Shown in pieces: positions 1-56,103 of a stretch of 56,103 nt of DNA. The stretch's first letter is position 1. Each line of letters begins with the position of its first letter. Origin of the DNA: a virus (lineage: Duplodnaviria > Caudoviricetes); the IMG/VR virus record IMGVR_UViG_3300034061_003450, positions 1-56,103 of that record. One strand, 5' to 3'. The translations under genes and the position numbers were made by a program. The notes beneath the pieces were generated by a model. It was not told where the DNA came from. It did no database searches and saw nothing but the letters and a program-made list of their open reading frames with translations.

Positions 1-127
1 CCGCTAGCTTTCCCATGCGGCCACGATCCCGACCGCAACCGTCTGCCCCTGGAAGCCCCCGCATGGCCCCCGAAGCCCTCTCGTTCACCATCACCCCTCC
101 CGCAGCCCCCGACGCGCCTTCCCGGCC
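1..127. repeat. 127-bp terminal direct repeat (copy at 55977-56103); circular assembly overlap
   Basis: Bases 1-127 are identical to 55977-56103; 127 is a common assembler k-mer. Confidence 0.95.
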
Positions 128-350
128 CTCCAGCAGCCCCCGCGAACGCTTCCTCGCCCTCGTTGACCAGGCCGCACGTGCCCTGGAGGCCGACATGCGG
201 GCGCCGAGCCTGTATCAGCAGGGGAGGCAGGATGAGCGGGAGAGGCTCGCCACGTGGCTGGAGATCCGCGAATGCCGGCTGCCGCCCAACGCCCGGGCCG
301 TCCGGACTGAGCTCAGCAACATCCGAGCCATGCTTAATGCCCAGACCTAG
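63..350 (+). CDS. hypothetical protein
   Basis: ORF 15..350, likely start MAPEAL at 63; lies directly upstream of the terminase genes. Confidence 0.55.
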   Translation: MAPEALSFTITPPAAPDAPSRPSSSPRERFLALVDQAARALEADMRAPSLYQQGRQDERERLATWLEIRECRLPPNARAVRTELSNIRAMLNAQT

Positions 351-392
351 ACCGGGTTGTTATGATGCGCTTGCGGTTCTGATCCCTGCCGG

Positions 393-893
393 GTGGCTGA
401 GTCTGTCGCTATCCAGAAGCTCGGTGGGCGGCAAAGCAAGCTCACCGAAGAGCTGATCGCAAAGGCTCGCGATCTGGCAGCTTCCGGTGCTCCCGATAAG
501 ACTCTCGCCGCTGCCTGTGGGGTGTCTGTCTCGGCCTGGATGCTCTGGCTGCGCAATGCTCGATCAGGGTCAGGATCTGAGCTTGAAATGAAGTTTTTAG
601 AAGCAATCCGTGAGGGAAGAGCAGAAGGCGAACTGATCCATGTTCAGAAACTCCATAAAGGCGACTCGAAGGATTCGCAGTGGCTGCTAACTCACAGCCC
701 CTATTGGCGTGATACATGGTCTGACGCATCTGCGATCCGGCGTGCAAACCAGCGGCAGATGGAAAGCGTTGTTTCGGCAATCGAAGCGTCGCAATCCATG
801 ACCACCGAGCAAAAGCACGACCTGTTGCTGCAGCTTCAGGCTCGCGGCCTTGGCGGTGTGCCGCAGCAGCAGGAAAGCGATGCTGACGGCTGA
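393..893 (+). CDS. terS: terminase small subunit (putative)
   Basis: N-terminal HTH-like segment (GRQSKLTEELI...LAAACGVS); overlaps the start of terL. Confidence 0.7.
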   Translation: MAESVAIQKLGGRQSKLTEELIAKARDLAASGAPDKTLAAACGVSVSAWMLWLRNARSGSGSELEMKFLEAIREGRAEGELIHVQKLHKGDSKDSQWLLTHSPYWRDTWSDASAIRRANQRQMESVVSAIEASQSMTTEQKHDLLLQLQARGLGGVPQQQESDADG

Positions 894-2487
894 TCCCCTA
901 TTGGCTGCGATCGCACGCCAACGGCTGGCGCTGCGTAAGACCAGCCCCGTTGCCACCAGCTACACCCGCTCCTTCGGCGACCACATCGCAGCCGTCTACC
1001 CACGATTTCCTTTCACCCGCCATAACACCCGTCTTGTAGAGATTGGCCAGCGGGTCGGGACAGGCGAGATCCCGAGGCTGCTGCTGATGATGCCGCCACG
1101 GCACTACAAGTCCACGATCTTCAGCCGGTTTCTCCCGTCGTGGTTCATCCGACGCAATCCTGACAAGACTTGGGGGCAGGGCGCCCACAGCCAGCCACTC
1201 GCTGAAGAGTTTGGCCAGGCTGCACGCGACTATTTCGCCGCTTCCGGTGGTGAGATTGACCCCAGCAGCTCCGGCAAAGGCCGATGGAAGGTCGCCAGCC
1301 ACCTCGGCGGCTTCTGGGGCGCTGGCGTCGGCAAAGGCACCGGCCTGCCCGCTGACTTTCTGAACGTTGACGACCCGATCAAGAACCGGCAGGAGGCCGA
1401 ATCCGCCGCCTACCGCCGCCAGCTTTACGACTGGTGGTCAACGGTGCTCAACACCCGTGAAGAGCCCGGCTGCCAGAAGCTCATCACCCACACCCGATGG
1501 GCTGATGCCGATCTCATCGGCTGGCTGATCAGCCAGGTTGAGGAACTGGAGCGCGACGGCCACGCCGATGCGGCCGAGCCTTGGCACGTGATCCAGATGC
1601 CGATGGTCGCCGAGCCGGTGCAAGTCGCAGTGCCGGCATCGCTGACACTGGAGGCCGACACCCGCGAGCCTGGCGAAGCACTGGACCCTGAGCGCTTTGA
1701 CGCCGAATGGGCCCGCAAGAAACGTCTCAACACACCCGACCGCGACTGGGCAGCGCTGTATCAGCAGCGACCCCAGCCATCAGGCGGCACGGTGTTCAAC
1801 GAGGCGATGTTCAGGTTCTACGGCACCCGTGAACGGCCTGGCCTTGAAGGTGATGCGCTGCTGCCCGATCGATTCGTTCGCAAACTGGCCAGCGTCGACT
1901 GCACGTTCAAGGACAACCCCGGCAGCGACATGGTGGCCATGCAGCTATGGGGGCAAGACGCCGCCGGGGCATGGCTGCTTGACCTGGTGAACCAGCGGCT
2001 CGACTTCAGTGCCACGATGGACCGCATTTCGCTGCTGTGGCCGACGTGGGCATTTGGCGAGCTACTGGTTGAGGACAAGGCGAACGGCAGCGCTGTCATC
2101 TCGGCCCTGAAGCGTGCCGCCGCTCGCTTCCTCTTGCTTGCGGTCGATCCGATCGGCGGGAAGGTGGCCCGCGCCAATGCTGCGACGCCTGAGTACAACC
2201 AGGGCCGCGTGTTCTTCCCCCGCTGGCATCCGCTGACGCCGCTGCTCACAAGCCAGCATCTGAAGTTCCCGGGCGACACCTACGACGACCAGGTTGACGC
2301 CGCCAGCCAAGCGATCAACTACATGCAGGGCACCGGCCCGATGCGCGTCACCACGGTGTCATGGGGCCTCGGCGCCGACCTAGGCCCGATGCCACCTGCA
2401 ACGCCGACGACGGGCCACGGCGAACGGCGACTGCTGGAAGGCATGCCGCCGCTGGCTGATCCGGACGACGAGGCCTTCTTTGGCTGA
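880..2487 (+). CDS. terL: terminase large subunit
   Basis: Walker A-like MPPRHYKST, Walker B FLNVDDP, THTRW motif, YQQRP, nuclease domain SVDCTFK/VEDKANG/DDQVDA. Confidence 0.95.
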   Translation: MLTADPLLAAIARQRLALRKTSPVATSYTRSFGDHIAAVYPRFPFTRHNTRLVEIGQRVGTGEIPRLLLMMPPRHYKSTIFSRFLPSWFIRRNPDKTWGQGAHSQPLAEEFGQAARDYFAASGGEIDPSSSGKGRWKVASHLGGFWGAGVGKGTGLPADFLNVDDPIKNRQEAESAAYRRQLYDWWSTVLNTREEPGCQKLITHTRWADADLIGWLISQVEELERDGHADAAEPWHVIQMPMVAEPVQVAVPASLTLEADTREPGEALDPERFDAEWARKKRLNTPDRDWAALYQQRPQPSGGTVFNEAMFRFYGTRERPGLEGDALLPDRFVRKLASVDCTFKDNPGSDMVAMQLWGQDAAGAWLLDLVNQRLDFSATMDRISLLWPTWAFGELLVEDKANGSAVISALKRAAARFLLLAVDPIGGKVARANAATPEYNQGRVFFPRWHPLTPLLTSQHLKFPGDTYDDQVDAASQAINYMQGTGPMRVTTVSWGLGADLGPMPPATPTTGHGERRLLEGMPPLADPDDEAFFG

Positions 2488-2505
2488 CCCCCCGCACCTG
2501 TGACC

Positions 2506-3369
2506 ATGACCGCAACCGCCCCACCAAGACCGAGACGCGGCGCCCGCAGCCTGAAGGTGCGCGAGGCGCCTGTCGGTGACACGTCCAAGCTCGGGAGCTT
2601 CCCGGCGCCGACGGCGATCTCTGAGCAGCTTGTCACCGAAAACCTCAAGCTTGCGTTTAGCCGCGCCAACCGGTACGCCGCTCGCACGCGGATGCCGTTG
2701 GATGATCTCGAAGCCGCGGCCTACGTCGGCCTGGTCCGTGGTGCTCGGGCGTTCGACCCAGCCCGCGGCTGGACATTCAGCACGTGCGCCGTGCGGTTCA
2801 TCGATGGCGCGATCCTCCGGTATCTCCGCGACCGGGGCCACGCCATCAAGTTCCCCATGCGTTGGCGGGAGATCGGTCCGAAGGTCCGCCGGCTGCTGAA
2901 TGAGGGCAAGACCCTCGCCGAGGTGACGGAAGCGACCGGGATGGAACCCGACGAGATCCGCGCCTTCATGGCTGCCACGGCGGCGCCGGGTGAGATCGAC
3001 CCCAACCTGATCGGCGCGTGTGATCCGCTGGAGTTCGTCGAACCAGGCACGCCTGAGGCCGATGATCTGGAGCGGATCCAGGCCGAAGCGTTCGCCAAGC
3101 TGATTCCTGCCGACCGGGTGATCCTGCAGCAGTTCTGGTCGGACCCTTCGCGGCAGGGTTACCCGATGCGGCAACTGGAGGCGCTGGATCGCGCCGTGCG
3201 ACGGATCACGGGGCCAGCTCAGCAGGCGCGATCAGTGGAGTCGATGCCGTTGGGGTTCAATGTGGAGCTGGCGGCAGTGCCGGAGGAGGGCAAGCGGACC
3301 AGGCGGAGCAGGACAGAGCTCGATGATGCAGCGGAGCAGATGGGCCTGCTGGCGTTACTGGAAAACTGA
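2506..3369 (+). CDS. RNA polymerase sigma-70 family factor (SigF/group 3-like), probable late sigma
   Basis: Region 2 motifs ENLKLA, DDLEAAAYVGLVRGARAFDPARGWTFSTCA, GAILRYLRD. Confidence 0.85.
   Translation: MTATAPPRPRRGARSLKVREAPVGDTSKLGSFPAPTAISEQLVTENLKLAFSRANRYAARTRMPLDDLEAAAYVGLVRGARAFDPARGWTFSTCAVRFIDGAILRYLRDRGHAIKFPMRWREIGPKVRRLLNEGKTLAEVTEATGMEPDEIRAFMAATAAPGEIDPNLIGACDPLEFVEPGTPEADDLERIQAEAFAKLIPADRVILQQFWSDPSRQGYPMRQLEALDRAVRRITGPAQQARSVESMPLGFNVELAAVPEEGKRTRRSRTELDDAAEQMGLLALLEN
3360..3369 (+). promoter_or_regulatory. GGAAAACTGA putative late promoter motif; other exact copies start at 6101, 12439, 15474, 19780, 22342, 23220 and 25180
   Basis: Exact 10-mer recurs immediately upstream of structural gene starts. 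Confidence 0.75.
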
Positions 3370-3391
3370 GCCGATGCCGCAGGTTCAATAG

Positions 3392-4858
3392 GTGCCGCTG
3401 CCGAAGTACGACCACCCGGCGACTGATGCGGCGCTGCCCTCGTTTGTGCATCCGGATCTGGATGATGTTCTGGAGGATCTGGAACTCGTTGAGGATGTTT
3501 GGCGAAGGCTGAAGGGGAAAAAGGAAGAATACCTGCCCCGTCACCAGAAGGAGCCAAAGGACGCATATAACCTAAGACTAAAGAATGCAGTCTTTACTAG
3601 CTTCTTCAAGGAAGGCATCATCGCCTTTGCCGGCGCGTTGTCGCGGTTTGAGTGCCGAGATGCGCCCAAGACCTTTATGGATAACTTGGCGAACATCGAT
3701 GGCGCCGGGAACAGCCTTAAGGCATTCATGACGATCGCCGATTGTTGGGTGCTCAGGGACGCCGGAACGCTGCTCACGGTGGACATGCCGCCGGGAATCC
3801 CCAACGATCGGGCAGTCGAGGGGCAGTCGGCGCGTCGGCCGCACCTTGCAAGGGTGCAGCGTCGGAACCTGCTGAACTGGGACCCGATCGAGGTGAACGG
3901 CGTGGAGCGATGCACCGCCTGCACGATTCTGGAATGGGCAAAGGTGAAGGTGGGCCGCTATGGCGCCACCTATGAGCCTCGCTACCGGGTGATGGAAGGC
4001 GGAACCTGGAGGCTGCTGCGGCTGGTGAAGCAGGAGAACGGGCCGGATCCGTATCGGGTGGAGGAGGTAGAGGGCGAGACCGGGGAGTTCACCGATCACA
4101 GGGGCAACAAACTGGAGTTGCCGCCGGTGGAGTGGTACGGGGCCACGCCGGATGGTTTCGGCCGCGGCGAGATGCCATTGAAATCGCTCGCCGACCTGAA
4201 CCTGGCGCACTTCTACGAGTGGTCGGATAAGCAGCAGCAGCTCTATCGGACAGTGCTGATCACTCCCTGGCGCGAGGGGGCATCGCCCGGATCGCCGGCC
4301 ATGGTGCTCGGCCCCCACGGCGGGATCGAGGTGCCGACCGGCGGGAAGGTGGGCCTGCTGGAACCGTCCGGCGAATCGCAGACCCACCACAAGGCGCAAC
4401 TGGAGCACATCGAGGGCCTGATCGATCGGTTGACGCTGGCGTTCCTCACGAGCGGTGCAGCCAAGACGGCGACGCAGGCGAACCTGGAGTCGGCGCAGCT
4501 ACAGGCGACGCTGGCGACGCTGGCCGAGGCGAAGGGATCGGCGATGGAATCGATCTACCGCCTGTGGGCAGCGTTCACCGGCGAGGATGCCGTTGAGGGT
4601 GCCGGTATCGACATGGCGCCGGGCATTGCGGATCAGCAGGTGACGGGCGAGACGCTGATGCTGGCGGACAAGCTCTACAACAGCGGTCTGATCAGCCGCG
4701 AGACGGTGGCGCAGTTGCTGCATCGGGGCGGGCTGCTGGAACCAGGGCGGACGGCGGATCAGGAATTGGCGGCGATCAAGAAGGAGGAGCCGGAGCCGGC
4801 GGTGACTCCGGGGGTGAGCGATCCGGAGACGGTTGACTTCACGCCGGCCGCCGCCTGA
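3392..4858 (+). CDS. portal protein (DUF4055-like)
   Basis: YLPRHQKEPKDAYNLRL and KTATQA motifs; size and position after terminase. Confidence 0.85.
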   Translation: MPLPKYDHPATDAALPSFVHPDLDDVLEDLELVEDVWRRLKGKKEEYLPRHQKEPKDAYNLRLKNAVFTSFFKEGIIAFAGALSRFECRDAPKTFMDNLANIDGAGNSLKAFMTIADCWVLRDAGTLLTVDMPPGIPNDRAVEGQSARRPHLARVQRRNLLNWDPIEVNGVERCTACTILEWAKVKVGRYGATYEPRYRVMEGGTWRLLRLVKQENGPDPYRVEEVEGETGEFTDHRGNKLELPPVEWYGATPDGFGRGEMPLKSLADLNLAHFYEWSDKQQQLYRTVLITPWREGASPGSPAMVLGPHGGIEVPTGGKVGLLEPSGESQTHHKAQLEHIEGLIDRLTLAFLTSGAAKTATQANLESAQLQATLATLAEAKGSAMESIYRLWAAFTGEDAVEGAGIDMAPGIADQQVTGETLMLADKLYNSGLISRETVAQLLHRGGLLEPGRTADQELAAIKKEEPEPAVTPGVSDPETVDFTPAAA

Positions 4859-5895
4859 TGGCAGCGATCGGCCCGCGGCAGCAGCGCCTGGCGGATGACT
4901 ACGCCGAGGCGCTGGAACGTCTCGGGAACCGATCCGTCAAGGCGACGACTGAAGCGCTGGAATCGAGCCTGGCCGACATGCTTGTCAACCTCCGGCGCTT
5001 CTATGCCGGCTTTACCGACCCCTCGGCGCTGCCGTACATCAACGCGCAGGGAGACGTCAGCCAGCCCTACAGCTACAGCATCGGTGAGGCGACGGCCCGA
5101 TACGACACGCTGGTGCAGCAGGCGCGGGAGTTCATGCCCGAGGATCGCCTCCAGGCGTTGCAGGCGATCTATCAGCAGGATCTGGCGGCAGCGACGGCGA
5201 TGGGCGGCGAGCTGTCGGCAAAGCTGATCAAGCTGGCTGACCGAGCCTCTGATGTGTTCGCCGGATCCAGCCCCGAGGCGGTCAAGGCGGCGGCCGAGAT
5301 CACCAGCGCTTACATCAGGGGCGAGACGATGGCGTTTCGCAACACCCTGACGCAGATCGTCACCCGCGGCGCCGGGAAGGGCGTGGGGTGGAAGTCGATC
5401 GAGCGCGAGATCCGCGAGGCGTTGCGGGGTGCCAAGGATCCGGATGGCATCACCCAGCGGATGGGCCTGAACCAGCGTGCCGAGCTGATCGCCCGCTCCG
5501 AGCTCAGCAACGCCTACGTCAGGGCCCAGCAAGACACCGCGAGGGCGGCCGGGTATGACCTGGTGCGATGGGTTGCCACGCAGGACGAACGGACGTGTCT
5601 GTTCTGCGGGTCCAGGCATGGGCGAATCTTCAGGGCCGATGAGGTGGTCGCGCCCGCGCACCCTCGCTGCAGGTGCGCTCTCGTGCCAGCCCCTGAAGGT
5701 TCCGACACCGCAGGCGACGCCGACTCTGAATACTGGGACCAATCCCGCAAGGATATTGCCGCCGAGATCGCCAAGGCCAAGGGGCAGGAACTGAACAAGG
5801 TAAGCGCCGACCTGGCCAAGTATCTGAAGAAACCAACGCCATCCGAACGGCGGCAGATGCCGGGCATTGAGGTAGCGATTCAGCCGGTGGCATGA
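4858..5895 (+). CDS. MuF/SPP1 gp7-like head morphogenesis (minor capsid) protein
   Basis: RAELIARSE, WVATQDERTCLFC, PAHPRCRC signatures; follows portal. Confidence 0.9.
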   Translation: MAAIGPRQQRLADDYAEALERLGNRSVKATTEALESSLADMLVNLRRFYAGFTDPSALPYINAQGDVSQPYSYSIGEATARYDTLVQQAREFMPEDRLQALQAIYQQDLAAATAMGGELSAKLIKLADRASDVFAGSSPEAVKAAAEITSAYIRGETMAFRNTLTQIVTRGAGKGVGWKSIEREIREALRGAKDPDGITQRMGLNQRAELIARSELSNAYVRAQQDTARAAGYDLVRWVATQDERTCLFCGSRHGRIFRADEVVAPAHPRCRCALVPAPEGSDTAGDADSEYWDQSRKDIAAEIAKAKGQELNKVSADLAKYLKKPTPSERRQMPGIEVAIQPVA

Positions 5896-5907
5896 GAAAA
5901 TGGGGGC

Positions 5908-6126
5908 ATGGATAACACCCTCGGGCTATTCCTTTCCTTGCGCGTAGGCGTCGCGTTGCGTGATACCGAAGGGACGCGGCAACTGCTGCGCAAGGCGGCC
6001 ACCGAGCATGATCAGGGCGAGGGTGAGCAGATCGTGATTCTGCTCGCCCGTGGGTTGGATCCGTTGGCCAAGCAATGGCTGGCGAATGTGTTGGGGCCGC
6101 GGAAAACTGATGCGATGGCCGGGTGA
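5908..6126 (+). CDS. hypothetical protein
   Basis: 72-aa ORF filling the gap in the operon. Confidence 0.55.
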   Translation: MDNTLGLFLSLRVGVALRDTEGTRQLLRKAATEHDQGEGEQIVILLARGLDPLAKQWLANVLGPRKTDAMAG

Positions 6127-6130
6127 CACC

Positions 6131-6256
6131 ATGAAGAAAGGCAGCTACGGCGGCAAGGGCAAGTATCCAGCGATGGCGAAGGGCACCAAGGGCGCCGGCT
6201 CTGGGATGCCAGCCAAGGGCAAGCCTTCAAAGGCGAAGATCAAGAAGGGGAAGTGA
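6131..6256 (+). CDS. small Lys/Gly-rich basic protein (41 aa)
   Basis: MKKGSYGGKGK...KIKKGK; ATG lies 20 nt after the GGAAAACTGA at 6101. Confidence 0.6.
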   Translation: MKKGSYGGKGKYPAMAKGTKGAGSGMPAKGKPSKAKIKKGK

Positions 6257-6259
6257 TCC

Positions 6260-6748
6260 ATGGCTCTGCCCACCCTCGACCCCCTCTGGCGCACAACGCC
6301 CGATGACCGCGACCTGATCCGGCAGTACGCCGGCCTGTCGGTCAGCTACTCATCGCTGCAGATCATCACCGATCAGCTCAATGGTGTCGCCAAGCTGTCG
6401 GCAAGCAGTGTCGGCCGGGTGCAGGGCTGGATCGATGAGGTCGAAACCCTGCAGGCCGACTATGCGGACCAGGTAGCCGATGGGACGGCACACCTGGGGA
6501 ACGTGAGCAGCTATGAAGGGCCGACGCCGGGCGCGAAGCTCACCAAGGACGATCGGCGAAAGAAGCTGGACGTGATCGAGTGGGACACATCCCTTCTCAC
6601 CATCAAGACCTCCAGCAACGGCAACGCAATGAGCACCGCCGACGGCGTGAGGCGGGCCCGGGTGGCGGAACTGAAGGATCTGATCCTGACGGCGGTGGGC
6701 CTCACGGTGCCGCAGTCGGATGGGACGTTTCCCGTTTACCGGAGCTGA
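6260..6748 (+). CDS. putative head-tail adaptor / virion protein
   Basis: Size and position in the structural operon. Confidence 0.5.
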   Translation: MALPTLDPLWRTTPDDRDLIRQYAGLSVSYSSLQIITDQLNGVAKLSASSVGRVQGWIDEVETLQADYADQVADGTAHLGNVSSYEGPTPGAKLTKDDRRKKLDVIEWDTSLLTIKTSSNGNAMSTADGVRRARVAELKDLILTAVGLTVPQSDGTFPVYRS

Positions 6749-6751
6749 CCA

Positions 6752-7234
6752 ATGCCAATCAGACGCGACGCACGGGGACGGTTTGCCGGTGGCGGCGGCG
6801 GCGGCGGCGGCAAGGGTCGCCCAACCAAGGGCGGCCGCAAGCAGTCGTCGCCGAGCGGGCTGCAGTGGGGGAAGAAACAGGATGCCATGTACATGAATCC
6901 GTCCGATGCCCGGTCAGATCGGCGTCATTTCGCCAAGCAAATGCGCGAGCTTGACGCCAAGAAGTCCGCGGCGCAGAAGGAACTGAAAGCGCTGAAGGAG
7001 AAGCCCGCCCGCCAGCGGCAGAAGCTGCAGCAACTGGAGGGCAAGCTCAAGCAGGCACAGCAGCGGCGTGCCGATGCGAAGAAAGCCGTGGACGCCGCCA
7101 ACGCCAAGCTGGCGGAGACGCGCACGAGGAAGGCCGCAGCAGCATCGAAGCGCGGGGCATCCAAGCCGCCGCCGCCAGCATGGAGCCCCGCAATGGCTGC
7201 AGCCGCCGGTCGCAAGCGCGGGAGGCGGAGCTGA
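6752..7234 (+). CDS. basic coiled-coil protein with N-terminal RDARGRF motif
   Basis: MPIRRDARGRFAGGGGGGG; K/R/A-rich. Confidence 0.7.
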   Translation: MPIRRDARGRFAGGGGGGGGKGRPTKGGRKQSSPSGLQWGKKQDAMYMNPSDARSDRRHFAKQMRELDAKKSAAQKELKALKEKPARQRQKLQQLEGKLKQAQQRRADAKKAVDAANAKLAETRTRKAAAASKRGASKPPPPAWSPAMAAAAGRKRGRRS

Positions 7235-7237
7235 GCC

Positions 7238-7732
7238 ATGGCCAGCCCGTTCGCCGAGGTCGCCAACGCCCGCATCCTCTGGTCCAAGCCCACGGCGATG
7301 CCTACGAACTTCCGCGAGGGCTGGAGCGGTGGGACGACGGATCGCGTCGTGGTGGAGCTGTTCCTCAAGGCCAGCCAGCCCAGCTCGCTTGACCTGGCAT
7401 CACCCGAGGGCCGGCGGTCGCTGGTGGCCGGCGCTGATCGATCCGTGAGCGCATGGGTGACCAGGTGGGCGGTGCTGCCCGATGGTGCCGACTGGCTGGC
7501 GGCCGGCACCGGCTGGACGTGGACCGATACGGGACTGCTGCCGGCGGGCCTCGGGCCTGGGCGGCTGGCGCTGCCGCTCTACTGGGGGCCTCTGCCGCCG
7601 TCGACCGTGGGGCAGACCTGCACGTTGAACATTGACCAGGCGGGCGGTGACTATGGAACCGGAGGCATCGGCGCGGAGATCCGTGCAGAGGCCGGGGATC
7701 AGATCATCGGGTCGCTGCAGTTCTCAAAATGA
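7238..7732 (+). CDS. putative head-closure / neck protein
   Basis: Position; closely packed with neighbours. Confidence 0.5.
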   Translation: MASPFAEVANARILWSKPTAMPTNFREGWSGGTTDRVVVELFLKASQPSSLDLASPEGRRSLVAGADRSVSAWVTRWAVLPDGADWLAAGTGWTWTDTGLLPAGLGPGRLALPLYWGPLPPSTVGQTCTLNIDQAGGDYGTGGIGAEIRAEAGDQIIGSLQFSK

Positions 7733-8211
7733 AGGTCACCGTCAAGAGTTCAAAGCGGCTGGCATCGGCAGCAAAGGCCGCGAATGAGGCAGCGGCGCGG
7801 GCGGTGTTCGCGGAGCTCGCCGGGAGGTTTCAGGATGCGCTGCGCCGGCCCGTGTGGGAGTGGAGCCCGGTCTATGCCGAGGGTTCAACCGGCACCGGGA
7901 TCACCGTCCGATCGAACGGCCAAGTGGTCGGCTCCCCGCGGAACATCATCGACGCCGCAACTCTGGCCCAATCGCAACAGGCGCCGCAGATCACCGGGAT
8001 GCGTGCGGTGTTTCGATGGACGGCGGCGAATGATGATGGGGTCGGATATTCGACCGCGGTTCACGAGGGCGCGACCTTGCGGAACGGCACCCTGCTGCCC
8101 GCCCGACCCTGGACCCGCGCCGTACTCGGCGTCGAGAAAGTCGACGGCATCCCGGTGTACGACGCCCGCAAGCGGTTCCGGGATGTGTGGCTGAAGCGGT
8201 ATAGAGGCTAA
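7729..8211 (+). CDS. HK97 gp10-like tail completion protein (putative)
   Basis: RNIIDAATLAQS, YSTAVHEG and PARPW resemble gp10-family motifs. Confidence 0.6.
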   Translation: MKVTVKSSKRLASAAKAANEAAARAVFAELAGRFQDALRRPVWEWSPVYAEGSTGTGITVRSNGQVVGSPRNIIDAATLAQSQQAPQITGMRAVFRWTAANDDGVGYSTAVHEGATLRNGTLLPARPWTRAVLGVEKVDGIPVYDARKRFRDVWLKRYRG

Positions 8212-8237
8212 AATAATGGGAGCGACACTAGCCAGGG

Positions 8238-8570
8238 ATGCTCACAGAAATCAGGTTGACCGACTGCATTGGAAGGACGCTTCGGGCGGCTGAATACAGC
8301 CACGACTGGGCTCAGCTGGCGCTCATTTTCACGGATGGCACTTTTGCGACGCTGGGGGTCAGTCGCGGATGCGAGAATGGAGATGAAGAAATTACTGAAA
8401 ACCAGTTTAACTGGGAAAGTTTTGGCTACCAAAGACTGGTTCAGTCTGGGATCATGACACAAGAAGAGGTGCAGCAGCGGCAAGAAGAGCGTGACCATAG
8501 GATTAAGGAACGGCGGCGTGAACGCGATCTTGCCGAGTTTGAAAGCCTGCGCCATCGCCTAGGCAAATAG
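8238..8570 (+). CDS. hypothetical protein, AT-richer insert (moron-like)
   Basis: 110-aa ORF with visibly lower GC than its flanks. Confidence 0.65.
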   Translation: MLTEIRLTDCIGRTLRAAEYSHDWAQLALIFTDGTFATLGVSRGCENGDEEITENQFNWESFGYQRLVQSGIMTQEEVQQRQEERDHRIKERRRERDLAEFESLRHRLGK

Positions 8571-8606
8571 CCCGGAAAACTGCCAAGAACGCCGCGATGG
8601 CCGATC

Positions 8607-9392
8607 ATGCCCCCGTCCCTGCCCTTTCACGTCAAGCCGCGGCAGGAAACCAGGGACGTCGGCTCTCCGGACATCGGCGTGCTCCGGCTGCCGGTGTTCC
8701 GCTCGCTGACGCTGGCCGAACGGATCCAGGTCCGCGAGGTGGACCGATCCGATGATCTGTTCAAGGCGACGGCCGAGCTCGTCATCACGATCACCGACCG
8801 CCAGGCGCCCGACCCGCTGCCCGATGGCTACGACCGGCAGGCTGAGATCACCCGGCACTATGCCGCGCTGACCCGCATCCTCGGCTCGATGGGCGGCGCT
8901 GCCGTCAACCTGGAACCATCCGAGGCCATCATCTCGGTTCTGTTCGCTGAGGAGATCCGTGAGCTGCAGCGCCAGAGCGAGGCGAATGAGGAGGCGAAGA
9001 TCGTCCGCGCCTGCACCGCGATCCTCAGCAGTCGGCTTGAGGAGTGCGCCGACTGGACGGACGACGACACCAGGACGCTGCCAGAAGACCTGATCTCGGC
9101 CATCTTCGCCTTCTTTCAGGCCGAGCAGGCGCACCTCGCCGAGCCGATCGACGTGGCGCAGCAGCAGAAAGCACTGGAGGCCGCCTTGGGGGAGTTGCGG
9201 CCGGCCGATGGCAGCCGGCCACCGAACCCGACTGGGGGGCCATCTTCTGGCGCCTCCGGGATGCCTTCCCCGGCGGTGATGAGTTCAGCCCCGAGCGATT
9301 CGGGAAGCTCACCGTCAGCTACATCTTCGAAGCCTGCGAAGCCGCGGAGAAGATCGAACGGCGCCGACTCCATCACAACGAGTTGCCCATAG
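8607..9392 (+). CDS. tail assembly chaperone (gpG-like)
   Basis: Helical 0-frame ORF that turns low-complexity S/P-rich after ALGE; overlapped by a -1 frame ORF. Confidence 0.65.
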   Translation: MPPSLPFHVKPRQETRDVGSPDIGVLRLPVFRSLTLAERIQVREVDRSDDLFKATAELVITITDRQAPDPLPDGYDRQAEITRHYAALTRILGSMGGAAVNLEPSEAIISVLFAEEIRELQRQSEANEEAKIVRACTAILSSRLEECADWTDDDTRTLPEDLISAIFAFFQAEQAHLAEPIDVAQQQKALEAALGELRPADGSRPPNPTGGPSSGASGMPSPAVMSSAPSDSGSSPSATSSKPAKPRRRSNGADSITTSCP

Positions 9393-9865
9393 CCGGCCTC
9401 CTCTGCTGGCACGCGAATAAAGAGAGGGACAGCAAGAAGAGGCCCGAGCCGTTCGTTCCCCGCGACTTCTGCTGGTGGGCGGAAAAGGCCGAACCGCCCA
9501 AGGGAACGGCAGAGGCCGGCGCGGCGATGCTGGAACTGATCAAGCGCGAGCAGTTCGGCGGCCAGTTCCACGGCCCCTGGACCGATGAGCTGGAGGAAGC
9601 CGGCGCGAAGGGCAAGGCGCCGGAGCTGCTGGCATGGGCGGCCGAGGATGCGATCCTGCTGGCGCCGCATCGGGTGGACGGCCAGCGGTGGGGCGGCTAC
9701 CTGATCGCGATGGCTGAGGCCAGTGGCCAGACGCGGGAGTTCTTCAATCAAGCCGGGGATTCAGTGTTGCTCGTGGTCCCCGAGACCGTTGGAGAAGAGG
9801 GCGAAGTTGAGGCGGATCCCCAGGCCGTTCTCCCCATTGCCGGATCACCCGCCGCAGACGATTGA
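9188..9865 (+). CDS. tail assembly chaperone extension (gpT-like) via -1 frameshift
   Basis: -1 frame ORF (PDWGAIFWRL...) with no convincing start of its own; GGGGGAG at 9188-9194. Confidence 0.6.
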   Translation, partial: GGVAAGRWQPATEPDWGAIFWRLRDAFPGGDEFSPERFGKLTVSYIFEACEAAEKIERRRLHHNELPIAGLLCWHANKERDSKKRPEPFVPRDFCWWAEKAEPPKGTAEAGAAMLELIKREQFGGQFHGPWTDELEEAGAKGKAPELLAWAAEDAILLAPHRVDGQRWGGYLIAMAEASGQTREFFNQAGDSVLLVVPETVGEEGEVEADPQAVLPIAGSPAADD

Positions 9866-10007
9866 CCTGCCCTTCCGCTTCGGTCACCGATGGGAAGTAA
9901 CCGAGGGAGAGCTGCCGACCTCGATACCAGACCCGCGCCTGCCACGGTCGCTTCCGGTTCCTTGGCCGATGCGCAACACCAGGCGGCAAGGTGCCGTGGG
10001 GAATCAC
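9744..10007 (-). CDS. AP2-like DNA-binding domain protein
   Basis: PGV..R....PWQARVWYRGRQLSLGYFPSVTEA matches the AP2 pattern; GGGAAACTGA upstream on the - strand (10042-10051). Confidence 0.6.
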   Translation of the reverse strand: MIPHGTLPPGVAHRPRNRKRPWQARVWYRGRQLSLGYFPSVTEAEGQVNRLRRVIRQWGERPGDPPQLRPLLQRSRGPRATLNPRLD

Positions 10008-10055
10008 AGGTTACAGCGGCGGGACTGCTGAGGGGGACAGATCAGTTTCCCGCTC

Positions 10056-10913
10056 ATGGCCCGCGCATTTGGTTACAGGGTGTATGGCCAGCTCCTGAAA
10101 CCCAGTTTTGTTGACGCGGCGATTGCTGCGGTGGCGGCTGCTGAAGCTTCGCGGAACGTGACCGGCGTGGGCGGGTTCATGGACATCTCCACGCTGGTCA
10201 GCGCCGCTGCGACCGTTGACCAGGGCGGCCTTGGGGTGGGCGAGATTTACAACATCACCCTCAACCGTGCGACCCGGACCGTCACCAATGCGGCGCTGGC
10301 ATCGAACGTGGCGACGCTGACGATTGGCACGCACAACGTTACCGTCGGCGCTCGGATTGTGGTTGCCGACCTGCCGTCGCCGTTCGTCAGCCTGAACGGG
10401 ACCTACACCGTGACGGCCATCGCGGCGACGACCGTAAGCTATGCCCTGACCGGATCGAACATCACCAGCGCGTCGGTTGCAGCCGGCACCGTGACCGGGG
10501 GCGAGGACCTGAAGATGGACGGGACCGATAAGCCGTTCAGGATTCTGGGTCTGCAGTCGGTGGGATTCAGCAGCGATACCAGCTCGGATCAGGACGAGAC
10601 CATGGACGACGAGTCCGGCGGCTATGTCCGAGCGGAACCCGCCAGCAAGAATGGCAGCCTGGATCTCGCAGGGAAGGCCAATCTGTACGACTCGGCCTAC
10701 AAGTTGATGCGATTGGCGGAGAAGCGGAACGTGGCGGACGGCATCATGGCGAAGATCGTCAGAGTCGGGCCGAGGGGCATCGATGAGTACCAGTTTGGCG
10801 TCGGGTTCTTCAGTGGTATTGAATCGCCGGCCGATGCTGGAACCACGGTGAAGTGGAGCAGCACGTTCGAGTTCGACTCGGCGCCGGGGCTGGTGTTCGC
10901 GAACGCCGCCTGA
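10056..10913 (+). CDS. major tail (tube) protein with inserted beta-rich domain
   Basis: Size, position, and tube-like C-terminal half (DQDETMDDESGG, TTVKWSSTF). Confidence 0.7.
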   Translation: MARAFGYRVYGQLLKPSFVDAAIAAVAAAEASRNVTGVGGFMDISTLVSAAATVDQGGLGVGEIYNITLNRATRTVTNAALASNVATLTIGTHNVTVGARIVVADLPSPFVSLNGTYTVTAIAATTVSYALTGSNITSASVAAGTVTGGEDLKMDGTDKPFRILGLQSVGFSSDTSSDQDETMDDESGGYVRAEPASKNGSLDLAGKANLYDSAYKLMRLAEKRNVADGIMAKIVRVGPRGIDEYQFGVGFFSGIESPADAGTTVKWSSTFEFDSAPGLVFANAA

Positions 10914-11022
10914 GGGTAGGCAGCAGGCGGTTCAAGTAGCGCAGGAGGGTCTGCTGGGTGGAGCGGTCGAGCTTCTTCAGCTGACCCTTGGCCGTTTCAG
11001 AGAACCTCAGGGTCCAGGCCAA
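10914..11022 (-). pseudogene. relE: truncated RelE/StbE-family toxin
   Basis: MAWTLRFSETAKGQLKKLDRSTQQTLLRYL is a RelE N-terminus; similarity ends where the frame enters the antisense of the tail gene, and the RxRxGxYR half is absent. Confidence 0.7.
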
Positions 11023-11233
11023 GTTCGCTCACCACTTCATCGAAGCTGTAGGTCCGCTCCTTGCCCAAGCGAACCCGCTCAGCAACTGCCGCGCCCAGGT
11101 AGGCGTCCTCGAGATCCTCGAGGCCTTGCTCGATCAGCTCGCGGACGTAGTAGGCCTTGCTGCGGCCAGTGGTTTCAGCGAGGCGACCCAGGCGGGCCTC
11201 AACACCTGGGTCGAGCCGAACAGAGGTAGGCAT
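10997..11233 (-). CDS. relB: RelB/CopG-like ribbon-helix-helix antitoxin
   Basis: SVRLD..VEARL..LA..TGRSKAYYVRELI...LEDLED...YSFDEV..ELGL; overlaps the relE start. Confidence 0.85.
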   Translation of the reverse strand: MPTSVRLDPGVEARLGRLAETTGRSKAYYVRELIEQGLEDLEDAYLGAAVAERVRLGKERTYSFDEVVSELGLDPEVL

Positions 11234-11353
11234 CGGCTTGCGATCGGTGTATTCACCCTAGACCGGGAAAGTGTCACGGATCGGCCGGTTCGTCAATCAT
11301 GCGGCGAATCACACCGGACGGCAGCGGCCGGCGGGGCAGGCGGCGGGTATCAT

Positions 11354-11514
11354 CAGCACAGCCCCCTAGGGGGCCTGTTGCGTCAAGGGGCGTTACCCTT
11401 GGTGTAGCTGGAAAACTCACCTGATACTCCGGGTGGGCGATCCCAGATCCGGCGCCGCTCAAAGCAAGGATCTGGGGATGGATTAGGGAGGGGCTCTAGG
11501 GCCCCTTTCTTATT
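11354..11514 (+). ncRNA. candidate structured small RNA
   Basis: Five successive hairpins and no credible ORF; TATCAT upstream, GGAAAACTCA at 11410, terminator hairpin at 11488-11514. Confidence 0.4.
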
Positions 11515-11527
11515 GGGCTGGGGTCGC

Positions 11528-11779
11528 TCACATCAACGGATCATCCCAAGGCGCCGGCACCGTCTCAGGGATCCCCGGCATGGTGGCGCCGCAGTGCTGA
11601 CGGATCATCCACTGGGTCGCCGCCTTCTGGGTCTGCCACGCCTGCAGCAGCAGCTTGGCCAGCTTGCGCAGCTCCCCCACGTCGGACGTGCCATCGATGG
11701 TCCGGCCCATGCGTTCCAGCTCGAACTGTTGCGCGATCGTCAGCTCCATCGCCTGGATCGAGGACACTGGATCAGCCAT
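11528..11779 (-). CDS. nblA: NblA-like phycobilisome degradation protein
   Basis: ELTIAQQFELERM...LRKLAKLLLQAWQTQKAATQWMIRQ resembles the NblA LSLEQQF two-helix pattern; late motif 22 nt upstream. Confidence 0.75.
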   Translation of the reverse strand: MADPVSSIQAMELTIAQQFELERMGRTIDGTSDVGELRKLAKLLLQAWQTQKAATQWMIRQHCGATMPGIPETVPAPWDDPLM

Positions 11780-11801
11780 CGCGGGAGCGCAGAAACTTGG
11801 T

Positions 11802-11823
11802 GCAGTTTTCCCGGGGAAACTGA
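11802..11823. promoter_or_regulatory. back-to-back late motifs (GGAAAACTGC on -, GGGAAACTGA on +)
   Basis: gcagttttcc-cg-gggaaactga near-palindrome between divergent genes. Confidence 0.65.
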
Positions 11824-11843
11824 GGGGAGATGCTGCGGCTGGA

Positions 11844-12017
11844 ATGGGGATCACGAGCGACTGGGGCCATATCGGGCGGTTTGCATGGCTCAACTCCCGC
11901 CAGTTCGCCGTCAACGCCAAAGTCAATGACACGCCAATCGGCAAGATCCGATTGCAGATGTGGGGCAACTGGGGCTGGGGTGAGATTTCCGTAGGCGAGG
12001 TCGAGCACATCCGATGA
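11844..12017 (+). CDS. hypothetical protein
   Basis: 57-aa ORF after the motif; ATGA overlap with the next gene. Confidence 0.5.
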   Translation: MGITSDWGHIGRFAWLNSRQFAVNAKVNDTPIGKIRLQMWGNWGWGEISVGEVEHIR

Positions 12018-12448
12018 CCCTCCCAACCGACCCCCTCGGCGTCCACGACCTCCTGGCGGCCGACACCGCGCTGATGGCACTGGTGGGCACCTATGCGCTG
12101 GCCGACGGCACCACGCGGCCGGCGATTGCCACCCTCTGGCCCAATGAACGCGGCCCCGGCGGCAACACCACGGCCGGCGTCGAGGTGGTCGTCGCCCGGG
12201 GCACCAGCGGCACCGCCGAGACGTTCCTCTCCGGCGGCGAGGCCATCACCCGCGTGATCAGGCTGTATGTGACGCAGTGGCAGCCGGCCAGCGGCACTGC
12301 CAATCTGGAGGCCGCCGTCGTGCGGATCGGTCAGCTCCTGCCCGGCGCCACCTGGCAACCCATCAACCTCCCGGATGGCTTGACCGGCCTCGGGCAATAC
12401 GCGGTGCGATGGGACGCGGAAGAGGCTGACCGCTGGGCGGAAAACTGA
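12014..12448 (+). CDS. putative tail terminator protein
   Basis: LLAADTALMALVG start typical of tail terminators; precedes the tape measure gene. Confidence 0.6.
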   Translation: MTLPTDPLGVHDLLAADTALMALVGTYALADGTTRPAIATLWPNERGPGGNTTAGVEVVVARGTSGTAETFLSGGEAITRVIRLYVTQWQPASGTANLEAAVVRIGQLLPGATWQPINLPDGLTGLGQYAVRWDAEEADRWAEN

Positions 12449-12468
12449 GGCAATAGGCGGGGCAGCGG

Positions 12469-15468
12469 GTGTCGGATTTCCAGATCAGCGTCGACCTGGA
12501 TACGGCCGGCATCCTGCAGGGCTTCCGGCAGATCGAATCCCAGGCGCAGGCGAGTGGGCAGAAAGCCGGCCTCGGGATTCAGGACGGCCTGAACCGCTTC
12601 GGCAAGCGCAGCATCGCGGCGCTGTCGGAGGAGCTGGCCAGGCTGCAGAGCCGGCAGGTGCGGCTGAACGTTGACAGCTCGGCGTTCGCCAAGACAGGAG
12701 CGAAGATCCGCGAGCTTGAGGGGCTGATCCAGCAGGTGAACCGCCGGCAACTCGCGGTCAACACCGACCCGCGGTCGCTGGTGGTGATGCGGCAGAGGGT
12801 GGCCGACCTGAACAGCGAGCTCGAAAGGGTGAAGGTTGGAAGTCCGGCGTTCAAGGCGCTGAAGCGGGACGTGGCAGGCGCCGCCGCCGAGCTGGACAAG
12901 GCAGAGAAGGCCGCCGGTCGTGCTCAGCGTGGTTTCGGTGGCCTGATCCAGACCCTTGCCGGCCTGGGTGCCGGCGCGGCGGTGCTCGGGTTCTTCCGGT
13001 CGTCCATCAATGAGGCGATCGAACTGGAGACGATCACCCGCAAGCTGTCCAACACCCTCGGCGCCCAAGGTGCAGCCGGTGCGCTGTCGTTCACCCGGAA
13101 GCTATCCGCCGATCTGGGACTGTCGTTCAAGACCCTGGCCGGCACCTTCGCCAGCTTCACCGCTGCAGCATCGGCGGCGAACGTGCCGATGGAGGTTCAG
13201 AAAGACCTATTCGCCGCCGTCGCCAAGACCGGCCAGGCGCTGGGCCTCAGCAATGACGAGCTCAGCGGATCCCTCCTGGCGCTGCAGCAGGTGGCGTCGA
13301 AGGGCACCGTGCAGATGGAAGAACTCCGCGGCCAGCTCGGCGAGCGGATGCCCATTGCGTTCGCCGCAACCGCCAAGGGCCTCGGGATCACGTCCGCGGA
13401 ACTGATCAAGCTGGTGGAATCCGGCAAGCTCACTGCCTCGCAATTCTTCCCTGCCCTCACCAAGGGCCTTAACGAGCTGACCGCCGGCTCCGGCGGCGTC
13501 GAGACCGCAGCGCAGAACTTCCAGAAGCTCGCCAACGCCTGGACTGATCTGCAGGCATCGTTCGGCACCAGTCTGCTGCCGATCGTCACCAAGCAGGTGA
13601 CCACGTTGACCCAGGCGCTTGAAGGGCTGGGGGTGGAGTTGAAGGCGAAGGAGCTCCGCCAGTCGTTCGGCCTGTCAGTGGACGAGGCGGAGCAACTGGT
13701 GGGGATCCTCGGCGAGATCCAGACCCGCTACAACCTCTCCGCGCAGCAGGCGAAGAACCTCCTCAGCGTGGCGATCGCCAACACCGGCGCCAGTCGCGAT
13801 TGGTTCGGTGAGCTGAATCTGGGCGGGAAGCGATTCGAGAAGGTTCAGCTCAACCTGAACGACCTGGCGAAGCAGTTCCGGGCGACGAACCGCGACCTGG
13901 TGGCGGAGAAGCAGAAGGAAGGCCAGGCGGCTGTGACGCTGGCGGACCAGGAGGCGAATCGGGTCAAGCTGAAGCGCGAATCCCTCGCCCTCAGCCTCGC
14001 CGAGGTGGATGCGGTCACCGCCGTCGCCGCGGCACAGGCCAGGGCTGCATCGGCTGCCGCCGGCCTGGCGATCAGCCAGCGGGATGCGGTGCTCTCCTAC
14101 GGCAGCGCCGTGCAAGGGGTCGAGCAGAGCCGGTTCGACATCGCCCGGTCGTTCAATCAATACGAGCTCAGCCAGCTACAGGAGCGGGGCGCGAGTGAGG
14201 CGCAACTGCGGGCGAAGCGGAAGGAAGGTGAGGCGATCGAACTGCAGGCGCTGCAGGCCAAGATCCAGAGCACCAGGGTGATGCAAGGCGTCGAGCTGCA
14301 GACGTTGAGCATCAAACAGCAGCAGGCGCGACTGGAGGCGGCAACGTCCCTTGATCAGGCGGTGCTGGCGGCGAAGAAAGCAGCGCTCGCGGTTGATCAG
14401 GCATCGCTGGAGACCGACGTGAAGAAACGGGACGTGGCGGTGCAGCAGGCGCAGGCGAACCTGGAGATTGCCAATCTCGACTTGCGGGCGGCGCTCGGGA
14501 AGAAAGCGGCGCTCGAACAACTGCAGCCGCTGGAGGCTGCGACTGTGCTCGCCACTCAGGCGACGGCGCGGAACCAGCAGGCGGCCGAAGCCGCTGCCAA
14601 GGACTACGGCGTGGCCGTCGACGGCACGCTGGTCAAAATCAAGGGCATCGCGGGCGAGTTCCAGGGCCTGTCCACCGCGACCGGTCTCGCCGCCGATCAG
14701 CAACGCCGGCTGGCGGACCTGGCCCAAGCCACCGGGCTGCAGACCAGGATCGCCGCGGATGGGTCGGTGGAGATCGGGCAGGCGATCAAGGGATCGACCG
14801 GTGGCGCGAATGCCCTCGCCGGGTCGTTCACCAAGGTGGGCGATGCGGCACCGACGGCGGCGCAGGGTGCGAGGGACTTTGCCGGGTTCCTGTCCAAGGG
14901 GCAGAACTTCGCCAAGGGGATCGCCGGGGTGGGCATCGACACAGTGGTAGGTAGCGCCGCTCAGAAAGCCGGCGGACTGGCCCAGCAGATGAACAGCGCC
15001 GCCAACGCCGCCGACCGGTTCTACGGCTCCCTCCTCAACGCCTCCGGCCTCCCCGGCGCGTACTTCACCGGCGGCCCGGTCGGTGCCGGCGAGCGGATCC
15101 GCATCAATGATGGCCCGGGTGGGCGGAGCCTGGGGCAGGAGTCGTTCCTGTCCAGCAGCGGTAGCCTCAGCCTGATCAATCGCCCGGCCAACAGCCTCTG
15201 GGTCACCCCGTCGAGCGGCATGGTGGTGCCGGCGGCGGTGACCGATCAGCTCAAGTCCGCGGGGGCGTTCGGGCCCACCAAGACGCTATCCAGGGTGACA
15301 CCAAGGGCGGCCGGCGGGGATCCCGCGACCGCTGCCCTGGCCGTGGAAGTCTCCCGACTCCGCGCCGAGGTGAGCGAGCTGAACCGCAAGCGCTGGGACG
15401 TCAACGTGCAACTCCGCCAGGACGGCAGCGGCCTCCGGATGCAGCGGATGCTCAACAACATGAGCTGA
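12469..15468 (+). CDS. tape measure protein
   Basis: ALQQVASKGTVQMEELRGQLGERMP tape-measure motif; 999 aa, Ala-rich and helical. Confidence 0.93.
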   Translation: MSDFQISVDLDTAGILQGFRQIESQAQASGQKAGLGIQDGLNRFGKRSIAALSEELARLQSRQVRLNVDSSAFAKTGAKIRELEGLIQQVNRRQLAVNTDPRSLVVMRQRVADLNSELERVKVGSPAFKALKRDVAGAAAELDKAEKAAGRAQRGFGGLIQTLAGLGAGAAVLGFFRSSINEAIELETITRKLSNTLGAQGAAGALSFTRKLSADLGLSFKTLAGTFASFTAAASAANVPMEVQKDLFAAVAKTGQALGLSNDELSGSLLALQQVASKGTVQMEELRGQLGERMPIAFAATAKGLGITSAELIKLVESGKLTASQFFPALTKGLNELTAGSGGVETAAQNFQKLANAWTDLQASFGTSLLPIVTKQVTTLTQALEGLGVELKAKELRQSFGLSVDEAEQLVGILGEIQTRYNLSAQQAKNLLSVAIANTGASRDWFGELNLGGKRFEKVQLNLNDLAKQFRATNRDLVAEKQKEGQAAVTLADQEANRVKLKRESLALSLAEVDAVTAVAAAQARAASAAAGLAISQRDAVLSYGSAVQGVEQSRFDIARSFNQYELSQLQERGASEAQLRAKRKEGEAIELQALQAKIQSTRVMQGVELQTLSIKQQQARLEAATSLDQAVLAAKKAALAVDQASLETDVKKRDVAVQQAQANLEIANLDLRAALGKKAALEQLQPLEAATVLATQATARNQQAAEAAAKDYGVAVDGTLVKIKGIAGEFQGLSTATGLAADQQRRLADLAQATGLQTRIAADGSVEIGQAIKGSTGGANALAGSFTKVGDAAPTAAQGARDFAGFLSKGQNFAKGIAGVGIDTVVGSAAQKAGGLAQQMNSAANAADRFYGSLLNASGLPGAYFTGGPVGAGERIRINDGPGGRSLGQESFLSSSGSLSLINRPANSLWVTPSSGMVVPAAVTDQLKSAGAFGPTKTLSRVTPRAAGGDPATAALAVEVSRLRAEVSELNRKRWDVNVQLRQDGSGLRMQRMLNNMS

Positions 15469-15486
15469 CCGCCGGAAAACTGAGGT

Positions 15487-16236
15487 ATGGCGGTCACTCT
15501 CGGCAGTCTGACGATCGACCGCCTGCAGGCTCAGCCTTGCGGGTGGTCTGAAACCGACGTGCAGGCTGGCCTCGCCGCACGTCGGTGGTCGGTTGTCGGT
15601 CGCGTGCGGTCCGCCCAGTGGCTCGCAATCTGGGATGCGTTCGACGCCTGGCGTGCGACCCGGATGACCGACGCGCCCACCATGGCAAGCCTCGCCACGG
15701 GCACCACCGTCACGTTCTCCGGCTCCAGTTACGGCAAGTCCTGGACGAACGTCCCCTGCTGGTTCACCGCAGCGCCGCAGGGTGAAGCCGTCGGCGTGTT
15801 CATCCGCGTCTCCTTCGAGCTGGTGGCCGCCGCCGATCAGCTCGCGGTCATGCTCCGCCAGCAGGAGCTCAGCCGGCTTGAGGACGCCGCGCTCCTGCCG
15901 GCCTACGGCACCTATTCCCTCGGCGGCGTCACGCTCACCCTGCTGGAGGAACCGGACGGATTCGAGGACGTGCCCAGCATGGCGCTTGCGGCTACCGGCA
16001 CCAGCTACGTGCAGGGCGCCAGGGCCGCCAGCCAGGTGAAGCGGATCCAGGGGTGGTGTGCACCGAGCAACAAATCAACCCTCCTCACCTGGTTCGCCAA
16101 TGCGATCCAGGCCCGCCCTACCGCCGGCTCGTGGTTCCCGGCCTCTGACCCGCAATTCTCCCAAGACCGGATTCTGGTGAACGGCGCCGTCGTCGAGCGG
16201 CTGATCGTCACCATCACGATGAAGCTCGCACGATGA
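15487..16236 (+). CDS. distal tail (Dit-like) protein
   Basis: Position after the tape measure gene; internal two-fold similarity. Confidence 0.55.
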   Translation: MAVTLGSLTIDRLQAQPCGWSETDVQAGLAARRWSVVGRVRSAQWLAIWDAFDAWRATRMTDAPTMASLATGTTVTFSGSSYGKSWTNVPCWFTAAPQGEAVGVFIRVSFELVAAADQLAVMLRQQELSRLEDAALLPAYGTYSLGGVTLTLLEEPDGFEDVPSMALAATGTSYVQGARAASQVKRIQGWCAPSNKSTLLTWFANAIQARPTAGSWFPASDPQFSQDRILVNGAVVERLIVTITMKLAR

Positions 16237-19200
16237 CCGTCGACGTTCGCTGCACGGTCGCCACCGATCAGGGGATCTCGGCCAGCGGATCGCTGTCGGA
16301 AGATCACATTGACGTCACGAACAAACTCGCGACGGTGCGGGGCACGATTGAGTTCCTGGGGATCAAGAACCTCGCCCGCGGCACCGCCGTCAACGTCGCC
16401 TACACCGTCCCCGGCTACAGCGAGGTGACCCGGTTCCCGCGGCGGCTCCGGATCCTCAGCAGCAAGGTGGATCCGTTCGCGGAGATCACCACGGCGCAGG
16501 TCGGCTGCCTGCTGGCGCTGAAATCCGACCTCCGGCCGCCCGACACGATCGCCGCCTCTGCCAATGAACCGGCATGGGTGGCAGCACTGCCGGCGAACAT
16601 GTCCGACGTGCTGCCGGTGCCGGTGTTCGCCGCCGACGTGCTGGCCTACTGCCTGGACAAGCTCGGCATCACGGCAGCGAGCGGGAACGTCGCCCTCACA
16701 AGTGCGTTCCTGCGCGAAGAGCTGGACCTCAGCGCCGGTTACGTGCAGACGATCAACGACCTCATCGCTTCGGAGGCGTGTTACGGATTCATCAACGCCG
16801 CGGAGCAGTTCGTTGTCCGCAAGGTGCTCGCCACCGGCGCGACCGGCCCGGTGCTGACCAGGGATCAGCTCATCACCATGGAAGGCATCGATGGCGGTGC
16901 GCCGCCGGCTGATTCGATCCGCGTCACCTGGAGCGGTGCCGTCGAAGCACCGCCCGGGCTGGTGCTCGCGGACGTGCCGGTGGTGCCGGAACTGCCGGCC
17001 AGCCCCGGCGGCACGCTGAACCTCACCACTGAGCAGCAGGCTGGCATCACGGGGCTGGTCGATGGGATCCGCGCTGATTACAACCTCAGCGCGTCGATTG
17101 CCACCGGCGTCCTGAATCAGACGATTATCGCCAGCGGCGCCACGCCGGTCAGCGGTGTCGTTTCATTATCTGGCGCACAGTATAGCTATGTGGTGAACAA
17201 TACAGCAGCAAACGCTAGAACGTATGCGGATCAGCGGGACCGGGCGGAAAGAGATTCCGATGACTCGGACGGAAACCGGTCTCTGCGCGACTGGACCTAT
17301 GAGCAGACGATCTCGCCCGTTCGGACGTTCGTGCAGGAATACGTCACCGAGGCAGGCGTAGGCGGTGTTGACGTGGTGGCATTTGCTGCAACATCAACGA
17401 ACGTCACCACATTCGCCGATGTCGTCTATACCGACAACGAGGGCAACGAGAAGACCGAAAGTGTTGCCGTTCAGCGCAGCAGCCAGACCACCGATCGCGT
17501 CGGGCCCGCCAACCCGACCAGGTGGAAATCGAAGCTGGAGAACGGATCGCCCGCCAGGCCCGCTGATGAGCTGGTGAGGGGATCGGTCACGACGTACTTC
17601 AACATCCCGACGGCGGACGGGATCCGGGTCAAGTCAGAGGAGACGGTCGAATATGAGCCGCGGATCGGGTTTGCCGGTGGTCTCGGGATTCAGAACTGGG
17701 TCGGCATTGACCTCGGCCTGTCGTCGGTGCCGGTGAGCCGCACCGTCACCAGTTACGAATGGGATGAGGTCGCCGATACCACCAAAGTCACCGTCAGCCG
17801 GTGGCTGGCGTGGGGCAAGACGACCGAGGGCGCCAACGGCGCGGCCGCAGTGGCAAAGGCGCTGGAGAACTGGAGCGGCACATCGCTCGACGGGCAGCGG
17901 ATTGACGGCATCTATGCCCTGGTCAACTACTGCAGCGAGCTCGTCTTCGACGGCAGTGAGGTGCGCATCACTGCCGGCCGTGGCACCGCCCAGAAGCGCG
18001 GCAGCAAACAGGACCGGGCCCGCGATGCCCTCGGCCGCGACCCGCTGACCGGCCGGCGGCGCAGCACTGGCGGGCGGGGTGTGGGGCTGAGGTTCGGCAG
18101 CGGCTCGCCGACGGCATCCTCGCTCTACACCCTGCCGTTCCCGGCTGACGACACACTGGAAGGCGAGGAGGTTGACGGGCAGACGCTGCGGGCGCGGATT
18201 GCGCCGGGGAACGTTCAGGAACAGGCCAGAGTATATGGACAGATACAGAACGCGCTGGCCTTCGGTCATGCGAACGGCGTGGCGATCACGACCGAGATCA
18301 GGAACCTGCCCACCGAACCGCTCGGGGCGATGTTCGTCGAGGCGGCCGGCGTGTCGGGCGTGTTCCGCGCTAACGGCAGCTCATGGGCATGGGGCCCCGA
18401 GGGCATGATCGTCGGCACCGATGCGCTGCTGGTGGGCACCGCCGGCACCTATGCCGCGCCGGAGTTTGAGGATTCGTGGATCCCGGTGCCGGTCGCGATC
18501 AGCAGCCTGCCAACACTGGGGGCAGTGACGACGAACAGCAACCCGAAGCCGGCGAACACGATCACCACGCCCGGCGGGTTTGATCCAGTCGCCCCGGGCA
18601 GCCTATGGGCCAGCCTGCCGACGAACGGGACCGATGTGCCGGCCGTGGAGCGGACCGTTGGCGCCCTAGTGGAACCACGAAACGAACGGGTCGAGATGAT
18701 CGCCCGCTCACGCAGCGGCGCGAGGCTGACCGTCTACGACTATGCGCTGGATCTGGGGACCACGGAGCTGCGGGTGGTGAGCGTGTCGAAGGTCAGCCTG
18801 CCGGCGATCGTCACCCTGCCGCTGACGACCATCACGGTCACAGCGCTGGCGCCCACCATCGAGGGCTCGGCAACTGTCATCCTGCCGCTCACCACGATCA
18901 GCGTCACAGCTCTGGCGCCGGTTGTCGAAAGCCCCGGATCGGTCATCCTGCCGCTCACCACGCTCGCGGTGACGACGCTGGCGCCAGTAGTGGAGCAGGC
19001 CGGCGCCGTTGTTGTGTTGCCGCTCACCACTATCTCGGTGACGGCACTGGCGCCGACGGTGGCGGAGGTTGGCACAACTACAGATCCCAACTTCTCCAGT
19101 GTCTCCCTGCTGCTGCCGATGAATGGCACCAACGGCAGCACCACTTTCACCGACGTCAGCAACAACGCCTTCACCGTCACGCCCGCCGGCAACGCGCAGA

Positions 19201-19775
19201 TCAGCACAGCGCAGAGCAAGTGGGGAGGCAGCAGCGCTCGGTTCGATGGCGATGGCGATTTTCTCAGCATCGCGTACGCCTCGGCACTTGATTTGCTCGG
19301 CAGCGACTTCACCGTGGAAGGCTGGGTGCGTATTGCTGCAACGCCAAATAGCGGCGGAATGAGGATCGCGGCGGCTGGCGGCGGGAGTGTGGCTTTCAAT
19401 AGCACTAACGGCATCCACTGGCTACTGCAAGCCATGAATGACAATACTATTCAGACGCAAATTCGCACCGGCAGTGTTGGTGGGTTCAACTCATCCAACA
19501 CATGGACGCTCAACACTTGGAGCCATGTTGCCTTATGCGTCAGCGGCTCCACGGCCTATCTTGGCCTGAATGGCACGGTAACCAGCAGCACTATCACGGG
19601 CATTTCCCGCCCTTCCGGGAATCCCGTTACCACCATTGGCACCATCAATGGCCAGGCCGGCAACTCCTTCAGCGCTCTCAACGGCAATACAAATGATTTT
19701 CGCATCATCAAAGAATTTGCGCTCTACACGGGAGCCACGTACACGGTTCCCGCCGCACCGTTCCCGACGAGCTGA
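16233..19775 (+). CDS. tail tip/hub protein with LPLTT repeats and C-terminal LamG/ConA-like domain
   Basis: DPNFSSVSLLL..NG, FDGDGD, DFTVEGWV and WSHVALC LamG motifs. Confidence 0.8.
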   Translation: MTVDVRCTVATDQGISASGSLSEDHIDVTNKLATVRGTIEFLGIKNLARGTAVNVAYTVPGYSEVTRFPRRLRILSSKVDPFAEITTAQVGCLLALKSDLRPPDTIAASANEPAWVAALPANMSDVLPVPVFAADVLAYCLDKLGITAASGNVALTSAFLREELDLSAGYVQTINDLIASEACYGFINAAEQFVVRKVLATGATGPVLTRDQLITMEGIDGGAPPADSIRVTWSGAVEAPPGLVLADVPVVPELPASPGGTLNLTTEQQAGITGLVDGIRADYNLSASIATGVLNQTIIASGATPVSGVVSLSGAQYSYVVNNTAANARTYADQRDRAERDSDDSDGNRSLRDWTYEQTISPVRTFVQEYVTEAGVGGVDVVAFAATSTNVTTFADVVYTDNEGNEKTESVAVQRSSQTTDRVGPANPTRWKSKLENGSPARPADELVRGSVTTYFNIPTADGIRVKSEETVEYEPRIGFAGGLGIQNWVGIDLGLSSVPVSRTVTSYEWDEVADTTKVTVSRWLAWGKTTEGANGAAAVAKALENWSGTSLDGQRIDGIYALVNYCSELVFDGSEVRITAGRGTAQKRGSKQDRARDALGRDPLTGRRRSTGGRGVGLRFGSGSPTASSLYTLPFPADDTLEGEEVDGQTLRARIAPGNVQEQARVYGQIQNALAFGHANGVAITTEIRNLPTEPLGAMFVEAAGVSGVFRANGSSWAWGPEGMIVGTDALLVGTAGTYAAPEFEDSWIPVPVAISSLPTLGAVTTNSNPKPANTITTPGGFDPVAPGSLWASLPTNGTDVPAVERTVGALVEPRNERVEMIARSRSGARLTVYDYALDLGTTELRVVSVSKVSLPAIVTLPLTTITVTALAPTIEGSATVILPLTTISVTALAPVVESPGSVILPLTTLAVTTLAPVVEQAGAVVVLPLTTISVTALAPTVAEVGTTTDPNFSSVSLLLPMNGTNGSTTFTDVSNNAFTVTPAGNAQISTAQSKWGGSSARFDGDGDFLSIAYASALDLLGSDFTVEGWVRIAATPNSGGMRIAAAGGGSVAFNSTNGIHWLLQAMNDNTIQTQIRTGSVGGFNSSNTWTLNTWSHVALCVSGSTAYLGLNGTVTSSTITGISRPSGNPVTTIGTINGQAGNSFSALNGNTNDFRIIKEFALYTGATYTVPAAPFPTS
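18807..19062 (+). repeat. four ~22-aa repeats (LPLTT.(S/T/A)VT.LAP) in the tail tip protein
   Basis: Visible in the translation. Confidence 0.85.
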
Positions 19776-19813
19776 CGCCGGAAAACTGAAGACAACAGCA
19801 CTCCTAGTGAACC

Positions 19814-20254
19814 GTGCCGGTTACCGTCGATCTCTACGACCACACGACGCAGAAGATCCAGGCGGGGACATTCCCTGCCTCGGATTCCTACGTGGTCAAC
19901 CTCTACACCACGTTGCCGTTCAACGCGACGGCGACCACCAAGACCGCAGCCGAATCTGGCGCCACACAGCTCAGCACCGCCAACGGCTACACCCAAAACA
20001 CCAAGGCGCTCACCGGCGTCAGCATTGCGACGGCTACCACCAATGACAGCCGCTTCACGTTTGACCCGGTGAACTGGGACGCCACTGGGTCAGGGATCGC
20101 TGCAGGTTTCGCGCTGGTCTACAGCGACACGCAGACCAACGACCCGCCGCTGGCTCGAATCAATTTCGACGGCACCGTGACAGCAGTAGCAGGGACGCAG
20201 TTCCGCATCACGCCAAACGCGGGCGGCTTTATCGCGCTCACCAACGCGGCCTGA
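19814..20254 (+). CDS. virion structural protein
   Basis: QLSTANGYT motif; late motif upstream. Confidence 0.65.
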   Translation: MPVTVDLYDHTTQKIQAGTFPASDSYVVNLYTTLPFNATATTKTAAESGATQLSTANGYTQNTKALTGVSIATATTNDSRFTFDPVNWDATGSGIAAGFALVYSDTQTNDPPLARINFDGTVTAVAGTQFRITPNAGGFIALTNAA

Positions 20255-20256
20255 CC

Positions 20257-20661
20257 ATGGCGCTCACCGTCACCCCCAAAGAGCTCGAACGCCAAGCGGT
20301 CGCAGCGTTCCAAGGCAAATCCTGGCGCGTGTTCCTCGCCCTACGGCAAGGCACCAGCCTGGACATCACGTCAACGATCTCCGCATGGACCGCTGAGAAG
20401 GTCCCGACCGCCAACGGTTACGCCGATGTGACCGGCACCGTCGGCACTGGGACCTATAACGGCACGACGGCGGCCTATGAGCTGCCGGCGCTGACGGCGA
20501 CCTTCAGCGCGACCGGGGCCGGCTACAGCTACGACAGCATCATCGTTCAGATCGACAACTCCACCTATCCCCATTCCGTTGAACTGCTCACCACGCCCGT
20601 AGCGCTGGCAGCCGGCCAGAACAAGACGATCTCGCCGCTGCTCGTGCTCGACAACGCATGA
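20257..20661 (+). CDS. virion structural protein (resembles the previous gene)
   Basis: KVPTANGY motif; similar size. Confidence 0.6.
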   Translation: MALTVTPKELERQAVAAFQGKSWRVFLALRQGTSLDITSTISAWTAEKVPTANGYADVTGTVGTGTYNGTTAAYELPALTATFSATGAGYSYDSIIVQIDNSTYPHSVELLTTPVALAAGQNKTISPLLVLDNA

Positions 20662-22202
20662 GCCTCCTCGTAGACGTCCGCGAAGTTCCCTGGCGCATCC
20701 TGGAAACCGTGCAAGCGCGGATCCTGGCGAACCGTGAGCGGATGAAGCGAAGGGCGCAAGCTGAGAAAGTCCGCGGGCTCACCAGGCCACGGCCGCAGCA
20801 GCGGGGCATCGGTGCGACCATGAGCACGTACAAGCGGCCGGAGCCGTTGCCGTTGGTGTTGGGGGATGACCTCGGCGTGGTGCCGGTGGTGTGGTTCTTC
20901 GCCAATACCCCCATAGGAAGGCGTGTCACCCTGCGCAACGGCAGCGGCAGCGCATCGGTCACTTTCGACATACCTAGAGCGCAGATCACGTTTCCTGCTA
21001 ACCTCTGGTTCAATGGTGCCTCTGGTAGTGATAGCAGCGTGAGTGGCGGTCCTATCCCGGACAGTATCATCCTCGGCCCTTCTTTTCCAGCGCCTCCATC
21101 TGCGACAGAAACTTCTGTTCAACGAGAACAGGTAGTCGGAACCAGTTTCGGGTGGTCTGATGATGCCATTTTTCTTCTCCCGGTGTCAGCACGGGCGGCT
21201 GTGTTTGTCTGTATCAGCAAAAGCAGAGCCGAAGGCTTCTACGCACAGGCTACGAGCACCCAGGTTGTGAGTTACGGACTCCGAGATATTGCGGAGGGGG
21301 TTAGTCTTTACGGGACGGCGTTTACCAATACTGCCGAGTCCAGCGTTGTCGAACTAAGCGATTCAACGCAGACCGCAAAGTGCTATCTCGTGTCATCCGG
21401 CGGGATAAAAGAGGTGCCCCCCCCAGCGGGTTTGGCTGCTGCCGTGGCGGGTTTAATGTCGGATTCCTCCACCTTTGAAACTTATGCCGTCAATGCCATT
21501 AGGGGGAACCCAGTGGGGAGCAGTGCCGAGTTCATCGGGGTTGCCCCTAATGGCAATGTTTATATCACCGCCACTGGTGATTTCAACTATCCGCCCTGGA
21601 GAACGTACACCGCTCGCGAGATCCCGACTCCAAGCACTTTTGTGGACTATTGGGAGGCCATCCCATTACTCTCCTCTTACGGTATCGGCAATTTAGTCTC
21701 CGACTATCATCCATCACTTAATGGGGTCAATTTCTACTCTCCCGGTATGTTCTCATTCCTGACTGGCTTTGACGGAAGCCTGATTGAAGGTAGTGCCAAT
21801 TACGATAACTGGTTTGATGCCGGCGGTGGCTATGACACATACAGTAACTACAGCAATCTAAGGGCTGAATATCTGGCGTCGGCTCCTGCGGCGTCACGCT
21901 TTCTGTCCCCGTGTTCCGCGCCCGCAACCGCCTGCCCTGCAGATGCCTACCTAGGGTCTGGCACCCGTGGGACCGACACCACAAGCACATTCGATTTTAC
22001 CGCGACAACGCCGACCCGGATAAATGAGCCAATGGCAGCCGATGCTTTTAGCCGTGGCACCGCACGCGCTAGGATCAATGTCACACCGCCTGATGGAGTC
22101 GATTCCCCAAAGGTTGCGGTTGCCTGGGACTGGGGCCGCCCCGCTTACTGCCGCCAGCAACTCCTAGCCCTTGGCTTCACTGCCGAAGACCTCAGGCCAT
22201 GA
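20658..22202 (+). CDS. putative receptor-binding/tail protein with AT-richer variable core
   Basis: GC-rich ends and lower-GC middle; position at the end of the tail module. Confidence 0.55.
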   Translation: MSLLVDVREVPWRILETVQARILANRERMKRRAQAEKVRGLTRPRPQQRGIGATMSTYKRPEPLPLVLGDDLGVVPVVWFFANTPIGRRVTLRNGSGSASVTFDIPRAQITFPANLWFNGASGSDSSVSGGPIPDSIILGPSFPAPPSATETSVQREQVVGTSFGWSDDAIFLLPVSARAAVFVCISKSRAEGFYAQATSTQVVSYGLRDIAEGVSLYGTAFTNTAESSVVELSDSTQTAKCYLVSSGGIKEVPPPAGLAAAVAGLMSDSSTFETYAVNAIRGNPVGSSAEFIGVAPNGNVYITATGDFNYPPWRTYTAREIPTPSTFVDYWEAIPLLSSYGIGNLVSDYHPSLNGVNFYSPGMFSFLTGFDGSLIEGSANYDNWFDAGGGYDTYSNYSNLRAEYLASAPAASRFLSPCSAPATACPADAYLGSGTRGTDTTSTFDFTATTPTRINEPMAADAFSRGTARARINVTPPDGVDSPKVAVAWDWGRPAYCRQQLLALGFTAEDLRP

Positions 22203-22351
22203 CCGACCCCCAACCCGACCACACCCAGCTCCTGCAGTCCGTCCTCATGCGTGCAGCAGCCAACAGGGCCGCGCAGATCAGCCGCCAGCAGTCCGCCGCA
22301 CTCGTCCAGGACATTAAGGCGCAGCAGGCGAAGGCACGTCGGGAAAACTGA
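22199..22351 (+). CDS. small hypothetical protein (50 aa)
   Basis: MTDPQPDH...RREN*; ATGA overlap; stop codon lies inside the late motif. Confidence 0.55.
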   Translation: MTDPQPDHTQLLQSVLMRAAANRAAQISRQQSAALVQDIKAQQAKARREN

Positions 22352-22372
22352 AGGGAACTGCAACGTGGCGCG

Positions 22373-23161
22373 ATGTGGCTTGGCGCAAGATTTAAGAAAC
22401 GCTTCCCCGAGCTGGACTGGGACTTCATTGGTCTGACCCACAGCGCGGACGCCGAGGGTGGCGACGATGCGGCTGGCGGCGGCGCTGGTGGTGATGAGCC
22501 GCTGGGGGAATCCGGCAAGCGGGCGCTCGACGCAGAACGGAGGCGGGCAAACGATGCAGAGAAGGAGCTGGCCAAGCTCCGCCGCCAGGCCGATGCGTTC
22601 AAAGGCCTGAATCCCGAGGCGTTCCGCGAGGCGCAGCAGAAGGTCGAAGCCGCTGAGCAACGCATCCAAGAGCTGGAAACGCTCATTGCGGCCAGAGTGA
22701 GAGAGACTGAGGACGCCTATGCCCCGCAGCTCAAGGCCGCCAACGAACGCGCCGAAGCCGCTGAGCAACGCGAGCGCGAGACCACCATCGTCAACAGCGC
22801 CCGCGAGATCTTCTACGCTCTCGGCGGCAAGCGGGAAAATGATGAGTTCGGGCGCTCAGCCTTTGACGTGTTCCTCGCCGCCACTCGGTCGAACTTCCAG
22901 CTTGACCCCAAGACCCGCGAGTTCACCGTCGTGGACGCGAAGGGGAACCCGGTCATCAACGACAAAGGCCGTGTGAGCCCTGTGGAGTGGGTTGACGAGC
23001 AATCGGAGAAATCCCCAGTCCTCGGCCTCCTCTTCGATCCCAAGAGCAAAGCCAGCGGCAGCGGCATGGGTTCCGATCGCGGCCCCGGCGGCAGGCGCTC
23101 CGTTGATATTCACTCCCTCAGCCAGTCCGAACTGGGCGAGCTTGCCTTCCCGGGCACCTAA
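22373..23161 (+). CDS. capsid scaffolding protein
   Basis: LGESGKRALDAERR coiled coil and GSG-rich tail; directly upstream of the capsid gene. Confidence 0.8.
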   Translation: MWLGARFKKRFPELDWDFIGLTHSADAEGGDDAAGGGAGGDEPLGESGKRALDAERRRANDAEKELAKLRRQADAFKGLNPEAFREAQQKVEAAEQRIQELETLIAARVRETEDAYAPQLKAANERAEAAEQRERETTIVNSAREIFYALGGKRENDEFGRSAFDVFLAATRSNFQLDPKTREFTVVDAKGNPVINDKGRVSPVEWVDEQSEKSPVLGLLFDPKSKASGSGMGSDRGPGGRRSVDIHSLSQSELGELAFPGT

Positions 23162-23186
23162 CCGCAGGAAGGCAATAGGGGGAACC

Positions 23187-23212
23187 AAGGGGCTCGGAGG
23201 GGGCCCCTTTTT
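23187..23212 (+). terminator. intrinsic terminator-like hairpin
   Basis: aaggggctc-ggag-ggggcccctt followed by a T-run. Confidence 0.6.
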
Positions 23213-23327
23213 CGTGTCGGGAAAACTGAAAGCAACAGGACTGCGCGATGCGGTCGAAACGCCAGGGCACGTGAGCGCGACGCCGTGACCACCAGGCGAC
23301 CACATCACCACAGCACTTCCCTTTCCC

Positions 23328-24257
23328 ATGGCTTCGACCACACTGCTTGAGCAGATGAAGCAGACGGAGAACCCGCAGAAGCTCTTCATCATGAAAGAGC
23401 TCGCGGTCTCCGAGATGTTTCAGGTTGTCCCCCTGAAGAACGTTGACGGCGGCGGTGAGTTCTTCGATCGTGAAGACGAACTGCCCGATGTCGACTTCCG
23501 TGGCGTCAACGAGGCGCAGGACGATTCCACCGGCACCCTCGATCCTCAGTCCTCCGCACTCAAGCTCTTCGGCGGTGACGTCAAGACTGACGTGGGCAAG
23601 ATCGACATGTACGGCCCCGGTCATCACCGCACGCAGGTCGAGATGAAGACCCGCGCCATGCGGATGAAGTGGGAAGACGTTTTCATCAACGGTGATGCGG
23701 ACGCCAACCCCCGCCAGTTCAACGGCCTCCGGAAGCTGATGACCATCGGCAGCTCGCAGGTCATCAACAACCACGCATCCGCCGGCCCGCTGTCGAAGTC
23801 GGCCCTGGACGAGATGTTGGACGCTGTGCAGCCTGGTGCTCAGAAGTATTTAATCATGTCCAAGGCGATGCGGAGGATCATCACCAACCTCAGCGTCAGC
23901 CCCACTCTCGCCGGCAACATCAACTACGAGAAGGACGACTTTGGTATTCAGCGAGCTCGCTATGGCGAGGCGGTGATCGTATGCCCTGACGTCAACAACC
24001 AGAAGGGGCAGATCATCGATTTCAACGAGGCCAACTCCACTACCTCGATCTATTGCGTCACCTTCGGCGACACCCTCTTCTCCGGCATCCAAGGCCGAGT
24101 GCGGGGTGAGTACGGCCTGGGCGTCTACGACCTCGGGGAATCCCACGTGGCTCCCTACAACCTCACCCGGATCCGGTGGCACCTGGCGGCCACCCTCTAC
24201 CACTCCCGCGCTGCGGCCCGTCTGCGCAACATCACCAACGCTGCGGCCATCGCCTGA
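23328..24257 (+). CDS. major capsid protein (HK97 fold)
   Basis: FRGVNE, FINGD....PRQFNGL, LDEMLD, TSIYCV and AAARLRNI motifs; strong codon bias. Confidence 0.9.
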   Translation: MASTTLLEQMKQTENPQKLFIMKELAVSEMFQVVPLKNVDGGGEFFDREDELPDVDFRGVNEAQDDSTGTLDPQSSALKLFGGDVKTDVGKIDMYGPGHHRTQVEMKTRAMRMKWEDVFINGDADANPRQFNGLRKLMTIGSSQVINNHASAGPLSKSALDEMLDAVQPGAQKYLIMSKAMRRIITNLSVSPTLAGNINYEKDDFGIQRARYGEAVIVCPDVNNQKGQIIDFNEANSTTSIYCVTFGDTLFSGIQGRVRGEYGLGVYDLGESHVAPYNLTRIRWHLAATLYHSRAAARLRNITNAAAIA

Positions 24258-24293
24258 GCGTTCCTGTCCACCTGATCCTTCGCTTTCCTCTTC

Positions 24294-24980
24294 ATGTCTC
24301 GCGCTACTGGTCTCGCTGATCAGCGCTTCTACCAGCTCGATGCATCCGCCGTTCTGGTGGGTGCCGTCGGTGCTTGGGAGAACCGCTCCGCTGCCACCCG
24401 CACCGGGGCCGCTCAGCTCCTGGATACCAAGCTCAACTGCACCGACATTCTCAAGTTCGTCGGCGTCGGCCAGTCTTCCAACTCGGCCGGCGGTTACGTG
24501 ATCTCCGTCGGCCATGTGGCCCGCGGTGCTGCCCTCAGCACGGTTACGAACTGGGTTGAAATCGGCCGCATGTCGTTCTCGGCTTCGGCCACCAACGAGA
24601 TCGCCATCACCGGCCGGCAGATCGAGGCGCTGGTTCGTGCCGGCACCTCGCCCACCATCACCGGTGATTGCCGGGTGACTGCCATCAAGGCGGTCGCCGG
24701 TCTCGGCACCCTGTCTATCAGCAACATTGCCCTCACCACCAACGTCGCCACCATCACGGTCGGCACCCATGCGGCTGCCGTCGGTGACACCATCACCGTC
24801 ACGAACTGCTCCAACTCTGTTTTCAACGGGACCTACGTGGTAACCGCCGTGGCGGCCACGACCATCAGCTACGACAGGACCAACGCCAACATCACCAGCA
24901 CCTCCGGGACTGGCAGTGTCACCAACGGCGTCGCGGCTCCTGTCGGCACTAACACGCTCTACTTCCAGTACGGCGCCTGA
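24294..24980 (+). CDS. capsid cement/decoration protein with appended beta domain
   Basis: Follows the capsid gene, precedes a terminator; beta-rich. Confidence 0.65.
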   Translation: MSRATGLADQRFYQLDASAVLVGAVGAWENRSAATRTGAAQLLDTKLNCTDILKFVGVGQSSNSAGGYVISVGHVARGAALSTVTNWVEIGRMSFSASATNEIAITGRQIEALVRAGTSPTITGDCRVTAIKAVAGLGTLSISNIALTTNVATITVGTHAAAVGDTITVTNCSNSVFNGTYVVTAVAATTISYDRTNANITSTSGTGSVTNGVAAPVGTNTLYFQYGA

Positions 24981-24989
24981 TCATCAAAC

Positions 24990-25020
24990 GGGGCGGGCTT
25001 CGGTCCGCCCCTTTCACTTT
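24990..25020 (+). terminator. intrinsic terminator
   Basis: gggcgggc-ttcg-gtccgccc followed by ctttcacttt. Confidence 0.8.
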
Positions 25021-25030
25021 GGAGGGTCTG

Positions 25031-25189
25031 ATGAGCCTGGTTCTCTCAAGCGTGTCGCCCGGCACCCTGCCGCCTGAGCAGCCGGAGCCGGAGCAGAAGC
25101 CGCGCAAGCGTGCGCGAGACACTGACGGCCAGTTCGTCGGTGATGACCCGGCGACGCCTGACGTTGACGAAGCGTGGCAGGAAAACTGA
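25031..25189 (+). CDS. small protein with RARDxxGxFVxDDPxTPxVxEAW motif
   Basis: RBS ggagg; 52 aa; stop codon lies within the late motif. Confidence 0.7.
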   Translation: MSLVLSSVSPGTLPPEQPEPEQKPRKRARDTDGQFVGDDPATPDVDEAWQEN

Positions 25190-25193
25190 AGGC

Positions 25194-25556
25194 ATGGCAT
25201 GGGTCGACGGCCACACCTGGGAGATGGAGCAGGGCATCGATGCTCTGCTCACTCTGGAGCTGTATGAGGACACAGCAGCTACAGAACCGTGGCCGTTTAC
25301 CGGCTGGGACGTGACCGCAACCGTCAGCGATGAGAAAGGCCGCGTCGTGTGGCCCGTGACGGTAGACGCTGATCCTGCGGGCGGCGTGGTGCGGCTGGTG
25401 TTCCCGGAGGCATCGGTCAACGCTCTCAAGGTCGGCAAAACCTACCGCTACGACTGCCTGATGGTGGCGCCAGGTGGTGTCGCCGCTGATGACCACGTTT
25501 TGGCCGCTGGACCTGTGACGGTGGCGCTCAGGACTTCACGGAGAGACGAGGAATGA
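25194..25556 (+). CDS. BppU-like virion protein
   Basis: EQG..., PWPFTGW, YRYD and AAGPVTV pattern. Confidence 0.55.
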   Translation: MAWVDGHTWEMEQGIDALLTLELYEDTAATEPWPFTGWDVTATVSDEKGRVVWPVTVDADPAGGVVRLVFPEASVNALKVGKTYRYDCLMVAPGGVAADDHVLAAGPVTVALRTSRRDEE

Positions 25557-25900
25557 GCTGCCCGCAGGTCATTAAGGTCATCACGCCGGGGCCGCCTGGC
25601 GCCGGACTGCCGGCCGGGATCGCTGATGCCGGTAAGTTCGTGCGGAAGCTGGGCGCTGAGCCCTATGTATATGAGCTGGTTACACCTGATGTTGTAAGTG
25701 GCGGCCTTGGCGCTTATGTCCACTCGCAAACCACACCAGCGACCACATGGACGATCAACCACAACCTCGGAAGGTATCCGAGTGTTGAGCTGTTCAACAG
25801 TGGAATGCAGGAGATTGATGCAGAGATTGCACATCCGAGCATCAATCAAACGATCGTCACACTGAACCCAGCGACAGCTGGCCTAGCACGCCTTATCTGA
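25553..25900 (+). CDS. fibre-associated virion protein
   Basis: TWTINHNLGRYPSV motif. Confidence 0.6.
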   Translation: MSCPQVIKVITPGPPGAGLPAGIADAGKFVRKLGAEPYVYELVTPDVVSGGLGAYVHSQTTPATTWTINHNLGRYPSVELFNSGMQEIDAEIAHPSINQTIVTLNPATAGLARLI

Positions 25901-25907
25901 GGACACC

Positions 25908-26699
25908 ATGCCCCGTTCAATTTTTACCGACTTCGACTTTCAAGGGGTCTCCCGGCCCACCAACATTCCGGGGCCTGTCAGCGCGGGCGACGCGGCTAAC
26001 AAGGCATACGTCGATTCAGCCGTCGAAGGGCTGGCATGGAAAGACTCATGCCGCGTTGCGACGCAGGCGAACCTGAGCCTGTCGAGCCCTGGCGCGACGA
26101 TCGATGGCATTACGATGGCCAGCGGCGACCGGGTGTTGGTGCGGGCGCAGACGGCGGGCGCTGAAAACGGCATCTACGTGTGGAACGGCGCATCGACAGC
26201 GATGACCCGGGCGCTCGATGCCAGCACCTTCCCAGAGCTGGAGCAAGCCACCAGCACAGTGGAGGAGGGCACCAGCGCTGGCGTGACGTACCGGCAGACG
26301 GCGGTGAACGGCACTCTGGGCAGCACGGCGGTGAGCTGGACCGTGATGGGCACCAGCGCCCCGGCTGCCAGCACAACGCAGTCGGGCATCATGCGCCTGG
26401 CGACGCAGAGCGAGACAGATACTGGCACTGCAGCCGATCTGGCGGTTTCGCCTCAAACGCTGGCGAACTGGTCGGGCCGGCTTCGCAAGTCCGCTGCGAA
26501 CGTAGGCGACGGGAGTGCAACCAGCTACACGCTCACTCACAACTTCAATACCCGCGATGTGATCGTGCGGGTGTTCCCCAATTCGGGAACCTACGATGAC
26601 GTGGAAGTGGACGTGCAGCGCACCAGTGTGAATGCGGTGGTTGTGGTGTTTGCGACGGCGCCAGCATCTAATGCCTACCGCGTGGTGGTGCTCGGCTGA
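25908..26699 (+). CDS. head/tail fibre protein
   Basis: DAANKAYVD and GDRVLVRAQT..ENGIYV motifs. Confidence 0.7.
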   Translation: MPRSIFTDFDFQGVSRPTNIPGPVSAGDAANKAYVDSAVEGLAWKDSCRVATQANLSLSSPGATIDGITMASGDRVLVRAQTAGAENGIYVWNGASTAMTRALDASTFPELEQATSTVEEGTSAGVTYRQTAVNGTLGSTAVSWTVMGTSAPAASTTQSGIMRLATQSETDTGTAADLAVSPQTLANWSGRLRKSAANVGDGSATSYTLTHNFNTRDVIVRVFPNSGTYDDVEVDVQRTSVNAVVVVFATAPASNAYRVVVLG

Positions 26700-27223
26700 T
26701 GGCACGAGAGTTCTTGGCTGATATAGACCTTAAGGCAGGCTTACTGCTCGCCGGCTCGGCTGGCAGTGCAGGGCAGTTGGTCATTAGCCAGGGTCTGGGG
26801 CAGCCTGCAGCGTGGGGCACAACTGGGGGCGGCCTTTCGGTCTCCAGTGGATTTCTGCGGCTCACCGACACGATCAGTCTCCGCATCAGCAACACCGGGG
26901 AAACTGCGACAGTTGCCAATAACCACACCGAGAGAACTGTCCCCCGGGCTTGCACAGTTATCGGCGCAACGTGGGAGCTGGCGCCCACGGCTACCGGCTC
27001 AAGCAGTAGCCAGGCGATGCTCTATGCCAGGCGCAGCGGCACCAAAACGTCGCTGCTGAGCGGCAACGCCAGCATTGCATCCGGCGCCAGCTTTACCGAC
27101 GCGACGGGCACCCTTACCGGGACGCTCACGCTCGCGGCCGGCGACACGCTGGGCGTCGATCTGCTGACAGTCGGCACCGGATCGTCCGGCCACATTTTCA
27201 CCATCCTCGTGAGGTACTCATGA
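26699..27223 (+). CDS. fibre-associated virion protein
   Basis: Coupled ORF; T/S/G-rich. Confidence 0.55.
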   Translation: MAREFLADIDLKAGLLLAGSAGSAGQLVISQGLGQPAAWGTTGGGLSVSSGFLRLTDTISLRISNTGETATVANNHTERTVPRACTVIGATWELAPTATGSSSSQAMLYARRSGTKTSLLSGNASIASGASFTDATGTLTGTLTLAAGDTLGVDLLTVGTGSSGHIFTILVRYS

Positions 27224-27849
27224 CAACGCCCACCATCGCCACTAACCCGGTTACAGGTGTCGAGTATTACGCCGATGGCTCACTCGACGGCCAGAGCGTC
27301 AAGTTCTACGTGGCCGTCACCAATGGCCAGGTGCGCAACCCCAACGGCGACCGCTGGCCGTTTGGTAACGGCGGGGTGCACGACAAGGCAGCGGATTATT
27401 ACGAAATTATCCCATTTGCCCCGATCCCTTTCGACTCCGAACTTTTCCGGGTTGACGACCAAAACAGCGGCTGGAATGTGGTCCCGACACCCGGCGCACT
27501 GCCCGGTCACCCTCAGGGCACTTACGAAAGAACGGAGGCGATCATCCGCCGCAGCAGTGCGGAACTGCGCCAACTGGCTAAGGGGTACGCCGATCGTGCC
27601 AACGGCGAACTGTGGCCCCAGGAACAGGGCTACGCAGAGAAGCTGGCCTACGCGAAAGAACAGATCGCCGCCAACAACGATCTGCAGCAGTTCCGCGATC
27701 TCGTCGCTCGCCACGAACAGCTCATCGCTGCATCCTTCGCCAACGACGCCAGGCTCGCGCAGATTTACGCCGAGATTGAAACAGCAGGCGAAACCGGCCC
27801 CGTCGATTTCATCGTCTCGGAAGGCTGGGTCAATGGCATCGAACCATGA
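27220..27849 (+). CDS. hypothetical protein (possible fibre assembly chaperone)
   Basis: Coupled ORF after the fibre genes. Confidence 0.5.
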   Translation: MTTPTIATNPVTGVEYYADGSLDGQSVKFYVAVTNGQVRNPNGDRWPFGNGGVHDKAADYYEIIPFAPIPFDSELFRVDDQNSGWNVVPTPGALPGHPQGTYERTEAIIRRSSAELRQLAKGYADRANGELWPQEQGYAEKLAYAKEQIAANNDLQQFRDLVARHEQLIAASFANDARLAQIYAEIETAGETGPVDFIVSEGWVNGIEP

Positions 27850-27913
27850 CCGCCAACGCCTCGCCCCGCCATGGATCCCGCCAGCTACGGGACGCGCCAA
27901 TAGGAGCCAACGC

Positions 27914-28762
27914 GTGATCACAGTTGATCGCAGGCGACGGATCTGGACGTTCGCAGACGCCACCACGGAATCATGGCTGAGGCCCGATGATGCCAGCACG
28001 GTTACGATCGCAACGGGGACAAGCATCTCCGTATTGGCAGACAAGAAAGGAAACGGGAGGAACTATAACGGAGCCGCCGGAAGTCAGCCTACACTTTTAT
28101 CAAATGCTTTAAATGGCAAGGCTGCGCTAGCACTTAACGGCTCGCAATGGCTGACTTCCGCTAGCTCGGCAGCAACGTGGAACTTTCTGCATACAACCGG
28201 CGGAATTATTGTCGCCGCATGGAAAGCCGGAAACAGCAGTAATCCCAATGCGTTGCTTGCCTTGATGGGGAACAATGCTCTTTTAACAGCCAGCCACGGT
28301 TTCGCCCTGTTCTATGACGACAGATCCAGTGTTACAAGGGAAGACCGGGTCGTCGGGCAGGTAACAAGGGGAGTAAGCGGGGTTCCCACGACACTCAACG
28401 TTTCATCGGACGACGCACACCTACCCAATACCCCAGTAATTATTTCGCATATATATGATCCCGCCGCCGCCGTTCCCGCGAATAGATCGATACTGCGAGT
28501 CAATGGCACATCCATTCAACTCAACACATCTACAAACGCTGCTTCTTCCGCAAATGCTACGAACCCACTACAGATAGGAGCAGCCGGCGGTAATGCGAAC
28601 CCTCTTGTTGGCGAACTCTACGAGATCGGCATCTTCCCACTTTCCGCCGGCCTCGCCACCGTAGAGCGGGCCGAAGGCTATCTGGCTGGACCCACTGAAT
28701 GGAACCTGCAAAGCATCCTTGCGGCAGGCCATCCGTTCAAGTCTTACCCTCCGACGATCTAA
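27914..28762 (+). CDS. LamG/ConA-like fibre tip protein
   Basis: RBS aggag plus GTG start; LADKKGNGRN, GELYEI, VERAEGYLA, GHPFKS; lower GC. Confidence 0.7.
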   Translation: MITVDRRRRIWTFADATTESWLRPDDASTVTIATGTSISVLADKKGNGRNYNGAAGSQPTLLSNALNGKAALALNGSQWLTSASSAATWNFLHTTGGIIVAAWKAGNSSNPNALLALMGNNALLTASHGFALFYDDRSSVTREDRVVGQVTRGVSGVPTTLNVSSDDAHLPNTPVIISHIYDPAAAVPANRSILRVNGTSIQLNTSTNAASSANATNPLQIGAAGGNANPLVGELYEIGIFPLSAGLATVERAEGYLAGPTEWNLQSILAAGHPFKSYPPTI

Positions 28763-28928
28763 AGCACAATGGACAGCTTCAACCCCAACGAGGAAGCCAG
28801 CATCTCGGGACGCCTCGGCAGCAGTCCTGTCTTGACTCCATCCATTCCCTGATGCCCTCGATCTGATGTCATGCACACCAGCACCAGCGCCAGAACACCA
28901 CGTTGCTGCCCTCGGGGGAGCTGAGGCA

Positions 28929-29231
28929 ATGCCATTCAGCATTCGCAACCGACCCAAGCCGCCGCAGCCGGAACCGCTGATTGCGGTGGTGCGGGACAAG
29001 GTGATCAGCGCCCTGGCCGTGGCGGCAGTCGCCGGCATGTTGGCTTTGGCGAACATCGCCTGGAATGTTGACTTCCTGGTGCGGGAACTGCCCCGCCGGC
29101 TGGAGGATCTGAACGACCGGATCACCGCAACCGAACGGGAGGTGAAGCAGCTTGAGGAAGCCGGCGGCCGGGCACTGAACCTGCTGGAGCGCTACGACGA
29201 CCGGCTCCGGAAGCTCGAACAGGCCCGATGA
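28929..29231 (+). CDS. membrane protein with coiled coil (holin-like)
   Basis: One TM helix plus coiled coil; lysis region. Confidence 0.55.
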   Translation: MPFSIRNRPKPPQPEPLIAVVRDKVISALAVAAVAGMLALANIAWNVDFLVRELPRRLEDLNDRITATEREVKQLEEAGGRALNLLERYDDRLRKLEQAR

Positions 29232-29446
29232 TGGACATCATCCGCCGCCCGTTGATTCGCGCCCTGGTGGGGATCCTGCTGGCGAGTGCCGTCGCAGGGT
29301 TCGGCGCACCGCTTACGTGTGAGGGCCGCGGGCGGGACAATTGCGAAACGACGTGGGGATTGGCCACGAGCAACGCCCTGGCGTGCGCGGGTGTGATCTC
29401 GGCGCTGCTGGCTCGGTTGGATGGCGATGGGGGAACACTGAGATAA
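29228..29446 (+). CDS. small two-TM membrane protein (holin candidate)
   Basis: Two hydrophobic segments. Confidence 0.5.
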   Translation: MMDIIRRPLIRALVGILLASAVAGFGAPLTCEGRGRDNCETTWGLATSNALACAGVISALLARLDGDGGTLR

Positions 29447-29460
29447 CCGCCGCCGCCGGT

Positions 29461-29778
29461 ATGTCTATCCCCATCGTTGTCGCATGGGCCGACGCTGAAC
29501 TGGTGGAGTTTGATGGGCAGATGTGGTGGGGCTTCACGTTTGAGCTGATCGTCGGCGCTTCAGGCTTCCATGCGCAGAATCGCCTGCATGGGTTCTGCGG
29601 CTTCGAGGCTGAGCTCATGCCGGCTGATGGTTCATGCGTCAGCGACGACAACCTGCCGACGATCATCTCTGCATGGGAAACGGAACCCGAGCAGTTGCAG
29701 CCCTACGTCAGCGACATTCGCGCCGCTTACCTCGCGCACATGCGCAAGCTGGGTCTGGCGCTGACGATGGAAAGCTGA
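29461..29778 (+). CDS. hypothetical protein
   Basis: ORF ending in the motif variant GGAAAGCTGA. Confidence 0.5.
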   Translation: MSIPIVVAWADAELVEFDGQMWWGFTFELIVGASGFHAQNRLHGFCGFEAELMPADGSCVSDDNLPTIISAWETEPEQLQPYVSDIRAAYLAHMRKLGLALTMES

Positions 29779-29781
29779 GGC

Positions 29782-30051
29782 ATGAACCTTTCATCTGCTG
29801 CGCGGTTCCTGCTGCGCCTTGCGATCCGTCCCGTTCTTCGCCGGGTGTTGTCGGAGGTGTTCCGCGATCTCGACAGCGCGGTGCCTACGGCGTTGGTGCA
29901 GAAAGCCGCGCCGGTGGTGATCGAAGGGCTGATCGTCAACGCAGTCACCAGGCGGACAGGCATCGTGCCGACCGCTGGGGAGGTGGATGCCATCGCCGGG
30001 CTGTTTGATCCGCGGCGGGCTGCCAGGCCGCTGAACATCAGGAACCGCTGA
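29782..30051 (+). CDS. hypothetical protein
   Basis: Coupled to the endolysin gene. Confidence 0.6.
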   Translation: MNLSSAARFLLRLAIRPVLRRVLSEVFRDLDSAVPTALVQKAAPVVIEGLIVNAVTRRTGIVPTAGEVDAIAGLFDPRRAARPLNIRNR

Positions 30052-30815
30052 TGACGTTCGCTAAGGTCCGAGCAGCAGCAGAGGAGGCGGCAAAGGCAGG
30101 CCGGTTGACGCCGCATCAGCTCGCGGCGCTGAGCCGGTTGGATGAGCTGCTGACGGATGAGCAGCGCCGCGAGTTCAGTAAGCTCTGGCGAGCCGCCGGC
30201 AGCCCCGCCGCGCCGGTGCAGTTGCGGCAGCCGGCGCCGGGCACGCCCGGACGAGCAGTGCCGACCACCGGCGGCGGGTGGCGACTGGAGGGATTTCCCT
30301 TCTTCTCTCAGGTCGATCCGGCGGACGGGCCGGAAGGGTGGCGGCAGTGCCAGACGAGCTCGATCGCCATGGCGCTGCGGTTCCTGAAGGTGCCGGGCAT
30401 CAAGGACGATACGGACTACCTGCGGATCGTGCGGCAGTTCGGCGACACCACCGTGCAGGAGGCGCACCGGAAGGCGCTGGCCAGGCTGGGGGTGCGGGCA
30501 CGGTTCACCAAGCGGTGCACCGTGGCGCAGGCGCAAGCCGAGATCAAGGCGGGGCTGCCGGTGGTCTGCGGCGTGCTGCACCATGGGCCGGTGTCGAAGC
30601 CATCAGGCGGCGGGCATTATGTGACCCTGCACGGGTTCGATGGTGGCCCCCGGCCGGCGTGGCATGTTCACGACCCCTATGGGGAGCTTGATCTGGTAAA
30701 TGGGGGGTGGAGCCGGCAGGGAGGGGGTGCCGGTCGTGATCAGAGGTATTCGTTCAGAAACTTCAATCCGCGGTGGGATTCGGGCGGCGAGCAGTGGACG
30801 TGGTTGTTTAGCTAG
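30051..30815 (+). CDS. C39-like cysteine peptidase, probable endolysin
   Basis: FFSQVD, RQCQTSSIAMAL (Cys), GGHY (His), VHDPYG (Asp). Confidence 0.85.
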   Translation: MTFAKVRAAAEEAAKAGRLTPHQLAALSRLDELLTDEQRREFSKLWRAAGSPAAPVQLRQPAPGTPGRAVPTTGGGWRLEGFPFFSQVDPADGPEGWRQCQTSSIAMALRFLKVPGIKDDTDYLRIVRQFGDTTVQEAHRKALARLGVRARFTKRCTVAQAQAEIKAGLPVVCGVLHHGPVSKPSGGGHYVTLHGFDGGPRPAWHVHDPYGELDLVNGGWSRQGGGAGRDQRYSFRNFNPRWDSGGEQWTWLFS

Positions 30816-31093
30816 AAAGGTGATCGGCCGCTGAGCGCTTGGGCGGCTTGACACGACATCCACTCGCGCAGCCATAGGTCGCTGATGTCGTCTAGATCAT
30901 CAAAGGCACGACGACAGCGCTTCCATGCGCAGCGGGCGACGTTCTCCCAGTCGGTGGGGGTCATGCTGGCAGCGGCCAGCTCGGCATCACACGGCTGGGC
31001 GCAACGTGTGCACCGCCAGAACCACGAATCGGGCCCGCCATCGGTGCGAACTGGCGCCTGGCAGCAGCGGGATTGAGGGGTGGGGTGGGTCAT
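30812..31093 (-). CDS. hypothetical Cys-rich protein
   Basis: SRCCQAP...CTRC. Confidence 0.55.
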   Translation of the reverse strand: MTHPTPQSRCCQAPVRTDGGPDSWFWRCTRCAQPCDAELAAASMTPTDWENVARCAWKRCRRAFDDLDDISDLWLREWMSCQAAQALSGRSPF

Positions 31094-31299
31094 GGTTCGG
31101 TCGGCGGGTCGATCCGCAGCCATGCGTCGTTCATGTTTTTGCCGGTGTTCCAGACAAAACACCACCTAGTGGTGCGACTGTTGTGCAGGGCTCTGAGTCG
31201 AGCTTTGCACCCTTGAACCATGTCTACATGCCAATCTTTCCCGCGCGGTGATCGCCAGGTGTCCCCAAGGCGGAATCGATCGGCTGGTAGGTGGGTCAT
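31090..31299 (-). CDS. hypothetical protein
   Basis: Coupled small ORF. Confidence 0.55.
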   Translation of the reverse strand: MTHLPADRFRLGDTWRSPRGKDWHVDMVQGCKARLRALHNSRTTRWCFVWNTGKNMNDAWLRIDPPTEP

Positions 31300-31577
31300 T
31301 CTTCCCCCTTCTCCGCCCGCTCGGCCTCGGCGGTGAGCACGGCGCGGAGGCGTTGGCGCTGCATGTAGAGCGCTTTGGCCACAGCGTTGCCCTGGATCCT
31401 GCGGGTTATTGGAGGCTCATCCGGCAGGATGTGACGCTGCAGGGCGCGGATCTCGGCGGCGTAGCCGTAGCGATCGCTCAGGCAGTCGTAGGCGTCGGCC
31501 GACTCCAACAACTCATCGGGCACGCTGGATTGGTCGTAGGCGCGGCGCATGGCCTGCCATAGCGGCTGGTCAGCCAT
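31296..31577 (-). CDS. hypothetical protein
   Basis: PLWQAMRRAY...YAAEIRAL; coupled. Confidence 0.6.
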   Translation of the reverse strand: MADQPLWQAMRRAYDQSSVPDELLESADAYDCLSDRYGYAAEIRALQRHILPDEPPITRRIQGNAVAKALYMQRQRLRAVLTAEAERAEKGEE

Positions 31578-31738
31578 CGGCGCCTTCCTGTAGGGCCTCG
31601 CGGATGAGGGCGAGTTCGGCTTCAAAGAACCTCGGGCACTGTCCGTTCCCCATACGCTTGCTCACCAGCGCCAGCGCCTGCTCCCGCAGGGTCGGGGGCG
31701 CGGCACGGCGGGGGGTTGGGTGGGGCGGTCGGGGGTTG

Positions 31739-32029
31739 TCATGGGGCAATCTCCATCAGGATGTTGTGCAGGTCTTGATCCAGTTCCGCCAAGGTGTTCT
31801 CAACCGTTTTCCAAGCTTCGCGGCACGCTTGATCGCGTGTCTTCGCCTTGAGCGGCTTGGTTTTAATCGTCAGCGTGGGGCAGTGCATAACCCACTGCCC
31901 GCGGTAGTAGATGTGGTTGTCGGTGATGCTGATGCGCAGGCTGCCAGATACAGCCTCAAACGAGTGAGGAATGCGTTCCTTGTCACCTTGTCTGTATGTG
32001 GTGCAGTCACGCCAGACGCAGTCGCTCAT
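31739..32029 (-). CDS. hypothetical protein
   Basis: Coupled ORF; lower GC. Confidence 0.6.
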   Translation of the reverse strand: MSDCVWRDCTTYRQGDKERIPHSFEAVSGSLRISITDNHIYYRGQWVMHCPTLTIKTKPLKAKTRDQACREAWKTVENTLAELDQDLHNILMEIAP

Positions 32030-32223
32030 GCCCCCTCCCCCGGCGCAGCCGGCAGCGGCTTACACTCTCGGACCATGGCTAGTGCCTGTTTGTGAATGCG
32101 GCAAACCCAAGAATGCCCCGTGATGCTTTCTGGCTCCCAGGTATCGAGATCGCAGTTGCAACGGACGCCGCTGTTTTTGACCCACACTACATACTCTTTC
32201 ACGGTTGGTATTGTTGTGCTCAC
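32026..32223 (-). CDS. hypothetical protein
   Basis: CNCD...HSWVCRIH; RBS ggaggt. Confidence 0.55.
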   Translation of the reverse strand: MSTTIPTVKEYVVWVKNSGVRCNCDLDTWEPESITGHSWVCRIHKQALAMVRECKPLPAAPGEGA

Positions 32224-32666
32224 GACTTCACCTCCGGCAGCGGCAGGGCGGGCGTGCTGGCCCAATCGCATAGGGGGTCCTCGTTGCCTGCCCCCAGTTG
32301 AATCCTGCAGGTGCAGGCGATGGGGTGCGTGCAGACAATCCGTTGCCGCTCGGCGACGGGGATGGGCGTGGGGTTGGTGCCGTAGCGGGCGAGGGCATCA
32401 CTCCATCCATCTTGGCGACCAGCTTCCCAAGAGGAGGCCATGTCTGAGTTGTACCAGGCAGGCGCCTCTTTCTCTGGAGCTTCGTCCGCCGGCCCCACCA
32501 CCGGCTCCGACAGGGTGGCGCGAGCGCTCTCCGCCAGCTCTTCCAGGTGGTCAACGTCAACCGTGAGGATTAGCCGATGGCCGGGGCCCCTGACCGAATC
32601 GCCGTGGCTGGTGAGTTGGTCTACGGCGTCGACGAACTGCTGGCACAACTCACGAAGATCGCTCAT
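32220..32666 (-). CDS. hypothetical protein
   Basis: MSDLRELC...PTPIPVAER...ALPLP mosaic. Confidence 0.65.
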   Translation of the reverse strand: MSDLRELCQQFVDAVDQLTSHGDSVRGPGHRLILTVDVDHLEELAESARATLSEPVVGPADEAPEKEAPAWYNSDMASSWEAGRQDGWSDALARYGTNPTPIPVAERQRIVCTHPIACTCRIQLGAGNEDPLCDWASTPALPLPEVKS

Positions 32667-32884
32667 TTCAACTCCTTAATCAAGTTCAGAATGTCAACCA
32701 CCGGCACCGCCGGCAACGCATCACCCGGCAGACAGCGGGTGTGAGTTGCGATCACTTTTGGCAACACCGCCGCAATGCTCGCAGGGTTGGCGCCGGGGCC
32801 TGTAGAACCTGGCGCGGCCTCATAGGCGGCAACCAGTTCCAAGGCGCCGGGCGCCAGAGGTTTCGTTACTTTAGCTTTAAACAT
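32663..32884 (-). CDS. hypothetical protein
   Basis: Coupled ORF. Confidence 0.55.
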   Translation of the reverse strand: MFKAKVTKPLAPGALELVAAYEAAPGSTGPGANPASIAAVLPKVIATHTRCLPGDALPAVPVVDILNLIKELK

Positions 32885-32917
32885 GATGCACAGTCTCCAG
32901 AGGGAATAATAACAGCA

Positions 32918-33937
32918 TCAGCCACCTTCCAGCTTCCGCAGATACCACGCCGGCAACTGCAACGGCTGCGGTGCCGTGTCATACCCTGGCCAGTAGTCAA
33001 GCGTCTGCGCTGCTGCTACCTGGTCCAGCGCCTGGCGATACAGCAGGCGGCCAAGCAGTTGCTGATCCTCGGTGAGGAAATAACGGCCGATGAACTGCGG
33101 CGCTGGGGTTTCTTTTTCGATGGCGATGAACTCGAACACGATCGGCACATCGTCCAGCGCACCGGCTGACAGACCCAGCAGCTCGCAGATCGCGGCGCGG
33201 CACTGGTCTACGGCGTCGGCGTAAAACGCACCCTGCAGGACGTAGCCGAAGCCGGCGGCAGACTTCCCGAACGGTTCGGGGCCTGCATCGGCGGCAGACT
33301 TCAGATCCAGCACCCGGAGTTCCCGGCCGTTGAACCGCAGCCCGTCAATCCGCACCTTGCACCTGTGCCCGGTGATCGGGTCGAACCATGTGAGCGTGAG
33401 CTCGTTGAATCGGCGGAGCTGAGGGCCAAACATTGGGCCGAGTCCGGGGTGGGCGTCCACGGCGTTGCGGAGCTGCAGCGCCAGGTCGTAGTCGGCGGCG
33501 GGCATCACCGTCGCGCCGATGGTGCGGGCGTCGAACGCCTGCCACCACGCCAGCCGGCGGTGCGCATCCTCCCAGCCCTCGCGGGCCTTGGTGCCGGGCT
33601 TGCTGCTCTCGCCCGTGGTGAGCTGCGTCTCGGTCGGCCGCTTCGGTGCATCCGCCGGGATCGCGACGAACTGCTCCTGCCACGATTCCGGCTCCAGCAG
33701 CATCGCGTGCAGTGCGCTGCCGATCACCTGCTGGGGAGTTGCGACACGTTCCGGCCGGTTCGGATCGCGGTATGCCGCCCACGCATGGGCCGGGGTGCGG
33801 CTGATGGCCAGCTTCAACAGGGAAGCGTTCCAGCCGGCGAGGTCGTCATACTGCTGGCGGGGCAGCATCGAGAACGCCTGCGGGGCGTCCGTGAGCACCA
33901 GCTCGGCGGCGGCCGGTGCTGTGAGGGTTGCAGTCAT
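32918..33937 (-). CDS. recE: RecE/ExoVIII-like PD-(D/E)XK exonuclease (DUF3799-like)
   Basis: IGSALHAMLLEP, CKVRIDGL, LDLKS, YVLQGAFY, FIAIEK. Confidence 0.85.
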   Translation of the reverse strand: MTATLTAPAAAELVLTDAPQAFSMLPRQQYDDLAGWNASLLKLAISRTPAHAWAAYRDPNRPERVATPQQVIGSALHAMLLEPESWQEQFVAIPADAPKRPTETQLTTGESSKPGTKAREGWEDAHRRLAWWQAFDARTIGATVMPAADYDLALQLRNAVDAHPGLGPMFGPQLRRFNELTLTWFDPITGHRCKVRIDGLRFNGRELRVLDLKSAADAGPEPFGKSAAGFGYVLQGAFYADAVDQCRAAICELLGLSAGALDDVPIVFEFIAIEKETPAPQFIGRYFLTEDQQLLGRLLYRQALDQVAAAQTLDYWPGYDTAPQPLQLPAWYLRKLEGG

Positions 33938-33942
33938 CGGGA

Positions 33943-34896
33943 TTACATCGCCTCCTTATTGATGACGGACTGCAGAAAGGCACGCGCCATCTCGTTTGTT
34001 GCATAGAAGTGCGCGTGAGCTTCGACGCCTAACAGCAACAGCCCACCGAGGTCATTTCCGTTGGTCTTAATCAGAAGCCTTGCTAACGGCCCGCCTAGAT
34101 GCTCAGCCCAACCGCAAATGCAATGAGTGGTCTCGCACGTATGCCAGTCGCTCATCTCCAATGCGTCATCAGTTGCCAGCGCGGCATGGGCAACAGCCAG
34201 CAACCTGGACGGCGCATCCTCGGCAATGGGAAGGCCAATGGCGTAGCTGAGGTTGGCGTCGCGGAGGTTGGCGTAGCTGAGGTTGGCGCTGCGGAGGTTG
34301 GCGTAGCTGAGGTTGGCGCCGCTGAGGATGGCGCCGCTGAGGTTGGCGCCGCTGAGGTCGGCGCTGCGGAGGTTGGCGTAGCGGAGGTTGGCGTCGCTGA
34401 GGTTGGCGTCGCGGAGGATGGCGCCGCTGAGGTTGGCGCCGCTGAGGTCGGCGCTGCGGAGGTTGGCGTAGCTGAGGTTGGCGCCGCTGAGGATGGCGCC
34501 GCTGAGGTTGGCGCCGCTGAGGTTGGCGCTGCGGAGGTCGGCGCTGCGGAGGTTGGCGTCGCTGAGGATGGCGTCGCGGAGGATGGCGTCGCGGAGGATG
34601 GCGTAGCTGAGGTCGGCGTAGCTGAGGATGGCGTAGCGGAGGATGGCGTAGCTGAGGTTGGCGTAGCTGAGGTTGGCGTCGCGGAGGTTGGCGTCGCGGA
34701 GGATGGCGCCGCTGAGGTTGGCGCCGCTGAGGTCGGCGCTGCGGAGGTTGGCGTAGCGGAGGTTGGCGCCGCTGAGGATGGCGCCGCTGAGGTTGGCGCC
34801 GCTGAGGTTGGCGCGGGCGCCGACTGGGTTATTAGCCAGCCATAGACCGTGGAGCCTAAGGATTTCTTTCAACTCGTCTTGCGTGTACGTAGTCAT
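33943..34896 (-). CDS. pentapeptide repeat protein with C-terminal WHTCETTHC domain
   Basis: 38 A(N/I/D)L(S/R)x repeats. Confidence 0.9.
   Translation of the reverse strand: MTTYTQDELKEILRLHGLWLANNPVGARANLSGANLSGAILSGANLRYANLRSADLSGANLSGAILRDANLRDANLSYANLSYAILRYAILSYADLSYAILRDAILRDAILSDANLRSADLRSANLSGANLSGAILSGANLSYANLRSADLSGANLSGAILRDANLSDANLRYANLRSADLSGANLSGAILSGANLSYANLRSANLSYANLRDANLSYAIGLPIAEDAPSRLLAVAHAALATDDALEMSDWHTCETTHCICGWAEHLGGPLARLLIKTNGNDLGGLLLLGVEAHAHFYATNEMARAFLQSVINKEAM
34243..34812 (-). repeat. 15-bp tandem repeat array, 38 units
   Basis: GCC RWC CTC MGC DRC units. Confidence 0.95.
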
Positions 34897-35111
34897 CGGG
34901 ATGTCACGGTGAGGGTGAACGGCAGGCCATCGCTGATGAACAGCGCGGCCATGCTCAGAACGTCGTCGTCGCGGGCGAAGTCGTCGCACACGCCGTTCTC
35001 GAAGTGGAATCGATAGGAGCTGTCGCCTGGCCCGGGGTCGTGGACCACGGTGCAGAGGGGGTGGGCTTCAACGTCGGCCAGCGACGCGAGCGGGGTGAGG
35101 GTTGCAGTCAT
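34893..35111 (-). CDS. hypothetical protein
   Basis: Coupled ORF starting MTATLT. Confidence 0.55.
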   Translation of the reverse strand: MTATLTPLASLADVEAHPLCTVVHDPGPGDSSYRFHFENGVCDDFARDDDVLSMAALFISDGLPFTLTVTSR

Positions 35112-35329
35112 GGTGCCTGCGTGGTAGTGGTGTCTGCAATCGTGCCGCCGATAAATAGTCTTCTGCAGGCAGGCAGGTTGACGCCGCCTATATCCATCCA
35201 CACACCTCCTCCTATCGGCCTTTGGTAGTACCCAAGGCGGTTGTCGTAGTGAGTGAGTAAACGCAAAGAGCCGTCAGTGCACCTGACTTTGTGGTTGAGC
35301 GCTTCGTCCAGGGATTGAATGGTGCTCAT
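35108..35329 (-). CDS. hypothetical protein
   Basis: Coupled ORF; lower GC. Confidence 0.5.
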   Translation of the reverse strand: MSTIQSLDEALNHKVRCTDGSLRLLTHYDNRLGYYQRPIGGGVWMDIGGVNLPACRRLFIGGTIADTTTTQAP

Positions 35330-35369
35330 GGTGATTCCGTTGCGGTTATTTCGGGATTGAATGGAGTGG

Positions 35370-35573
35370 TCAGAGCCGCCTGCAGGCGGCATCGGAGGGT
35401 GCGTAGTTGCGGCAGGCACGTTCCAGCGCCTGCTCAGACGGCCCGGCGGTCAATGCCGTCAGGACGGCAGCGGTCAGGATCGCTACCGTCGCAAGGCGGG
35501 AAAAGAAGCGAGCGCGGGAGAAGGTCATCAATCTGCTCAGGGAGTGGGTTGATGGGAATGCGATAGCCGTCAA
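35370..35573 (-). CDS. small membrane/secreted protein
   Basis: Hydrophobic helix followed by two Cys; start uncertain. Confidence 0.45.
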   Translation of the reverse strand: MTAIAFPSTHSLSRLMTFSRARFFSRLATVAILTAAVLTALTAGPSEQALERACRNYAPSDAACRRL

Positions 35574-35615
35574 CCACGAGGAAGTCGCGGCCGGCGGATC
35601 TGATGTGAAAACAAG

Positions 35616-36209
35616 TCATCGTCGGGAAAGCAGAAGGTCTCGGAATCGGCCAGGGCCGGCGCATCGTCGTCGTCGCGGCGCCCTCGCCAATCGGGCCAGG
35701 TTCTCCGTCGCCAGTCGGCGGCTCCATTCAAGGTCCGCCACGATCGCCTCCGGCGACATGTTCGGAGCGCAAAGGATGCCGACGCCCCGGCGGTGCCGGG
35801 CCAGGTAGTCATCGATCAGGCTGATCGACTGATGCCATTCGCCGTGGCGGAGGTGATCCATCACAAGCCGCTGGAGCTCGCCCGCATTGGTCAACACCCG
35901 GGCCCGCACGCCGAGATCAGTGGTCCCATCGCTCCGGCGATACCAGCCGACCGTCCCGATGCCATTGGCCGGTTGCAGCCGCTCGACATGGAGGGTGGCG
36001 ACGAACGCCGCAGGGCAGCGAAGCCAGAGGTGATCGGTGCGCAGCGATGGGCGGAGGGTGTCAAGCGGTTCAGTGAATGCCCACGGCCATAGCCGCACGG
36101 CCCTGATGCAGAGGTCGGTGTCGCCATTAGGCCGCGGCGCCCAGCAGTCGACGACGCCGCGCCAGCGAACCCACTGGCCTTCCAGGGGGAGGAGTTCAGA
36201 GCGGGTCAT
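35616..36209 (-). CDS. hypothetical protein
   Basis: DHLW and GWYRRSDGTTDLG motifs; coupled to recT. Confidence 0.65.
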   Translation of the reverse strand: MTRSELLPLEGQWVRWRGVVDCWAPRPNGDTDLCIRAVRLWPWAFTEPLDTLRPSLRTDHLWLRCPAAFVATLHVERLQPANGIGTVGWYRRSDGTTDLGVRARVLTNAGELQRLVMDHLRHGEWHQSISLIDDYLARHRRGVGILCAPNMSPEAIVADLEWSRRLATENLARLARAPRRRRCAGPGRFRDLLLSRR

Positions 36210-37411
36210 CAGTCGAACTCCGGCATTGCCTCAGGCTGCAGCGGCAGCTCGCCCGATGGGTTGCTGAGCAGTTCCTGGATCCGTTCCGCGCTGATCAACT
36301 GCCGACCCTGGCGGCTCTTGCCTTCGGACCATGCGGCGACTGCAGCATTGTCGGCAAGGGACTGCATGACGGCGGAGAACTGATCGGCCGGAACCTGGCT
36401 CAGATCCTCTACTGAGAGGACCGCGCAAACTTCGGAGACGAACGCTTCCGCGCCGACGGCGCCGAGGCGTTTTTCCATCGCGCCGATGATGGTCTCCAGT
36501 TGCTGCTGGCTGATCGGGGCGGGAGTGGGCTCCGCTGCGGGCTCGGGCGTGGTGTCCGTCACCGTCACCGTCACCGGCTCGGCCTCTGCCTGCTGCTCGG
36601 TCGGCTCCTCCTGCTGGGGCAGCAGATGATCGATGGGAGACTCCTGCCTCAGCCCTGCATCCGCCGCGTCATCCGCAGCGACCGCCCGGGCCATCTCGAT
36701 CGAGACCGGCAGCCACTTGAACAGCCGCTTGGTCACCTTCGCCAGCGCCATCGCCTCATAATCCGTGACCCATGGCCCGCTGGTGCCGGACTTGCTCCGC
36801 TTCCGGATGCCCTCCAGTTCGGCGCGGCTCATGACGACAAACTGCGGCCGGTCGCTGTCCGTCAGGTGCGCAACGGCATAAACGAACGTGAGTTTTTTCG
36901 GGTCGTTCCGGTCCGGGTTGCCCCAGTTCGGCGTGTGCTTCAGGTCGCTGTGCAGGCCGAAGATGCACTCGAACTCATCGCCTTCAAACACCGCACGGGC
37001 CTCGATGCTCGCGACACGGCCTGACCGCATCGCCAGATCGATCATGCCGCGGTAGCCCAGCTGGAACTGTGCATCCCGGCCGTAAGGCACCAGGTACGCC
37101 TGCCCCAGGTTGCCGCCGATCTCAAGGCCGAGCTGCGCACACTGGAACAACGCGCCGAGGAGGCTTGCCTGTGAGCACTCGGCGAGCTTCGGGTTCCGGC
37201 GGATCTCGGTCAGCGCAATCCGGAGCAGCCGGTCGGGGTCGAAGTGGCGGGGCAGCGCCAGCTTGATCTGCTCGCTGATCTGCGGACTCCGCAGCAGCGA
37301 CTCGATCGTGCCGGTCTGCTCGCCGGTCTGACGCTGCAAGCTGGCCGGCGGCCGTGTCTGCACTTGCTGAATGGCCCCGTTGCGTGCCGGGGCGGTAGCG
37401 GTTTTGGCCAT
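36209..37411 (-). CDS. recT: RecT single-strand annealing protein
   Basis: AQLGLE, GQAYLVPY, AQFQLGYRGMIDLAMRSG, GPWVTDYEAMA, KWLPVS. Confidence 0.95.
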   Translation of the reverse strand: MAKTATAPARNGAIQQVQTRPPASLQRQTGEQTGTIESLLRSPQISEQIKLALPRHFDPDRLLRIALTEIRRNPKLAECSQASLLGALFQCAQLGLEIGGNLGQAYLVPYGRDAQFQLGYRGMIDLAMRSGRVASIEARAVFEGDEFECIFGLHSDLKHTPNWGNPDRNDPKKLTFVYAVAHLTDSDRPQFVVMSRAELEGIRKRSKSGTSGPWVTDYEAMALAKVTKRLFKWLPVSIEMARAVAADDAADAGLRQESPIDHLLPQQEEPTEQQAEAEPVTVTVTDTTPEPAAEPTPAPISQQQLETIIGAMEKRLGAVGAEAFVSEVCAVLSVEDLSQVPADQFSAVMQSLADNAAVAAWSEGKSRQGRQLISAERIQELLSNPSGELPLQPEAMPEFD

Positions 37412-37460
37412 AAAAACCTAGGTGGGGGTAGAAGGGGGTTTTGATGACCCACCTGCTGCG

Positions 37461-37514
37461 ATACTAACCGGATTCGCTACCGGATGGCAAGCGCGGTCGG
37501 GACCGTTACCGGAT
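37461..37514 (-). promoter_or_regulatory. sigma70-like promoter of the recT operon with three ATCCGGT repeats
   Basis: TTGCCA-18 nt-TAGTAT on the - strand; ACCGGAT at 37467, 37479 and 37508. Confidence 0.6.
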
Positions 37515-37724
37515 GTCACCATGGACACGCCCCCAAGTCGCGGCTATGCCCCTACGATCCCCCGCAGCAGGTTGCAGCGCATGATCATCATCCCCGAAAC
37601 CCCTGGCGAACAGGCGCTTTTGCAGCGGTCCATCTCAGGGCTCCGCTACCTGCTCGGCGGTAGCGTTCCCATCCGCTTCCAGGCTTCCGACGGCGCCCTC
37701 GTGGACGCCTCAGCCGTCGAGCAG

Positions 37725-38465
37725 TTACTGGGCGCTGCTCAGCAGGGGGTGGGCATCAGCCGGAATCCCGTCGTCGTTCAAGGTCCGGACCATCGCCGCC
37801 AGATCCACCAGCTCAGCGGTCAGCTCGTCAACGTCGTAACTATCCAGCCCAGCGACCACAGCCTTGAGCTTGGCGATCCGGCCCGGGTCCCGTGACGGGT
37901 ACGCCCGCAGCAGTTCCGGCAGCCCATCACTGAGCAGCCGGCCGCGATCGGCGCACCACTGCTGGCAATGGCGGGAAATCCAGCGACTCAGGCTGGCGGC
38001 ACCCTCGGCCGTTGGTTTCGCCGCCACGCCAGTCAGCGACAGCCGGCCGATCCATACCAGGAACAGGTCGCCCGCGTGCAACGGCAGCCCCGTCACCGGA
38101 TGCGCCAGCCAGAACGGCTCGTCAGGTTCCCATGGCCGGACCGGCGGGCGTTTCAGGTTTCGATCTGCCATCGCTGCAGCTTCGCCCCGGTCGCAGCCCG
38201 ACAGCCAGGCGAGCGCCAGATTCAACTGGCCGAGGGAGTCGAACAGCTTGGGGCCGGGCCGCAGATACTGCCCGTTCCTAAGCATCGAAATCTGCCCCGA
38301 CCCGAGCCATGAGCGCTGCTCAGGGTATGCCCAGTTGGCCAGATCCTCTAGGTTCTGATTCGACAGGCCATTGCGGGCCATCAGGGCGCGGAATGCCCGG
38401 GTGAATGTGTCCAGTCCGTCGCGGTAGCGCTGATCAGCAGGGCCGAGGGTGTCATGGTTCTCCAT
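37725..38465 (-). CDS. putative HTH (XRE-like) regulator / repressor candidate
   Basis: RALMARNGLSNQNL...SGQISMLRNG...P HTH-like N-terminus. Confidence 0.5.
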   Translation of the reverse strand: MENHDTLGPADQRYRDGLDTFTRAFRALMARNGLSNQNLEDLANWAYPEQRSWLGSGQISMLRNGQYLRPGPKLFDSLGQLNLALAWLSGCDRGEAAAMADRNLKRPPVRPWEPDEPFWLAHPVTGLPLHAGDLFLVWIGRLSLTGVAAKPTAEGAASLSRWISRHCQQWCADRGRLLSDGLPELLRAYPSRDPGRIAKLKAVVAGLDSYDVDELTAELVDLAAMVRTLNDDGIPADAHPLLSSAQ

Positions 38466-38560
38466 GGTTGGCAGTCTGGAGTTCCGGATCACAGCGGGCT
38501 AGGGCGGTCTTAATGAGGATGACCGATCCCCTACAGATCGGCTGCGGTCAAGATACAGCA

Positions 38561-38586
38561 TAAAAGAGGGCCCCCGAGGGGGCCCA
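38561..38586 (-). terminator. intrinsic terminator after the AbrB-like gene
   Basis: gggcccc stem followed by a T-run on the - strand. Confidence 0.7.
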
Positions 38587-38609
38587 TCAGTTGCTCGCAA
38601 CCGCTACCG

Positions 38610-38972
38610 TCAATCGTCGCTGACGGGCTCCAGTGTGATGCGCCCGCGGCTGACGCGGATTTGCAGCGTATGGCCCTCGCGGGCGCCGATCTGCTCCAGA
38701 TACCGGGCGCCAACGACAGCATGACCGACGCCAGTGAGGACGCGGGTCTGATAGGTCAGCGGCCGACCCGGGCGGCCCTTGGCGCGTTCCTTGTCATGCA
38801 GGGCGCCCTTTGCCTGGAGGAGGGCCTCATAGAAGCCGGTGAAGTTGGTGCGGGCCTTACCTTCGGCGGTAGTGCTCACGTATCCAGTCTCCCGGGCGAG
38901 GGTGGTTTTGTTCGCACCCTGCGCGTTCAGTTCGTCCACCTTTGCCAGTAGTGCGGGGCCAGTCAGGGCCAT
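38610..38972 (-). CDS. cyanobacterial AbrB-like (cyAbrB) transcription regulator
   Basis: LTG..LL.KV, ARETGY, NFTGFYEALLQAKG, GRPLTY, VVGARY. Confidence 0.88.
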   Translation of the reverse strand: MALTGPALLAKVDELNAQGANKTTLARETGYVSTTAEGKARTNFTGFYEALLQAKGALHDKERAKGRPGRPLTYQTRVLTGVGHAVVGARYLEQIGAREGHTLQIRVSRGRITLEPVSDD

Positions 38973-39171
38973 CGGGCATCTTGCAGTTCTCGGTAAGGAT
39001 AATAACCACAGCCGCCAGTGCTAGGCGGGGTTTGCGCACTGCGGATAAGTTGACCGACGGTTTGCTATCTGGTCATGCGCACGTCGGTGGATTTGTCGAA
39101 CCTTGGCGACGAGCTTGAGGCGTTGGCGGAGATGCTGGAGAGGATTGAGGAGGGGAGGGGCGCCGATGGGG

Positions 39172-39414
39172 TCACTGAGCCGGAGGAAGAGGAAGAGCCG
39201 GAGGAGTGACCGCCCTGGCATTGGCCATCCGCTGCCGGTTCGCCTCACGCCCGGCCGGCGATCGCTTCCAGCACCGCGAGCACAGCGGCGCCGTCCTGGT
39301 GGAGCGCACCAGCCGCGGGCATTCCAGGCACGGCTGCGGGGCAGCGGGATCGGGGAGTCCGCGCTGGCGGGCCCGGTAGCGGCGGGTCCGGGCGGCGCCG
39401 GTGGGGTCAGACAT
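39172..39414 (-). CDS. basic-helix + C4 zinc-finger protein (paralog A)
   Basis: DPTGAARTRRYRARQ, CLEC, CSRCW. Confidence 0.75.
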   Translation of the reverse strand: MSDPTGAARTRRYRARQRGLPDPAAPQPCLECPRLVRSTRTAPLCSRCWKRSPAGREANRQRMANARAVTPPALPLPPAQ

Positions 39415-39733
39415 CGCCAAGCTCCACCATCGAGGGCCAGTCGGGCATCGTTGAGTCGTAGGCCGCTTCCAGGGCGAACATCAGATCGCAGTCCGGGATC
39501 TCGATGCTGCCGCCCTCAACTGGCCAGTTGCATAGGCCGTTGGAATCGCGGCATCTGGCCAGCACCTCCTCAACGGTGGGGACGCCGGGCCCGAATGTCT
39601 CGCGGATCAGCTTGATTCGTTCATTGATGGGCGTGGCCTGAAATTGCTCGACGGTCATCGTGGCGTCGCGATCGATGTACTGGCGCCACAGATCCCAGTC
39701 GGTGGCCAGTTCGTAGTGGGTGTGAGCGGTCAT
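39407..39733 (-). CDS. hypothetical cargo protein
   Basis: MTAHTHYEL...; follows the conserved leader. Confidence 0.65.
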   Translation of the reverse strand: MTAHTHYELATDWDLWRQYIDRDATMTVEQFQATPINERIKLIRETFGPGVPTVEEVLARCRDSNGLCNWPVEGGSIEIPDCDLMFALEAAYDSTMPDWPSMVELGDV

Positions 39734-39755
39734 GGCAGGCAGTGCAGTGGGGTGG

Positions 39756-39935
39756 TCAGCGGGTGACCTTGTAACCGTGGCGCTCAAGCAGGGCGATGGC
39801 GGCGGCGATCTCGTCGGCGGGGAGTGCCGGCCGGGCCGTGGCGCCCAGCTCGGCGGCCAGGCCGCGGTAGAGCCGCGCATCCGACTCCGCCAGATCGCGG
39901 AGTGTGGAGCGGAGCTGGTCGGCGATGACGCCCAT
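39756..39935 (-). CDS. hypothetical protein (59 aa)
   Basis: MGVIADQLRSTL...LLERHGYKVTR read from the sequence. Confidence 0.6.
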   Translation of the reverse strand: MGVIADQLRSTLRDLAESDARLYRGLAAELGATARPALPADEIAAAIALLERHGYKVTR

Positions 39936-40023
39936 GGGTCGTGGTGCGGGGGGACTTCCCCATTGTGCACCACAACGTCACGGGATGGCCAGGCGTTGCG
40001 GAATGTTGACGGCTTAACCCGCT

Positions 40024-40070
40024 GCCGTCACGGATGCGCTAGGGTATGGACATCGGGAGGGAGGCCTCCC
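40024..40070 (+). promoter_or_regulatory. repeated promoter/operator/hairpin unit (second copy 40821-40867)
   Basis: gccgtcacg..tgcgctagg.ta....catcgg followed by a hairpin in both copies. Confidence 0.75.
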
Positions 40071-40091
40071 AATTCCACCGCACAGCCAGAC

Positions 40092-40292
40092 ATGCTCACA
40101 GCCAAAGAAATGCTCCGCTTCGCCAACGAGTACAGCCCCGAGCAAATCGAAGAGTTTGCCGCCCGCATTCTTGCTAGTACCACCCAGGCAGAACGCACGG
40201 CGATTCTCCGTGAGTTCAACGCCAACCTGCCCGGCGAAGGCGAAAACAACCACCCGCAATCGCTTGCGCTTTTCAACGCCTGCCAGCCATGA
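40092..40292 (+). CDS. hypothetical cargo protein
   Basis: MLTAKEMLRF... downstream of the promoter unit. Confidence 0.65.
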   Translation: MLTAKEMLRFANEYSPEQIEEFAARILASTTQAERTAILREFNANLPGEGENNHPQSLALFNACQP

Positions 40293-40348
40293 CCCCTGCG
40301 GCCCGCCGGGAGCCCATCCCGGCAACCCTTCCCACTGCACTGCCTGTA

Positions 40349-40561
40349 ATGACTGCCACCACGTATCGAGTCGAAGCCCACGACGGCAAGCGCTGGGGAT
40401 TCGGCATCCGGGTCAACGACAACAGCAACCTGCCGGAGTTCTGCAGCTTGACGCTTGCCGAACAGTTCCCCACCCGGGCTGAGGCGTTTGAACTCCGCGA
40501 CCATGCCGCCCGAATCTGTGGCGGTTCGCTCCGGGTTGCTGCCGTCCGCGACGATGCCTGA
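40349..40561 (+). CDS. hypothetical cargo protein
   Basis: MTATTYRV...; follows the conserved leader. Confidence 0.6.
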   Translation: MTATTYRVEAHDGKRWGFGIRVNDNSNLPEFCSLTLAEQFPTRAEAFELRDHAARICGGSLRVAAVRDDA

Positions 40562-40781
40562 CCCCACCAGCGCCGAGCGGAGCCGCCGCTACCGCGAGCG
40601 CCAAGCCGGCCGCCTGGCACCAGCCGTCAAGGTCACGTGCCAGGCGTGCGGCATTCTCCACACCGGCGCCCGTGGCGACCACTGCTCCCGCTGCTGGGAA
40701 CGTGAAACGCCCGAGGGCCGCAGGTTCAAGGCTGGCCGGGTGGCTCGCGCCTACGCCCGCAAAAAAGCCCAAACCGGTTGA
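40554..40781 (+). CDS. basic-helix + C4 zinc-finger protein (paralog B)
   Basis: DPTSAERSRRYRERQ, CQAC, CSRCW. Confidence 0.75.
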   Translation: MPDPTSAERSRRYRERQAGRLAPAVKVTCQACGILHTGARGDHCSRCWERETPEGRRFKAGRVARAYARKKAQTG

Positions 40782-40887
40782 TTGTTACGAGAGATCAACC
40801 TGGCGCCACTGTCTCGCCATGCCGTCACGCGTGCGCTAGGATAAAGGCATCGGAGGGGAGGCCCTCCACCACCACACAACCCCAGCC

Positions 40888-41040
40888 ATGAACTCCAACA
40901 CCATCGTCGCCAAGATCGGTCAAAAGAACGCCGCCGACATGGCCATCAGGTTCAAAGCTCTGAAAATGGGCGCATCGGTCGAAATGATCAACGCCATGGA
41001 CGTGTTCGCCCTCCTCGATTGGATCTCCGACAATGCTTAA
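40888..41040 (+). CDS. hypothetical protein (50 aa)
   Basis: MNSNTIVAK...; follows the second promoter unit. Confidence 0.6.
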   Translation: MNSNTIVAKIGQKNAADMAIRFKALKMGASVEMINAMDVFALLDWISDNA

Positions 41041-41437
41041 TTCATTCCGCGTTTGGATTTACAAAGGGCTCTGGCAAACTGGCTATGAGCCCTACGACAT
41101 GCCAGGAGCCTATGCCAGAACCAGGTACTCGCTTGCGTCAGTCGACAACAGCGGCGTGCCCAAGGACGGCACTTACAAGGGCATCATGATTGCAGACAAG
41201 ACCTTGCGGCTTATTGCCGGTGGTGAATGCCATGGCGGATCTGTTGTAAATCACTTATTTTCTGATTTTCTTGTCGAGTTTGACGACCATTATCACGATG
41301 AGTACAGGCGCGGGCTGGAGCGTGGTTTCAAAGGAAAGCGCTGCTGCTCCGATCGGTATCTTTGCTCCAAGTCCCAAGACTGGAGAGACGGCTACCGAAA
41401 TGGGCTAGAAGCCAAGCTCCAAGCATTAACCGCTTGA
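41033..41437 (+). CDS. hypothetical protein, lower GC
   Basis: Overlapping coupled ORF. Confidence 0.6.
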   Translation: MLNSFRVWIYKGLWQTGYEPYDMPGAYARTRYSLASVDNSGVPKDGTYKGIMIADKTLRLIAGGECHGGSVVNHLFSDFLVEFDDHYHDEYRRGLERGFKGKRCCSDRYLCSKSQDWRDGYRNGLEAKLQALTA

Positions 41438-41444
41438 CTCTCCC

Positions 41445-41468
41445 GCCCCGGCCAGCCCGGGGCTTTTT
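41445..41468 (+). terminator. intrinsic terminator
   Basis: gccccgg-ccagc-ccggggc followed by ttttt. Confidence 0.8.
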
Positions 41469-41477
41469 CATGGCCTA

Positions 41478-41590
41478 CGGTTCCCCCACCGGGTCGGCCC
41501 ATCTTCCGTAAGGGGGGCGGCGTGGTCGGCTCGTGTGGGGTCGGCCTGAAACGCTACCGAAGGCCCGGTACCAGCTACCGAGGAATCCTC
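41478..41590 (+). ncRNA. candidate structured RNA
   Basis: Nested G-U-rich stems with a GUAA tetraloop plus a second hairpin; intergenic. Confidence 0.4.
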
Positions 41591-41600
41591 GGCAGCTCGA

Positions 41601-41786
41601 TCACGCCAGCAACCGCCGCACCGTCGAGCGGCTGCAACCGAGCCGCCCCGCGATCGCGGATTGAGTGAGCCCCTGGCGCCGCCACCGGCGGGCCCGCTCC
41701 TGGCGCCCTTCGCTCAGGTGGGCCAGGACAAGGACAGGAAGGAGCAGCAGGGCAACCGCCCACGCCGCAACGCATGAAATGGACAT
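41601..41786 (-). CDS. membrane-anchored HTH protein
   Basis: TM helix followed by GLTQSAIAGRLGCSRSTVRRLL. Confidence 0.75.
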   Translation of the reverse strand: MSISCVAAWAVALLLLPVLVLAHLSEGRQERARRWRRQGLTQSAIAGRLGCSRSTVRRLLA

Positions 41787-41982
41787 GATCAGTTCGGGGG
41801 TGATCAGCCGCGGCGGCGCTCTCGGCCGGCCGGGGCTGGGAATAGGTGCCAACGGAGAACGCCCGTCCATCCGCTGGCTTCCTGATCATACCCCGGCCGT
41901 TTGCGTTGCGGTGGTGTGTTGCATGAAGTGAACGGGTCCATCGCAGACGGGATAGGGTGGGGGGAGCACTCGCCTATGACCC

Positions 41983-42255
41983 ATGAAGGTCTCAATCACT
42001 CGAACCAGCCCGAACGGGCTGCAGGCTCAATACAACAGCACCATGAGCGCGGCCGCACAGGTCTGCATCAGATGGCGAAACCAGTTCTCTGGCGTCACCT
42101 GCATGTCCATTGATCAGGCCGAAGAACTGCAGGCACTGCTCAATACCCTCCTGTCAGAAGTGGGCAAGACGCGCCCCATGACGCTGGGCGATCGCGTCAC
42201 GCTGGCGACCGTGGAGACCGTCTATGGCTCCGAGCTGCCCACCATCGATGTCTGA
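41983..42255 (+). CDS. hypothetical protein
   Basis: First gene of the recombinase operon. Confidence 0.55.
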   Translation: MKVSITRTSPNGLQAQYNSTMSAAAQVCIRWRNQFSGVTCMSIDQAEELQALLNTLLSEVGKTRPMTLGDRVTLATVETVYGSELPTIDV

Positions 42256-42472
42256 CGGCACCCCCTACGAATGGCAGCCGATCCGCACCGCCTCCACGGA
42301 CGGGACTGAAATCCTGGTGCTGGCTGAATATCAAGGCCTGCGAGAGGTGCACCTTGCTATCGGTGAACGCGGCATGTGGTGGTCGCCGGACAGAGAGCGC
42401 ATCCTGTCGATCGATCCCACCCACTGGATCCCGGCACCGCCCTGGCCTGACGCCGCTGGCTCTGACGGCTGA
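42248..42472 (+). CDS. DUF551-like protein
   Basis: WQPIRTASTDGTEILV...PTHWIPAP. Confidence 0.7.
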   Translation: MSDGTPYEWQPIRTASTDGTEILVLAEYQGLREVHLAIGERGMWWSPDRERILSIDPTHWIPAPPWPDAAGSDG

Positions 42473-42474
42473 GG

Positions 42475-44259
42475 ATGCTCGGCGTCTCTTACTTGCGCTA
42501 CAGCAGCGCCGGCCAATCCGGCGGCACCAGCATCCTGCGCCAGACCGCCAACCCCGAGGCCTACTGCAAGGCCCGCGGCTGGCGGCTGTGGGAAGGCCCA
42601 GCCTATTCCGATCCGGGCGTGAGCGCCTTCGCCGGTGATCACCTGGCTGATGGTGACCTGGGCCGCTTCCTGGCCGACCACCGCGCCGGACGCTTCGGGG
42701 GTGAGCCGGTGGCCCTGCTGCTCGAGGACGTGGACCGATTCAGCCGGGCGTTTCCGCTGGCGGTGCTGCCGGTGCTGGTGGATGACGTGCTCAATGCAGG
42801 CATCACCCTCAGCCTGCTCAGTTTTGATCGGGACTACAGCCGCGAGAGCATCCGCGCCAACCCCCTTGAGCTGCAGGAGCTGCTGATGCGCCTCAGCGCC
42901 GCCCACGAGTTCAGCGAGAGGCTGAGCCGGCGAATCACCTTCGCGCACCAGCAGCGCCGCCAAGCCATCCGCGCCGGCCAGCCCACAGCACCCGGGCAGG
43001 CGCCGTCCTGGCTCAACCTGGGCCCCAGTGGCTGGGAGTTCAACTGGTACGCGCCCATCGTGCGCCGGGCCCTCGCCCTCAGCGCTGAGCACGGGGCCGC
43101 GGCGGTGGCCAGGATCATGAACGCCGAGGGCGTGCCATCCCCGGGCGAGGCGGTGCAGGCCCGGCGCCAGAACAACCCACGCCGCCGCCCCACCGCCGAA
43201 CCCAGGCGCATCCGCTGGACCGCCAGCACCGTGCAGCAGCTGCTGAGCGCACCGCAGATCCGCGGCGCCCGGCCCATCCGCACCCCCGGGCACAGTGCCA
43301 GGCTCCGGGCATGGAAGGAGCGCACCGCCCAACTGGCCCGCCAGGGTGTGGCCCGCAGCGACTGGCCCGCCCGCCCGCAGCAGACATGGGACCAGCCACA
43401 GGAGGCCTACTATCCCGCCCTGCTCACGCCGGCCGAGCACGCCGACCTGCTGGCGATGGTGGCCCGCCGCTGCCCACCGGAAGCCGGCCGCACCGATCGC
43501 CAGCGGTGGATTGCCAGCACCATGACCCGCTGTATCTGCGGCGAACGGATGGGCGCCACCGGCACCACCAGGCTGCAGGCCGCCGGCGTGAAGCGCTTCC
43601 TCTACCTGCGCTGCCGTGGCGCCGGCCGCAACGGAACCTGCTCCGCCCCGCTGGTGCCCATCCCTGTGGCACAGGCCCACCTGCTCACGCGGCTCACCGG
43701 CGATGACTTCGCCGTCATGCTCCAGCGCGATGCCGGCGCCGACCGGGCCCAAGCGCTGGCTGCGGCGATCCAGCACCAGCAGACTGCCGAGCTGGCCGTC
43801 GTCCGCCTCCAGCAGCAGCAACGGGCCGGCGATGCCGCCATGGCCATAGAGACCGACGCCCTGGTGCTCGGCGTGCTGGCCCGGCGCCAGGCCGTGATCG
43901 AGGCCCAGGCGCAGCAGGCTGCCCGGGCGCTGGCTGCGGCTCAGCGTGCGGTCGCGAAGGCGCAGGCGGCACCCTCCCTGGCCGCCCTTGGCGCTGCGGC
44001 ACAGGAGGAGATCCGCCGGACGCTGGCACGGTTTTCTGCTGGTGACGACTCAGAGGATGATCGGCGCATGGTCTGGCGCCACCTGCGGGCGCTGGGTCTG
44101 CGGGTGACGATCGACACGGCAGCGATGCGAATGGCGTTGCAGGTTGGCGACGGGCAGGCGGACTGGCAGCCGATCGATCCGGAGCTGGCTGCTTATGCCC
44201 TGAGCGCTGCAGCCACCGGGGCGGTGTTCGGGGACAACATCGTGTCGTGGGAGACCTGA
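42475..44259 (+). CDS. large serine recombinase (integrase)
   Basis: YLRYSS catalytic Ser, YSDPGVSA, EDVDRFSR, YPALL, zinc ribbon CICG...C...C, coiled coil. Confidence 0.9.
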   Translation: MLGVSYLRYSSAGQSGGTSILRQTANPEAYCKARGWRLWEGPAYSDPGVSAFAGDHLADGDLGRFLADHRAGRFGGEPVALLLEDVDRFSRAFPLAVLPVLVDDVLNAGITLSLLSFDRDYSRESIRANPLELQELLMRLSAAHEFSERLSRRITFAHQQRRQAIRAGQPTAPGQAPSWLNLGPSGWEFNWYAPIVRRALALSAEHGAAAVARIMNAEGVPSPGEAVQARRQNNPRRRPTAEPRRIRWTASTVQQLLSAPQIRGARPIRTPGHSARLRAWKERTAQLARQGVARSDWPARPQQTWDQPQEAYYPALLTPAEHADLLAMVARRCPPEAGRTDRQRWIASTMTRCICGERMGATGTTRLQAAGVKRFLYLRCRGAGRNGTCSAPLVPIPVAQAHLLTRLTGDDFAVMLQRDAGADRAQALAAAIQHQQTAELAVVRLQQQQRAGDAAMAIETDALVLGVLARRQAVIEAQAQQAARALAAAQRAVAKAQAAPSLAALGAAAQEEIRRTLARFSAGDDSEDDRRMVWRHLRALGLRVTIDTAAMRMALQVGDGQADWQPIDPELAAYALSAAATGAVFGDNIVSWET

Positions 44260-44375
44260 GCGCCGGGGAACGCCGACTGCGCGATCTTGAGGGCTGCCTT
44301 CCAGTCGTCAGCGCGGACGGCGCCGCGGCGGCGGGTGCCGTTGGGGAGGGTCAGCAGGATGGGCCAGAGGGTCAT
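44193..44375 (-). CDS. hypothetical protein
   Basis: Last gene of the - strand operon; overlaps the integrase 3' end. Confidence 0.45.
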   Translation of the reverse strand: MTLWPILLTLPNGTRRRGAVRADDWKAALKIAQSAFPGAQVSHDTMLSPNTAPVAAALRA

Positions 44376-44755
44376 GGCTCGACCCTCCGCACATGCAAAG
44401 CCGCACCCGATCCGTTACATGCAGAACATGTCCGATAGGTGGTGCCGCTCGCCGACACTGAGCGGACAGTTTGACCGCTACCGCCGCAGCAATGGCACAG
44501 CCCGGTTTCGCGCTCCCATTTCATTTTGCAAGCTGCAACCTCTGCCGTTGTGATTATAACCCTCTGTAGATCACGCTTCGGGGGGAACTTTGGCATTCCT
44601 TTGCGTGGCCCACGCGAATAGAAACCGATTGGAACTGCTCCGGTCAACTGAAAGCCGAGGTTCCTGTCGAGGCATTCATAGATGCGAGGCTGCCAGTCGT
44701 CGGGGAGGCGATGAACTTCCCGGGCGGTTATGGCGTGGAAGTCTGGTGCGCTCAT
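44372..44755 (-). CDS. protein with DnaJ-type CxxCxGxG zinc finger
   Basis: CHCCGGSG and CSACNGSG. Confidence 0.65.
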   Translation of the reverse strand: MSAPDFHAITAREVHRLPDDWQPRIYECLDRNLGFQLTGAVPIGFYSRGPRKGMPKFPPKRDLQRVIITTAEVAACKMKWERETGLCHCCGGSGQTVRSVSASGTTYRTCSACNGSGAALHVRRVEP

Positions 44756-45381
44756 GCCTGCACCTCCCCACCGACCCGCTTGAACGACACGACCCATACC
44801 CACGGGTTGGCGTGCCATGAGCCGGCGCCGTTGATTGATTCCCAGAGAATCCTGAATCCATCGACACAGCCGGCGCAGTCGGGATCGTCAGTAGGCTCCC
44901 AGTGCGGTCCGTCATAGAATCCGTTTTCGGCTCCTTCCGATTGCGCGTCCGCTTCGCTGATCTCCTGCAACCGCTCCACCCGCACGTCGGTGACCTCCAG
45001 CAGGATGCGCGAGGCAGCACGGGGCATGTGGATCGATGGGCGCCATCCGGGGCCGAAGTCGTGATCGGGCCAGTCGGCGCGGTACTGGAAGCCGGTTTCA
45101 TGCTGGCCACCACACCACGTCTCCCGCACCCAGAGCCGGTCCCCTGGCACGCCGTAGGGGCAGCGGGTGATCGTCCCCCCCTCCTCCCTGCCACAGGCCA
45201 CGCCAGCTTCCCGGTAGAAAGCCACCCACGTCCCCCTGGGAGCTTCGGCGCCTTGGGCGGGGCGAATCTCGGTGGCAAAAGGGGTCACCTTCGCCACCCG
45301 CCTTGTCTGCGTCTTGGCGCCGGCCAGGATGGCGCGGACCATCGGGCCGGAAAACAAGATTGGGCGTTCTTTGGTGCTCAT
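44752..45381 (-). CDS. ASCH/PUA-like phage protein
   Basis: ERPILFSGPMVRAILAGAKTQTRR, GDRLWVRETW, WRPSIHMPR, NPWVWVVSF. Confidence 0.85.
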   Translation of the reverse strand: MSTKERPILFSGPMVRAILAGAKTQTRRVAKVTPFATEIRPAQGAEAPRGTWVAFYREAGVACGREEGGTITRCPYGVPGDRLWVRETWCGGQHETGFQYRADWPDHDFGPGWRPSIHMPRAASRILLEVTDVRVERLQEISEADAQSEGAENGFYDGPHWEPTDDPDCAGCVDGFRILWESINGAGSWHANPWVWVVSFKRVGGEVQA

Positions 45382-45548
45382 GGCGCCTCCTGTTTGCGTT
45401 GCAGAAACTTCACCAGTTCCGCCACTTGGGACGGCTCCAAGTGGACCACCGGCTCGGCGCGGTGGTCGTTGACCCTCAGCTCAATCGCGCAGCCGTTCCA
45501 TGTGGCGTAGATGCCATAACCCAGATGCTCGGTGTACTCGTGGATCAT
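45378..45548 (-). CDS. hypothetical protein
   Basis: MIHEYTEHLGYGIYA...; coupled at both ends. Confidence 0.55.
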   Translation of the reverse strand: MIHEYTEHLGYGIYATWNGCAIELRVNDHRAEPVVHLEPSQVAELVKFLQRKQEAP

Positions 45549-46096
45549 TTCCACACCTCCGCCACCCGTGCCGCCAGCTCCGCCAACGTGCCGTCATTGA
45601 CGATCACCCTGGCAACCGGCACGCCGCCCAGTCCAGCCTCTGACCGGTGCCCGCTGTTGTCCTCATAGCCCGGGCGGATCACGGACCAGATCTGGCCGCC
45701 CATGGACTGGATCCTCAGCGCTTCATTCGGGAACCGCACATCATCCGCCACCACCGGGCAACGCATGGTGCGGACCTTCGCAGCCCACACCTCAACCCAC
45801 AGCTCCGGATGGATCACGTCGCGGCCCCATTCGGTGCCGAGCGTTCGCAGTAGCTGCCGGGCGGTCTGGCGGCCGGGCAGCAGGTCAAGCGGCTCTTCCT
45901 TGCTCCAGTGCGTCAGGCGGTGCGCCGTGTGCCATGGATAACCCGCTGAGTTCAGCAGCTCGGTCACCATCCGCCGCAGCGGATCAGCAAACCCGACGCG
46001 CATGTAGGCGGGCTGGTGATCGCCCAGATACTGCGCAACTGTTGACTTGCCGCAGCCGGGGGCGGGGCTCCAGAGGCCGATGATTGGAATGGTCAT
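45545..46096 (-). CDS. deoxynucleoside monophosphate kinase
   Basis: APGCGKST, FADPLR, RQLLRTLGTEWGR, DDVRFPNEA, HRSE. Confidence 0.9.
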   Translation of the reverse strand: MTIPIIGLWSPAPGCGKSTVAQYLGDHQPAYMRVGFADPLRRMVTELLNSAGYPWHTAHRLTHWSKEEPLDLLPGRQTARQLLRTLGTEWGRDVIHPELWVEVWAAKVRTMRCPVVADDVRFPNEALRIQSMGGQIWSVIRPGYEDNSGHRSEAGLGGVPVARVIVNDGTLAELAARVAEVWK

Positions 46097-46133
46097 GAGG
46101 GGTAGTTGCGGTTGGGATTGGTAGGGATGGTGA

Positions 46134-47564
46134 TCAAGCGACAGGAGGTTGACGGCGGCCCTTCGGCCGGCGTTGTTGGTCGGGCAGTACCTGCCCCTTA
46201 ATCCGGGCGTAGCGGGCATTCAGTGCCGCCCACACTTCGCGGTCCTTGAACTCAAAGTGGACCGTGCCTTTCTTGTATGGCCGGAACAGGAAGAAGCCCC
46301 AGTCGTGCCAGCAGCCGGGCTCATAGCTGTTGGCGCTGATGCCCTCAGGTGTGCGCACTTCCTCAATGGCGCGGCCGGTGATATAACACAAAGCCTTGAT
46401 CAGATCCTGGATGTCATCCCACTGGCTGCCGTAGGTCTCGATCCGTACCCTTCCGGAGCCATTCCATGCCACCTGCGCAAGTTGGGAACAGATGAAACGC
46501 TTATTCAGCATGTAACCCAAGTTTGTCACCCATCCTTCTACGCCATACCGGTTCTCCTTAGTATACTTAGTCAGCTCATCAATCGCTTCCTCCACTGCTC
46601 GATCGATCCGCTGGTCCTGCGTGCCGGCGACGATCTGCAGCATCCGGTAGATGTTCCGCTCCGTGAACGGGATGCGGCTCTGCTGCTCGACGAACCTGTT
46701 GATGTCTTTTGCGAGCTGGCTGGTGGCCATCTGCTGTGGCAGGAACTCATCAAAGACGTGCTTCCATGCCTGCTTCTGGAGGTCCTTGCGGAACCGGTTA
46801 CGGGCGACTGGCTGACCTTCGATCGTGACCTGCAGGCCCAGGTCCTTACCGAAGAAGCCATCAAGCACGGACTGCAGCCGCACGCCAGCCGCCACCTGTT
46901 CATCAAAGATTCGGCACGCTTCCACGTACCTGTTCACGATGTCGCGGCTGCGGCGGTAGGGGATGATCCCTTCGCCCTGGGCTTCGATGTCGTCAGGCCC
47001 GAGGAAGAAGCCGTCGAACTCATCGGCGCCGGGCTTGGCGCCAGGTTTCGTTAGGCGGATCAGGCCGACGCGCACCCTGGTGGAGCGCTCGGAGTCGGCG
47101 AAGCACTCGCCCAGATCTGCCTTGCTGCCGTAGGCCTCCATCAGCTTCGCAAGCTGCAGTTGCAGGCCCCGGTAGTGACCGCTGATGGTGTTCCAGTTGC
47201 AGAGCGCCACGATCTCGCAACCGGGTGGCGCAACCGCCCAAGCGTGGAGGATGTGGGCCTCGTCCGCCGAGAACGGCGGGTTCATCACGATCGCGTCGAC
47301 GTGGCTGATCTGATCAGCGGTGACCATGAGCCAGTCGTTGCTGAGCAGCCGGCTGGCGGGGATGCCGGCGAGAATCGTCCGGAGCTCAGGCTCAGGTTCT
47401 GCGGTCAGCACCTCGGCGGCGCCACGGGCCAGGCACTCGCGCACCAGGTTGCCGCTGCCGGCGGATGGTTCGATGACGACCCGGCCGCGCAGGTCAAGTT
47501 GATCGAGCATCGTGGCGGCCACCTCGGGAGGGGTGGGGTAAAAGTCGGGACCGAACAGGCTCAC
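46134..47564 (-). CDS. N6-adenine DNA methyltransferase with DUF4942-like domain
   Basis: DFYPTP, EPSAGSG, MNPPF; C-terminal WGFF..RPYKKGTVHFEF. Confidence 0.85.
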   Translation of the reverse strand: MSLFGPDFYPTPPEVAATMLDQLDLRGRVVIEPSAGSGNLVRECLARGAAEVLTAEPEPELRTILAGIPASRLLSNDWLMVTADQISHVDAIVMNPPFSADEAHILHAWAVAPPGCEIVALCNWNTISGHYRGLQLQLAKLMEAYGSKADLGECFADSERSTRVRVGLIRLTKPGAKPGADEFDGFFLGPDDIEAQGEGIIPYRRSRDIVNRYVEACRIFDEQVAAGVRLQSVLDGFFGKDLGLQVTIEGQPVARNRFRKDLQKQAWKHVFDEFLPQQMATSQLAKDINRFVEQQSRIPFTERNIYRMLQIVAGTQDQRIDRAVEEAIDELTKYTKENRYGVEGWVTNLGYMLNKRFICSQLAQVAWNGSGRVRIETYGSQWDDIQDLIKALCYITGRAIEEVRTPEGISANSYEPGCWHDWGFFLFRPYKKGTVHFEFKDREVWAALNARYARIKGQVLPDQQRRPKGRRQPPVA

Positions 47565-47869
47565 GCCACCCTCCTTTTCGGCGCCGCCGATCGCCGCAGC
47601 CGGTCGATGCAGGCCGGCAGGTCATCGCCGCTGACGCCTTCCCGGTGCATGCTCTCCAGCCCAGCAGCAAGCACCAGGCAGGGCTCCGGTGAGCCTCCTT
47701 CGCCGATGGCACGCATGCACTCACGGTGCATCGCATGGCAGGCGTTATGACACGCGGTCTCAATCAGGTCTTGATCAGGCATGGCTGCAAACGGTGGGTT
47801 CACCAGCAGCAGGCCCGTGCCGGCCGCTGGTTCGTACGTTGTGGGTGGGTACCAGGTGAATCGCGTCAC
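47561..47869 (-). CDS. hypothetical protein
   Basis: Coupled ORF; start uncertain (47869 or 47782). Confidence 0.5.
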   Translation of the reverse strand: MTRFTWYPPTTYEPAAGTGLLLVNPPFAAMPDQDLIETACHNACHAMHRECMRAIGEGGSPEPCLVLAAGLESMHREGVSGDDLPACIDRLRRSAAPKRRVA

Positions 47870-48711
47870 GCCGCCACCTCCAGTAGTAACCGCAACCGGT
47901 TCAACGCACGCTTTTCCCGCTGCCGCACCCGCTCACGGCTCACGCCCAACCGCTTGCCGATCGATGCCAATGTCACCAGTTCATGGCTGCCGTATCGCAG
48001 GCCGATGATCTGCTGATCGATCGGCTGCAGATGCTGCATCGCCTGTTCCAGTTGTTCTCGCGCCGTTGTATTCAGCAGCTCGTCATCCGGCGACTGGTCA
48101 ACATCAGCCACCGCATCAACCAAGGCATTGCCGTCCTCGATCACCACCTCGTCAAGGCTGACCAGGCTCCAAACCCTGAGGGCAATATCAAGCTCGGCCA
48201 TCGATACGCCCGTGGCTCGTGCGGCCTCCGTCAGTGATGCCGTCGGGTGTTGTCGCTGGTATTTCTTGATCTTGCCTATCTTTTCGATCTGATGCACCGG
48301 CAGCCGGACGATCTTATCTTGATCTGACACGCCCCGTGTGATCGAGTGCCAGATCCACCAGTAAGCATAGGTGCTGAACTTGTAGCCGCGTTCCGGCTCA
48401 AATTTCTCCGCTGCCTTGGCTAGGCCAATATTGCCCAGGCTGATCACATCCATCAGCTCCAGCGTCTGGCACATCCGGTAGTATTTTCGGGCGATGGTCA
48501 CCACCAGTCGTAGGTTGGATTCCATCATCCGTTTGATCGCTCGCTGGCCGTTGCGCACCAGTCGTCGCTCAGCTTGTGTGGCGGGCTCGCGACCCTCAGC
48601 CTGGAACGCACGCATCTCCTGGATCTGTCGGCCTAACTGGATCTCCTGCTCAGTGGTCAGCAGCGGGATGCGGCCGATCTCGTTGAAGTAGGCGGTGGTT
48701 GAGTCGTGCAT
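47866..48711 (-). CDS. RpoD/group 2-like sigma-70 factor
   Basis: EIGRIPLLT..QEI, SNLRLVV, EKFEPERGYKFSTYAYWWI, IVRLPVH, LGVSRERVRQ. Confidence 0.93.
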   Translation of the reverse strand: MHDSTTAYFNEIGRIPLLTTEQEIQLGRQIQEMRAFQAEGREPATQAERRLVRNGQRAIKRMMESNLRLVVTIARKYYRMCQTLELMDVISLGNIGLAKAAEKFEPERGYKFSTYAYWWIWHSITRGVSDQDKIVRLPVHQIEKIGKIKKYQRQHPTASLTEAARATGVSMAELDIALRVWSLVSLDEVVIEDGNALVDAVADVDQSPDDELLNTTAREQLEQAMQHLQPIDQQIIGLRYGSHELVTLASIGKRLGVSRERVRQREKRALNRLRLLLEVAA

Positions 48712-49145
48712 CAGAACACCACGGTCGGGGTGATGGCTGGCGTCGCCGCTGCTGCTGGGGCTGCAGGCGCTGCGGTAGGGGCAGTGTTCCCGGTCACCAC
48801 TGGGGCCCATTCCTCCACGCGGATCAGCAAATCCGTGCGTTCCATGCCACTGCGATCGGTCCACCTGTCGGTGCTGACTCGGCCGGTGACCTTCACGAGA
48901 TCACCCTTCCGCAGTTCGTTCGCTGCGCCCTCAGCATCCTCGCCCCACAGCTCAGCCTTGAACCAGTCGGGCGGCAGTGCGTTTGGGTCGTTCTTCTTTT
49001 GCCCCGGCCGGTTCACCGCCAAGCTGAGCTTGGTCTTGCAGGTGCCGGAGTTGAAATACTGAATCTCGGGATCACTGCCGAGGCGGCCGATCACGGTTTG
49101 CTGCGTCGATCGAAGGACCGCCGCCATGAGCTCAAGGATGTCCAT
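48711..49145 (-). CDS. ssb: single-stranded DNA-binding protein
   Basis: IGRLGSDPEIQY, LAVNR, DWFKAELWG, KGDLVKVTGR. Confidence 0.9.
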   Translation of the reverse strand: MDILELMAAVLRSTQQTVIGRLGSDPEIQYFNSGTCKTKLSLAVNRPGQKKNDPNALPPDWFKAELWGEDAEGAANELRKGDLVKVTGRVSTDRWTDRSGMERTDLLIRVEEWAPVVTGNTAPTAAPAAPAAAATPAITPTVVF

Positions 49146-49315
49146 CAGGTTGTGGGGGGCGTGATTGTGGACTGCGCCAGCTCCCGCCTGATCAAATCCC
49201 GCGCCCACACGGTCACGGGCACGTCGAGCTCACGGCAGCGGGTCTGGATCTCGCGGTAGAGGTCCTCACGCATCGTGAGCTGGATCAGGAATCGCCCGTC
49301 GGAGCGGCGGGTCAT
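49145..49315 (-). CDS. small ribbon-helix-helix-like DNA-binding protein
   Basis: FLIQLTM..DLY......C...DVPVTVWARDLIRREL. Confidence 0.6.
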   Translation of the reverse strand: MTRRSDGRFLIQLTMREDLYREIQTRCRELDVPVTVWARDLIRRELAQSTITPPTT

Positions 49316-49359
49316 GGGTGGGAGTGGCGCATGATTCGATAATACCACGGTTTTGATCC

Positions 49360-49779
49360 CTACCGCAACCGCAGCACCTGCTCTGCCTCCTCAACAGACC
49401 TCGCAACCCCCGCCAGCCCGCCCATCTCCCGCACCATCGCCAGAAACGCCTCCTGCTCTGCCGTCAGCCGGCCCCGGGGGGCCTTCACCTCCACCGCAGC
49501 GAACACCGCCAGCCGCTGGCCCACCATCTCGGGCGTCACGGTCACGCTGCGCAGGCCGATCAGGTCGCTGCTGCCGACCGCCAGCCCCGCCCGCAACGGT
49601 CTCCCGTTCCGCACCACCACATCACCCGGCCGCAACCCGGCACGCATCGCCCCCAGGTTCCCAGTCGTCACCTTCGTCGACGGGCCCGCCCATCCAATGC
49701 CCACATTGTTCCGGAACAGTCGCACCGCGCCCCGGGCCAGCCGCAACAGGATCGTCTGCTGCAGTACCTGTTCGCTCAC
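49360..49779 (-). CDS. VRR-NUC domain nuclease
   Basis: SEQVLQQ, LFRNNVG, GSSDLIG, AVEVK, EQEAFL, GVARSVEEA. Confidence 0.9.
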   Translation of the reverse strand: MSEQVLQQTILLRLARGAVRLFRNNVGIGWAGPSTKVTTGNLGAMRAGLRPGDVVVRNGRPLRAGLAVGSSDLIGLRSVTVTPEMVGQRLAVFAAVEVKAPRGRLTAEQEAFLAMVREMGGLAGVARSVEEAEQVLRLR

Positions 49780-50387
49780 GCCACCTCCTCCCAGTGGAAC
49801 CCCGCGCAGGTCCCGCCTTTCCGCAACGCAAACTGAATCGCTGGCTTGGTGACCCACATCGCCCGCGCTGCCGCCCGCACGCTCGGGAACACTTTCCCCG
49901 CCTCCACCGCACGCACCCTTCGCGCTGCTGCCGGTCGCCGCCGGTGCGTCGCCGCAATCTCCGCCGCCAACCGGTCATCCTCGATCGCCATCACCAGCCG
50001 CTGCTCCGGGATCCCGCCCAGCAACTCCGGGTGAGCCTTGGCGAACGCCACCAGGTCGCGTCGCGCCACATAGAACCGTGTCGCAGCCTTCAGCGACCGG
50101 CGTCGCCATGCCGGCAGCAGTCCGCGTTCGATCCAGCCCAGCGGCGTGTCTCCAGCGATCCCCAGCAGCCCCGCAATCCCCCCAACCGTCAGCCACTCGC
50201 CCGTCGCTGCCAGTGACAACCCATGCCGGTAGGCCGCTTGTTCGATCGCCATCGCACTACGGGCCGGAAATCCCTCACGGTTCGCCCACCGTCGATACAC
50301 CGTGATCGCCCTTTTGGCCGGCAGCTCACCCGCCAGCCGCTCAAGCTGGTCGACCTCGGCGGGGGTCCATGGGGGGCCTTTGCTCAC
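49776..50387 (-). CDS. multi-HTH DNA-binding protein (NUMOD1-like C-terminus)
   Basis: WTPAE, WLTVGGIAGLLG, GKVFPSVRAAARA. Confidence 0.65.
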   Translation of the reverse strand: MSKGPPWTPAEVDQLERLAGELPAKRAITVYRRWANREGFPARSAMAIEQAAYRHGLSLAATGEWLTVGGIAGLLGIAGDTPLGWIERGLLPAWRRRSLKAATRFYVARRDLVAFAKAHPELLGGIPEQRLVMAIEDDRLAAEIAATHRRRPAAARRVRAVEAGKVFPSVRAAARAMWVTKPAIQFALRKGGTCAGFHWEEVA

Positions 50388-51229
50388 CTGAGCGCCTCCA
50401 TGTATTCCCTATCTTTTTGATCAACCCATGGCCTGTACATCTTTACGAAGAGCGGAATATCTACACCCATCGCTCTTGCTACAACTGTCGCAGGGGCTCC
50501 GACGTTGACGGCTCGGACTGCCCAGCTATGGCGAAGATCGCCGGGCGCAAACGGGCATCCGTACCTGCGAAACTGCTCGGCTGATCGGCGCCCGATTTGC
50601 TGGAGAGTGGTTTTTCTGAGGTCGGTACAGATCTGCGGAAGTGGTTCTTTTTCGCGTGCCAGCTTATCAACGCCAAGCACATGCAACCAATCGTGCATGT
50701 ATGGCAGAACGAGCCTGGCGGGGTTATTGACGATTTCGGGAACAGTAAGGATTCCCGTCCCGGTGTCTACTAATTGCGACACATCGCAAAAGAACGCCTC
50801 GTAGTTGCGAAGACCATACGCAGCCATCAGCGCGTAGACCAGTCGCCATCTTTTATTTGCAATTAGTTCAATCCCCGAGATGATTTCTTCATCGCTCAAT
50901 GGCTTCCGGTCTTTGACGCCTTTCTTGTCTGAGTACGCTTCTTCAATGAAGCCCCATTGATCCGGAAGGTCTAGCCCGGCAGATCGAGCTAACTGAAAGT
51001 AAACCTGCCGGCAGATTTGGTAGCTACGTGTTCCCGCGTTGTATTGAGCAAGCGCTTTTGAAAGCAGGTCAACACAGATTGGCTCGGATCCTGCGAGGGA
51101 GTCAAGGACCCGAAGATATGGCAGGTATGCGCCTGTCCACGTGCTTTTCTTAAGCATTTTCCCGTTGCTTTCCCCGGAGTCCCAGAAAAAAGCCTTTTCA
51201 AATGCGGCGATCGCTGAGCTGATCTTCAT
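50384..51229 (-). CDS. tyrosine recombinase family protein (cyanobacterial type, possibly degenerate)
   Basis: LMAAYGLRNYE, DLRHSWAVR, ARAMG...Y..W. Confidence 0.8.
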   Translation of the reverse strand: MKISSAIAAFEKAFFWDSGESNGKMLKKSTWTGAYLPYLRVLDSLAGSEPICVDLLSKALAQYNAGTRSYQICRQVYFQLARSAGLDLPDQWGFIEEAYSDKKGVKDRKPLSDEEIISGIELIANKRWRLVYALMAAYGLRNYEAFFCDVSQLVDTGTGILTVPEIVNNPARLVLPYMHDWLHVLGVDKLAREKEPLPQICTDLRKTTLQQIGRRSAEQFRRYGCPFAPGDLRHSWAVRAVNVGAPATVVARAMGVDIPLFVKMYRPWVDQKDREYMEALR

Positions 51230-52632
51230 GCCACTACCCTCTCGCGTTCAAATTGGCCTTTTGCTTGGCGGGCCGACAAAACATGCCGGGCCCAGCCGCG
51301 GGGGTTTTTCATTCCTCTGCGCCGGCCGACTTCAATAAGCTGGTCAAGAGTCTGTGCGCTTCTCTGTTCTTTTTTCCTGGCTTGCGCAACTGTCTGCCGA
51401 TCCACTTCTACCAGCTCGCCGTCAACCATCCGCAGCTCCCGCTTTTCGACGGCAAACTGATGCCCGCACTCACCACACACCGACGCCTGCGACCCCATCG
51501 CCGCAAAGCACTTCGGGCACACCTTGACCGACGGCGCCTTCTCCTTCTCCTTCTTCTTCACCCCCTCCAGCGTCCATTCCTGTTCGTCCAGGTGATGCCC
51601 CAGCCGCTGGATGTTCCCAACGTGATCCAGGATCACCGCCGTTTTTCCGTCCTGTGGCCTGAGGCATCGCCCGATCATCTGCAGGTGCAGGCTCAGGCTC
51701 TGCGTCGGCCGCAACAGGATGCAGCCGGCCACGCTCGGCACGTCAACACCTTCGCCGATCAGGCTGCAGCTCGTCAGCACCTTCAATTCCCCGCGGCCCA
51801 GCGCTACGAGCAGCCCCCGGCGCGTTCCCGCATCCATCGTTCCGTCGATGCTCGCCGCGTTCACCCCCTGCCCGCGGAACGCCTCCGCTACAGCTTCCGC
51901 ATGGGCAACGCTGCAGCAGAACGCGATCGCCGTCTGCCCACTCAGGTGCCGCCGGTAGTGGCTCACCGCATCGCCCATGATGCTCCGCCCCGTCAATTCC
52001 TCCCCCGCTTGCTTCATGTCGAAATCGCCCATCCGCTTCCGCAGCCCCTGCACCGAAAACCCGATCGGTGGTGCGAACACCCGCGCCGACGCCAGGTAGC
52101 CCTCCTCCGTCAGCCAAGCCGAGCTCGGGCCCAGCACCATGTGACGGAAATATCCGCCGTGGCCCTCACCAAGTCCTGAGCCATCGAGTCGCCGAGGGGT
52201 GGCGGTTTTTCCGATAAGGTATGCATTCGGCCACCGATCTACAACCTTTCCCCATTGATTGCCGCTTACAAGGTGATGTGCTTCGTCGATGATGATTAGC
52301 GCCGGCTCTTGCATCTGATCAATGCGCCGGGAAATCGTCTGAATTGATCCAACCTGCAACAGCGGGCGCAGGTTCATGGATCTCTTGGCCATTACCAGGC
52401 CATGGTCAACCCCCCACTGTGCCGCAGTCCCACTCAGTTGATCGATCAGCTCTGCACGGTGCGCAAGCAGCAGGACCCGGTTGTTTCTTTCGGTTGCAGA
52501 TTTCACAATCGCACCAATAACAACGCTTTTGCCAGCACCGGTCGGCATCACGGCGCAGACGCGCCGATACCTGGGGAGTGCGGCCCTGAGTTCGTTGTAA
52601 ACCTCCCTCTGGTACTCCCGCAGTTCAGGCAT
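51226..52632 (-). CDS. SF2 DEAH helicase with C-terminal zinc ribbon
   Basis: PTGAGKS, DEAHH, TATP, EGVDVP, QMIGR, CPKC..CGEC. Confidence 0.93.
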   Translation of the reverse strand: MPELREYQREVYNELRAALPRYRRVCAVMPTGAGKSVVIGAIVKSATERNNRVLLLAHRAELIDQLSGTAAQWGVDHGLVMAKRSMNLRPLLQVGSIQTISRRIDQMQEPALIIIDEAHHLVSGNQWGKVVDRWPNAYLIGKTATPRRLDGSGLGEGHGGYFRHMVLGPSSAWLTEEGYLASARVFAPPIGFSVQGLRKRMGDFDMKQAGEELTGRSIMGDAVSHYRRHLSGQTAIAFCCSVAHAEAVAEAFRGQGVNAASIDGTMDAGTRRGLLVALGRGELKVLTSCSLIGEGVDVPSVAGCILLRPTQSLSLHLQMIGRCLRPQDGKTAVILDHVGNIQRLGHHLDEQEWTLEGVKKKEKEKAPSVKVCPKCFAAMGSQASVCGECGHQFAVEKRELRMVDGELVEVDRQTVAQARKKEQRSAQTLDQLIEVGRRRGMKNPRGWARHVLSARQAKGQFERERVVA

Positions 52633-53308
52633 TAACCCTTCCCCGCTGAGGCTGAGAGGCAATTCGCTCCATTGGCCAGCCTCGGTCAATTCGGTGCTGC
52701 ATTGCCGAGTAAGAAAGCCCTAGGCGATCTGCCCACTCAGACATTGTGAGCCGAACACCGCGCCACTCAATGAATCGATTGCGGCGAGTGTTGTTAGCTT
52801 GTGTCCTTGGGTTCACCCATCGACAGTTTGCCGGTGAGTAGTCAGCGTGAACGTTGATACGATCAATCTGAAGGCTGCTGTCACAGCCGTTATCAAGAGC
52901 CCATCGGTAGAAAGCCCTACGACCACTGAGGCCCAGCCATTCGTCGCAAACAGCAATGCCCCTGCCGCCGTAGCAATCCCATCGTGGGTTTGATGGCTCG
53001 TAGCACCTGGAAAGCATATTTCGATAGGTGTTCTTGAGCTTGGGGTACAAGTGGCTGGGGATCCAGCGAAGCTCCCGGTTCTGAACTTTGATCCGCAGAG
53101 CGTTACGGCAGCTTTCAACCTGCAGACATCCGCAACTATTAGTTCCGCCGCTTCTCAGGTGGCCAGCCCGAACAACCCGAGCCTTCCCGCAGTCACACAT
53201 GCAGACCCAGCGCCGGCCGTTCTGGCTTGTCGCAGAGCCGACAACCACCAAGCGGCCGAACCGCTGGCCCATGAGGTCGTGTTCGCGCCGTTCCACTGCT
53301 GTCGCCAT
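52625..53308 (-). CDS. HNH-like (homing) endonuclease
   Basis: GQRFGRL, CMCDCG, SCGC, YGGRGI.VC.EW, IDRIN....YSPANCRWV. Confidence 0.8.
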   Translation of the reverse strand: MATAVERREHDLMGQRFGRLVVVGSATSQNGRRWVCMCDCGKARVVRAGHLRSGGTNSCGCLQVESCRNALRIKVQNRELRWIPSHLYPKLKNTYRNMLSRCYEPSNPRWDCYGGRGIAVCDEWLGLSGRRAFYRWALDNGCDSSLQIDRINVHADYSPANCRWVNPRTQANNTRRNRFIEWRGVRLTMSEWADRLGLSYSAMQHRIDRGWPMERIASQPQRGRVNA

Positions 53309-53371
53309 GCAAGCCAGTAGCGCTTCACTCCAGACAGGCTAGCCTGGTAGGGATCGGTACCGCAACCGCCC

Positions 53372-53542
53372 ATGACGCAACCGCAGATGAAATCCCGCCG
53401 GCAGCGCCAGTTCATCACCCTCGATCTGCCACAGGAGCAGGTTGCGTGGCTGGACGCCCAAGCCGCGGACATCATGTCCCGCTCCGCCTTTGCTCGCCTC
53501 CTCATCTCTCGCGCCATGGAAGCGCAGGCCAAAGAGGGCTGA
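53372..53542 (+). CDS. CopG/RHH-like small regulator
   Basis: FITLDLPQEQVAWLD...MSRSAFARLLI; upstream of the primase. Confidence 0.65.
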   Translation: MTQPQMKSRRQRQFITLDLPQEQVAWLDAQAADIMSRSAFARLLISRAMEAQAKEG

Positions 53543-53589
53543 TCCGTGGATGCCGACTCCCGCCCGGCCAGCCCCCGGAGCGCATAGGG

Positions 53590-55755
53590 ATGCGCCAACT
53601 CCTGCAAGACCTCCAGGCGTTGCCTGACGGCTGGAGCCTCGTCGCCGTTGACGGCAACAAACGCCCCTACCAGCCCGCTTGGCAGAAGAACCCCCTCACC
53701 AAGGACCAAGCTGCCGCCGAAATCAAAGCCGGCCGCGCCAAAGCCGTCGGCGTCATAGCTGGCCCCCTCTCCGCTGGCCTCCTGTTCGTTGATCACGACG
53801 GCATCTCCGCCACCGCCGAACTCGAACGCCTCGGCATCCCGCCCCGCACCCTTCCCCTCACCGCCGCCTCCACCTCCGGCCGCGACGGTCGCTTTCAACT
53901 TCTCTTCCGCGTTCCCGAGCGCTATTGGCCGCAGATGCGCAACCGGCGCGTCTTTGCCACCGGCCAGACCGACGCCGACGGCAAAGCCGAAAACCTCGAC
54001 TTCCGCTGGGCTGGCCATCAATCCGTCGTCATCGGTGCTCATCCCATCACCGGCGCATATCGCTGGCTCAAAGGCCGCAGCCCCGCCGAAGTCCAGATCG
54101 CCGAAGCACCCGAAGCGCTGATCCGTCTCCTCATTGAAGAGGAACCCTCGCCTCTCGCTCTCTTCGCTCAGCCCGCGGCACCCATCTCCGCCCCGCCGGC
54201 CTCCGGCCAGACGATCCCCCTCCTCGACTTCATCACCCGGGCCTCACGCGACCTCATCGAATCCGGCGGCACTCCCGGCTCATGGAACGACGATCAACTC
54301 AAGCTCGCACTCGATCTCGTCGGCACCGAATCCTGGATCCTCGCCCAAGGCCATCGCCCGGACATCACCGCCGCCGACGCCTTTGATCAGCACGTCCGCA
54401 ACGCCCAATCCAAGGCCCGCGATTTCGACGTCAAGAAAGCCCGCCAGCGTTTCGCCGGTGCTCTCAACCTCAACCCAACCCCAGCCACGCCCCTAGACAA
54501 GCTCCTCTCACGCCTCGCCTTTCACACCCGCACCCCACGCCCCTCCACACGCCTCAACCCCCCATCCTCCGCACCGACCACCGACCACCACGGGCAGGAT
54601 CCGCTCCCAGTCCACAACAAGCCCATCAAGCTCGAGGTTCCCGAACTCCTCGAAGTCCTCCGCTCACAAGCCAGCGACGGCGGAATCCGCTTCAACGTCT
54701 TCACCCAGCAGATCGAAGTCAACGGTCAGGTCTTCCCCGGCGCCGAGCGCTTCTACCTCCTCCTCGCTGAGCAAGGCATCAAAGCCTCCAAAGACCTCGC
54801 CATCGATTGCCTCCTCCAGGTCGCGCACGAGCACCCCTACGACCCGGTGACCCTCTACCTGGATCACGTCGCAGCCACCGTCGAACCCGCCTACATCGAC
54901 GCCCTCGCAACCGCCTACCTCCGCCCCACCGACGACGGCCCCACCCTCTACGACGAAATGCTCAAGCGCACCCTCATCGGTGCCGTTCGTCGTGCCTTTG
55001 AACCCGGCTGCAAGCACGACACCGCCTGCGTCCTCATGGGTGACCAAGGCGGCCGGAAATCATCCTTCTGGGCAGTCCTCGGCGGTCCCTTCTACAGCGA
55101 CGCCCTCGGCGATTGCTCCAGCAAGGACGACCTCATGATCCTTCACCGTTCCTGGCTCATGGAATGGGCGGAACTTGATCACGTCACCAGCCGCAAGCAC
55201 GCCGGCTCAATCAAAGCCTTCCTCACCCAGGCAACCGACATCTTCCGCGTCCCCTACGGGCGCAGTACCGAATCGTTCCCGCGTCGCGGCATCATCGTCG
55301 GCTCCACCAACCGCCAGACCGGCTTCCTCCAGGACGAAACCGGCAACCGCCGCTTCTGGATCATCCCCACGCCGGCCAACGAATCCAACCCCATCGATAC
55401 CCCCAACCTCGCCGCTGAGCGCGACGCGATCTGGTCGGCTGCCGTTCACGCTTACCGCGCCGGTGAAACCAGCTACCTGCCCGCTCACCTCGCCTCCAGG
55501 GTCGAAGAGGAGAACCTCGCCTACCAGGCCGAGCACCCCTGGAAATCTGTCGTCGAAGCCTGGCTCAACACCCCCGCAGCCACCGGCGGCACCATCACAT
55601 CAGAGCTGATCCTGACCGCTGCCGTCCAGAAACCCGTCGAACGTCAGACCCGTGCTGACCAGATGCAGGTTGCCAACCTCATGCGCGAGCTCGGCTTCGT
55701 CAAGCGCCGCACCACCGTCGGCAACGCGCAGCGCTGGGCCTTCATCAGGGCCTGA
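53590..55755 (+). CDS. bifunctional primase-polymerase fused to VapE-like P-loop helicase
   Basis: KRPY, VDHDG, QSVVIGAHP; GDQGGRKSS, EWAEL, FRVPYGR, GSTN, DETGNRRFW. Confidence 0.9.
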   Translation: MRQLLQDLQALPDGWSLVAVDGNKRPYQPAWQKNPLTKDQAAAEIKAGRAKAVGVIAGPLSAGLLFVDHDGISATAELERLGIPPRTLPLTAASTSGRDGRFQLLFRVPERYWPQMRNRRVFATGQTDADGKAENLDFRWAGHQSVVIGAHPITGAYRWLKGRSPAEVQIAEAPEALIRLLIEEEPSPLALFAQPAAPISAPPASGQTIPLLDFITRASRDLIESGGTPGSWNDDQLKLALDLVGTESWILAQGHRPDITAADAFDQHVRNAQSKARDFDVKKARQRFAGALNLNPTPATPLDKLLSRLAFHTRTPRPSTRLNPPSSAPTTDHHGQDPLPVHNKPIKLEVPELLEVLRSQASDGGIRFNVFTQQIEVNGQVFPGAERFYLLLAEQGIKASKDLAIDCLLQVAHEHPYDPVTLYLDHVAATVEPAYIDALATAYLRPTDDGPTLYDEMLKRTLIGAVRRAFEPGCKHDTACVLMGDQGGRKSSFWAVLGGPFYSDALGDCSSKDDLMILHRSWLMEWAELDHVTSRKHAGSIKAFLTQATDIFRVPYGRSTESFPRRGIIVGSTNRQTGFLQDETGNRRFWIIPTPANESNPIDTPNLAAERDAIWSAAVHAYRAGETSYLPAHLASRVEEENLAYQAEHPWKSVVEAWLNTPAATGGTITSELILTAAVQKPVERQTRADQMQVANLMRELGFVKRRTTVGNAQRWAFIRA

Positions 55756-55760
55756 TCCCC

Positions 55761-55953
55761 CAACTTGCCAACCTTGCCGGCCGAGGTTGGCAGGGGCAGA
55801 TCCATTGCGCTGCAAGGCTCTTGCTAACCTAGATAACCTTCTAACCTTAGTAGAACATGGAATGAAAAGGGGAGGTAGGGCAGGGTAGGCACCCCATTGC
55901 AGACCACTTTGGGAACGAGGTTGGAGGTTGGCAGGTTGGCAAGGTTGGCAACC
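55761..55953. repeat. iteron cluster (AACCT / AGGTTGG), putative replication origin
   Basis: Several (T/C)AACCT copies on the left and four tandem AGGTTGG copies on the right, with an AT-richer centre, directly after the primase-helicase. Confidence 0.65.
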
Positions 55954-56103
55954 GCCTGGCCCCGCTGGCAGCAAAACCGCTAGCTTTCCCATGCGGCCAC
56001 GATCCCGACCGCAACCGTCTGCCCCTGGAAGCCCCCGCATGGCCCCCGAAGCCCTCTCGTTCACCATCACCCCTCCCGCAGCCCCCGACGCGCCTTCCCG
56101 GCC

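Follow-up and report, generated by a model that had tools for sequence, protein, structure and literature searches.

Composite intergenic repeats termed PeSL cassettes occur in the hyperplastic regions of T4-like myoviruses (PMC2839356, PMC4122927). As set out in the accessible parts of these reports, they embody the same concept as the locus presented here, for which the first-pass annotation had recognized no described counterpart. The PeSL and the module termed PE in this work each fill the space between one gene's stop codon and the start codon of its neighbor. Each combines a stem-loop with a sigma-70-like promoter, which in PE is predicted from a -10 element only; each lies ahead of small genes without known function and coincides with the sites at which related phages differ by insertion, deletion, or replacement. 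The present locus differs in that it belongs to a temperate siphovirus-like cyanophage with a serine recombinase rather than to a T4-like myovirus, and in that neither a recognizable -35 element nor an AT-rich upstream tract is present. The stem-loop always follows the -10 element and has no T-run; a terminator function of the PE stem-loop is therefore doubtful. Moreover, there is a second module without promoter (IE), and a conserved zinc-ribbon gene (Zf) is welded to the module.

A second point of reference is the acr-aca operon, in which Aca, a helix-turn-helix repressor encoded downstream of acr, binds inverted repeats of the acr promoter, as stated in the accessible sections of PMC9638941 and PMC9001735. 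The acr loci of the Mu-like Pseudomonas phages D3112 and LESphi4 share with the island a promoter (predicted in the island), variable small genes including an AcrIE4-family member, and a conserved small gene at the end. In contrast to these, the end gene Zf has neither a helix-turn-helix nor similarity to any Aca, most cargo is of unknown function, and one unit runs into another, Zf adjoining the promoter module that follows it. The four-Cys zinc-finger proteins Ogr of P2 and Delta of P4, of about 70-80 aa, activate late promoters. Like Zf, they go together with multiple promoters in which a good -35 element is missing and an upstream element lies near -55, whereas the Cys spacing of Zf differs from theirs and no match to the family profile was obtained.

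Phage, host, and proposed nature of the island

The window (the whole stretch of DNA analyzed, 56,103 nt) is a complete virus genome of 56 kb with terminal repeats. Judged by genes for terminase, portal, tape measure protein, serine recombinase, RecT, and exonuclease, the phage, which comes from lake water, is temperate and siphovirus-like; its host is likely a freshwater picocyanobacterium. Type I-E systems are present in the host family, with Cas8e found in 11 of 301 genomes, and a spacer of such a host system targets the phage: of the 175 spacers in seven arrays, one matched positions 46640-46678 over 39 nt with one mismatch. The genome with the matching spacer (G236) also gave a marginal Zf-like match (E = 0.004).

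On balance, the island at 39172-41468 is probably a plastic accessory-gene region, in which PE and IE modules frame exchangeable slots, with Zf as putative regulator and A2 as putative anti-CRISPR. A bolder reading, to which we give a distinctly smaller and tentative likelihood, holds that Zf represents a new class of regulator without helix-turn-helix that marks anti-defense islands of picocyanophages, and that IE is the site of a factor processing or mobilizing the cassettes. If this applied, the neighbors of Zf would form a catalogue of undiscovered counter-defense genes, and the IE factor, being sequence-specific, would act on cassettes across very different phages.

Layout of the island

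The island contains the following features, in the order of their positions in the window.

39172-39414, minus strand: ZfA, 80-aa four-Cys zinc-ribbon protein, paralog of ZfB
39407-39733, minus strand: A2, 108-aa two-domain cargo protein with an AcrIE4-family domain and a second small domain
39736-39751, minus strand: left leader copy of 16 nt, an IE remnant without hairpin, in the 22-nt gap between A1 and A2
39756-39935, minus strand: A1, 59-aa cargo protein of family F11, present in nine loci
39936-40010, minus strand: left-arm upstream region with hairpin; homologous region in locus L010
40006-40091, plus strand: PE copy 1 (nhmmer E = 5e-16)
40092-40292, plus strand: B1, 66-aa cargo protein with its start corrected from 40093 to 40092, replaced in contigs from other lakes
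40290-40348, plus strand: IE, intercistronic module from the B1 stop to the B2 start (nhmmer E = 3e-15)
40349-40561, plus strand: B2, 70-aa cargo protein of family F38 with homologs upstream of Zf in loci L012 and L030
40554-40781, plus strand: ZfB, 75-aa zinc-ribbon protein, paralog of ZfA
40795-40887, plus strand: PE copy 2 (nhmmer E = 1.5e-17)
40888-41040, plus strand: C1, 50-aa cargo protein of the third unit
41033-41437, plus strand: C2, 134-aa cargo protein of the third unit
41445-41468, plus strand: intrinsic terminator closing the rightward units (terminator itself 41445-41463)

The first-pass annotation had described a mirror image of two operons around an identical inverted leader of 16 nt. 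The leader CCCACTGCACTGCCTG is indeed present in exact copies at 40331-40346 (plus strand) and 39736-39751 (minus strand), and the inverted repeat extends to 26 nt with 88% identity, taking in ATGAC(C/T)GC. When the 4-kb region was simulated 300 times with a first-order Markov model, an inverted exact non-overlapping repeat of at least 16 nt was never obtained (maximum 15 nt). The terminal zinc-finger genes are paralogs, as had been proposed; they are 47% identical and share 34 invariant columns (E = 5e-11). All elements of the earlier description were confirmed, with corrections to the left arm. A scan with the PE model did not recover the right-arm promoter module in full from the left arm, and the left leader copy, which has no hairpin beside it, matched the leader part of this model only weakly (E = 0.57). 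The upstream region of the left arm, to which the PE model gave no match, carries a hairpin of its own (GGGG-AAGT-CCCC within a longer stem, fold z-score -2.9); its homolog in locus L010 adjoins a homolog of A1.

The cargo genes of the two arms are unrelated to each other, in line with the earlier description: A2 and B2 matched with a BLASTP E value of 1.1, and comparison of A1 with B1 gave no alignment. The proposed repetition of promoter and hairpin in front of a third unit was likewise recovered, as 40023-40078 recurs at 40820-40875 (77%) ahead of C1 and C2. This third unit has a lower GC content, and both of its genes are retained in contigs from other lakes.

Profile and database searches assigned few of the products. 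Nine locus proteins had no match among the NCBIfam profiles, a PHROGs search of the locus proteins gave matches only to families of unknown function, and an Rfam scan of 38000-42600 gave no match above chance. The sole match of B1 in the profile search was sub-threshold (RHH, E = 0.0034). At the DNA level, A1 matches Synechococcus phage S-H1 in a stretch that carries no annotation.

The PE module

PE begins at the stop of the preceding gene and ends in a C/A-rich leader followed by an ATGAC start. An upstream box, TGTGAACTGG, is located at about -52 and CGTNACG palindromes at about -23 and -64; a -10-like TAnnnT without recognizable -35 element is followed by a 6-bp hairpin at the predicted mRNA 5' end. 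In copy 1, CGTCACG palindromes are found at 39976 and 40026, the -10-like TAGGGT at 40040-40045, and the 5' hairpin at 40055-40070, from which a CA-rich leader continues to the B1 start. Copy 2 contains CGTCACG at 40823, the -10-like TAGGAT at 40837-40842, and the hairpin at 40852-40867. The T, A, and T of this predicted -10 element were unchanged in all 27 distinct aligned PE copies. A consensus scan of the region found no sigma-70 -35/-10 pair, and no RNA sequencing run was listed as containing the stretch. Across the window, CGTNACG was not enriched (17 observed versus 15 ± 3.9 expected).

The PE hairpin was 90.5% paired, with four of six pairs varying on both sides. This degree of covariation was reached by none of 500 shuffles, and slid controls were lower. 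Its loops are mostly GAGA, GAAA, or GAGG. The fold energies of hairpins in single sequences were unremarkable (z-scores -0.8 to -1.1).

All PE matches in Zf loci were on the Zf strand. PE was found 0-40 nt after the Zf stop in 25 of 42 distinct loci, and the Zf stop codon itself falls within the box TGTGAACTGG. Among the 36 loci with enough sequence, 29 had PE at most 1500 nt upstream of Zf with 0-3 genes in between. Eight distinct Zf loci (L013, L024-L026, L028, L039, L042, and L055) had no PE match. A search of viral contigs with the exact PE core pattern yielded only four further contigs.

The IE module

IE consists of a stop codon, the hairpin GCCNGCCGGGAGCCYATCCCGGCA (here at 40305-40323), the leader CCCAYTGCAY, and a start codon, without a promoter. 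The 16-nt leader at 40331-40346 described in the first-pass annotation is the 3' half of this module; its first 10 nt are conserved as part of IE. Among the 42 distinct Zf loci, 31 carried the module. The hairpin was 94.6% paired in the 21 copies aligned, and hairpin and A1 homolog occur together in Synechococcus phage S-H1. The sequence of the hairpin gave no match in the literature.

The 24-nt hairpin core was exactly conserved in 84 viral contigs, of which the fetched stretches had GC contents from 39 to 70%, and it nearly always separated a stop codon from a start codon; the neighboring genes fell into 61 clusters downstream and 62 upstream. None of the 301 host-family genomes contained it. 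Zf was missing from 57 of 80 IE-bearing stretches. Since most stem pairs are invariant instead of covarying, a site acting at the DNA level is equally possible. The exact conservation of the core, its position between diverse genes, its largely invariant stem, and its absence from the host-family genomes would suit a site at which a dedicated recombinase, nuclease, or processing endoribonuclease moves or cuts cassettes, comparable to attC or REP/RAYT. We nevertheless consider such an enzyme site improbable: no protein family was common to most of the IE-bearing partial stretches (SSB, the commonest, was present in 17), neither direct repeats nor excision joints were seen, and flanking homology on both sides explains the observed breakpoints.

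Two further identities of IE were rejected. Judged by eye, IE is far shorter than integron attC sites, and the recombinase encoded nearby is of the serine, not the tyrosine, type. A CRISPR-repeat mimic serving as RNA anti-CRISPR was discarded because the hairpin is unlike the type I-E repeats detected in host-family genomes.

The zinc-ribbon protein Zf

For both ZfA and ZfB, the start of the gene and the stop of the one preceding it share 8 nt (ATGYCTGA), and the Zf start is overlapped or abutted by 22 of 36 same-strand upstream genes in the Zf loci. The family comprises 151 representatives at E ≤ 1e-3, mostly of 65-100 aa, with C29, C32, C44, C47, W48, R16, and G55 as invariant residues and a conserved, basic, arginine-rich N-terminal motif (RSRRYRERQ). 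The assignment of Zf as the terminal gene applies to the units of this island; in some related loci with long operons, Zf is located mid-operon.

No family match was found for ZfA in Pfam, NCBIfam, or PDB, and profile, PDB, and cluster searches of Zf gave no match to DNA- or RNA-binding families. When ZfA and ZfB were compared with Pfam at E ≤ 1, weak zinc-finger noise alone was obtained and no Ogr/Delta family. A tblastn search of GenBank phages with ZfB gave no match, and its cluster search (Atlas) retrieved unnamed viral clusters only. Fusions of Zf to an HNH nuclease were present in five full-length cluster members and fusions to an FGE-sulfatase-like enzyme domain in four; a sigma-Zf fusion was represented by one sequence from one contig. 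Zf is probably a nucleic-acid-binding regulator.

Regulation might be exerted on RNA rather than at initiation. Zf would then resemble lambda N in binding the hairpins at the 5' ends of PE transcripts, or those of IE, and would control read-through, processing, or translation. Covariation of the PE hairpin with its mostly GAGA, GAAA, or GAGG loops is what an RNA element should show, the basic N terminus of Zf would be the hairpin-binding part, and the hairpin immediately follows the predicted start site as in the nut sites, which are located early in lambda transcripts. We assign a low likelihood to this mode of action, because Zf resembles neither N proteins nor any RNA-binding family, its fusion to HNH nucleases points to DNA binding, the arrays contain no obvious terminators to overcome, and IE is mostly found without Zf.

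It is even less probable that Zf is itself an effector that inhibits, for instance, a host enzyme or defense protein, and that it is kept as the island's most useful gene. The FGE-sulfatase-like fusions and the lack of a detected DNA-binding family could be read in this way, but the fixed junction with the next PE, with the stop codon inside the PE box, fits a promoter-tied role, and very basic termini combined with a four-Cys ribbon appear typical of nucleic-acid binders.

Turnover of cargo genes among related phages

The first-pass annotation had called for a comparison of scaffold and cargo in related phages, and this comparison supported the suggested conserved scaffold with variable cargo. 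Dozens of related viral contigs contain PE, IE, and Zf, whereas the genes between them differ. The 39 upstream neighbors of Zf fell into 29 families and the 40 downstream neighbors into 32, with genes in related loci predicted by a simple codon-usage caller made for this analysis. In pairwise comparisons of locus L004 with L005 and of L012 with the window, PE, IE, and Zf were retained and the intervening genes replaced.

Comparison with contigs from two other lake metagenomes located the breakpoints at the module edges. In lake contigs of runs X4 and X6, B2 is absent, and only 2 nt separate positions 40346 and 40552. B1 is replaced in contigs from other lakes, with joints 40094->40300 and 40094->40312, and from 39403 to 39761, A2 has given way to 616 nt of other sequence. 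Anatomy, conservation of the modules, and turnover of the cargo are direct observations, as are the homology to AcrIE4 and the type I-E targeting of the phage. An ordinary early region, in which the mirror arose by local inverted duplication with subsequent divergence of the middle genes and the signals are the early promoters of the lineage, would account for Zf paralogs and a leader inverted within 1.2 kb, and early promoters often occur in several copies in phage genomes, but this origin is very unlikely given that A2/B2 and A1/B1 each have separate homologs elsewhere in differing combinations, that single genes are missing or replaced exactly at module edges, and that the neighbors of Zf are so diverse.

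A2, a candidate anti-CRISPR

The analogy to acr-aca operons drawn in the first-pass annotation gained substance from A2, whose residues 2-48 (nt 39590-39730) form an AcrIE4-family domain, followed by a second small domain at about residues 50-108. A2 matched Pfam PF25703 (named 'AcrF31') with E = 1.8e-9 and 37.9 bits at a cut-off of 27; among its relatives, those of loci L035 and L040 scored 41.9 and 29.1, and that of L033 stayed below the cut-off with 25.9. No mention of the name 'AcrF31' or 'AcrIF31' was found in the literature. Residues 2-49 aligned with residues 4-51 of AcrIE4-F7 (PDB 7VZM_A) with E = 2.2e-4. By tblastn, A2 matched D3112 orf31 and LESphi4 P41_31, both situated within an acr locus; the former product, gp31, we take to be AcrIE4. 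The alignment of A2 with AcrIE4 covers 47-48 residues only, at 39-45% identity.

According to the accessible part of the structural report on AcrIE4-F7, residues E19, Y20, and D22 are needed for Cas8e binding (PMC8887544). In A2, Y20 and D22 of the Cas8e-binding helix are kept and E19 is replaced by Q. E19 is kept in the relatives from L035, L040, and L033; Y20 is kept in L035 and replaced by W in L040 and L033. As in AcrIE4-F7, a natural fusion, two small, separately occurring proteins are fused in A2, and both halves of A2 were found as stand-alone proteins in other loci. The C-terminal partner, however, is not AcrIF7, and the Cas8e of the cyanobacterial host is not the Pseudomonas protein. 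A cluster search (Atlas) with the C-terminal domain of A2 gave no usable match. In L040, an AcrIE4-like gene is located directly upstream of Zf. Of about 113 cargo proteins, a single one matched an Acr family. These similarities make A2 a candidate anti-CRISPR, homologous to AcrIE4 at the family level.

Discussion

Taking the island as a plastic accessory-gene region, we propose that the PE and IE modules would supply identical expression signals to each inserted gene. They would also present homologous stretches of 60-85 nt that let related phages swap the intervening genes by ordinary homologous recombination, a proposed exchange beside which the phage-encoded RecT and exonuclease may be named. 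PE and IE need not be dedicated recombination anchors, as they may be plain expression signals that happen to offer homology. Zf would close a unit and be translationally coupled to the cargo ahead of it, and it most likely regulates the PE promoters in an Aca-like or Ogr-like role. A2 would be directed at Cas8e of the type I-E system of the host.

Counter-defense genes of cyanophages are almost unknown, and the anti-CRISPR candidates found in the accessible part of the cyanophage literature were machine-predicted only (PMC9382816). The locus offers an AcrIE4-family homolog in phages targeted by a type I-E host spacer. In addition, Zf, PE, and IE are usable together as markers to retrieve variable cargo through guilt by association, an approach with a precedent in the aca genes of Pseudomonas. 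The exact IE core across very different base compositions is worth a bench test, for which Synechococcus phage S-H1, growing on WH 7803, could be a culture system. This island also provides evidence that the PeSL idea of regulatory cassettes that double as exchange points extends beyond T4-like phages to temperate siphovirus-like ones.

Genome context and organization of the locus

The 56,103-bp window is a complete virus record with direct terminal repeats and a GC content of ~64%. Genes for a large terminase, a portal-like protein and a tape measure protein are accompanied by those for a helicase, RecT, a PD-(D/E)XK exonuclease, and a large serine recombinase; thus, the window represents a temperate siphovirus-like phage. 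Eight small genes, flanked by the recombination genes on one side and the recombinase gene on the other, form two divergent arms, each ending in a gene for a four-Cys zinc-ribbon protein (Zf), and a third, rightward unit.

Features of the locus and sigma-70 family genes of the window
39756-39935, leftward: A1
39407-39733, leftward: A2
39172-39414, leftward: ZfA
40092-40292, rightward: B1
40349-40561, rightward: B2
40554-40781, rightward: ZfB
40888-41040, rightward: C1
41033-41437, rightward: C2
41445-41463: intrinsic terminator closing the rightward genes
47866-48864, minus strand: sigma-70 family protein 1, regions 1.2, 2 and 4
2500-3369, plus strand: sigma-70 family protein 2, region 2 only, between terminase and portal genes

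The inverted leader described in the first-pass annotation was recovered as an exact 16-mer at 39736-39751 and 40331-40346, extending to 26 nt at 88%; an inverted, non-overlapping exact repeat of 16 nt was obtained in 0/300 Markov simulations of the 4-kb region. The terminal genes are indeed paralogous (47% identity between ZfA and ZfB, E 5e-11), the cargo genes showed no resemblance to each other, as described (no similarity between A2 and B2 or A1 and B1), and the reported promoter/hairpin repeat was found as block 40023-40078, which recurs at 40820-40875. The GC content of C1 and C2 (40888-41437) is clearly below that of the surroundings (third-position GC of 0.58 in C2), which suggests that both were acquired recently. 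In contigs from other lakes, C1/C2 are ~97% conserved.

Just left of the locus, an AbrB-like regulator (38610-38972, minus strand) with its own terminator (38568-38585) and a 246-aa protein of gene family F36 (37725-38465, minus strand) may be lysogeny regulators. A putative gene for a 44-aa acidic protein with a good coding score (39075-39209, plus strand) is convergent with ZfA, the two overlapping by 38 nt at the 3' end of ZfA. At 41601-41870 (minus strand), a small protein combines a predicted membrane helix with a following helix-turn-helix (HTH_23, HTH_38, and sigma-70 region 4-like matches); its relatives (family F20) occur in six related loci, once directly 5' of Zf (L056).

The zinc-ribbon family

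Scanning viral contigs yielded 143 matching stretches, 53 of which encode a Zf relative; together with the two window arms these gave 42 distinct Zf genes. Genes in the related loci were called by codon usage trained on long window genes and were clustered by BLASTP. Among 96 candidates (90% clusters), 95 were related to ZfB at E ≤ 0.01, and a profile of 50 Zf sequences retrieved 151 representatives at E ≤ 1e-3 from 1.84 billion proteins, nearly all of 65-100 aa. Invariant positions are the four Cys, R16, W48, and G55; the protein is basic at both ends. Searches of Pfam, NCBIfam, PDB, and PHROGs with function gave no family match, those of Atlas only unnamed viral clusters, and no homolog was found in GenBank phages; the sole genome match was a contig of a Synechococcaceae MAG. 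Zf is fused to an HNH nuclease in five and to an FGE-sulfatase-like domain in four full-length cluster members. A fusion to the C-terminus of a sigma-70 factor is weak since it comprises a single sequence on one contig. Proteins P0097, P0172, and P0229 include such fusions (HNH nuclease, FGE-sulfatase-like, sigma-70). Separate sigma genes are common in related Zf loci (family F2, 17 loci).

Two conserved noncoding modules

The promoter-like module (PE) was aligned from 27 distinct copies (first nhmmer matches at E ≤ 0.1, identical copies merged). The T, A and T of its TAnnnT hexamer are invariant, and the 6-bp hairpin that follows is 90.5% paired, with both-sided changes in 4/6 pairs; this covariation was reached by 0/500 shuffles. 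TAnnnT is preceded by a CGTNACG palindrome in the spacer, often by another ~41 bp higher, and by a TGTGAACTGG box at ~-52 that contains the Zf stop codon. Neither a recognisable -35 element in PE nor, by consensus scan, a sigma-70 site was found. PE always lies on the strand of Zf; in 25/42 distinct loci its first base falls 0-40 nt past the Zf stop, and in 29/36 loci a PE is located ≤1500 nt upstream of Zf, with 0-3 genes between. We infer that PE is a promoter and that it is regulated by Zf.

The promoter-less intercistronic module (IE) spans ~64 nt from stop to start: a stop codon, a C-rich tract, a hairpin, a CCCAYTGCAY leader, which is the inverted 16-mer, and a start codon. In an alignment of 21/22 distinct copies (one near-duplicate left out), the hairpin was 94.6% paired, with 5/7 pairs hardly variable. 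The window carries one full copy; the left one is a remnant without the hairpin. The 24-nt hairpin core (window 40303-40326) was found exactly in 84 viral contigs (L086-L169), in stretches of 39 to 70% GC. Among 95 instances, a gene starts 10-59 nt downstream in 90 and a gene ends ≤45 nt upstream in 86; the flanking genes fall into 61 downstream clusters, the second largest being AcrIE4-like, and 62 upstream clusters. Zf was present in only 23/80 scanned IE-core stretches, and no protein partner common to IE-bearing stretches was found. The core pattern occurred in 0/301 sampled genomes of the family presumed to include the host; the hairpin is absent from Rfam, and no report of its sequence was found in the literature.

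Both A1 and the IE hairpin match the cultured Synechococcus phage S-H1 (L003, MK105819.1), which lacks Zf and a full PE. Its A1 homolog is unannotated, and its IE-type hairpin lies 21 nt 5' of CDS AZB50542 (record positions 7534-7682 and 7987-8013 for homolog and hairpin, respectively).

Turnover of cargo genes

The proposed conserved scaffold with variable cargo held across the related loci: PE is present in most and IE in 31/42 distinct Zf loci, and the neighbours of Zf belong to 29 families upstream (n = 39) and 32 downstream (n = 40). The Zf start is overlapped or abutted by 22/36 same-strand upstream genes. Between related loci L004 and L005, one gene has been inserted with its IE, and the gene after the common PE is replaced; L012 and the window have IE-B2-Zf-PE in common, with different genes after each PE.

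Contigs from two other lake-water metagenomes (X4 and X6), compared with the locus at 85% likeness, are relatives and not the same phage. In these, the last leader base (40346) joins 40552, which lies 2 nt 5' of the ZfB start; two letters separate the joined positions, so B2 is absent. Other joints run from the B1 start codon (40094) to the start of IE (40300 or 40312), 616 other letters replace A2 between 39403 and 39761, and 131 nt separate the left unit from the terminator region at 41457-41573. These comparisons show both the common architecture and the turnover of its cargo, with single genes turning over at module edges. Exchange of genes would proceed via homologous recombination through the PE and IE modules.

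Candidate anti-CRISPR cargo and CRISPR targeting

Over residues 2-48, A2 scores above cut-off against Pfam PF25703 and also matches PDB 7VZM (AcrIE4-F7). The same residues are 40-45% identical to a 52-54-aa gene product encoded within the anti-CRISPR region of Mu-like Pseudomonas phages, where the gene adjoins a regulator gene and genes annotated AcrF2, AcrF3, and AcrIF5. The AcrIE4-like domain stands alone in L035, L033, and L040 (in L040 directly 5' of Zf), and the C-terminal half in L021, L027, and L056; thus, A2 is a fusion, as is AcrIE4-F7. A2 is predicted to inhibit type I-E systems. A Pfam scan of 113 cargo proteins identified 17 families with one member each, some on the same protein, leaving about nine in ten proteins without a match; no other Acr family was among the 113.

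Cas8e was encoded in 11/301 sampled genomes of the family of the Synechococcaceae MAG, presumed to include the host, with CRISPR arrays in 7/11 neighbourhoods (175 spacers). One spacer from a type I-E array (genome G236, locus L081, 3.18-Mb contig) matches window 46640-46678 over 39 nt with one mismatch, inside a DUF4942/methyltransferase-like gene (46134-47564, minus strand), and also matches two related contigs, L071 and L059. The sole mismatch falls on the initial base of the spacer, a base kept in L071 and L059, and may reflect escape. Judged from this spacer, type I-E immunity targets the lineage of the window phage.

Pentapeptide-repeat proteins can act as DNA mimics. A 348-aa member encoded between the exonuclease and RecT-side genes (33943-34989, minus strand) may therefore be another counter-defence candidate.

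Relation to known systems

The locus had initially not been recognised as a described system. This view was not upheld, as the concept matches that of the PeSL cassettes of T4-like phages (PMC2839356; PMC4122927). Given this match and the resemblance of the locus to acr-aca operons, it is regarded as a variant of an already known kind of system.
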